Positions 1-27,730 of a DNA stretch of 27,730 nucleotides are shown here, piece by piece. Position 1 is the stretch's first letter. The number at the start of each line of letters is the position of its first letter. The notes beneath the pieces were generated by a model that was given only the letters and a program-made list of their open reading frames with translations, had not been told where the DNA came from and did not search any database. The DNA comes from Aestuariivirgaceae bacterium (lineage in GTDB: Bacteria; Pseudomonadota; Alphaproteobacteria; Rhizobiales; Aestuariivirgaceae): contig JANQIR010000128.1 in the NCBI GenBank assembly GCA_028282065.1, positions 1 through 27,730 on the forward strand. Reading direction: 5' to 3'. Made by a program: the position numbers and the translations under genes.

Positions 1-40
1 CACCACTTTTTCGCCCGCGCCCTGCTCGATACTTGCCAGC

Positions 41-89
41 GATCACGTTCCATGACTTTGGATCGAAACAATCCAAAGTCATCGTGATC
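41..89. repeat. Long imperfect palindrome/hairpin: GATCACG..CATGACTTTGGAT [cgaaaca] ATCCAAAGTCATCGTGATC. A 12-bp perfect stem plus a 7-bp outer stem, separated by a small bulge.
   Basis: Read directly from the sequence; the reverse complement of 71-89 matches 41-63 apart from a 4-nt bulge. No T-run follows on either strand, so this is not a canonical intrinsic terminator. Confidence 0.5.
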
Positions 90-423
90 TGTCGGGACGA
101 GCGAATTTGCGCCAATTCCGGTGCAAAGCCCCTCCACCATATGCCAGATATGTTGTTCGGGTCTTTGCTTGATCTTGTCACAAATTCGCTCCGTCAGAAT
201 GGTTCAATATGATCGCAAAGTGCTCTAGCGGACCAGACACCCGGTGTCAGCGTCCGGTTGCCGGGATCTCCGGACCCCGCCAGCATACTCGCCGGGCATA
301 CGTTCTGCACGATCCGGTGTTATGGTTTCCAGACCGTTAACAAGCCGCAACCGGCTTGCCATTAAAGGCATGTAGACGGAAACGAGGGCGAAATTGCGAT
401 TGTGCGGTTTCGGGGGAAGGTGT

Positions 424-1260
424 TCAGGGCCTTTGCACAGGCTGTTCAGGCGGTGTATCGGTCAGGCCATCTTCGAACTGGCGGGCAATCTTGTCGCCCA
501 CCGGCCAGGCGAGTTTCAGATAGCCTGCCGGTGTAAAATGGATACCGTCATTGGCCCGCAGCCTGACCTTCTTTCCGGCCACGGACTTGCCATAGGATGT
601 GTATTCGCCGCTCTTGGCGAAGCGGGACCAGTTCTCGAAAAACTCGATTTGGTTGCGTTTTGCCGCCTTGGCATAGACTTCATTGAGAACCTTGTAATAG
701 CGCCGGTAGTCCGTACGGCGCACGATCGGTATGCCGATCCAGTAGACCGGCACCTTTTGTGCCTTGAAGATCTCTACCAGTCTATCAATGCGGGCACCGT
801 ATTCCTGTTTCCAACCAGGTTCGCCAAAGGCGAATGACCGGCCGCTGGTCCAGATCGGCAGGATGTCATTGGCGCCGAACATATAGACGACGGCGTCGAT
901 CTTCTCGCCTCTTGCGATCTTCGAGGCGGCGCGTTGCCAGTTGAATTTGCCACGGTTGGCAAGACCGGTGGAAATCTTGGTCTTGCGTTTGATTTTGACG
1001 TTCTTCTTGTCGCGAAAATAGCTGTAGAGGCCGGTCCATGCGCCGTGGGCCAAAGAGTCGCCGATAACATATACGGTGTGGTGACGTTCTTGTGGCTGCT
1101 GCTTCGAGGCGGCGGCGGCTACGACGATTGCTTCGTCTGCCCGAAGTGTATTGGTATCAGCGGGCCCCAAGAGTACAGCCAAGACCAGGCAAACTACGAC
1201 GGCAATCCTACTGAACGCCGCAGGTGCGGCGCACGCACCTCTCTTACAACGTAACGCCAT
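424..1260 (-). CDS. SGNH/GDSL-family hydrolase (DUF459-like) with N-terminal signal/anchor segment
   Basis: 278-aa ORF. It has an N-terminal hydrophobic segment and the motif VYVIGDSLAHG (GDS(L) catalytic Ser block). It also has conserved GANDI- and DGIH-type blocks typical of SGNH hydrolases. Confidence 0.75.
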   Translation of the reverse strand: MALRCKRGACAAPAAFSRIAVVVCLVLAVLLGPADTNTLRADEAIVVAAAASKQQPQERHHTVYVIGDSLAHGAWTGLYSYFRDKKNVKIKRKTKISTGLANRGKFNWQRAASKIARGEKIDAVVYMFGANDILPIWTSGRSFAFGEPGWKQEYGARIDRLVEIFKAQKVPVYWIGIPIVRRTDYRRYYKVLNEVYAKAAKRNQIEFFENWSRFAKSGEYTSYGKSVAGKKVRLRANDGIHFTPAGYLKLAWPVGDKIARQFEDGLTDTPPEQPVQRP

Positions 1261-1549
1261 CTCCGCTACTCACTCCCGGCCCTTTCCAGTCATCTCCTCT
1301 GGTCTTAAGCGAAGCCCGGCAACTGCGCAATGCACCGGGTGCTCAACATCATGTTATTGGGTCAATGACGTGCTGACATGTTGCGATCGGGTCACACGTG
1401 AGATGCGGAGCCGGAGCGCGTTCAGGTTGGGGCTATTTTGGTTTCCCTGAGCCGGCTGTTCGTACTTTCTGCCTTGACCGTGGCAATTGTCAGGTTCAGC
1501 CTGTACCTGTTGCAGGCATCCCCGCCACGGCCCGCAGGTCTCAACAGCA

Positions 1550-2995
1550 ATGGCTTATCCATTCGGTCACAGGCGCAATCTGGCGCTCGGAACGGTCATG
1601 TGCCTCATGATGGGCCTGGAACTGGCTGCCATCCTCTTTGATGTTTGGCCATTGCAGGCTGGCGTCATTGCCTGTGTCGTGGTGTTGCCGGTGCTCGGGC
1701 TGCCGGCGCTTAGAGGGCGGGAATTCTATCTGTTGTCCGCAGCGGCCGTGCTTGCCGCCATTGCATTGTGGCGAGACGGATTTAACGTGGAACTTTACTG
1801 GCAGGCGCTCAGCCGGTCCGGTTTTCTGGCCAGTTTCATCTTGCTGATGGGTTTGCTGCGTGATGGGGCTGTTACGTCGTCGGCCGTGGCGCAGTGCGGT
1901 GCATTCATTACCCGCCAGCCGTCGCGGCGCAGGTTTTTTGCGGTGTTCTCTGGGGCTCATGCCTTTGCGGTGCTGATCAATCTTGGGGCCTTAAGCTTGC
2001 TGGCGCCGATCATTCAGCTCGGGGTGCGGCAGGGCAAGCCACCCGGCGAGCCGCTTGATGAGATCTCGCAGATCCGCGAGCGCAGGCAACTGACTGCGGT
2101 CTTGCGTGGGTTCTCATGGTTCCTGGTTTGGGCACCGACCGCGGTTACCCAAGCCGTTCTGCCGACACTGATGACGGGGGTCGACAGCTTACGGTTGATC
2201 AAGCTGGGGCTTGGCATTGCGGCCGTGATGTTTTTGACAAGCTGGGCGGAAGATACGATGCGGTGGTGGTCTTACCGCAAGAAACTGGTTTCGGAGGGAG
2301 CTCTGCCGTCGTTTCAGCCCATGCCGTTTCCATCTCAGTCTTTCCGTAACCTGGGGGCCGTGTGCTTCGGGTTGTTCGGTCTGTCGATTGGCTTCTTGAC
2401 CCTGGTGGGAACGAGCATTGTGGAGGCGGTCATGCTTTCGGCGCCGCTTGTCGTCGTTACATGGATACTTGCACAAAACAGTCACATGGGAACCGCAGGC
2501 GCGGTGCGCGCAACCCGGGCGCGGTTGATCGAGATTGCCACGACTGCCGTACCCGGTTCTATTCGTGAGACCGTGTCGCTGGCGGCGGCGGGGTTCATCG
2601 GAACCCTTGCTGCGCATCTCACGCCTGTTGATGTGTTGTCGCAGTGGCTCGACCCGAACGTCGTGCCAGCGTGGGTGTTCATGCTAGGCCTTGCACTTGC
2701 GGTCCTTGCCGGAGGACAGATCGCACTCAGCCCGATAACCATGGCGGTGTTCCTGGGAAGTGTGGTGGCGGCCATGCCGACAATCCCCGCAGATGCAACA
2801 CTTGCAGCGCTCGGCATTGCTGCGGGGACCGCCATTTGCACCACCGGATCGCCATTTGCCTCCGGGACCCTGGTGCTCGCCAGGGCCTCGGGGCGCACGG
2901 GCGTCGAACTGACATGGCGATGGAACCTGGCTTATACCATTGCCGCTTGTGCTGTGCTGGCCATCTTGTTCGCCGCGATCACCGGTGGCCGGTAA
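1550..2995 (+). CDS. Polytopic inner-membrane protein of unknown function (about 12 predicted TM segments)
   Basis: Long ORF (track 1487..2995 with TTG start; first ATG at 1550). Strongly hydrophobic throughout with GC3-rich codon usage; no recognisable catalytic motif. Start codon is uncertain. Confidence 0.55.
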   Translation: MAYPFGHRRNLALGTVMCLMMGLELAAILFDVWPLQAGVIACVVVLPVLGLPALRGREFYLLSAAAVLAAIALWRDGFNVELYWQALSRSGFLASFILLMGLLRDGAVTSSAVAQCGAFITRQPSRRRFFAVFSGAHAFAVLINLGALSLLAPIIQLGVRQGKPPGEPLDEISQIRERRQLTAVLRGFSWFLVWAPTAVTQAVLPTLMTGVDSLRLIKLGLGIAAVMFLTSWAEDTMRWWSYRKKLVSEGALPSFQPMPFPSQSFRNLGAVCFGLFGLSIGFLTLVGTSIVEAVMLSAPLVVVTWILAQNSHMGTAGAVRATRARLIEIATTAVPGSIRETVSLAAAGFIGTLAAHLTPVDVLSQWLDPNVVPAWVFMLGLALAVLAGGQIALSPITMAVFLGSVVAAMPTIPADATLAALGIAAGTAICTTGSPFASGTLVLARASGRTGVELTWRWNLAYTIAACAVLAILFAAITGGR

Positions 2996-3113
2996 AACAA
3001 TCTGCAATACACTGCAGTTGGAGCAATTCCCGTAAAGGTTGTTTAAACAGAGTGGTGCATCCTTAAGGTGCAATTCTAGTTAGCCGCAAGCATGAGTTTG
3101 AAAGGTAACCAGG

Positions 3114-3677
3114 ATGACACCACGGCGAATAGCGATCTTCAAGCCGGATGGCACGAGACATGGTGGGTTTGGGCGCGAGATCCCGCTCGATGTTATGGAA
3201 CGGGAGTTGTGTGAACTTGGTTTCAGACCGCACGAACCGCAAAAGCGGCTGTTGCCGGGCAATAACTTCAGGCTTGGTGGACTGGCAACCGGTTGTTGCA
3301 ATGTCTATGAAATTGACGAGACGGAGCTTTTGGGCCGTGAAGAGATGTTGCGGAGCGCCGGGTTTGCCGTTTGGCCGGAACGCTCCGATCCGGTAAGTCC
3401 GCTGTATGACGGGTCGTTCGAAGACGGTGCTGAGAGCGAAGAAACAGTGTTCGACGATGAATGGCAGGGCTGCGAGGCGATGACGGCCGGATGCGAAACA
3501 GCCGACCCATCTATTGCCTATGTCGACAATGATGCGGGTGCGCTCGACGAGCTTTCCAATCAGCTCGTGCGTATTTGTGAAGAAACCGAGTATCCCAACA
3601 GCAGAGCCGAGGCCGAGCGGGTGAAGGCCGTGCTCAGTGCAGCTGCGCAACAACGGGATTCCATATGGCCTGAATGA
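3114..3677 (+). CDS. Hypothetical acidic cytoplasmic protein
   Basis: 187-aa ORF with ATG start and an AAAGGT SD-like sequence 7 nt upstream. Coding-like codon usage. Followed by two intrinsic terminators. No recognisable domain. Confidence 0.55.
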   Translation: MTPRRIAIFKPDGTRHGGFGREIPLDVMERELCELGFRPHEPQKRLLPGNNFRLGGLATGCCNVYEIDETELLGREEMLRSAGFAVWPERSDPVSPLYDGSFEDGAESEETVFDDEWQGCEAMTAGCETADPSIAYVDNDAGALDELSNQLVRICEETEYPNSRAEAERVKAVLSAAAQQRDSIWPE

Positions 3678-3719
3678 TCTGGCTGACCGAAATCCTCACC
3701 ATTATCTAGTCTGAAATAT

Positions 3720-3748
3720 ACAGGCACGGCGGCGCTGTGCCTGTTTTG
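3720..3748 (+). terminator. Rho-independent terminator (ACAGGCAC-loop-GTGCCTGT followed by TTTT)
   Basis: Perfect 8-bp GC-rich stem and 9-nt loop, then TTTTG; 43 nt downstream of the 3114..3677 stop. Confidence 0.65.
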
Positions 3749-3777
3749 AGTCTGTGTGCGGTTTTGTGCGAACAAGC

Positions 3778-3818
3778 GAAAGTCCCGGCAGGGCCGTGCC
3801 GGGACTTTCTCTTTTTTG
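3778..3818 (+). terminator. Second, stronger rho-independent terminator (AAAGTCCCGGCA-gggccg-TGCCGGGACTTT followed by TCTCTTTTTT)
   Basis: 12-bp stem, 6-nt loop and a T6 tract. The T-run is only on the plus strand. Confidence 0.7.
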
Positions 3819-4409
3819 GGTGCCGCATTGGGGAGAAGGACAGCGTTCCCAATTTGCAGTGTTCTCTGCACGGATGCATGTGCTTGTGAACACGGGGGAA
3901 ACATGCCTGAAAACATCTAATACCCGGTTAACGTGTGCGCATGCAATTGATGCACGCAATAGGCGTTGTGCGGGTCAAGCTTTCCATTACACACCGCCGA
4001 TCGCGGCGCATACGGCTGAGCCTGCACCCCTGGCATGGCGGTACCCTTTCAGTGCGCTGGGCAAGGCCCCCTAAACCGGCTCAATTCCAAGAGATTATTG
4101 ATGGATACGGGTGGAAAAGTGCAGGTGCTTGTGCCCGTTCCGCTATAGGGGATCGTTAACCATATGCGCAAAATCCGGGCCCGCCAACCCGATAGCGTCA
4201 ATTTTGAGCAAATTGCCCGGCATCGCCGAAGAGTGTGTTTACGATTAGCAGCTAGCGTCAGAGCTGACCTTTTTGTTCGGGAAGTACCTGATGCTGATGC
4301 CTTTTGAGCTGCTGCCCGGCACACAGGCTTTCGAGCCGGGCAACCGAAGCTGAAGTTTTACATTGACCCCGGATGCCCATTGACCAGGGGAAGAGGTGGA
4401 ATAAGTTAT

Positions 4410-6542
4410 ATGACATGGACAGTTGCAAAAGACAGCGGAGCGGTTTCCTTTTCCCATTGGCTTGGCGACGCGTCCGAAGGAACCATTATCGGCAGGATGG
4501 GAACTGCTGAAGGTGCCCTGGCGGTGTCCGGCGGCCATGCGGTCGGTGGCGAGCAGGACGGAAAACGGTTCGAGGTCTTTCCCGGTCAATCCAAGTTTCT
4601 TTATGACGATCTGTTCTATCACATGCCGATGATGGTGCATGTGACGGATGGTGACGGCATTCTCTTGTCATGCAACAAGAACACGATCGATACGCTTGGT
4701 TTCGCTGAGGAAGAGCTGATCGGAAAGCATTGTCTCGATCTGGTAACCAGCGAATCGCGCGACAAGCTGCAGCGCGAAATCCTGCCGAGGTTCTTTGAAA
4801 CCGGGTTCTTCAGCAACGTTGAAATCAAGTTCCTGAGAAAGAGCGGTCAAACTGTCGATGTCCTGATGTCGGCTATCGGTTACAAGAACGCTGATGGGCG
4901 CATCGAGCGTGCCGTCGCGGTGTTTGCCGATATGACGGAACATTCGCGCACTCAGGCTGCCTTGCGCCAGAGTGAACAGCGCTTCCGCAACTCGTTTGAA
5001 GCCGCCGCACATGGCATGATGATTCTTACCGTGGATGGGCGGATCGCCGCTGTTAACGGTGCGATGACCGAGATGTTGGGCAAGAGCGAGTTTGACCTGT
5101 TGTCGAGCAGTTTCATGGACATCGTGTCGGGAGACGACCTGCCCAAAGTGCAGGATCTTGTCAGCCGGATCCGGGCCGGAAGCGGCGACGGGGTCAATGC
5201 CGAAATTGCCTATAGCGGTGCTGACGACAAGATCCTAAATGCGCTCACCAGCATATCCGCGGTGCGCGACAGTTATGGCAAAGTCGATCAGTTCATCGTA
5301 CAGGCCGTGGACATTACCGGGCGGCAGCGGGCTGAAGAACATCTGCGACAGGCGCAGAAAATGGAGGCCGTGGGCCAGCTTACCGGCGGTATCGCACATG
5401 ACTTCAACAACCTGCTAACCGTTGTTATCGGCAATCTGCAACTGGTTGAGAGCGCTTTGAAGGGTAACGACAAGGCGCAAAAGCGGGCCAAGGAAGCCAT
5501 TGACGCTGCGACCAAGGGCTCGGAACTGACCAAGCAGCTTCTGGCGTTTGCCCGCAGACAGTCGCTGACACCGCAGGAATTGAAGGTCAACCAGCTGATT
5601 GAAGGTATGGCCGGGCTGTTACAGAGGTCGGTTGGCGAAGCCGTGGAGCTTCGTGTCGATCTGATGGACGGTGATCCCATGGTTGAGGCCGATCCCACCC
5701 AGCTTGAGACTTCGATCCTCAATCTGGCGATCAACGCACGCGATGCAATGACGAAGGGTGGGCGGCTTACCATCGAGACATCTTCTGAGTATCTCGACGC
5801 AGACTATGCCCGTGATCATGAAGAGGTCACGCCTGGCCACTATCTGATGATCGCTGTGTCGGATACCGGATCCGGTATCCCCAAACATCTGCTTCACAAA
5901 GTATTCCAGCCGTTCTTCACGACAAAGGAAGTGGGCAAGGGAACAGGTCTCGGGCTTTCTATGGTTTTCGGATATATCAAGCAATCCGGCGGGCATGTGA
6001 AGGTCTACAGCGAGGAAGGGCGCGGTACGTCCATCAAGCTCTATTTGCCGCGCAAGTTTGCCGATGGCGAGCTGGCTGCTGAAGGGACCGGAAAGTCCAA
6101 GCAGAAGGAAGAGCGCAAGGGCAAGATCCTGGTTGTCGAAGATCAGGAAAACGTGCGGGACGTCGCCGTCGAATTTCTTGAGGAATTCGGCTACGAGGTT
6201 GTACAGGCCGGCGATGCCGTGGAGGCGTTGCAGGTCCTGCAGGATCACCCGGATGTCGATTTGCTGTTCACCGATGTCGTTATGCCAGGCGGCATGAACG
6301 GATTCGATCTCAGTCAGGCGGCCGAGCAGATCCGGCCGGATCTTAAGGTTGTTCACGCATCGGGTTATCCGAAAGGTGCCATGGTGCATCAAGAAGAGCC
6401 GCGACTGAAGGACAACCTGATCTCCAAGCCGTATCAGCGCGAGGAACTGCAGCGCGTCATCGAGCAAACGCTCAAAGGCGAAGGCGCGATTGAGCTCGAT
6501 GCGCAGGACCGCGTCCTGGCGGCCGGCGGCGGGCAGTCCTGA
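4410..6542 (+). CDS. Cytoplasmic hybrid sensor histidine kinase / response regulator (PAS-PAS-HisKA-HATPase_c-REC)
   Basis: H-box AHDFNNLLTVVIGNLQL. N/G boxes NLAINARDAM, DTGSGI, GTGLGLSMV. C-terminal receiver with KILVVEDQ..., LLFTDVVMPGGMNG and a Lys-Pro motif. No TM segments. ATG at 4410 is preceded by AGAGGTGGA; the track start 4380 is a TTG. Confidence 0.85.
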   Translation: MTWTVAKDSGAVSFSHWLGDASEGTIIGRMGTAEGALAVSGGHAVGGEQDGKRFEVFPGQSKFLYDDLFYHMPMMVHVTDGDGILLSCNKNTIDTLGFAEEELIGKHCLDLVTSESRDKLQREILPRFFETGFFSNVEIKFLRKSGQTVDVLMSAIGYKNADGRIERAVAVFADMTEHSRTQAALRQSEQRFRNSFEAAAHGMMILTVDGRIAAVNGAMTEMLGKSEFDLLSSSFMDIVSGDDLPKVQDLVSRIRAGSGDGVNAEIAYSGADDKILNALTSISAVRDSYGKVDQFIVQAVDITGRQRAEEHLRQAQKMEAVGQLTGGIAHDFNNLLTVVIGNLQLVESALKGNDKAQKRAKEAIDAATKGSELTKQLLAFARRQSLTPQELKVNQLIEGMAGLLQRSVGEAVELRVDLMDGDPMVEADPTQLETSILNLAINARDAMTKGGRLTIETSSEYLDADYARDHEEVTPGHYLMIAVSDTGSGIPKHLLHKVFQPFFTTKEVGKGTGLGLSMVFGYIKQSGGHVKVYSEEGRGTSIKLYLPRKFADGELAAEGTGKSKQKEERKGKILVVEDQENVRDVAVEFLEEFGYEVVQAGDAVEALQVLQDHPDVDLLFTDVVMPGGMNGFDLSQAAEQIRPDLKVVHASGYPKGAMVHQEEPRLKDNLISKPYQREELQRVIEQTLKGEGAIELDAQDRVLAAGGGQS

Positions 6543-6718
6543 TAGGGCAAGATCTCAACCAGAGTTGATCATCTGATCCTCAAGCAGCCGGCGCTCCCGG
6601 CTTTGCTGGTCAAGTCACACAGCTTGGAGTTTTCGGCAGGAAACCCGGTTTCGAGAATGCCGGGTGACTGCGGTCCGAACAATTTCCGGGCGGTGCGCTT
6701 TGCCGGCCAGGCTTGTAG

Positions 6719-6751
6719 ATGCACATCCATACCATCTTCGATCTGCTGGCC
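6719..6751 (+). repeat. Left direct repeat (33 bp, 30/33 identical to 7837..7869): atgcacatccataccatcttcgatctgctggcc
   Basis: Duplicates the ATG and first 11 codons of the Lgt-like gene (MHIHTIFDLLA vs MHIHSIFDLLA). It opens a 30-codon orphan ORF that runs into the AT-rich segment. Confidence 0.7.
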
Positions 6752-7836
6752 TTCTGGTGTGCCCAATGGATTTCCAAGACTTTGGTGTTTACATATATTC
6801 TGATTTTCTAATCACTTGACCTCTGCATTCCGCTTTCTATTTATCGAGAAAGAATCGACAATTTCGGAAATTCTACCAGCTTGCTCCAGAAAATCAGCAC
6901 TTGTTTTTTCTCCAGAAATTATTGAACTCATGCCAAGAAGTATTTTTCTTTCTATTGATTTATTTATATATGTCAATCTATTGACTGTCATTTTCTCTAA
7001 TTTATCCATTTCGTTATTACTTAATGTATTTTCTATTAGTTTTTGGATGATTTCATCATTGCGCCAATCGTTTAATTCACTATCCAAATGAAAATTTCGC
7101 AAAATGTAGGCTGTTCGAATATTTATGGCTCGGTAAGCGTTGTATAGTGCCCAAACGTAATCACCAATGTAGAGTCGTGCCGTTTCAATTTCCTGGTCCA
7201 ATTTGGATATAACATTCACCATCTTGTCATCAACGGACGTCGTGTCTTCGCTAATCGAAAGGTGATTGCGCAGTTCTTCAGGCTTTAAGATATCAGCGTG
7301 CAAAAGCACTTCTGGGGCTACTTGGCGAACTTTTAGAAAGTCCTGCCAAACTCGTTCGCAAGCGTCGAGACGGCGTTCATGGAGCTTTTCTTGACCGCTG
7401 GCATATGTTGCCAAAGCGGCGCGCTGCACCTCAATCTTTTCATTGAAGCTAGCGCTCAGTAGGGCTAAAGCCGTCTCACGTTCTGATGTTAGGTCTGATT
7501 TTAGTCGCTCCAATCTTTCATCGAATATGTGCCTCGCCGAGGAAGTAAGGAATTGACCAATGTATTTCCGCGAAAGCCATCCAATTACGGCCATAAGACC
7601 CATTGTTATGAACGTCGGAACGGCGAAATCAGCAAGGTAACTCACAACGTGGCCCTTCGCTCTCTGATATTTGCGACTATTTTATTGCTTACCCGCAAAC
7701 CAACCAATTGCAATTTCAATCATCATTTTTGTGCAGTGATGTCCGTGACGCTATTGCAAGTGTGAAGTGCAGGTGATGTGCGAGTCGGATTTTCATGATC
7801 GATATTCTGAGAGACTAATTGGGTTTTGTTTCAATG
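6752..7836. mobile_element. About 1.1-kb AT-rich insertion (GC well below flanks) bounded by 33-bp direct repeats. Carries one gene. No recombinase visible.
   Basis: Abrupt compositional shift: flanks are about 60% GC, the interior is visibly AT-rich, especially 6780-7150. Flanking direct repeats are at 6719..6751 and 7837..7869. Confidence 0.5.
6812..7645 (-). CDS. Hypothetical membrane-anchored protein (N-terminal TM helix plus about 250-aa soluble, partly coiled-coil-like domain) encoded on the AT-rich insertion
   Basis: 277-aa ORF with GTG start and GAAGGG 10 nt upstream. Single N-terminal hydrophobic helix (FAVPTFITMGLMAVIGWL). Atypical composition for this genome: Asn/Ile/Lys/Glu-rich. 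Confidence 0.6.
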   Translation of the reverse strand: MSYLADFAVPTFITMGLMAVIGWLSRKYIGQFLTSSARHIFDERLERLKSDLTSERETALALLSASFNEKIEVQRAALATYASGQEKLHERRLDACERVWQDFLKVRQVAPEVLLHADILKPEELRNHLSISEDTTSVDDKMVNVISKLDQEIETARLYIGDYVWALYNAYRAINIRTAYILRNFHLDSELNDWRNDEIIQKLIENTLSNNEMDKLEKMTVNRLTYINKSIERKILLGMSSIISGEKTSADFLEQAGRISEIVDSFSINRKRNAEVK

Positions 7837-8541
7837 ATGCACATTCATTCTATCTTCGATCTGCTGGCCGCCACGGCGTCATTCGCGTTGACCACCGTCG
7901 TTTATCTGCGGTGGCTCAAGGATGATGCGCCTTCAGTGCTGGAGACGTCCGGGGCTGGATATGCAGTGGCCCTGATCGCAGGTGCCATTACCGGCGGCTA
8001 TTTCTTCGGCGCGCTCAATCTGTGGCTAACTGGTGCGCCGGGTATCGGGCGCTCCATTCTCGGCGCTCTGGCCGGCGCTATTGCTTTTGTGGAAATATTC
8101 AAAAAAATCAAAGGGATAAAAGGTTCAACCGGCCTGATTTTTGTTCCGGCCTTTGCCTGCTCGGTGATGGTTGGGCGGTGGGGCTGTTTCCTCTCAGGTC
8201 TGGAGGATCAGACGCATGGGGTGGAGACGTCGCTGCCCTGGGGCCATGATTTTGGTGACGGCCTCTTGCGCCATCCGGTTCAGCTCTACGAGTCCTTCGC
8301 CATGACGGCATTTCTCATCGCCGCATTGGTCATGATCGCGCGCCGCCAGCCGATGTTCATGCGAAATGGGTTTTATCTCCTGGTTTTGTGGTATGCGGGA
8401 CAACGGTTTATCTGGGAATTTCTGAAACCCTACGGAACGGTATTTTTGGAATTGAACATCTTTCATTTTTTGTGTCTCGGGCTTATTGTGTACGCCGTGG
8501 CGATGATGCGGGGAGGCCAGAATGAACGTTCCACTGCGTAA
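7819..8541 (+). CDS. Divergent Lgt-family protein (prolipoprotein diacylglyceryl transferase-like, PF01790-type) with altered catalytic positions
   Basis: 240-aa polytopic membrane protein. GRWGCFLSGLE aligns to the Lgt signature GRLGNFINGELWG. RHPVQLYES aligns to RHPSQLYE. GQRFIWEFLKP aligns to GAFRIIVEFFRQP of E. coli Lgt. N146 equivalent is Cys and H103 equivalent is absent. Start is TTG at 7819 or ATG at 7834/7837. Confidence 0.7.
   Translation: MGFVSMMHIHSIFDLLAATASFALTTVVYLRWLKDDAPSVLETSGAGYAVALIAGAITGGYFFGALNLWLTGAPGIGRSILGALAGAIAFVEIFKKIKGIKGSTGLIFVPAFACSVMVGRWGCFLSGLEDQTHGVETSLPWGHDFGDGLLRHPVQLYESFAMTAFLIAALVMIARRQPMFMRNGFYLLVLWYAGQRFIWEFLKPYGTVFLELNIFHFLCLGLIVYAVAMMRGGQNERSTA
7837..7869 (+). 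repeat. Right direct repeat (33 bp), equal to the 5' end of the Lgt-like CDS
   Basis: atgcacattcattctatcttcgatctgctggcc; 30/33 identity to 6719..6751. Confidence 0.7.
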
Positions 8542-9928
8542 GGCGGCGCCTTACATATTTTACGGACAGACGACGTCGCTGTGCGAGACCTGTCATGCGC
8601 TGGTGCCGGCCAAGATCATCGTCGAAGACAATGCTGTTTACTACCTTAAGCGCTGCCGCGAACACGGCGTGCAGCGTACGCTTGTCTCATCGGATGCGGC
8701 CTATTACCGGCTCTGTCAGGACTATCTGAAGCCAGGTGACCGGCCACTCACCGCACAGACGGCGACCAACTACGGCTGCCCTTATGATTGCGGATTGTGT
8801 CCGGACCACGAGCAGCATTCCTGTCTGGCGCTGCTTGATGTCAACGATGAGTGCAATCTGACCTGCCCTGTGTGCTTTGCGGACTCAAGCCCGCGGCGCA
8901 AGGCCCACAAGAGCCTTGACGAGATTGCCCGTATGCTCGATGCGCTGGTGGAAAGTGAGGGCGAGCCGGACCTGCTGCAGATCTCTGGCGGCGAGCCGAC
9001 ATTGCACCCCGACATTCTCGACATCATACGGATGGCAAAAGCCAGGCCGATCCGGCACATCATGCTCAATACGAACGGATTGCGCATTGCGCAGGATGCC
9101 GACTTCGTCAAGGCGCTTGCGGAATTCAAACCGGGTTTTGAAGTCTATCTGCAGTTCGACTCGCTCAAACCTTCGGCACTGAAGACCCTGCGCGGTGCCG
9201 ATCTGACGCGCATCCGGTACCAGGCTCTGGAGGCACTGGAGCGGGAGGAACTTTCGACCACGCTGGTTTGCGTCATGAAGCGCGGGATCAATGACGACGA
9301 GACGGGCGAGATCATCGAGCATGCGCTGCAATGGAGCTGCGTGCGTGGTGTGACGTTCCAGCCGATCCAGGACGCCGGCCGCAACGACGGGTTCGACGCC
9401 AAGCGCGACCGTATGGTGCTGTCGGATATTCGGACCTCGATTGCTAAGAGTTCGGCGCCTTTCGATGCTGCCGACATCATTCCCCTGCCGTGCAATCCGG
9501 AGTCGATTGCGATTGGTTATGCCTTGCGGTCAGGCAACAGGATTGCGCCGATTACCTCGTTCATCCCGCAAGATGTCATCGTGGCCGAAGCGCCCAATGC
9601 CATTACCTTCGAGAAGTACCCGGAGTTGCAGCGGCGGATCTTCGAGTTCTTCTCCCTGTCGACGACACCGGACTGTACGCCTGAACGGTTGGAAGCCCTG
9701 CTGTGCTGTCTGCCGGACGTTCAGATGCCTGAACAGCTCGGCTACGAACATATCTTCCGCATCGCCATCGTGGAGTTTCTGGATGCCTACAATTTCTGTC
9801 TGAGCCGGGTGAAGCGGTCTTGTATCCATTTTCTGACACCCGCGGGGCAGATCATTCCGTTCGATACGTATAACCTGTTTTATCGGGATGGGCGGATCGA
9901 TGACATCAGGCGGGGGCTTGTATCATGA
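8522..9928 (+). CDS. Radical SAM enzyme with N-terminal Cys-rich (zinc-ribbon-like plus CPYDCGLCPDH) extension and C-terminal Cys cluster
   Basis: Canonical CNLTCPVCF (CX3CX2C) 4Fe-4S/SAM motif. GGEP glycine-rich SAM-binding block (ISGGEPTLHP). GGGAGG SD 8 nt upstream of the ATG. Overlaps the Lgt-like stop by 20 nt. Confidence 0.85.
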   Translation: MNVPLRKAAPYIFYGQTTSLCETCHALVPAKIIVEDNAVYYLKRCREHGVQRTLVSSDAAYYRLCQDYLKPGDRPLTAQTATNYGCPYDCGLCPDHEQHSCLALLDVNDECNLTCPVCFADSSPRRKAHKSLDEIARMLDALVESEGEPDLLQISGGEPTLHPDILDIIRMAKARPIRHIMLNTNGLRIAQDADFVKALAEFKPGFEVYLQFDSLKPSALKTLRGADLTRIRYQALEALEREELSTTLVCVMKRGINDDETGEIIEHALQWSCVRGVTFQPIQDAGRNDGFDAKRDRMVLSDIRTSIAKSSAPFDAADIIPLPCNPESIAIGYALRSGNRIAPITSFIPQDVIVAEAPNAITFEKYPELQRRIFEFFSLSTTPDCTPERLEALLCCLPDVQMPEQLGYEHIFRIAIVEFLDAYNFCLSRVKRSCIHFLTPAGQIIPFDTYNLFYRDGRIDDIRRGLVS

Positions 9929-10113
9929 TACGTGTCATTGGCATCATCATGGGGGTTATGCTGGTGTTATTTGGCGGTGGGTGTGGAATTGTCATGCTTG
10001 GATCGGCTTATTCCGCGAATGCCGCAATGGTCTTATGGTGGCTGCTCTGGGGTGGTGTGCCACTGGTTGCCGGCGCATTACTGACCTATTTTGCCTGGCA
10101 TCACAAAAGATGA
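9925..10113 (+). CDS. Small two-TM membrane protein (62 aa) with n-region/h-region/FGGGC lipobox-like N-terminus and a basic C-tail (HHKR)
   Basis: ATGA start/stop overlap with the radical SAM gene, indicating translational coupling. Paralogous to the next ORF. Confidence 0.55.
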   Translation: MIRVIGIIMGVMLVLFGGGCGIVMLGSAYSANAAMVLWWLLWGGVPLVAGALLTYFAWHHKR

Positions 10114-10132
10114 ACGAAAGGGAGCGGCCGCA

Positions 10133-10372
10133 ATGGGCGTTCTTCGGGTCATTGTCGGGATTTTCGCGTCGCTCGTCGCCGTGTTCGCCGGCGGATGTTC
10201 GCTGATCATTTTCGGAATGGGCATTGTGGACTGGTTTTCCGGTTACCAATATGCGTTCATTAACTTCGATGCGATGCTGATTATCGGTGTTTTGCCTGCC
10301 GTGATCGGTGGGCTGGTTGCCCGGGCGTGCTTTCGCAAGCGGCCAAAGACCGGTGAGGGCGACAACAACTAA
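10133..10372 (+). CDS. Small two-TM membrane protein paralog (79 aa) with n-region/h-region/FAGGC motif and basic C-tail (RKRPKTGEGDNN)
   Basis: AAGGGAG SD 8 nt upstream of the ATG at 10133 (track start 10091 lies upstream of the SD). Shares F[GA]GGC-[GS]-[IL][VI][MI][LF]G and a GG-containing second helix with 9925..10113. Confidence 0.55.
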   Translation: MGVLRVIVGIFASLVAVFAGGCSLIIFGMGIVDWFSGYQYAFINFDAMLIIGVLPAVIGGLVARACFRKRPKTGEGDNN

Positions 10373-10482
10373 CGCGCTACAAAATGCACTGTGTTGATTT
10401 TGTCTCCCTGGCGAAGTTCCACCAGACTTTTGGGACACCGAAATATGGTGCGGGCGATATCATCGAATTGTGAGTGACGTCC

Positions 10483-11244
10483 TCACAGACCGCTCAGAAA
10501 CGACACGATGTGGCCGATGACGGGTTTTGGGTTCGTTACAGGTGACATATGCCCGCCCGCTGCTATCTCGGCACGCGTGGCATGTGGCAGCCGGCTTGCG
10601 ATCAGATCCATGACGGCATGTGCTGCCCGTGTCGTATCGGCTGCGTGAACCAGAAGCACTGGCCACTTGAAATCGTCATAGTCTTCCAGCCGGGTCGTAT
10701 GTCCAAAAGCACCGGGCCATTCATTGGCGACTTTCGGCATGGTATCAGCCACGGCTTTCTGGCGCTCTGCCGGCATGGCGTCCCATGCATCCGGGCCCAT
10801 CCAGTAAGATACGAATCCCTTTGCCGCTGCGGTGTCGTCTCCGGCCCTTGAAAGCGCGACTTGCCGGTCGCGAACGTCCCGTATTTCCGCGAATGCCTGT
10901 TTGTCGCCGGACTGCTCCAGCAAATGAAAGCACACCGGCTCGATCAGCGTCAGGGAGCGTATTGCGTCTGGCTGTTCGAGGGCAGTACGGATAGACAGCA
11001 AGCCGCCATACGAGTGACCGATGAGGTGCACGGGACCGCCGGCATCTGCAACATGCTGGCGTATCCGATGCCGGTCATCCTCATGGCCTAGCGATTCGGC
11101 CTCAGGACTCTCATTGCCGTAGCCGCACAGGTTCGGGGCGATGACCCGGTATTGCCCGGCCACCGCTTCGACAAGGCCACGCCACTGCCGGCTTGAGCTG
11201 GCGCTGCTGTGCACCAGAACGACGGGTTCACCGCTTCCCTCCAT
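10483..11244 (-). CDS. Alpha/beta-fold hydrolase
   Basis: VVLVHSSASS (HG-like oxyanion region), nucleophile elbow IGHSYGG, and a C-terminal His. ATG at 11244; the track's GTG at 11268 is also possible. Confidence 0.75.
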   Translation of the reverse strand: MEGSGEPVVLVHSSASSSRQWRGLVEAVAGQYRVIAPNLCGYGNESPEAESLGHEDDRHRIRQHVADAGGPVHLIGHSYGGLLSIRTALEQPDAIRSLTLIEPVCFHLLEQSGDKQAFAEIRDVRDRQVALSRAGDDTAAAKGFVSYWMGPDAWDAMPAERQKAVADTMPKVANEWPGAFGHTTRLEDYDDFKWPVLLVHAADTTRAAHAVMDLIASRLPHATRAEIAAGGHMSPVTNPKPVIGHIVSFLSGL

Positions 11245-11464
11245 GATCACATCCTGCAATTCCGGCACCCTTGCTCACAGCCACCGGGCGGATCTATTGA
11301 CCGCCAGATCGTCCGTTCTCACCTTAGCCCATAATGGCAGCTTGGAATGCCTCCGTTTCAGAAAGGCAAAAGCCATGTGCTGCAATCCGTTGCGATTGGC
11401 ATTTGGTTTGGTTAAAAGCCGGGCAGCACATTTCCCGACTGTTTAACTGGAAGGAACTCGCCGG

Positions 11465-13120
11465 ATGGCGCGGCAATTCATCTATCACATGCACGGCCTG
11501 TCCAAGACCTATTCGGGCGGCAAAAAGGTCCTTGAGAACATCAACCTGTCCTTCTATCCCGACGCCAAAATCGGCGTGCTCGGCCCCAACGGCGCGGGCA
11601 AGTCGACCCTGTTGCGGATTATGGCAGGGCTCGACAAGGAGTTTTCCGGCGAAGCCTGGCTGGCAGACGGGGCCACGGTGGGGTACCTGCCCCAGGAGCC
11701 GGAGTTGGACGAGAGCAAGGACGTGCTCGGCAATGTCATGGAGGGCGTTGCCGAAAAGCAGGCCATTCTTGACCGCTACAACGAACTGATGATGAATTAC
11801 AGCGATGAAACAGCGGAAGAGGGTGCCAGGCTGCAGGACCTGATCGACAGTCAAAACCTGTGGGACCTTGATGCCCAGGTCGAACAGGCGATGGATGCCT
11901 TGCGCTGCCCGCCCGGCGATGCTGACGTCTCGAAGCTGTCGGGTGGCGAACGCCGCCGCGTGGCGCTAACCAAACTTTTGCTGTCCAAACCCGACCTTAT
12001 CCTGCTTGATGAGCCGACCAATCATCTCGATGCGGAATCGGTCAACTGGCTTGAGCATCACTTGCGTGAGTATCCCGGGGCGATCCTGATCGTCACCCAT
12101 GACCGGTACTTCCTTGACAATGTCACCGGCTGGATCCTCGAGCTGGATCGGGGCAGGGGCATACCCTACGAAGGCAACTACTCGGCCTATCTGGAGCAGA
12201 AATCCAAACGGTTCAAGCAGGAGGCCCGGGAGGACGCAGCGCGGCAACGGGTGCTGGACCGCGAGCGCGAATGGATCGCGGCCTCACCGCGCGCCCGGCA
12301 GGCCAAGTCGAAGGCGCGGATCAAGGCTTATGACGAGTTGGTGCGAACCAATGAAGAGCGCATGAAATCGTCATCAGCGCAGATTGTCATTCCACCGGGT
12401 GAACGGCTTGGGTCCGTGGTGATCGAAGTTGACGGCCTCAAGAAGGCCTTTGGCGACAAGCTGCTGATCGATGCCTTGTCCTTCAAGCTGCCGGCGGGCG
12501 GTATCGTTGGCGTGATCGGTGCAAACGGCGCCGGTAAGACCACGTTGTTCCGGATGCTGACGGGACAGGAGCAGCCGGACAGCGGGGATATCAGGCTGGG
12601 TGAGACCGTGCATTTGGGATATGTCGACCAATCGCGCGATGCGCTGGATGGCAATCGGTCGGTGTGGGAGGAGATATCGGGTGGTAACGATATCATCCAC
12701 CTTGGGAAACGTGAGGTGAATTCAAGGGCTTACACGTCTGCCTTCAACTTCCGTGGTGGCGATCAACAGCAAAAGGTCGGTTCTCTGTCCGGTGGGCAGC
12801 GCAATCGCGTGCATCTGGCCAAGATGCTGAAATCAGGTGCTAACGTACTGTTGCTCGACGAGCCGACAAATGACCTGGATACTGAAACGCTCGCAGCGCT
12901 GGAAGAGGCGTTAGAGGAGTTTGCCGGCTGTGCGGTGATCATCAGCCACGACCGGATGTTCCTTGACCGGCTGGCCACCCATATTCTGGCATTTGAGGGT
13001 GATAGCCATGTCGAGTGGTTCGAGGGTAACTTCGAAGATTACGAGGAAGACAAAAAGAGGCGGCTGGGCGAGGATGCCGTGATGCCGAAGCGGATCAAGT
13101 ACAAGCAGTTTTCCAGATAG
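11465..13120 (+). CDS. ettA: Energy-dependent translational throttle protein EttA (ABC-F family ATPase, two ABC domains, no TMD)
   Basis: 551 aa. N-terminus [55 protein letters not shown] is near-identical in pattern to E. coli EttA/YjjK. Two Walker A motifs ([18 protein letters not shown]) and two LSGG signatures. Confidence 0.9.
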
Positions 13121-13227
13121 CGCAAATCTTGAGCGGTCGTGATTGATGGCAGAGTGATTAGCGCATAAGCTTTCCTTCGGCGGAATTTAACCGGTCCTGG
13201 TGGGCGTATCTGCCCGCCATCCGCCGA

Positions 13228-13626
13228 TTGAGGTTTGATGCTGACGTGACAGACAGCGGGCAATATGGCCGCAGTGTGTTGACGCTGGAGGCTTGGCGTG
13301 TGCGCGTCCTGGAGCATGTTGTGCTGCTGGCTGACGAGGCCTTTCAGCGCCGGGCATGGTTCTATGAAGGCCCGGAGATGAGTTCTCCGGAACAGGACTA
13401 TGCGGCGCTGTTCGATGTGGCCTTGTTCGATGAATTTGTCGAAATGCCAGCCAATCTGCTTACTCTGGATCAAAGGCGGGCAGGTCAGAGGCTTTGCCGC
13501 CTGCTGGACGAGTTCTTTGAACCGGTACGTGGTGAGTTCGCGCAGGCTGAGGAGGTCATAGAGGATCCACGCTGGTATGAGATCCGCCGCGCAGCAAAAC
13601 AGTTCGTTGAGAGTATGAAGAACTGA
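13228..13626 (+). CDS. Hypothetical small acidic protein
   Basis: 132-aa ORF with good GC3 codon bias. There is no in-frame ATG near the 5' end (TTG/GTG start), so the start is uncertain. Confidence 0.45.
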   Translation: MRFDADVTDSGQYGRSVLTLEAWRVRVLEHVVLLADEAFQRRAWFYEGPEMSSPEQDYAALFDVALFDEFVEMPANLLTLDQRRAGQRLCRLLDEFFEPVRGEFAQAEEVIEDPRWYEIRRAAKQFVESMKN

Positions 13627-13662
13627 TCGCGCGGGGACCGGGGCCTCCCGGTGCGTAGTGCC

Positions 13663-14262
13663 TTAAAACAGAAAAGCCATGGCCACCACCGCCAGCATGG
13701 CGATGGCCATCAAGATGTTGATGAGCCGGTTCATCCATGCCGACAATGCCATTTGCTTGAGCTTCGCTCCGGCATAGAGCCAAACCATGTGGATTGGAAA
13801 TGACAGCACGACGATGATTACGAACTTGATCGCACATTCCACCACGATACTGTCCGGCCAGAAGGCAAATCCTGAAAACAGCGTTGTATTGACCGCATAG
13901 GCCTTGGGGTTGATCGCCTGCAAGGCGACGCCGTTCATGAAGCCGGGCGCCCGTGTGGCGGCAACGAACGCAACTTTAGACCCTGACGCCGCGATGCGTA
14001 TAGCGAGATAGACAAGGTAGGCGGCCGATGCGATCAGAAGAACTTCACGAACATATGGTACCGCAAACACTGCCGCGGCCAGGCCGGTTGCGACGGCGAG
14101 ACCGACAATCTGGGCACCGACGACAAGCCCGGTCAGATAGGGCATGCCGGCGCGGAATCCAAAACCCGATCCGATCCCGGCGGTGGATAGCACGCCGGGT
14201 CCCGGTGTTATCAGCATGAAGAACACTGCAGCGGCAAAGGATATCACGCCGGATGCCACCAT
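13663..14262 (-). CDS. LysE/RhtB-family amino-acid exporter
   Basis: 199 aa and 6 TM. N-terminal FMLITPGPG motif characteristic of LysE/RhtB translocators. Confidence 0.8.
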   Translation of the reverse strand: MVASGVISFAAAVFFMLITPGPGVLSTAGIGSGFGFRAGMPYLTGLVVGAQIVGLAVATGLAAAVFAVPYVREVLLIASAAYLVYLAIRIAASGSKVAFVAATRAPGFMNGVALQAINPKAYAVNTTLFSGFAFWPDSIVVECAIKFVIIVVLSFPIHMVWLYAGAKLKQMALSAWMNRLINILMAIAMLAVVAMAFLF

Positions 14263-15383
14263 TTGCCGGCCAAAACGACCCCTTGCGATGTGATGCGCCT
14301 GTCGCCGGTCAGGTGCTCGCCGGTGACATCCAAATAGTCGAATGTCCCATCGTCAACGCTCAGGATGGTGGCATCTCCAGGAGCTCCCGGTTTGAAGGTG
14401 CCAAGTTCCAGCCTTTTCAGGGCGTTTGCGGCGTTCTGTGTGGATGCCTTGATGACGTCGTTCAGTGTCATTCCAAGGCAAAGCATCTTCGACATTGTGG
14501 TTACCTGGTCGAAGGCCGGTCCATTGATGCACAGTTTGTGGACGTCTGAGGAAATGGTATCGGGTTCGAAGCCGTTGGCCAGCATGGCGCGGGCGGTTTT
14601 GAAGGAAAACGATCCCATGCCATGGCCGATGTCGAATAGCACGCCGCGCTGTCTTGCATCGCGCACCGCCGGCTTCACCGTGCCCTGAACGGTTGCTGGT
14701 GAGTTGGGAAACGGGCGAAAGCAGTGTGTCAGGATATCTCCCGGCCCAAGCCGTTCGAGCACTTCCTCGTAGGACGGCGGCGGTTCGTCGATATGTGCCA
14801 TGAGCGGCAGGCCTGTTTCGTCGGCTACCTGACGGGCAAATTCAAGCGGTGTAATCCCAAGCGAGCCGGATGCGTGGCGGCCGACCCGGACTTTGATGCC
14901 GACAATGAGATCCCGGTTCGCCTCGGCCACCTCTACGGCTTCTGCCGGGGCCATCATGCGAACGTCTTCGCTCTCGCCGACATGGACGTTCCAGTCGAAC
15001 CCGAAGATTCCGGCAAAGGACACATGCAGAAAGGCCAGGATGCGCACTTGGCTGGGTTCGATGACGTGTTTTCTGAAGCCTGCGAAATTGCCCGGTCCCG
15101 CCGATCCGGTGTCAATCGCAGTCGTGACACCGCTGGTGCGGCAGAATTCTTCCGCGTCGATGCCGAGTGACGTTCCGCCCCAGTAAACGTGAGTGTGCAG
15201 GTCGATCAGTCCGGGACAGACGATCCGGCCGGCAACATCACGTATCTCGGTGGTTGGTCCGGCCTCCAGTTCGGGTGCGATGGCCGCGACCTTGCCGTTT
15301 GAAAAGGCGATCGCGGCTTCCTCATCAAGGTCCTGCGAAGGGTCGATTACCCTGCCGCCACGCAATATCAGGTCATAGGCCAT
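14244..15383 (-). CDS. Amidohydrolase-superfamily metallohydrolase (dihydroorotase / D-aminoacylase-like)
   Basis: GLIDLHTHV metal-binding HxH motif, further His/Asp ligands, and about 380 aa. Start is probably the ATG at 15383 (MAYDLILRGGRVIDP); the track ORF extends to 15425. Confidence 0.75.
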   Translation of the reverse strand: MAYDLILRGGRVIDPSQDLDEEAAIAFSNGKVAAIAPELEAGPTTEIRDVAGRIVCPGLIDLHTHVYWGGTSLGIDAEEFCRTSGVTTAIDTGSAGPGNFAGFRKHVIEPSQVRILAFLHVSFAGIFGFDWNVHVGESEDVRMMAPAEAVEVAEANRDLIVGIKVRVGRHASGSLGITPLEFARQVADETGLPLMAHIDEPPPSYEEVLERLGPGDILTHCFRPFPNSPATVQGTVKPAVRDARQRGVLFDIGHGMGSFSFKTARAMLANGFEPDTISSDVHKLCINGPAFDQVTTMSKMLCLGMTLNDVIKASTQNAANALKRLELGTFKPGAPGDATILSVDDGTFDYLDVTGEHLTGDRRITSQGVVLAGKWWHPA

Positions 15384-15399
15384 TGCATTCTCGTGCTGT

Positions 15400-15894
15400 T
15401 CACGGAGCACCGCTACCTGGGTCATCGATAGTTGCGATCCAGGGTTTCACGTCTATCAGCGGCGTTCCATCGAGGCAGTCAATGGCATCGATGTGCAATA
15501 TTCCGGATGCCGGATCGATGTTCACCAGTTTGACTGCCGAGAGCGCAACTGGGTTTGGCCTGACAGGCGAGCGCAATGCAAACGCGCCTCTTGGTTCGGT
15601 GGTATGGCGCGGTGCCTGGACAATGAGGTCGCGGCGTGCCTCGTGCATCCAATAAAGCACGACAATCGGGGCTCCCGGCTCTAACCCTTGCAGACCGGAA
15701 CGCCAGGGTTCATCGATTTCCAGCGAAGCTGCCTTGCCGCGCTCACGTGCAATACGAATATTCTTCGGGCACTGGTCGCGGGTTTTCCAGGGTGTGCGTA
15801 CGCGCCCAATGAAGACGATACCGGCGTCAGGCTGCATGTCGGCGGGGTCCTGTTGCGCTGCTATCTCCCCGGGTCGTTGGTCATAGGCGTTCAT
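15400..15894 (-). CDS. trmO: TsaA/YaeB-family (TrmO-like) SAM-dependent tRNA methyltransferase
   Basis: IGRVRTPW motif plus a conserved C-terminal region typical of UPF0066/YaeB. Immediately upstream of the amidohydrolase and co-directional with it. Confidence 0.65.
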   Translation of the reverse strand: MNAYDQRPGEIAAQQDPADMQPDAGIVFIGRVRTPWKTRDQCPKNIRIARERGKAASLEIDEPWRSGLQGLEPGAPIVVLYWMHEARRDLIVQAPRHTTEPRGAFALRSPVRPNPVALSAVKLVNIDPASGILHIDAIDCLDGTPLIDVKPWIATIDDPGSGAP

Positions 15895-15977
15895 ATTGTG
15901 GCCGATCTGTTGATGCGGTGATAATGGGTTGATTGCGCAAGAGCATCCGGCAAGCGCGGCAAGATAAGGGGTTCGAG

Positions 15978-16691
15978 GTGAGACTTGATATATCCGATAT
16001 CTGCAGAGACTTTCCAGACTTCAAAGTGGCGGTTATCGTTGCGCGCAACCTTGCCATCCCGCAGGAACGGCCGGCCGGATTGGTGGCCATGATTGCGGAG
16101 CGTGAGGCGCAATGCCGGGCAGACTGGGCAGGTTACGAATTGTCGGGCATACCCGGCATTGCCGTTTGGCGGCAGGCCTACCGGCAGTTTGGCATCAAGA
16201 AAACCTCTTATCGGTGCTCGGTGGAGCGCCTTGTAAAGAACATGTTGGCGGACCGTTCTTTGCCGTGGATCAACGCGTTTGTGGATGCCTATAACGCCGT
16301 GTCCATTTCACATGTTTTTCCACTGGGCGCCGATGACCTTGACAAGATCGAAGGCGATCTCTTCTTCCGCTATGCCCGCCCGCAGGACAGTTTCATACCG
16401 CTGGGCCGCGCGGAGGAGGGTGAAGACCCGCCGAAGGTAGGCGAGGTGGTCTACACGGATGAAGCCAAGGTCCTGTGCCGCCGGTGGAACTGGTATCAGG
16501 ATCACCGCTCTCCGGTCACTACCGATACAGTTCGCGCGGTATTGACGGTTCAATCCAACGGTTGGAGGCAACTTGACGCGGCGGTCGAGGATGCGGTCCG
16601 GCTTATTGAGACCTATTGTGATGGCGAGTGTAATGTGGTGCTCGCGAGCGCCACGGAGCCCACCGTGTCTTTGCCGGGAGTGTGGACATGA
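15978..16691 (+). CDS. B3/4 domain protein (PheT B3/B4-like, PF03483)
   Basis: DISDICRDFPDFKVAVIVARNL matches the characteristic N-terminal FPDFxIGVV block. GTG at 15978 with AAGGGG 6 nt upstream; the track start 15933 is an alternative. Stop overlaps the next gene (ATGA). Confidence 0.7.
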   Translation: MRLDISDICRDFPDFKVAVIVARNLAIPQERPAGLVAMIAEREAQCRADWAGYELSGIPGIAVWRQAYRQFGIKKTSYRCSVERLVKNMLADRSLPWINAFVDAYNAVSISHVFPLGADDLDKIEGDLFFRYARPQDSFIPLGRAEEGEDPPKVGEVVYTDEAKVLCRRWNWYQDHRSPVTTDTVRAVLTVQSNGWRQLDAAVEDAVRLIETYCDGECNVVLASATEPTVSLPGVWT

Positions 16692-17464
16692 GCCAGCCGA
16701 AAGCGGTTTCCATTGAACGACGGGACAACATCGCCATTGTCCGGCTTGACCGGGGCGGGCAGGCCAATGCCATGTCCTTCGCCATCATGGACGAGTTGGC
16801 TGAAGCCGCGCGCAGCTTTGAGCGTGACGCGTCGGTGGTTGCGGTGGTTCTGACGGGAACGGACCGGATATTCTCCGCCGGGATGGACTTGCGGGATCCG
16901 GCCTTCGACCGTCTGGATGAAATGACGTTGAACGAGCGCTTGATGCTGGCCGAGCATGGGCCACGTCTGGCGCGGGCGTGGGCGTCCATGGAGCCGGTCA
17001 CGATCTGCGCTATCGAGGGGCCATGTCTGGCGGGCGGACTGGCGCTTGCCGCCATGATGGATTTCCGTGTTGCTTCAGCGTCGGCACGGTTCGGCGCGCC
17101 GGAAGTCAAGGTTGCCCACAATATGGGCTGGCACTCGGTTCCCAGACTGGTCCGTCTGGTTGGAGTTCAGGCGACAAGGCGTGTGCTGCTGGCGGGCGAA
17201 GAATGGTATAGCGACGATGCCATGAAACTCGGCTTCGTCGATCAGATCGCCGAAGACGGCCAGGCTTTGCGCGATGCATTGGCGCTGGCCGGTCGCATTG
17301 CGTCTTATCCCGCGACCGCCGTCAGGATGATCAAGCGGCAGATCAATGCGGCCGCGCACCTTGAGGACACAGGTATCAGCGCCATGGACAAGGACCAGCA
17401 ACTGGTTGCCTGGATGTCAGACGACTTCAAGGCCGTGCGGGCGCAGTTCAAGAAACGGAATTGA
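16688..17464 (+). CDS. Enoyl-CoA hydratase/isomerase (crotonase) family protein
   Basis: VVLTGTDRIFSAGMDL oxyanion-hole region and ICAIEGPCLAGGLALAAMMDFRV. GGGAGTG SD upstream of the ATG at 16688. Confidence 0.85.
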   Translation: MSQPKAVSIERRDNIAIVRLDRGGQANAMSFAIMDELAEAARSFERDASVVAVVLTGTDRIFSAGMDLRDPAFDRLDEMTLNERLMLAEHGPRLARAWASMEPVTICAIEGPCLAGGLALAAMMDFRVASASARFGAPEVKVAHNMGWHSVPRLVRLVGVQATRRVLLAGEEWYSDDAMKLGFVDQIAEDGQALRDALALAGRIASYPATAVRMIKRQINAAAHLEDTGISAMDKDQQLVAWMSDDFKAVRAQFKKRN

Positions 17465-17474
17465 GCCGCAGCGA

Positions 17475-18065
17475 TCAGCGGTTCAGGGCGGCGACCAGCG
17501 CATTGACATTGCCATCGCGCTTTTTCAGGTATGTTTGGAAGATGCCGCGCTGCAGGTAGGTTAGCGAGAATCCGAGCACTTTGACGTCGACGATCCGGTA
17601 AGAACCGCGGCGTTTGGCGAGCTGCCAGACGACAGAATATTCCGAACCGGTTGCAAGTTTGACCCTAGAGTTGACAAGCACATCCTTGCCGCGTGGACGA
17701 ACGGCCGGATCAACGCTTGCGGCCACGACCTGGTACTTGCGGGATTGGTCGGCGAAGTAACGCGACATGAAGCGCCGGACGCCACGGTAGTACAGGCTGC
17801 GTTTGGAACGCTGCAGATCCGAGCGGTAGCGGCCCAGGGAGTATATGGCGATCGAGGGAACGTCGGCGCGCTTGTGAATCACGGCTGCAAAACTGGATAT
17901 GGTTCCGCGCCGTTGAGCGGCCATGAGGTCTCTGGCGGCCAGCTGCATATATCGCACGGCGGGGTGGGCTTTTTCAGCAGCAGTTGCCGAACCCGGCCCG
18001 GTTATCAGCAACATTCCCAGGGCCGCCAGCGCACACACAAAACTCTTAAACGTGTGATTGTTCAC
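17475..18065 (-). CDS. MlaC/Ttg2D-family (PF05494-like) periplasmic protein with signal peptide, very basic
   Basis: Signal peptide ALAALGMLLITGPGSATA. Block IAIYSLGRYRSDL...YY...F.RYF resembles the MlaC FALGRYW core. Paralogous to the next gene. Confidence 0.55.
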   Translation of the reverse strand: MNNHTFKSFVCALAALGMLLITGPGSATAAEKAHPAVRYMQLAARDLMAAQRRGTISSFAAVIHKRADVPSIAIYSLGRYRSDLQRSKRSLYYRGVRRFMSRYFADQSRKYQVVAASVDPAVRPRGKDVLVNSRVKLATGSEYSVVWQLAKRRGSYRIVDVKVLGFSLTYLQRGIFQTYLKKRDGNVNALVAALNR

Positions 18066-18177
18066 GAATCAGTTCCCAACAGATCTTCCGCAAGCGCTGA
18101 TTTCTACCGGTCAACCCCCCGTATCGTCAACGCCTGGCTCATCACAACAGCTTCAACCGCACTATTACACGCACGGT

Positions 18178-18792
18178 TCAGGCGGTGCGCAGATAGGCAA
18201 ACAAGGCGTCCATGTCGCCGCCGCTCCTATTGAGCAACTGGACGAATTGATCGCGCATGCGGATGCTCATCCAGATGCCGCGGATATTGACGTCTGCTAC
18301 ACGGTGTCTGCTGCCGCTGGAGCGCACACGCCAGACGACAGGGGTGGGGCGGGCTCCGGAATAGCGGATTTCACTGTTGATGGTCACCCATTTGCCTCTA
18401 ACCGATGAAGATTTGATGGCCAGTGCGGTGCCGGAAAAATCGTCGATATAGTACACAAACAAGCCGGCCACGTAGTCCAGCACAAGTTTGTAGTACTCGC
18501 TGCGACGCGCTGCGGGCAGTTTCTTGCGGTATTTTCCGAGAGAAAACCGCGCGATGGTGCGAATGTCCGAATGGCGTGACAACAGGTTGGTGAAGCGAGA
18601 TTTCAAAGCTCCGCCGCGCGTGGAACTGCGGGCCAGGGACATGACGTCATCGGCAATGCGGGTCACATATTTCTCCGGCCCGCTTAAGGCTTCAGCAGGT
18701 CCGATGCCGGCAATGGAGGTCAACGACGTTGCCAATAGCGCCATCAGCGCAATCCGCCGGGTGATGGCCTTGTTAGGAGTGGAAGTCACCAT
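18178..18792 (-). CDS. MlaC/Ttg2D-family periplasmic protein paralog with signal peptide
   Basis: Signal peptide IALMALLATSLTSIAG. IARFSLGKYRKKL...EYYKLVLDYVAGLFVYY. AAGGA SD upstream of the ATG. Confidence 0.55.
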   Translation of the reverse strand: MVTSTPNKAITRRIALMALLATSLTSIAGIGPAEALSGPEKYVTRIADDVMSLARSSTRGGALKSRFTNLLSRHSDIRTIARFSLGKYRKKLPAARRSEYYKLVLDYVAGLFVYYIDDFSGTALAIKSSSVRGKWVTINSEIRYSGARPTPVVWRVRSSGSRHRVADVNIRGIWMSIRMRDQFVQLLNRSGGDMDALFAYLRTA

Positions 18793-19086
18793 TGCATGTC
18801 CTTGTCATGTGTCTCGATTGCGACTTGATGGGGGCGTTAGTGTGGATTCAGCGCATGAGTGTGACGCAATTTTGATTAACAGAGATTTTTCGTCACATCC
18901 GGTTCATTTGGAGCATGATGTGTTGTTTGACGGCGACATCTGACAGACGCGCGATCCCCGCTCAACCCGTCGCGGGAGGTGTGGTGGGGCCCTGAATTGG
19001 ATCATCCTCTTGCCACGAGGGCAGATGTTGCAATACTTGGAATGTCGGGAAAATGTCAAAATCGTTCCGTGGGGCTGCGAGCATAA

Positions 19087-20052
19087 ATGCATCAATTGTT
19101 GTCGGGATTGCGCGCGGCTGGTGAAAGCAGCAGGTTGAGACTGTTGTTTATACTGTCGTTCGGTGAATTCAATGTTACCGAACTGACGCAGATTCTTGGC
19201 CAGAGCCAACCCCGCGTCAGCCGGCATCTTAAGCTGATGAGCGATGCTGGACTGCTTGAGCGCTTCAAGGAAGGAAGCTGGGTGCTGTTTCGCCTGCGCG
19301 CCGATGGCGATGCCGGCGCGCTCGGTGCGATGATTGCCAAGTTGTTGGACCGGGATGACCCGGTGCTGCGTAGCGATCTGTCGCGGCTCAGGCAGGTCAT
19401 AGACGCGCGCAAGCAGGCGGCGGACGCTTATTTCACCGCCAATGCCGTCAATTGGGACAAGATCCGTTCGTTACATGTGTCGGAAAGCAAGGTCGAAACA
19501 GCCATGATGGAAATGGCCGGCGATGCGAAGCCTGCATTCTACCTCGACCTTGGGACAGGTACCGGCCGGATTTTGGCGTTGCTCGCCGGCCGGGCGGAGC
19601 AGGCGGCCGGCCTCGACACAAGTCTTGCGATGCTGTCCATTGCACGCGCCCGGGTGGAGGCGGCCGGCTTGAAAAACACACAGGTGCGCCAGGGCGATAT
19701 TTATTCGCTGCCCTATCGTGATGAAGTTTCAGATCTGATCACGGTGCATCAGGTGTTGCACTTTCTTGATGATCCGGGTCGTGCATTGGAAGAAGCCGCA
19801 CGTGTCTTGAAGCCTTCCGGGCGGCTGTTGATAGTTGATTTCAGCCCGCATGACCTGGAATTCCTGCGTGAGGAGCATGCGCACCGCAGGCTCGGGCTGT
19901 CTGATGAAGCGGTGTCGATCTGGCTGGAACGCGCCGGTCTGGATTTGAAGGAACAGCGCAAGCTTGAGACAGACCAGGGCCACGATGACCACAAGCTCAC
20001 CGTTTCCCTCTGGCATGCGCAAAAGCCGGAAAGACGGGCACGTGCAGCGTGA
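19087..20052 (+). CDS. ArsR/SmtB-family HTH regulator fused to a class-I SAM-dependent methyltransferase
   Basis: N-terminal LRLLFIL..EFNVTELTQILGQSQPRVSRHLKLM (ArsR HTH). Then DLGTGTGR (SAM motif I) and LKPSGRLLIVDF (post-I/II). Confidence 0.8.
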   Translation: MHQLLSGLRAAGESSRLRLLFILSFGEFNVTELTQILGQSQPRVSRHLKLMSDAGLLERFKEGSWVLFRLRADGDAGALGAMIAKLLDRDDPVLRSDLSRLRQVIDARKQAADAYFTANAVNWDKIRSLHVSESKVETAMMEMAGDAKPAFYLDLGTGTGRILALLAGRAEQAAGLDTSLAMLSIARARVEAAGLKNTQVRQGDIYSLPYRDEVSDLITVHQVLHFLDDPGRALEEAARVLKPSGRLLIVDFSPHDLEFLREEHAHRRLGLSDEAVSIWLERAGLDLKEQRKLETDQGHDDHKLTVSLWHAQKPERRARAA

Positions 20053-20058
20053 CCGCTT

Positions 20059-20685
20059 TTACCAGAGCTTGTGCCACTCGTTGATGTGTTTGACGGCCGG
20101 GCGCTGCCTGATTTGAGTGCAGACCGCCGAGATGCGCGGGCACTGCGGCTGCAGCTCAGCCTGCGCGGGATGCCAGCTGGCAAGCATCAACAGATATATG
20201 TCGGCCGCAGACGGTTGTTCGCCTGCCAGAAAGGGTGTTTCAGACAATCGGCGCTCGATAATGCTAAGGTAGCTGTCGATTTCCTGCCGGGCCAAGTCAC
20301 GCAGGCCTGGGTGTGCCTTGACGGCGGATGGATAGACGTTGGCATGATAGACACGCAGTCCCGCGCCATACAGGTTCACGGCCATGAAGGTCATCCAATG
20401 CAGATAATCTGCCCGCGCCGGATCTTGCTGCCGTGGGGCGAGGCCGCACTGGGGGAATGTATCGGCAAGCCAGATCACCATGGCTGCGGATTCCGTCATC
20501 AGCGCACCATCGGGACGTATAAGGACCGGCACTTGCGCCAGCGGGTTGAGGGCCCTGAAGGCGCTGGTGAGGTGCTCGCCGGCCTGCAGGTCCACGTTTT
20601 CCAGCGTGTAGGTCGCTCCAGCTTCCTCAAGTATGGCATGAGGTGCGAAACCGCCTGTCTTCCTGGCCGTGTAGAGTGTGAACAT
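20059..20685 (-). CDS. Glutathione S-transferase
   Basis: N-terminal thioredoxin-like GST fold with NPLAQVPVL (cis-Pro loop) plus an alpha-helical C-domain; 208 aa. Confidence 0.8.
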   Translation of the reverse strand: MFTLYTARKTGGFAPHAILEEAGATYTLENVDLQAGEHLTSAFRALNPLAQVPVLIRPDGALMTESAAMVIWLADTFPQCGLAPRQQDPARADYLHWMTFMAVNLYGAGLRVYHANVYPSAVKAHPGLRDLARQEIDSYLSIIERRLSETPFLAGEQPSAADIYLLMLASWHPAQAELQPQCPRISAVCTQIRQRPAVKHINEWHKLW

Positions 20686-20694
20686 CGCCGGATC

Positions 20695-21612
20695 TCACGC
20701 GGTCTTGCGCTTGTCCAGCGCCGGCCAGATCAGCACGCAAAACAAGGCACTGCATATGAGAAGCAGGGAGATGAATTCACTGGCGCCGACAGGCTCGCCC
20801 AGGATCAGTGCGCTTGAATAAACACCGACGATCGGGACTGCCATGGTGCCGATCGCCGCGATGGAAGCGGGAAACAATCTGACCGTCTTAAAATAGGCCC
20901 ACTGGCAGAAAATCATCGGAAACACAAACAGATATGCCAAAGCGATGATTGCCGGCCTGGACAGTTCGGTGAGGTCCGGGACCGGCTCTGTCAGAACCGC
21001 AACAATGGTGATGGGCACTGCGGCGGCCAGCAGTTGCCAGCCGATATTGGCGGATACGGGTGTCTGCCAGTCGAACTTCTTGAACAAGACGGTGCCGATG
21101 GCCCAGCTGATTGCCGCCATCAGCATGAAGACTGCGCCCAGGGGTGCAGCATTCAGGATCAAGAGGTCTTCGCCAATGAGTACGGCAAGACTGGCAATGC
21201 CCAATGTCAGGCCGATCAGTTTGGCGCGGGTCAGAGGCTCGCCGATCAGCATTGACCCTAGCAGGGCGGCCCAGACCGGCATGGTGAACGCAATGATGGA
21301 TGCGCGGCCTGCCGGCATAATCTGCACACCGTATGCTGAAAACAGGTGCCAGCCCATGATGTTGAAAACTGCGCACAGAAGCAGGAGCGGGATCTGGTGG
21401 GCCGGTACTTTCAGCGAGGTCCCTGACATCGCTGCAATGATCAAAAGGCCGCCGCCTCCGGCGGTCAGGCACATCGACCGGAACCACCATACCGGCACTT
21501 CGGCAAGCGCAATCTTCATGCCGGGCCAGTTGGCGCCCCAGAACAATGTCACGCCGGCCAGCAGAAAAAACCCGGCGACAGGCAGGTGTGTGCCGCGGTG
21601 CGTGTCGGCCAC
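20695..21612 (-). CDS. DMT-superfamily (EamA-like) transporter, 10 TM
   Basis: 305 aa, two EamA-like 5-TM halves, hydrophobic throughout. Lies 9 nt from the GST gene on the same strand. Confidence 0.8.
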   Translation of the reverse strand: MADTHRGTHLPVAGFFLLAGVTLFWGANWPGMKIALAEVPVWWFRSMCLTAGGGGLLIIAAMSGTSLKVPAHQIPLLLLCAVFNIMGWHLFSAYGVQIMPAGRASIIAFTMPVWAALLGSMLIGEPLTRAKLIGLTLGIASLAVLIGEDLLILNAAPLGAVFMLMAAISWAIGTVLFKKFDWQTPVSANIGWQLLAAAVPITIVAVLTEPVPDLTELSRPAIIALAYLFVFPMIFCQWAYFKTVRLFPASIAAIGTMAVPIVGVYSSALILGEPVGASEFISLLLICSALFCVLIWPALDKRKTA

Positions 21613-21744
21613 TGAGAGTCCTTCGAGTAGGAATATGCTGAATGATAAGCTCTAGACGACTTGGACCAGGCCGGATGCCGTGTCAAGTGGCTTGCCCGTT
21701 ACGATGCGGTGCGGGCGTATCAGCCTTCACAGCCGAAGAAACGG

Positions 21745-22986
21745 CTATTTCACAAGGGCTACCCGGCCGCCGGTCAGCCCGGCCGGGGCCGGGACGTCCG
21801 TGTCGGAATAATTCGCATTGAGGATCAGGTTGGGCTGTTCCAGCAGGTGGATATCTGATGCGACGATTATCGTGAATGCGGAGTTGCCGGCCACGGGAGA
21901 CTTTGAATCGACCAGCAAGATGCCGCGAGGAAGGTAGAAGGTGCCCAGCAAAGTGTGCGCATTGTTGCTGCTGATGCGGTGTTTGCGTCCCTGGCTGACC
22001 GACCGGCTTTCAAAGAACAGTATTCCCGCCATTGCACCATCAACGGGCGCGGTTAGGTCGATAGACGTGTTTTCGGTGAATTCGAATATCACGTTGTCGT
22101 CCGCCAGGTAAAACCCGACGCCGGAACCGGAGACTTTCGCTTCGTCCTGAACTTCGAGCTTTTTGTCCTTTATAACGTAGATGCCAGGGGAGAATGTGAC
22201 ATCCGCGTTGCCGGCTATCTTGATTCCATTGCAATAAACGCCCGGGGACAGTGTTCGCACTTCGTCCTTGATTTCCGTGTTGTTGAAATTGCAGCCGGCT
22301 GATCCGGGCTCTGGCCTGCTGGCCATCGGATCGTCCATTTTCGGGCAATCGGTGGTTGGCGACGGCGCATAAGCCTTGTTGCCACCTGAGGTGCCACCAG
22401 CAGAGCAAATCAGGGAAGCTGAGATAAGCCCGTTTGCATCGACGCGAATCCCGTCGCTCTTGGTAGAATTTGCATAGACCGCACAGTTTTTGCCGGTCAA
22501 AACCGCGTCGTGATCCAGATGTATGGCTTTGGAGTCGATTTCGTTCAACCCCAACACACAAATGTTGGCGGAACTTGCTATGACCGCTTCGGCGGTCACA
22601 TTGATCGGCGTTACCTTGTTGGAGAACAGGTGGGCAAAGAAGGGTGTCCACTTGAGCTGCAGATCCACCACGACGCCGGAAAACTTGCCGACCACGGTTG
22701 TCTTTGCGGACAGTCCGGTCAGGCCTTCTGAGTTCGTTTTGACAAAAGTGTCTGCAACTGACTCGATGATGGCAGGGTTCAGATTGGCAATTGGGATTTC
22801 ACGCGCTGCCGCAACGGCAGCGGCGTCGGCCATGGATTGCAAGTTCGCGCGGTGACCGGTCATCATCGCATAATCGATGGCCAGCCCAGCGAGCATGGCA
22901 AGGGCCGGTCCGGTCAGTCCGAACGTCACTGCAACGCCGCCGCGAGGGCAGCAGAAGAACTTTTTCAATTTTACCCCGGTCGCCAA
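21745..22986 (-). CDS. TadG/TadE-like Flp-pilus assembly protein (N-terminal TadE-like membrane segment plus large periplasmic domain)
   Basis: RGGVAVTFGLTGPALAMLAGLAIDYA matches the TadE-like N-terminal motif. Probable TTG start at 22986 with GAAGGTGA upstream. The track ORF continues to 23298 through AT-rich, non-coding-looking sequence. Confidence 0.55.
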   Translation of the reverse strand: MATGVKLKKFFCCPRGGVAVTFGLTGPALAMLAGLAIDYAMMTGHRANLQSMADAAAVAAAREIPIANLNPAIIESVADTFVKTNSEGLTGLSAKTTVVGKFSGVVVDLQLKWTPFFAHLFSNKVTPINVTAEAVIASSANICVLGLNEIDSKAIHLDHDAVLTGKNCAVYANSTKSDGIRVDANGLISASLICSAGGTSGGNKAYAPSPTTDCPKMDDPMASRPEPGSAGCNFNNTEIKDEVRTLSPGVYCNGIKIAGNADVTFSPGIYVIKDKKLEVQDEAKVSGSGVGFYLADDNVIFEFTENTSIDLTAPVDGAMAGILFFESRSVSQGRKHRISSNNAHTLLGTFYLPRGILLVDSKSPVAGNSAFTIIVASDIHLLEQPNLILNANYSDTDVPAPAGLTGGRVALVK

Positions 22987-23401
22987 GGTATCACCTTCTA
23001 GATATGAGTTTATCTCGGCATACGGCAATTTTGCCGTCAAAATCTCAAAATTTGGTTGGAAAATTGATTGCAATTTTATGTAGTTTGGCGGGGGATGAAC
23101 TTGAGGCGTGTTTGGCCTTTCAGGATGTATTTTGTCGATCTTGCGAAATAAATCTTCCATAACATTTGAGTTTTGTGTTGCAATGCACAATGAATTCATG
23201 TAATCAGCTCGGCCCCGGACAGATGTTGTCCGAGCCCTGTTCGGCAAGAAGTTCATAGTACTTCGATGGCGCACGGTCCTTTGGGCTGGTGTGTACATGG
23301 GCCGGAAGCAACGCTGACCGGGTGGTGATAGGCGAAGCCGCTGGAGGCGGAGGCCGGAGAGGGCCGTTTGGGTTCGATTCCCATAAATTGTCTGTCACCA
23401 A

Positions 23402-23474
23402 AACGATGTAGCTCATTGGGTAGAGCAACAGGCTTAGAACCTGTCGGTAGGAGGTTCGATTCCTCCCATCCCGC
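23402..23474 (+). tRNA. tRNA-like element, probably a pseudo-tRNA. It has 73-nt class-I geometry and anticodon UAG, and the top 3 bp of the acceptor stem are unpaired.
   Basis: Hand-folded. D arm GCTC/ATTGGGTA/GAGC. Anticodon arm ACAGG/CTTAGAA/CCTGT. Variable loop CGGTA. T arm GGAGG/TTCGATT/CCTCC. Acceptor 5' AACGATG vs 3' CATCCCG gives only 4/7 pairs. A UAG (Leu) anticodon is incompatible with the short variable arm. Confidence 0.4.
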
Positions 23475-23872
23475 GATACGTGATTTGCCACGTCACGCAA
23501 GGGGCGCACGCCCTTAAAGACCGGCTCCCTGGCGTGAGCCGGGCAGCGGTGCCGTCCAACCTGCTTCAGTCTTACTGGAGCGGGAAGGATCAATCCGCGG
23601 CCACGCAGACGGTGGCCAGTGTACCGGAGTGCTTGCCGGGATTGCGCTCTTGGGCCAGCCGGTAGCCTGACGACTGGAGCTTTTGGGCCTGTGGGTTCTG
23701 AGCTGCGGTTGCCGGATATCGTTTCGCTCTTGGTGCCCGATCCGGCAAACCGGTACCCGCGGCCGGCTGTGTTCTGGTTTCATGCCAGGGGGTCACAATG
23801 GTTTTTGAAGCTTGAAAGAAAGGAAAGCCACAGCAATGCGATAGCGACGCTGACGTGCCTGGAAGGAGAGTC

Positions 23873-25036
23873 ATGATGACACAGAATAGAAACTACCTGC
23901 TCTGGCAGACGATTGTCGTGCCTGAGACAGAGCGCGTACTGATGACCCGCAACGGACGGTTCGAGACCATTTTGTTGCCAGGCAGGCATCGTTACTGGAC
24001 CGGTGTGGACCGAATCGACACGGAAGTGCATAGCCTGACATGGCCCTATTTCGTGTCCGAGTACGATAAAGCGTTGTTCCGCGAGCGTGGCGACCTGGCA
24101 TCCCGGCATCTTGTCGAGTTGCGGACCGGGCCTGAGGAAATGGCTGTCATCTATCTCGATGGCAAACTGTTCGGCGTACAAGAGCCCGACAGCAGGACAG
24201 TGCTGTGGGCGGATGCTGGGCCTTTCGAGTTTCAGCACTTCGACGCAACAAAGAGCCTTGAGGTTCCTGCGGAACTGGCCGGGCGGATTGTGGCGGCTGG
24301 TGCCAGCAACGGTGTGAAGCGTTTCAACGTGGAGCATGGCCAGACCGGCCTGCTCTATATTGATAATGTGCTTGAACGCGAGCTTGCGCCCGGTGTTCAC
24401 ACGTTCTGGAATGCGGGACGGCAGGTTGCGGTCAAGCTGATCGACATGCGCGAGCATGTGCTCGATGTTGGCGGTCAGGAGATTCTGACTCGCGACCGTG
24501 TGTCGATCCGTGTCAATCTTGCAGCCAAGTACCGGGTGCGCGATGCGCGCAAGGCGGTGACTGTCTGTAAGGATTTCGCTGAGGCGCTGTACCGGGCTTT
24601 GCAGCATGCTTTCCGGGTATCGCTCGGCACCAAGACGCTGGATGAGATCCTGGCCAACAAGGTTGCCGTCGACGCCGAAGCGGCGGAAACCGTACGTGCG
24701 CAGATGGCCGAGGCTGGTGTTGAGGTTGGTGATATTGCGGTCAAGGACGTGATCTTACCCGGCGACATGCGCGATATCCTGAACCGCGTCGTGCAGGCGG
24801 AGAAGGAGGCGGAAGCCAACATCATCCGCCGGCGCGAGGAAACCGCCGCGACCCGGGCGTTGCTCAACACGGCGCGTGTCATGCAGGACAATCCCGTTAT
24901 GCTGCGTCTGAAAGAGCTGGAAGCGCTTGAAGCCATTGCCGACAAGGTCCAGACCCTGACGGTTCACAACGGAACCAGGGGACTGTTGGAAGACATTGTC
25001 AGTATGCGCGGTAATGGCGAGGCCGCCGTTGAGTAG
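23873..25036 (+). CDS. SPFH/band-7 (stomatin/prohibitin-like) domain protein without an N-terminal TM, with apparent tandem SPFH-like N-lobes
   Basis: LDVGGQEILTRDRVSIRVNLAAKYRV and a downstream Ala/Glu-rich coiled coil, typical of SPFH. GGAGAG SD then ATGATG at 23873. The track start 23855 lies upstream of the SD. Confidence 0.8.
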   Translation: MMTQNRNYLLWQTIVVPETERVLMTRNGRFETILLPGRHRYWTGVDRIDTEVHSLTWPYFVSEYDKALFRERGDLASRHLVELRTGPEEMAVIYLDGKLFGVQEPDSRTVLWADAGPFEFQHFDATKSLEVPAELAGRIVAAGASNGVKRFNVEHGQTGLLYIDNVLERELAPGVHTFWNAGRQVAVKLIDMREHVLDVGGQEILTRDRVSIRVNLAAKYRVRDARKAVTVCKDFAEALYRALQHAFRVSLGTKTLDEILANKVAVDAEAAETVRAQMAEAGVEVGDIAVKDVILPGDMRDILNRVVQAEKEAEANIIRRREETAATRALLNTARVMQDNPVMLRLKELEALEAIADKVQTLTVHNGTRGLLEDIVSMRGNGEAAVE

Positions 25037-25044
25037 CAAAACAG

Positions 25045-25082
25045 CCGGTGTCCGGTTCGTCCGGGCACCGGTCCTTTGCTTT
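25045..25082. terminator. Bidirectional intrinsic terminator between convergent genes (CCGGTGTCCGG-ttcgt-CCGGGCACCGG with T-rich tracts on both sides)
   Basis: 11-bp stem with one G-U pair. TCCTTTGCTTT follows on the plus strand, and CTGTTTTGCT follows on the minus strand. Confidence 0.55.
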
Positions 25083-25108
25083 AAGCGTTCAACCTGCCGG
25101 TGGCTCTG

Positions 25109-25444
25109 TCACGGAAAGACCGCCACGGTGCTGATCAGTTCGTAGCGGTCGCCGTCGGTTTCCACGCATCGATCCGTACCGATCAGGCTGACGCGCTTTG
25201 CGCGATACATGGCCGCGCGCAAGGTTTCGGCTATGAACTTGCTGCGTGTGTTGCTGATTTTCAGCACTTTGCCCGATTGGGTGGCACAGCCTGCCTTGTC
25301 GGGGTCGTCTGCCAGATAGACGATAACCAGCTTTTCGTCGTCAACCTGCATGATCATGCGGGCGACCACGCCACGGTCGTTCTCGGCATAGGCGGTGGCG
25401 GTTGCTGCGAGCATGAGGCAAGCGGGTACGGTCGTTCTCAACAC
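25109..25444 (-). CDS. Hypothetical small secreted protein (signal peptide with AYA-EN cleavage site)
   Basis: 111 aa with GTG start. N-terminus MLRTTVPACLMLAATATAYA. The overlapping plus-strand ORF 25100..25525 looks like a shadow (Gly/Cys/His-rich, poor codon usage). Confidence 0.45.
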   Translation of the reverse strand: MLRTTVPACLMLAATATAYAENDRGVVARMIMQVDDEKLVIVYLADDPDKAGCATQSGKVLKISNTRSKFIAETLRAAMYRAKRVSLIGTDRCVETDGDRYELISTVAVFP

Positions 25445-25557
25445 CTGCGCTGGTTCCCTTGTGACTGCGTTCGTGTTCTGAAAGCTAACAGACCGGGTTA
25501 CGTAGCGGCAAGGCTGCGCGAGTGATTTTCCCTGGCGGGGAAGCTTTGCACAAGGGT

Positions 25558-26499
25558 ATGGTTGGTCATCCTCAGGTGTCCAAAATGTCCTTTGCCTCGC
25601 AAGCCGTTGCCAAGTCCGCGCTCAGTTACCGCCAGGGTGTTCTGCTGGTGCTTTTGGCGGGCGCGTGCTGGTCGTCGATGGGCATCGGCATCAAGCTGAT
25701 GACGCAGGCCAATGTCTGGCAGATCCTGTTCTACCGGTCTGTTGCACTTGCACCGTTTCTGCTCGTGATCATCGCTTTGAGGTCGCGTGGCCGGCCGCTG
25801 GAGACCATCCGCAATGTCGGGATTGCCGGTGTGTTGGGCGGTTTCGGCCTGGTGTTTGCCTTTGCCGGCGGGATCTTTGCGATCCAGACGACGACGGTTG
25901 CCAACGCCATGTTTCTGTTTGCGGCAGCGCCGTTCTTTGCGGCATTGCTTGGCCGTTTTCTGTTGGGCGAAAGCGTGCGCATGGCGACCTGGATTGCCAT
26001 GGTGGTCGCCGGTGTCGGCATCGCTATTATGGTTGCTGAGGGGATTTCGCTTGGCCGTGCGCAGGGCAACATAGCGGCTTTGCTGGCGGCATTCGGTTTT
26101 GCCTCGTTTGCCGTAGCGTTGCGCTGGAAGAAACTGGAAGACATGATGCCGGCCGTCTTCCTTGGCGGGGTCTTTTCAATTGCGGTGGCGGGTGTGGCTT
26201 GTATGTGGGGCGGATATGGATTTGCCGTGCCGGCCCGGGACCTTTTGATCGCGCTGGCGCTTGGAGTTTTCCAAGTTGGTGCCGGCCTGACGATCTTCAC
26301 CATCGGGTCGAAATCGGTCCCTGCAGCGGAACTCGCTCTTTTGTCTATGTCCGAGGTGGTGCTGGCGCCGATCTGGGTCTGGATCTTTCTCGGCGAAACA
26401 GTGGGTATATACACGCTGACCGGTGGTGCCATCGTGATGGCGGCGATTGCCGGGAATGCGGTCTCCGGTTTGAGGCGAAGACCGCCGCCCGTTATGTGA
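25558..26499 (+). CDS. DMT-superfamily (EamA-like) transporter, 10 TM
   Basis: Two EamA-type halves. ATG at 25558 or 25585; the track start is a GTG at 25522. Confidence 0.8.
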   Translation: MVGHPQVSKMSFASQAVAKSALSYRQGVLLVLLAGACWSSMGIGIKLMTQANVWQILFYRSVALAPFLLVIIALRSRGRPLETIRNVGIAGVLGGFGLVFAFAGGIFAIQTTTVANAMFLFAAAPFFAALLGRFLLGESVRMATWIAMVVAGVGIAIMVAEGISLGRAQGNIAALLAAFGFASFAVALRWKKLEDMMPAVFLGGVFSIAVAGVACMWGGYGFAVPARDLLIALALGVFQVGAGLTIFTIGSKSVPAAELALLSMSEVVLAPIWVWIFLGETVGIYTLTGGAIVMAAIAGNAVSGLRRRPPPVM

Positions 26500-26507
26500 G
26501 TGTTCCT

Positions 26508-27392
26508 TCAGACGTCCTCACGGCATAGTGCCTGGCTCAGGCAGTGAACACCGCCGCCGCCGAGCGTGAACATTGACATATCCGGGTCGTAAACTTCGAA
26601 ACCCATTGCACGCATCTTCGCATTCAGCTCCGTCGCGCCGGCCATGGATAGAACCCTGCCGTTGCCCAGGGCGACAAGGTTGACGCCGAGGTTCTTTGCC
26701 TCGCGATAGGGGACATCGACGAATTCGAAGCCCCAGCCGGTCAGCAATTCGACAACCCATGGTTCGAGCGCGTCTATGCAGGCGACAAGCAGTTTCTCCG
26801 CCAGGGGGACGACAAGCCCATCCATATGGACGAATTCACGGGAAATCGGCACGGTAACCGCTTCCCAGCCCTCCTTGCGGACAAAGTCGGCGACCTGTTC
26901 GGACCCGGCCTGTTCGGAGCGCTCGCCGCAATAACCGATCAAGACCTTTCCCGGTTCCAGAATGACAAAGTCACCGCCTTCGAAGTGGCCGGCGGTGGCG
27001 TATTGCCAGATGGGTATGCCGCAGCCCTGATAGAACTTGATGGCCGAGACGTAGTCCGCCCGCCGAACCTTGAGCTGCATATGGCAGATCAGGGCGCCCC
27101 AGGGTGTCATGGCCGAGGAATCGCGGGCAAAGAAGTTGCGATGCAGAACCTCGTCAGCTTCCAGGTAGTGGCAGGTCACGCCGTTGTCTTCGTAGATCGA
27201 AACCATTTCGGCGTGCTGTGCCATCGCCCTTTGCAGATCGAATTTCACGCCGGTCTTATGGGCGTTGGCCAGGGTCCGGCCAATGAGAGGGCCGGCATCT
27301 ACCCAGCGATAATATTCCGGTTTGCCGAGCAGAACGTCCTTCAACGGCGCATAGTCGTTGTTGATGCCCCACTCTTGAATCGTATCGGCCAT
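26508..27392 (-). CDS. Amidinotransferase-superfamily enzyme (DDAH / arginine-deiminase-like)
   Basis: C-terminal GGGGVHC with a Cys nucleophile in the position conserved in DDAH/ADI/amidinotransferases; 294 aa. GGAGA SD 8 nt upstream. Confidence 0.7.
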   Translation of the reverse strand: MADTIQEWGINNDYAPLKDVLLGKPEYYRWVDAGPLIGRTLANAHKTGVKFDLQRAMAQHAEMVSIYEDNGVTCHYLEADEVLHRNFFARDSSAMTPWGALICHMQLKVRRADYVSAIKFYQGCGIPIWQYATAGHFEGGDFVILEPGKVLIGYCGERSEQAGSEQVADFVRKEGWEAVTVPISREFVHMDGLVVPLAEKLLVACIDALEPWVVELLTGWGFEFVDVPYREAKNLGVNLVALGNGRVLSMAGATELNAKMRAMGFEVYDPDMSMFTLGGGGVHCLSQALCREDV

Positions 27393-27417
27393 ACGGGTGT
27401 CTCCGGGTTGGTTGCGG

Positions 27418-27730
27418 TATCAGCCTTTCGCCGCAACGGCCAGTGCGTCGGGAAGCGCCTGCTCCAGCAGTTCCATATCATGCTTGCGGCCGGCCGATAT
27501 CCTGATGCAGCGATTGAGCGGTTCGACACCCGGCATTCGGACGAAGACATCCAGGTCGATCAGAGCCTTGAGCACGGCCGTCGCATATGCACCATCGCGG
27601 CCGCAATCGACAGCAACGAAATTCGTTGCCGAAGGCAGACTGTTGAGCCCGTTGGCCGATGCGATCTCAGCAATCCGGTCGCGGGAGGCGGTGACCTGAT
27701 TGACGACATGCTTCAGGTAATCCTGATCGG
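27418..27730 (-). CDS. Class I/II PLP-dependent aminotransferase (HisC-like), C-terminal fragment; 5' end lies beyond the window
   Basis: Translation of the reverse strand from the window edge: ...DYLKHVVNQVTASRDRIAEIA...LDVFVRMPGVEPLNRCIRISAGRKHDMELLEQAL...AAKG*. The V.R....CIRISAG C-terminus is typical of HisC/aminotransferase class II. Stop at 27418. Confidence 0.6.

Follow-up and report, generated by a model that had tools for sequence, protein, structure and literature searches.

An AT-rich islet flanked by att-like direct repeats in the first codons of a conserved Lgt-like gene

A segment of foreign DNA lies within the first 11 codons of a conserved gene for an Lgt-like membrane protein in the window (the whole 27.7-kb stretch of DNA that was analysed). 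Imperfect direct repeats flank it, its base composition departs from that of its surroundings, related loci lack it, and both the gene that it carries and the gene that it entered are intact. We regard it as moderately probable that the segment was acquired by Campbell-type integration, in which a circular element bearing an imitation of the Lgt-like 5' end would have put its own version in place of the native one.

Results

The insert is sharply poorer in GC than the remaining window (0.411 compared with 0.578), as the first-pass annotation of this DNA had remarked, with minima of 0.26-0.27 in 100-nt windows inside it, and the steps in GC fall at the positions of the repeats (Table 1). It holds only one long open reading frame, intact and, as had been described, on the opposite strand, which encodes a protein of 277 aa (the cargo); GC3 in this gene is 0.40, compared with 0.63-0.74 across 13 host genes. 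The non-coding parts of the insert (60 bp and 191 bp) are too short for a recombinase remnant. The earlier observation that no transposase or integrase is present also holds beyond the insert: the whole 27.7-kb window, in which the insert is single-copy, is free of integrase, transposase and tRNA genes.

Table 1 Features of the islet and of the neighbouring genes, with positions in the window
Feature	Position	Strand	Basis or remark
Hybrid histidine kinase (PAS/HisKA/HATPase/receiver)	4380..6542	+	Pfam; conserved upstream neighbour in relatives
Native GC-rich intergenic region	6543..6718	+	GC 0.58-0.66; no Rfam match
Left direct repeat, attL-like; probable remnant of the native Lgt-like start (MHIHTIFDLLA)	6719..6751	+	Orthologue-majority base at 3/3 variant positions
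Orphan ORF, 30 codons (11 native, 19 from the insert)	6719..6811	+	ORF list, sequence reading
18-nt identical block ATCTTCGATCTGCTGGCC, left copy	6734..6751	+	Presumed crossover block and position
Inserted foreign segment	6752..7836	.	1,085 bp between the two repeats, 41% GC; homologue absent from 160 related loci
Cargo gene, 277 aa, N-terminal hydrophobic helix and all-helical body	6812..7645	-	Large unnamed family
AT-rich divergent intergenic region from the insert, 191 bp	7646..7836	.	GC 0.43-0.48; 5' of cargo and Lgt-like genes
Right direct repeat, attR-like; present Lgt-like start (MHIHSIFDLLA)	7837..7869	+	T at all three variant positions
Lgt-like (PF01790) membrane protein, target gene, intact	7837..8541	+	Full-length alignment to orthologues, 60-70% identity
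Radical-SAM gene, conserved operon partner	8522..9928	+	Overlaps Lgt-like gene by 20 nt

A metagenome-type contig, a sharp change in composition and a cargo without close relatives are what might be seen in an assembly artefact, that is, a chimeric contig in which two strains or organisms were joined at the repeat. However, a separately assembled Logan contig of 6,222 bp (run SRR20820736) is identical to positions 5385-11606 of the window, with no mismatches, and covers both junctions of the insert, and on either side host sequence carries on in the same arrangement as in relatives. The longest exact stretch common to the two repeat copies is 18 nt; assembler k-mers are usually longer than this, so that a chimeric join at the repeat is unlikely, and we find an artefact barely credible.

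Sequence reading and a repeat search placed the left repeat at 6718-6751 (GATGCACATCCATACCATCTTCGATCTGCTGGCC) and the right repeat at 7836-7869 (GATGCACATTCATTCTATCTTCGATCTGCTGGCC), with similarity beginning one base 5' of the ATG that opens both copies. Direct reading returned the values that had been given before, namely 30/33 identical nucleotides between 6719-6751 and 7837-7869, or 31/34 counting the preceding G, and the translations agree with the proposed M-H-I-H-(T/S)-I-F-D-L-L-A. All three mismatches, at positions 9, 13 and 15, fall in the first 15 nt, and the final 18 nt (ATCTTCGATCTGCTGGCC) are the same in both copies. When up to three mismatches were allowed, the 33-mer was found at two sites only in the window and at none in 100 shuffles, which puts it far beyond the chance low-complexity match that had been named as an objection. 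The left repeat does head an orphan ORF of 30 codons that reads into the insert (6719-6811), as had also been noted, and the TAA that ends this ORF directly adjoins the cargo gene's stop codon. No terminal inverted repeats were found at the insert ends.

Comparison with 49 orthologue gene starts indicated which copy resembles the native one. Where the copies differ, the left one has C, A and C, the majority bases among the orthologues (31/49, 26/49 and 29/49, respectively), whereas the right one has T at each position, in keeping with the AT-rich insert. Of the 49 comparisons, 35 placed the left copy nearer to the orthologue start and 8 the right copy, and the best blastn match of the left repeat was a related gene start (locus L019; 90.6% over 32 nt). 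The TCT codon of the right repeat is used nowhere in the rest of the Lgt-like gene and makes up 19 of the 282 serine codons of host genes. Because the right copy carries T, T and T against the orthologue-majority bases of the left copy, these three nucleotide positions, the only ones that differ, suggest that the first 15 nt of the right copy came with the insert.

The first-pass annotation had offered a target-site duplication and an att-like repeat as possibilities. The att-like nature is the one that we favour, and a duplication is disfavoured, because the imperfect copies share a block of 18 identical nt, the variant bases of the right copy look foreign and terminal inverted repeats are absent. 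An insertion sequence, transposon or MITE was rejected in view of the missing terminal inverted repeats, the missing transposase and the 33-nt imperfect repeat. An integron gene cassette was rejected as well, since the 3' flank folds no better than shuffles (z = 0.67) and there is neither an inverted repeat nor an integrase. In the reconstructed attP, inverted repeats were not above shuffled controls, the best being no better than 98 of 100 shuffles.

The same observations bear on a one-off capture that was not site-specific, in which 33 nt of the target were duplicated and the three substitutions in the right copy arose later; a filled-in staggered break, end-joining or template switching that returned 33 nt upstream are possible routes. 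Such an event fits with the lack of a recombinase, of recurrence at this site in about 160 relatives, of a second copy of the insert and of att-like inverted-repeat structure. It would, however, produce copies that start identical, so that 3/3 changes must then have fallen in the functional copy, within its first 15 nt and all to T, while the non-functional left copy retained the orthologue-majority bases. Duplications made by transposition are typically 2-15 nt, far below 33 nt, and here terminal inverted repeats are lacking too. On this evidence we consider a one-off capture unlikely.

The order of kinase, Lgt-like and radical-SAM genes is kept in relatives with 60-70% protein identity. About 20 related loci have the kinase followed by the Lgt-like gene, and in four relatives the kinase ends 34-68 bp 5' of the Lgt-like start. 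A cargo homologue was found in 0 of about 160 related loci, a second copy of the gene start in 0 of the 106 related loci with a recognisable start motif (within 6-10 kb), and a GC dip beside the Lgt-like gene comparable to that of the insert in no relative; none of the 20 immediate upstream neighbours tested at related loci was an integrase. The earlier proposal that foreign DNA entered the Lgt-like gene at its 5' end thus gains support from relatives that have the gene order and lack both the cargo and the duplicated start, and the contrary case, in which relatives carry the same gene, was seen at none of the 160 loci. A search for an empty site had been proposed as well: in relatives the Lgt-like gene does follow the kinase, but the searched collections yielded no empty-site allele of the same species. 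In 5.8 billion clusters the nearest Lgt-like protein has 70% identity, and the best matches in genome and metagenome scans range from 64 to 72% identity.

Related loci also speak to a donor of lower GC content in which the cargo gene would already have stood divergently 5' of that donor's own Lgt-like gene; a circularised fragment of this donor would have been recombined by RecA, within the short shared stretch of 5' coding sequence, with no dedicated recombinase. The right copy does resemble a divergent orthologous 5' end (91% identical, with AT-rich codons), the N-terminal coding segment is conserved across taxa at the nucleotide level, and no integrase is present. Yet a cargo homologue lies beside the Lgt-like gene in 0 of 160 related loci, and the scheme requires an accidental circle with its junction exactly at codon 11. 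Efficient recombination by RecA usually needs a minimum of identity that the 18 nt available here only reach or fall below. Taken together, a donor of this kind appears improbable.

Other copies of the insert, for which a search had been suggested, did not come to light. There was no copy of the insert or close relative of the cargo in about 15 billion proteins, no DNA match to the insert among plasmid records and no protein match to the cargo in phage records, and all cargo relatives are at most 33% identical. Nor was a related autonomous element found for the Lgt-like site.

Clustered at 50% identity, the cargo family amounts to roughly a thousand clusters, and 993 distant representatives with 20-33% identity were retrieved from it; a profile search of a word-indexed protein database returned four proteins only. 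The cargo itself has no Pfam or PADLOC match, and its matches in NCBIfam (21 bits, cut-off 436) and PHROGs (E = 0.046) are at chance level. Its AlphaFold model (pLDDT 92.8) gave generic helical bundles as the only fold matches. When 56 family members were compared with PADLOC-DB 2.0, only scattered single matches with E values of 0.001 or weaker were obtained, and a known anti-phage defence family was rejected as the identity of the cargo for want of a match in that database.

In seven of the nine contexts examined, cargo homologues adjoin mobile-element or restriction genes. One lies directly 3' of gmtX on a Photobacterium plasmid, one on Thauera pTha01 adjoins a tyrosine-recombinase fragment and an HNH gene, and one in Chromobacterium is found at the end of a P4-like element, 3' of the primase; others adjoin Mrr, a resolvase, DUF2971 or a methylase-endonuclease pair. 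The Chromobacterium context was rejected as an instance of the defined P4 hotspot, which is situated between psu and int. Repeats comparable to those of the insert were present in 0 of the 9 contexts. An accessory protein of the mobilome, anchored in the membrane, is the probable identity of the cargo, for which a part in defence or exclusion is conceivable.

The native intergenic region (6543-6718) presumably once led into the Lgt-like gene, from which the insert now parts it, and may have had a promoter role; the AT-rich region 7646-7836 is likewise a putative promoter region for the cargo and Lgt-like genes, and the first-pass annotation had presumed that the operon is now transcribed from within the foreign DNA. 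A consensus scan revealed no sigma-70-like promoter on the + strand of 7646-7836, and no terminator was found in 6400-8000, so transcription of the Lgt-like and radical-SAM genes by read-through from upstream is possible. The insert would affect the radical-SAM gene through transcription only. A regulatory RNA in this region was rejected, as 6400-8000 has no Rfam match at E values up to 1 and the fold of the native intergenic region is ordinary (z = -1.48).

Discussion

In the Campbell-type integration that we favour, a small, putatively circular element would have brought the 277-aa gene and, with it, an attP-like imitation of the first 11 codons of the Lgt-like gene, ATG included. One reciprocal crossover, by a presumed recombinase and presumably within the 18-nt block ATCTTCGATCTGCTGGCC of the Lgt-like 5' end, would then have created two hybrid sites. 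The left one (6719-6751) would consist of the native ATG and first five codons, the 18-nt core and element DNA, leaving the native upstream region with the 30-codon orphan ORF, and the right one (7837-7869) of element DNA that provides a surrogate ATG and codons rich in AT, the core and the native gene body. The repeats may be read as hybrid att sites because they are imperfect in a particular way, every mismatch being confined to 15 nt and the remaining 18 nt being the same in both, and the insert probably supplies the start codon since similarity begins one base before the ATG. With a surrogate start supplied by the element, the Lgt-like gene would stay intact. The predicted empty site is GGCTTGTAGATGCACATCCATACCATCTTCGATCTGCTGGCCGCCACGGCG and the predicted circle junction GTTTCAATGATGCACATTCATTCTATCTTCGATCTGCTGGCCTTCTGGTGTGCC.

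As neither the insert nor the 27.7-kb contig encodes a recombinase, the islet could be a decayed remnant in which both candidate att sites are kept, similar to a CIME, or alternatively a non-autonomous cassette that depends for its movement on a recombinase from another locus. It is highly doubtful, in our view, that the islet is an active, minimal, integrase-less cassette, made up of one gene, a promoter region and an attP resembling the start of a conserved gene, whose recombinase, encoded elsewhere, targets the conserved F-D-L-L-A coding segment of Lgt-like genes and whose cargo serves phage or plasmid exclusion. If that were true, the islet would be an analogue of an integron cassette targeted to the 5' ends of genes, and its cargo a member of an undescribed, widespread family of membrane proteins.

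Islands that take over the 5' end of the gene they enter are already known, and the islet, a very small and clean case of this kind, does not overturn current understanding. It does illustrate how single accessory genes can persist in core operons once the delivery machinery is lost, and it points to the start of the Lgt-like gene as a possible new attachment site; many Alphaproteobacteria, Planctomycetota and other groups have such a gene in partnership with one for a radical-SAM enzyme. The recurrence of the cargo family next to recombinases, restriction genes and satellite or GMT elements makes it a reasonable candidate for defence screening.

Several known systems resemble parts of the islet. 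The cargo of GMT islands (bioRxiv 10.1101/2023.03.28.534373) and that of P4-like satellites (PMC9122126) are both reported to be rich in defence genes, and distant homologues of our cargo occur after gmtX in Photobacterium and, in Chromobacterium, at the end of a P4-like element. However, no PADLOC or Pfam model fits the cargo family, and the Chromobacterium homologue follows the primase rather than occupying the psu-int hotspot of Escherichia coli P4. CIMEs are described as elements that have lost their integration and transfer genes and kept attL and attR (PMC5704250; Pavlovic et al., 2004, cited there). The islet likewise has two repeats, putatively att-like, and no mobility genes, although it contains no decayed mobility fragments from which descent from an ICE or IME could be demonstrated, and CIMEs were described mainly in Firmicutes and at the 3' ends of genes whereas the islet is at a 5' end.

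The closest parallels are islands at gene starts. SXT/R391 integrates at the 5' end of prfC, to which we liken the islet (PMC2791158, citing Hochhut and Waldor, 1999), but these elements are about 100 kb, self-transmissible and equipped with Int and Xis, none of which applies to the islet. In dusA islands, as described by Farrugia et al. (2015; PMC4482086), island sequence replaces the 5' end of dusA, a remnant 5' end is left, and imperfect 21-bp direct repeats (attL and attR) flank the island. Those islands measure several to tens of kb, with a tyrosine integrase next to dusA, and occupy this site in hundreds of genomes, in contrast to a 1.1-kb islet without an integrase that occurs once, in a different target gene. 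The islet thus departs from the dusA and SXT-prfC type in having no tyrosine or serine recombinase within the element and in the vacancy of the same site elsewhere (0 of 106 loci, 0 of 20 neighbours). What it shares with dusA islands is a position in the start of a conserved protein-coding gene, a new 5' end supplied to that gene and imperfect direct repeats, and with the type as a whole the combination of foreign DNA and imperfect repeats in a gene 5' end, together with, as judged from three nucleotide positions, an element-derived start and a native remnant at the distal side.

Structure and composition of the islet

The 1,085-bp segment between two direct repeats at the start of the Lgt-like gene has a GC content of 41.1%, compared with 57.8% in the rest of the window, and falls to 26–27% in its lowest 100-nt windows, with the GC steps located at the repeats. 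As the first-pass annotation had described, it carries one long ORF, the cargo gene, on the minus strand, leaving only 60 + 191 bp of non-coding sequence. The GC3 of this gene is 0.40, against 0.63–0.74 in thirteen host genes. Its GC content is also uneven (26–39% in the 3' third and 51–52% in the 5' half; 6800–7100 and 7300–7500, respectively), which could reflect a mosaic origin or uneven amelioration.

Coordinates of features in the window and in the compared loci
Feature	Locus	Position	Strand	Remarks
ORF 5' of kinase gene	window	1487-2995	+	502 aa; no Pfam match
ORF 5' of kinase gene	window	3114-3677	+	187 aa; no Pfam match
Hybrid histidine-kinase gene	window	4380..6542	+	left of insert
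Native GC-rich intergenic region	window	6543-6718		now 1.1 kb from Lgt-like gene
Left repeat (attL-like)	window	6719-6751		ATGCACATCCATACCATCTTCGATCTGCTGGCC; MHIHTIFDLLA
Orphan ORF	window	6719-6811	+	30 codons; starts in left repeat
Insert	window	6752-7836		1,085 bp
Cargo gene	window	6812-7645	-	277 aa
Right repeat (attR-like)	window	7837-7869		ATGCACATTCATTCTATCTTCGATCTGCTGGCC; MHIHSIFDLLA
Lgt-like gene	window	7837-8541	+	intact; PF01790
Radical-SAM gene	window	8522-9928	+	overlaps Lgt-like gene by 20 nt
Small membrane-protein gene	L002 (related Lgt-like locus)	5621-5998		125 aa; kinase/Lgt-like gap
Small membrane-protein gene	L003 (related Lgt-like locus)	5434-5811		125 aa; kinase/Lgt-like gap
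Small membrane-protein gene	L002	6627-7121		164 aa; between Lgt-like and radical-SAM genes
REP-like repeats	L088 (locus with cargo-family homologue)	9029-9055, 9928-9954, 9954-9980		palindromic, 27 nt, GTCCGC...GCGGAC type

Direct reading placed the repeats where the first-pass annotation had them, and likewise found that each opens with an ATG and encodes MHIH(T/S)IFDLLA. The copies differ at positions 9, 13 and 15 and are identical over the final 18 nt; a repeat finder extended the match leftward by one base (G), giving 31/34 identity. With as many as three mismatches allowed, nothing in the window besides these two places matched the 33-mer, nor did any of 100 shuffled sequences. The left repeat heads the orphan ORF, as had also been claimed. 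The TAA stop of this ORF (6809-6811) directly abuts the TGA stop (6812-6814) of the convergent cargo gene, and its end encodes a strongly hydrophobic tail, FWCAQWISKTLVFTYILIF. A reconstructed circular form would hold the same small ORF, with the element's own start.

The islet is not an assembly artefact, since a contig from a separate assembly (Logan, run SRR20820736; 6,222 bp) matches window positions 5385-11606 with 0 mismatches, spanning both junctions and encoding the cargo protein, and since the longest exact match between the two repeats, 18 nt, is shorter than the usual k-mers of assemblers.

Comparison with related loci

We compared the window with 80 related loci from a scan of species-representative genomes and 80 from a metagenome scan, with Lgt-like proteins ~45–72% identical. 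The Lgt-like protein of the window is a membrane protein, and the order kinase, Lgt-like gene, radical-SAM gene recurs in ~20 related loci. A homologue of the inserted gene was absent from all 80 + 80 loci, none of the 106 with a recognisable N-terminal motif had a second gene start within 6–10 kb, and in none did GC fall to a similar extent beside the Lgt-like gene. These results support the proposed insertion at the 5' end of the Lgt-like gene. In four loci (L024, L027, L029 and L038), 34–68 bp separate the end of the kinase alignment from the Lgt-like start. In other loci the gap is 335–700 bp, and three have larger gaps (1,027, 2,062 and 2,680 bp) of normal GC. No true empty-site allele was found: in 5.8 billion protein clusters, the closest Lgt-like sequence has 70% identity. 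That the insertion is the derived state is thus concluded from different genera rather than from members of one species.

The gaps of L002 and L003 hold a small membrane-protein gene, and L002 has a second one between the Lgt-like and radical-SAM genes. Similar-size gaps occur at both positions in many other Aestuariivirga-like loci; the window has neither gene there, and its Lgt-like gene runs into the radical-SAM gene. Pairing of these last two genes is conserved across well over 100 loci, whose labels include Alphaproteobacteria, Planctomycetota and Gemmatimonadota among others, with the order reversed (radical-SAM upstream) in loci labelled Planctomycetota and Kuenenia. An HMPTM-type zinc ribbon is present in the radical-SAM protein, whose scores fall short of the cut-offs for TrsS (315 vs 490 bits) and the tetraether lipid synthase Tes (278 vs 450 bits).

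The 191 bp directly 5' of the Lgt-like gene are foreign and divergently shared with the cargo gene. Because consensus scans found no sigma-70-like site on the plus strand of these 191 bp and no intrinsic terminator in 6400-8000, there are two candidate routes of transcription: the Lgt-like/radical-SAM operon is plausibly driven by a promoter supplied by the element, as the first-pass annotation presumed, or is possibly reached by transcripts that start on the kinase side and cross the cargo gene in antisense.

The cargo protein and its family

Pfam and PADLOC models did not match the cargo protein, and matches in NCBIfam and PHROGs were at chance level. Its relatives do not exceed 33% identity: exhaustive HMMER searching (E up to 0.001) retrieved 993 representative clusters, mostly of 260–290 aa and 20–33% identical. 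This family is unnamed and missing from Pfam-A (2025) and PADLOC 2.0, and none of 56 aligned members gave a consistent match to Pfam or PADLOC. The alignment revealed a hydrophobic, helical N-terminus and invariant W100, W194 and G245 (window-protein numbering) across the family. An AlphaFold model built from it was confident (pLDDT 92.8) and all-helical, with a helix at residues 2–109 followed by a helical bundle, and fold searches returned generic helical bundles only.

We also inspected the genomic context of nine distant homologues. On a Photobacterium plasmid, the homologue directly follows gmtX of a GMT element and precedes a recombinase and Tn3; on Thauera pTha01, its neighbours are a tyrosine-recombinase fragment, an HNH gene and IS21; in Chromobacterium, it follows the primase and closes a P4-like element, and is not in psu-int, the hotspot defined for E. 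coli P4. Others adjoin, one each, an Mrr-type nuclease, a resolvase, a DUF2971 gene and a methylase-endonuclease pair, and two of the nine contexts had no mobile or defence-like neighbours. The family often adjoins recombinases, restriction genes or satellite/GMT elements, and defence cargo has been reported in GMT islands and P4-like satellites (bioRxiv 10.1101/2023.03.28.534373; PMC9122126). One may reasonably guess that the cargo is a membrane-anchored mobilome accessory protein, possibly for exclusion or defence. In L088, a JGI metagenome contig, REP-like repeats flank the gene adjoining the cargo-family homologue.

Origin of the repeats and mode of insertion

Both repeats were compared with the gene starts of 49 orthologues. 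At each of the three variant positions the left repeat agrees with most of them (C in 31, A in 26 and C in 29 of 49), and the right repeat has T throughout; the left copy was closer to the orthologues in 35/49 cases and the right in 8/49. Blastn agreed with this: the left repeat matched the gene start of the related locus L019 at 90.6% over 32 nt. The TCT codon of the right repeat occurs nowhere else in the Lgt-like gene and is rare in host genes (19/282 serine codons). On these grounds the left repeat looks like the original Lgt-like start; the three positions likewise suggest that the right repeat owes its initial 15 nt to the AT-rich insert, the 18 identical bases marking the joining place.

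Such an arrangement would arise by one reciprocal crossover between the chromosomal site and a circular element whose attachment site (att) mimics the opening codons of its target. Such a crossover would yield a native 5' remnant upstream, foreign DNA in the middle and a surrogate start in frame with the native gene body, and all three are present at the locus. As the first-pass annotation had stated, neither insert nor window encodes a transposase or integrase: the only ORF of the insert had no recombinase match, and the rest of the 27.7-kb window lacks recombinases and tRNAs, its proteins having ordinary roles in metabolism, transport and regulation. The evidence supports an insertion flanked by att-like repeats and lacking a recombinase, one of the options raised earlier. 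The other was target-site duplication; a transposon causing one was rejected, given the absence of terminal inverted repeats and of a transposase, the single copy of the insert, and a repeat both long and imperfect. Also rejected was the integron-cassette model, because both an integrase and a hairpin 3' of the ORF are absent.

There is no sign of repeated use of the site: relatives have no second gene starts, and the genes lying immediately upstream of Lgt-like genes, 20 of them from diverse genomes, included no integrase. The search for other copies of the insert, which had been proposed, found none in about 15 billion proteins or in plasmid or phage records, inverted repeats in the reconstructed attP (the element's attachment site) did not exceed shuffled controls, and the nine homologue contexts had no comparable repeats. 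Because none of this favours a site-specific element of a dedicated kind, a one-off illegitimate capture, with 33 nt duplicated and then drifting, deserves some weight; we consider it rather unlikely, as all three changes would have to fall in the first 15 nt of the functional copy, all to T, while the non-functional copy stayed ancestral. RecA recombination, in which a donor would have contributed a circularised piece of its homologous locus, appears improbable, given that no related locus has a cargo-family member beside the Lgt-like gene and that the identical stretch, at 18 nt, is very short. We modestly favour site-specific integration, the islet being either a decayed remnant resembling a CIME (a cis-mobilizable element that keeps attL and attR and has lost its mobility genes; PMC5704250) or a non-autonomous cassette moved in trans.

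Like this islet, dusA islands have imperfect direct repeats (21 bp) and leave a remnant 5' end, the 5' end of dusA being replaced by island sequence (PMC4482086), and the same 5'-end behaviour is documented for SXT/R391 elements at prfC (PMC2791158); unlike both, the islet has no mobility genes. The favoured mechanism is already known; the form is unusually minimal, the target new and the cargo family uncharacterised.

Follow-up and report, generated by a model that had tools for sequence, protein, structure and literature searches.

Four adjacent genes in the window, by which we mean the whole 27,730-nucleotide stretch of DNA analysed here, encode a divergent relative of the lipoprotein-modifying enzyme Lgt, a radical SAM enzyme related to archaeal tetraether lipid synthase (Tes) and two small membrane proteins with a conserved cysteine, and this trio recurs in at least four bacterial phyla. 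Full-text literature searches found no paper linking an Lgt-like protein, a Tes-like radical SAM enzyme and mini-proteins. Because of this wide recurrence, and because no description was found, the trio looks like an unstudied system for the modification of membrane lipids or proteins. The core claim of a preliminary description of this DNA, that a dedicated Lgt paralogue, a radical SAM enzyme and Cys-containing small membrane proteins belong together as an undescribed unit, holds, and its interpretation of that unit is partly supported, as explained below.

Gene layout

A check of the open reading frames (ORFs) of the window placed all four genes on the plus strand, in the order Lgt-like, radical SAM, small ORF 1 and small ORF 2 (Table 1). 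The tight coupling of these co-directional genes, as preliminarily described, was confirmed: the start of the radical SAM gene overlaps the stop of the Lgt-like gene by 20 nt, and the ATG of small ORF 1 overlaps the TGA of the radical SAM gene within an ATGA. Small ORF 2 had been reported to follow after 20 nt with its own strong Shine-Dalgarno sequence; the latter is present as GGGAG, 8 nt before the ATG, but the gap from the stop of small ORF 1 is 19 nt. The identical sequence also occurs in a different public assembly (L081), where genes were called independently: both small ORFs have the same boundaries there, and the Lgt-like gene starts at the equivalent of ATG 7834 (235 aa), which is probably the true start. 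In a consensus scan of positions 7500-10700, promoter and terminator sites were no commoner than in shuffled sequence, so that a single transcript is neither favoured nor disfavoured.

Table 1. Features of the four-gene locus (positions in the window)
Feature	Position	Strand	Details
Lgt-like integral membrane protein	7819..8541	+	240 aa from TTG 7819
Codon of the invariant Cys replacing essential N146 of E. coli Lgt	8185..8187	+	signature G-R-W-G-C-F
Radical SAM enzyme, 468 aa, Tes/GDGT-MAS architecture	8522..9928	+	PF23545 + PF04055
CX3CX2C radical SAM cluster motif	8852..8875	+	C111-N-L-T-C115-P-V-C118, read from sequence
Small membrane protein 1, 62 aa, two transmembrane helices	9925..10113	+	motif LFGGGC, family profile
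Small membrane protein 2, 79 aa, two transmembrane helices, paralogue of protein 1	10133..10372	+	motif VFAGGC

Conservation of the gene neighbourhood

Related genomic loci were compared from Alphaproteobacteria, Gammaproteobacteria, Planctomycetota, a Flavobacteriaceae metagenome-assembled genome and Binatia. In 78 of the 80, the Lgt-like gene adjoins the radical SAM gene, and the two exceptions are close to the end of a contig. A small-protein profile matches 77 of 81 loci, with 156 of the 157 matched segments lying downstream of the radical SAM gene on the same strand; L037 and L038 show no small protein, despite room downstream. Within the first 1.5 kb downstream of the pair, 85 of 374 same-strand ORFs combine a transmembrane helix with a small-small-Cys motif, as against 6 of 3603 ORFs in the remainder of these loci. 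In a reciprocal test, all seven independently found small-protein homologues proved to be directly downstream of a pair encoding PF01790 and PF23545/PF04055. The check on neighbourhood conservation that had been proposed is thus strongly positive.

The overlaps between genes recur as well: the 20-nt overlap of the Lgt-like and radical SAM genes is seen again in several related Hyphomicrobiales-type loci, and the first small ORF overlaps the radical SAM stop by 4-14 nt in approximately 30 of 59 loci. Chondrinema and Persicobacter, whose radical SAM enzymes are 48-50% identical to that in the window, have the Lgt-like gene, the radical SAM gene and then small ORFs ending in ...GAGVCGSFF. In Planctomycetota the order is radical SAM, small ORF and Lgt-like, with the three parts still together, while plasmids of M. 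avium and M. branderi (radical SAM identity about 30%) carry the Lgt-like gene, two small ORFs (...AGICTGLNP) and then the radical SAM gene. Carriers of the trio at 30-50% radical SAM identity include Bacteroidota and Mycobacterium plasmids, and the modules of Mycobacterium and Chondrinema are plasmid-borne. In Actinomycetota and Bacteroidota, it is the last helix, close to the C-terminus, that holds the Cys motif.

The Lgt-like protein

The Lgt-like protein has seven transmembrane helices and the Lgt fold, and matches PF01790 at 66.6 bits (cut-off 24.9), but reaches only 34 bits with the lgt equivalog model, whose cut-off is 118.9. With E. coli Lgt (PDB 5AZB/5AZC) it shares G142-R143, G145, G154, H196-P197, Y201-E202, Y235, R239 and E243, among which R143, G154, H196, Y235, R239 and E243 are conserved in the Lgt-like proteins. 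It is, however, about 50 residues shorter, has a much reduced periplasmic head region and, unlike canonical Lgt, is consistently paired with a Tes-like radical SAM enzyme and GGC mini-proteins. The altered catalytic positions that had been suspected in this paralogue are evident in the alignment with E. coli Lgt as the signature Y26H and N146C and the loss of H103, where Lgt-like proteins have Leu, Val, Ile or Met. The Cys at the N146 position is invariant in 35/35 genomic orthologues and 34/34 metagenomic homologues, and is also found in all nine radical SAM-linked Lgt-like proteins aligned to E. coli Lgt, including those of Mycobacterium and Bacteroidota.

N146C is compatible with Lgt function, since L. 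interrogans Lgt has this change and partly complements E. coli (PMC13251419). The combination of Y26H and N146C has been reported for MSMEG_5408 of M. smegmatis, an orphan second Lgt homologue that is presumed to have low Lgt activity (PMC13251419; this paper does not mention a pairing of Lgt-like and radical SAM proteins, and the word 'radical' is absent from it). As Y26, H103 and N146, all essential in E. coli, are changed and the activity of MSMEG_5408 is presumed to be low, the Lgt-like protein might bind lipid without transferring it.

The radical SAM enzyme

The radical SAM enzyme is a full-length homologue of archaeal Tes (also called GDGT-MAS), with scores below the curated cut-offs of both NCBIfam TrsS, its top curated model (315 bits, cut-off 490), and NCBIfam Tes (278 bits, cut-off 450). 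It matches the M. jannaschii enzyme MJ0619 (PDB 7TOL) in sequence with an E-value of 6e-66, and a Foldseek search with a structure model of moderate quality (pLDDT 68) aligned the two over the full length (E 2e-32, TM 0.75). Both proteins have the same four-part architecture: a rubredoxin-like Zn ribbon with three Cys and a His, an N-terminal cluster motif CPYDCGLCP(D/N)H (CPYDCGLCPDH here), a radical SAM core with CX3CX2C and a C-terminal, Cys-bearing cluster domain. C111, C115 and C118 are invariant in alignment A4 and in distant homologues. The conserved Cys positions are consistent with the four metal sites of GDGT-MAS, and several are in the C-terminal part, where GDGT-MAS has its C-terminal cluster.

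There are also differences. The enzyme has 468 aa rather than the 526 aa of MJ0619, belongs to a bacterial host with ester lipids and is consistently linked to genes for an Lgt-like protein and for Cys mini-proteins; for archaeal Tes, literature searches brought up no partners of this kind. Residues 325-401 have no alignment to GDGT-MAS in the sequence search, and given this gap and the sub-cut-off Tes score, the substrate may be something other than a lipid tail. TrsS, a radical SAM (seleno)protein (NF045646), is of the same length class and is matched end to end, but our ORF lacks the in-frame TGA for selenocysteine. Other relatives, in M. vanbaalenii and on haloarchaeal plasmids, have no Lgt-like partner but an ArsM/DVU_1556-like methyltransferase, with a thiol-disulfide oxidoreductase and CcdA nearby in M. 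vanbaalenii and peroxiredoxin genes nearby in Salinirubellus. Bacterial Tes homologues have so far been regarded as synthases of brGDGT or membrane-spanning lipids by hypothesis only (PMC8941075, PMC13159169). Mss of Thermotoga and Thermoanaerobacter is likewise a radical SAM enzyme and has been proposed to join two acyl tails of lipids of the phosphatidylglycerol type, but it is only remotely related to Tes, is so far known only from anaerobes and, unlike the module described here, has no reported Lgt-like or mini-protein partner (PMC13159169).

The small membrane proteins

Small ORF 1 encodes MIR-VIGIIMGVMLVLFGGGC (Cys20, codon 9982-9984), a protein also recovered from a public protein database (P0347), and small ORF 2 encodes MGVLR-VIVGIFASLVAVFAGGC (Cys22, codon 10196-10198), for which tblastn against L001, the closest relative, gives 52% identity over 71 aa at the equivalent position. 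Both contain the F(G/A)GGC motif previously pointed out, and neither is covered by a Pfam or NCBIfam model. The family evolves fast, and its only invariant residue is the Cys, which in 131 copies is part of a common motif L-[FL]-[SAT]-G-[GL]-C. The distance to this Cys from the last charged residue, mostly Arg or Lys, has a median of 20 residues and a mode of 17, and the Cys is predicted to be near the periplasmic end of an in-to-out helix. The small proteins have two to four transmembrane helices, carry basic tails and lack a division into leader and core. They are hairpins integrated in the membrane rather than leader-core peptides.

The canonical lipobox is [LVI][ASTVI][GAS]C. In lipoprotein signal peptides and in the small proteins alike, a basic n-region leads into a hydrophobic stretch and then into small residues and a Cys, whose depth is similar in both; the preliminary description had compared the two. 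The motif itself, however, is not canonical: Leu gives way to Ser, Ala or Thr at position -3, -2 is Gly in 92% of the Cys-bearing copies and -1, though Gly in 64%, is Leu in 24%. This Leu is outside [GAS], so signal peptidase II is expected to be disfavoured. Moreover, hydrophobic residues continue past the Cys, and after it come 8-11 more uncharged residues as well as a second transmembrane helix.

Possible functions of the module

Our best explanation, to which we would give slightly less than an even chance, is that the four genes form a conserved three-component inner-membrane module that combines S-lipidation of the mini-protein Cys by the Lgt-like protein with radical chemistry on lipid tails. 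The Lgt-like protein would be a specialised paralogue of phosphatidylglycerol:prolipoprotein diacylglyceryl transferase that most likely still takes a (di)acylglyceryl group off a phosphoglycerolipid and attaches it to a thiol, because the phospholipid-binding and catalytic arginines are kept. Its dedicated acceptors would be the one to several hairpin proteins encoded alongside, modified at their single invariant Cys, which has the geometry of a lipobox Cys: it is in a helix that runs from in to out, 17-20 residues past a basic patch in the cytoplasm. As cleavage at this non-canonical motif is improbable, the modified mini membrane protein would remain uncleaved and S-lipidated. The radical SAM enzyme, in the cytoplasm, would attack unactivated terminal carbons of acyl chains, in either the donor lipid or the protein-bound lipid, by hydrogen abstraction with the radical parked on cluster sulfur, as in GDGT-MAS. 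GDGT-MAS works on the terminal carbons of archaetidylglycerol, which has a glycerol headgroup like the phosphatidylglycerol used by Lgt (PMC13459092). The outcome would be a lipid whose tails are coupled (in macrocyclic or membrane-spanning form) or changed in another way, and which is either bound to the mini-proteins or handled together with them. We infer this acceptor, this substrate, the order of steps and the product; the gene architecture, family and fold assignments, residue signatures and cross-phylum co-occurrence are observed.

It is also conceivable, though rather unlikely, that the module only remodels lipids. The radical SAM enzyme would then work on phosphatidylglycerol-type lipids, coupling or otherwise modifying their acyl tails. 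The Lgt-like protein would merely bind such a lipid, present it or trim it, for instance by passing the head group to water or another lipid, and the small proteins would be structural, regulatory or anchoring subunits with a Cys that is not lipidated. This would agree with membership of a lipid-tail coupling family whose characterised GDGT-MAS needs no protein substrate, with the proposal that bacterial Tes homologues make membrane-spanning lipids (PMC8941075), with the three changed residues in the Lgt-like protein and with the small contribution of MSMEG_5408, which has the same signature, to bulk lipoprotein lipidation. Yet R143 and R239 are retained, and the sole invariant residue of the small proteins is a Cys at lipobox-like depth after Gly-Gly or Gly-Leu, kept in four phyla even where protein topology is permuted, which is hard to square with a mere scaffold beside a thiol-lipidating fold.

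A direct attachment of the tail seems improbable. Here the radical SAM enzyme would abstract hydrogen from the terminal carbon of a lipid supplied or positioned by the Lgt-like protein, and the mini-protein thiol would capture the radical, either following the cluster sulfide that serves in GDGT-MAS or substituting for it, giving a tail-linked thioether lipoprotein. GDGT-MAS does form a transient C-S bond between the terminal carbon and its C-terminal cluster sulfide (PMC13459092), and both the Cys of the corresponding part of our enzyme and that of the small proteins are conserved. However, the predicted position of the small-protein Cys, near the periplasmic leaflet, is far from the cytoplasmic enzyme and from the tail ends at the bilayer mid-plane, which would make a direct reaction geometrically awkward, and there would be no reason to retain the Lgt transfer residues R143 and R239.

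The RiPP analogy of the preliminary description, in which the radical SAM enzyme cross-links or modifies small-protein precursors and the Lgt-like protein lipidates or exports the lipopeptide, appears very unlikely. Tandem duplicated short ORFs do adjoin the radical SAM gene, and the enzyme resembles SPASM-type maturases weakly, in its core. Its top matches, however, are full-length Tes, TrsS and GDGT-MAS, placing it in a family of lipid-tail C-C coupling enzymes, and of the domain models proposed for checking, PF01790 and PF04055 matched the Lgt-like and radical SAM proteins, respectively, whereas dedicated SPASM and twitch models, like RRE models, did not match the latter. The small proteins lack a leader-core organisation, and no conserved protease or transporter gene was found near the module in the neighbourhoods examined. 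The alternative offered in the same description, a radical SAM-dependent lipid-modification module, best fits the family assignment.

Finally, annotation pipelines label the Lgt-like gene 'prolipoprotein diacylglyceryl transferase' and a second lgt is not demonstrable from the 27.7-kb window alone, but an ordinary housekeeping lgt beside an unrelated radical SAM gene and holin-like or spurious small ORFs is hardly credible, given the low equivalog score, the missing Y26, H103 and N146, the plasmid-borne modules, the lack of endolysin or other phage genes in the annotated neighbourhoods shown and, above all, the co-occurrence data (gene association, reciprocal test and motif enrichment), which already contradict it.

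A conserved three-part gene module

The preliminary description reported four co-directional genes, and all four ORFs are indeed present: an Lgt-like gene, a radical SAM (rSAM) gene and two small ORFs, whose positions are listed in the table below. An independent gene call on the identical sequence in another public assembly gives the same boundaries for both small ORFs, and an Lgt-like product of 235 amino acids, which corresponds to the alternative ATG. The module is flanked by ordinary chromosomal genes, encoding a PAS hybrid histidine kinase, an alpha/beta hydrolase and an ABC-F ATPase. A tRNA scan of the window found no tRNA genes, and no phage-like genes were seen in it. Given this chromosomal context, and with no endolysin in the annotated neighbourhoods shown, we rejected a holin or phage lysis cassette. 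Promoter and terminator sites in the module region did not rise above the level of shuffled sequence.

Module genes and neighbouring features in the window
Feature	Position	Strand	Remarks
Hybrid histidine kinase	4380-6542	+	PAS-PAS-HisKA-HATPase-REC; upstream of module
GC dip	~6500-8000		local ~45%, 55-60% elsewhere; contains the 277-aa ORF
277-aa ORF	6812-7645	-	between histidine kinase and Lgt-like gene; N-terminal hydrophobic segment
Lgt-like ORF	7819-8541	+	start TTG; alternative ATG 7834
Codon for Cys replacing N146	8185-8187	+	E. coli Lgt numbering
rSAM ORF	8522-9928	+	20-nt overlap with Lgt-like stop
Small ORF 1	9925-10113	+	ATGA shared by its start and rSAM stop
Small ORF 2	10133-10372	+	start 19 nt past end of small ORF 1; GGGAG 8 nt upstream of ATG
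ABC-F ATPase	11465-13120	+	downstream of module

In a genome collection with a single representative for each species, we recovered at least 599 matching stretches, at least 586 of which encode a relative, and we kept the best 80 loci. (At E<=1e-10, 8000 database proteins match, and the 120 listed are 69-100% identical.) Most of these 80 loci belong to Alphaproteobacteria (Aestuariivirgaceae, Reyranella, Dongia, Rhizomicrobium, Phenylobacterium and Roseovarius), the other hosts including Planctomycetota, a Flavobacteriaceae MAG, Binatia and one gammaproteobacterium. The Lgt-like gene is located beside the rSAM gene in 78 of them, and in the two exceptions the contig ends no more than ~220 nt upstream of the rSAM gene. 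Directly 3′ of the rSAM gene, most loci have one to several small ORFs with 2-4 transmembrane (TM) helices, and in approximately 30 of 59 loci the first of these ORFs starts 4-14 nt before the end of the rSAM gene. An HMM built from these downstream small ORFs has matches in 77 of 81 loci, and 156 of the 157 matched segments are on the same strand as, and downstream of, the rSAM gene. In the reciprocal direction, 517 proteins in the database were recovered with a profile built on 20 diverse small proteins; in all seven contigs that we looked up, the small protein is encoded directly downstream of genes with PF01790 and PF23545/PF04055 domains. The claim that these genes form a single system was thus upheld by the neighbourhood-conservation test that had been proposed for it, and the three-part module is translationally coupled and co-inherited across phyla.

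The arrangement of the genes varies among more distant carriers. Planctomycetota keep the genes together in another order, namely rSAM, small ORF, Lgt-like. In the Bacteroidota Chondrinema litorale and Persicobacter, at 48-50% rSAM identity, an Lgt-like gene and an rSAM gene are followed by small ORFs that end in ...GAGVCGSFF or ...GNGYCGGMF, while plasmids of M. avium and M. branderi (approximately 30% rSAM identity) have an Lgt-like gene, two small ORFs with the motifs ...AGICTGLNP or ...GGLCTGLNP, and then the rSAM gene. In these distant versions the motif lies in the last helix, with the Cys ~17-21 residues past a basic patch by our own count. Nonomuraea has at least the pair of enzymes, and related modules are plasmid-borne in both Mycobacterium and Chondrinema. 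Since the module is present in cultured organisms (Reyranella soli, Dongia sedimenti, Roseovarius conchicola, Alitabrizicola rongguiensis, Desertibaculum subflavum and Chondrinema litorale, as well as on the mycobacterial plasmids), experiments on it are feasible.

The radical SAM protein is a Tes-type enzyme

The rSAM protein has an N-terminal zinc-ribbon domain (PF23545) and a radical SAM core (PF04055). Its best curated model is that of the radical SAM (seleno)protein TrsS (NF045646), with 315.5 bits against a cut-off of 490, and the model for Tes, the archaeal tetraether lipid synthase also termed GDGT-MAS (NF045702), scores 278.2 bits against 450. Both enzymes of the module score below the cut-off of every curated equivalog. 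We ruled out that the protein is TrsS based on this score and on its context, with an Lgt-like neighbour and no methyltransferase. Among solved structures, the closest to it in sequence is GDGT-MAS (PDB 7TOL, E 6e-66), and a predicted structure of the rSAM (pLDDT 68) matches 7TOL over its full length in Foldseek (E 2e-32, TM 0.75/0.71), the next match being MoaA over the core only. The protein has the four-domain architecture of Tes/GDGT-MAS, with a rubredoxin-like site, two auxiliary clusters and a CX3CX2C radical SAM cluster, and is a full Tes-type radical enzyme. Conserved Cys residues are C21, C24, C45, C101, C111/115/118, C324, C396 and C434, together with C86/90/93, which are conserved save in the most distant members. 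The positions that fit the rubredoxin-like site, the radical SAM cluster and the C-terminal domain are kept in homologues of as little as 28-31% identity. The middle of the C-terminal half does not align in sequence with GDGT-MAS. In GDGT-MAS itself, a hydrogen is abstracted from the terminal carbon of archaetidylglycerol, and the C-terminal cluster holds the radical on one of its sulfides until a C-C bond is formed to a second tail (PMC13459092).

One sister branch within the rSAM family has no Lgt-like gene, and is instead paired with a DVU_1556/ArsM-like methyltransferase. It is seen in a plasmid of M. vanbaalenii (39% identity; locus L083, 3971-6339) and haloarchaeal plasmids (28-29%; for example Salinirubellus, locus L087, 3893-6171), and its rSAM proteins are also below the TrsS cut-off (335-338 bits, compared with 490). 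This branch is another uncharacterised module, and its existence means that linkage to Lgt is a trait of particular clades rather than of the whole rSAM family. In the M. vanbaalenii locus, genes for CcdA and a thiol-disulfide oxidoreductase lie upstream, and peroxiredoxin genes are found nearby in Salinirubellus.

The Lgt-like protein belongs to a recognisable subfamily

Residues 66-230 of the Lgt-like protein match PF01790 (66.6 bits; cut-off 24.9), and the protein has the seven-TM Lgt fold. It does not reach the lgt equivalog TIGR00544 (34.1 bits, compared with a cut-off of 118.9), and neither does its counterpart on the M. avium plasmid (94.5 bits). A phmmer search with the single sequence found no PDB relatives, and a profile of Lgt-like proteins gave one weak match there (5AZB, E 5.6e-4). 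Aligned with E. coli Lgt, whose numbering we use here, the protein retains G142-R143, G145, G154, H196-P197, Y201-E202, Y235, R239 and E243. A 2026 study found six residues to be absolutely required in the E. coli enzyme: Y26, H103, R143, N146, G154 and R239 (PMC13251419). Only R143, G154 and R239 are conserved in the Lgt-like protein. All the rSAM-linked homologues that we examined have Cys in place of N146; H103 is Leu in the window and an aliphatic residue across the rSAM-linked homologues, and the Y26 column is a nearly invariant His, in a part of the alignment that is less certain. N146C is also reported for L. interrogans Lgt, which yet partially complements E. coli, and a second lgt is present in roughly 1,300 genomes (PMC13251419). 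One such second homologue, M. smegmatis MSMEG_5408, is of the same Y26H/N146C type as the Lgt-like protein. The protein is therefore a member of a recognisable Lgt subfamily, and its fold retains the arginines for phospholipid binding and transfer. The Cys that replaces N146 is also found in the same alignment column in the related loci L082, L084 and L086. A second nearly invariant Cys of the rSAM-linked proteins lies in the last helix (FHF-x-C).

The small proteins share one cysteine

In the two small proteins, a short basic segment is followed by a first hydrophobic helix that ends in LFGGGC (small ORF 1) or VFAGGC (small ORF 2), with a second hydrophobic helix and then a basic tail after it. 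A motif test was positive for 85 of 374 same-strand downstream ORFs, compared with 6 of 3603 ORFs elsewhere, using a crude first regular expression that missed Reyranella-type LTLGC and some SGLC proteins, most of which the HMM recovered. The Cys is present in 131 copies, with the logo L-x-x-L-[FL]-[SAT]-G(92%)-[G 64% / L 24%]-C-[TSAG]-L-x-F, and the second helix has the pattern GG-x-P...G...G-x-R. The Cys lies 17-20 residues past the last charged residue (in most cases a basic one) and is followed by 8-11 further uncharged residues. One Cys at lipobox-like depth is the only invariant feature of the family. The small proteins do not show the pattern of canonical prolipoproteins, a lipobox [LVI][ASTVI][GAS]C that closes a cleavable signal peptide, and continue with hydrophobic residues after the Cys and a second TM helix. 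They match no Pfam or NCBIfam model. Among the 120 matches listed of the 517 retrieved by the profile, all are 62-102 amino acids long, have no Pfam domain and, where a source name is given, are called 'hypothetical protein'.

The number of tandem paralogues varies widely: a locus may have from one to at least four separate ORFs, and as many as eight profile-matched segments (in loci L001, 6400-7486; L054, 6383-7336; and L094, 3035-4098). Some copies are extended to 110-130 amino acids and 3-5 TM helices, and keep the N-terminal GGC motif. An apparent fusion of the rSAM with a small protein in locus L073 proved to be merely a long, stop-free overlapping frame.

Possible functions of the module

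We tentatively favour, at somewhat less than even odds, a function in which the Lgt-like enzyme S-lipidates the Cys of the small proteins and the Tes-like rSAM acts on the termini of acyl tails. The Lgt-like enzyme would transfer a glycerolipid moiety onto the Cys to give an uncleaved, S-lipidated hairpin protein, and the rSAM would perform radical chemistry on the tail termini of either the donor lipid or the attached lipid. Three observations weaken this proposal: three residues essential in canonical Lgt are lost, the rSAM is cytoplasmic whereas the Cys is predicted to be near the periplasmic side, and the centre of the C-terminal half of the rSAM has no sequence alignment with GDGT-MAS.

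Somewhat unlikely, in our estimation, is a purely lipid-directed module in which the small proteins serve as subunits. It is also unlikely that the acyl tails of a glycerolipid S-linked to the hairpin proteins through their invariant Cys are then radical-coupled by the Tes-like enzyme. Such coupling might occur within one lipid, across leaflets or between paralogues. The product in ordinary aerobic bacteria would be macrocyclic or membrane-spanning lipids anchored to protein, a class of membrane component not known before. We consider it quite improbable that the rSAM itself forms a thioether between a lipid tail and the Cys of a small protein. The preliminary description had drawn an analogy to RiPP-like peptide maturation, which we now regard as very improbable. 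No dedicated SPASM or RRE domain model matched the rSAM, SPASM-family models align to its radical SAM core only (28-46 bits), and the small ORFs encode 2-TM membrane proteins. The PF23545 domain and the full-length likeness to GDGT-MAS led us to reject a SPASM-type peptide maturase, and the analogy should give way to that of a Tes-type lipid enzyme. Chance association or a housekeeping role is extremely improbable for genes that remain together in this way.

Full-text literature searches found no report that joins Tes/GDGT-MAS with Lgt, or an Lgt homologue with a radical SAM protein, and the recent paper on Lgt diversity does not mention radical SAM neighbours (PMC13251419). Bacterial Tes homologues have been treated as unverified candidates for brGDGT or membrane-spanning-lipid synthases, and genome and metagenome surveys count them as putative synthases without functional proof (PMC8941075, PMC11868695). 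That a large, highly conserved bacterial clade of them is locked to Lgt-like and Cys-bearing small proteins points to a different or more elaborate function, and caution is due when such homologues are used as indicators of lipid-biomarker sources. The module offers a concrete, testable role for the Y26H/N146C type of second lgt, with candidate substrates encoded next door. We rate it as built from two known kinds of enzyme; the combined chemistry, if real, would be categorically new, and would newly connect thiol diacylglyceryl transfer with radical functionalisation of unactivated lipid carbons. A tail-coupled, S-lipidated protein, if true, would explain many bacterial Tes homologues as well as orphan Y26H/N146C Lgt paralogues such as MSMEG_5408.

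Neighbouring genes and variant loci

Clustering of ORFs, in which shadow ORFs of the high-GC DNA caused noise, found only lineage-limited neighbours beyond the three parts of the module, namely the histidine kinase (approximately 27 of 81 loci) and the ABC-F ATPase (approximately 15 of 81). As this synteny is restricted to close Hyphomicrobiales/Aestuariivirgaceae relatives, the two genes probably reflect the lineage and are not parts of the module. The 277-aa ORF has neither a Pfam match nor, across the 80 related loci, a tblastn match, and has the look of an insertion specific to this lineage.

In two long metagenome contigs (L091, 2085-3201; L095, 1225-1464), the Lgt-like gene was called as short fragments, and so was the rSAM gene in L091. 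The fragments, of 79-245 amino acids, represent pseudogenised copies or else frameshift errors from long-read assembly. Two other metagenome contigs, which resemble Rhizomicrobium-type loci, have a cytochrome P450 gene directly after the small ORFs (L090, 4286-5494; L096, 3740-4993, where it overlaps the last small ORF). This P450 may provide an extra lipid-tailoring step in that lineage.
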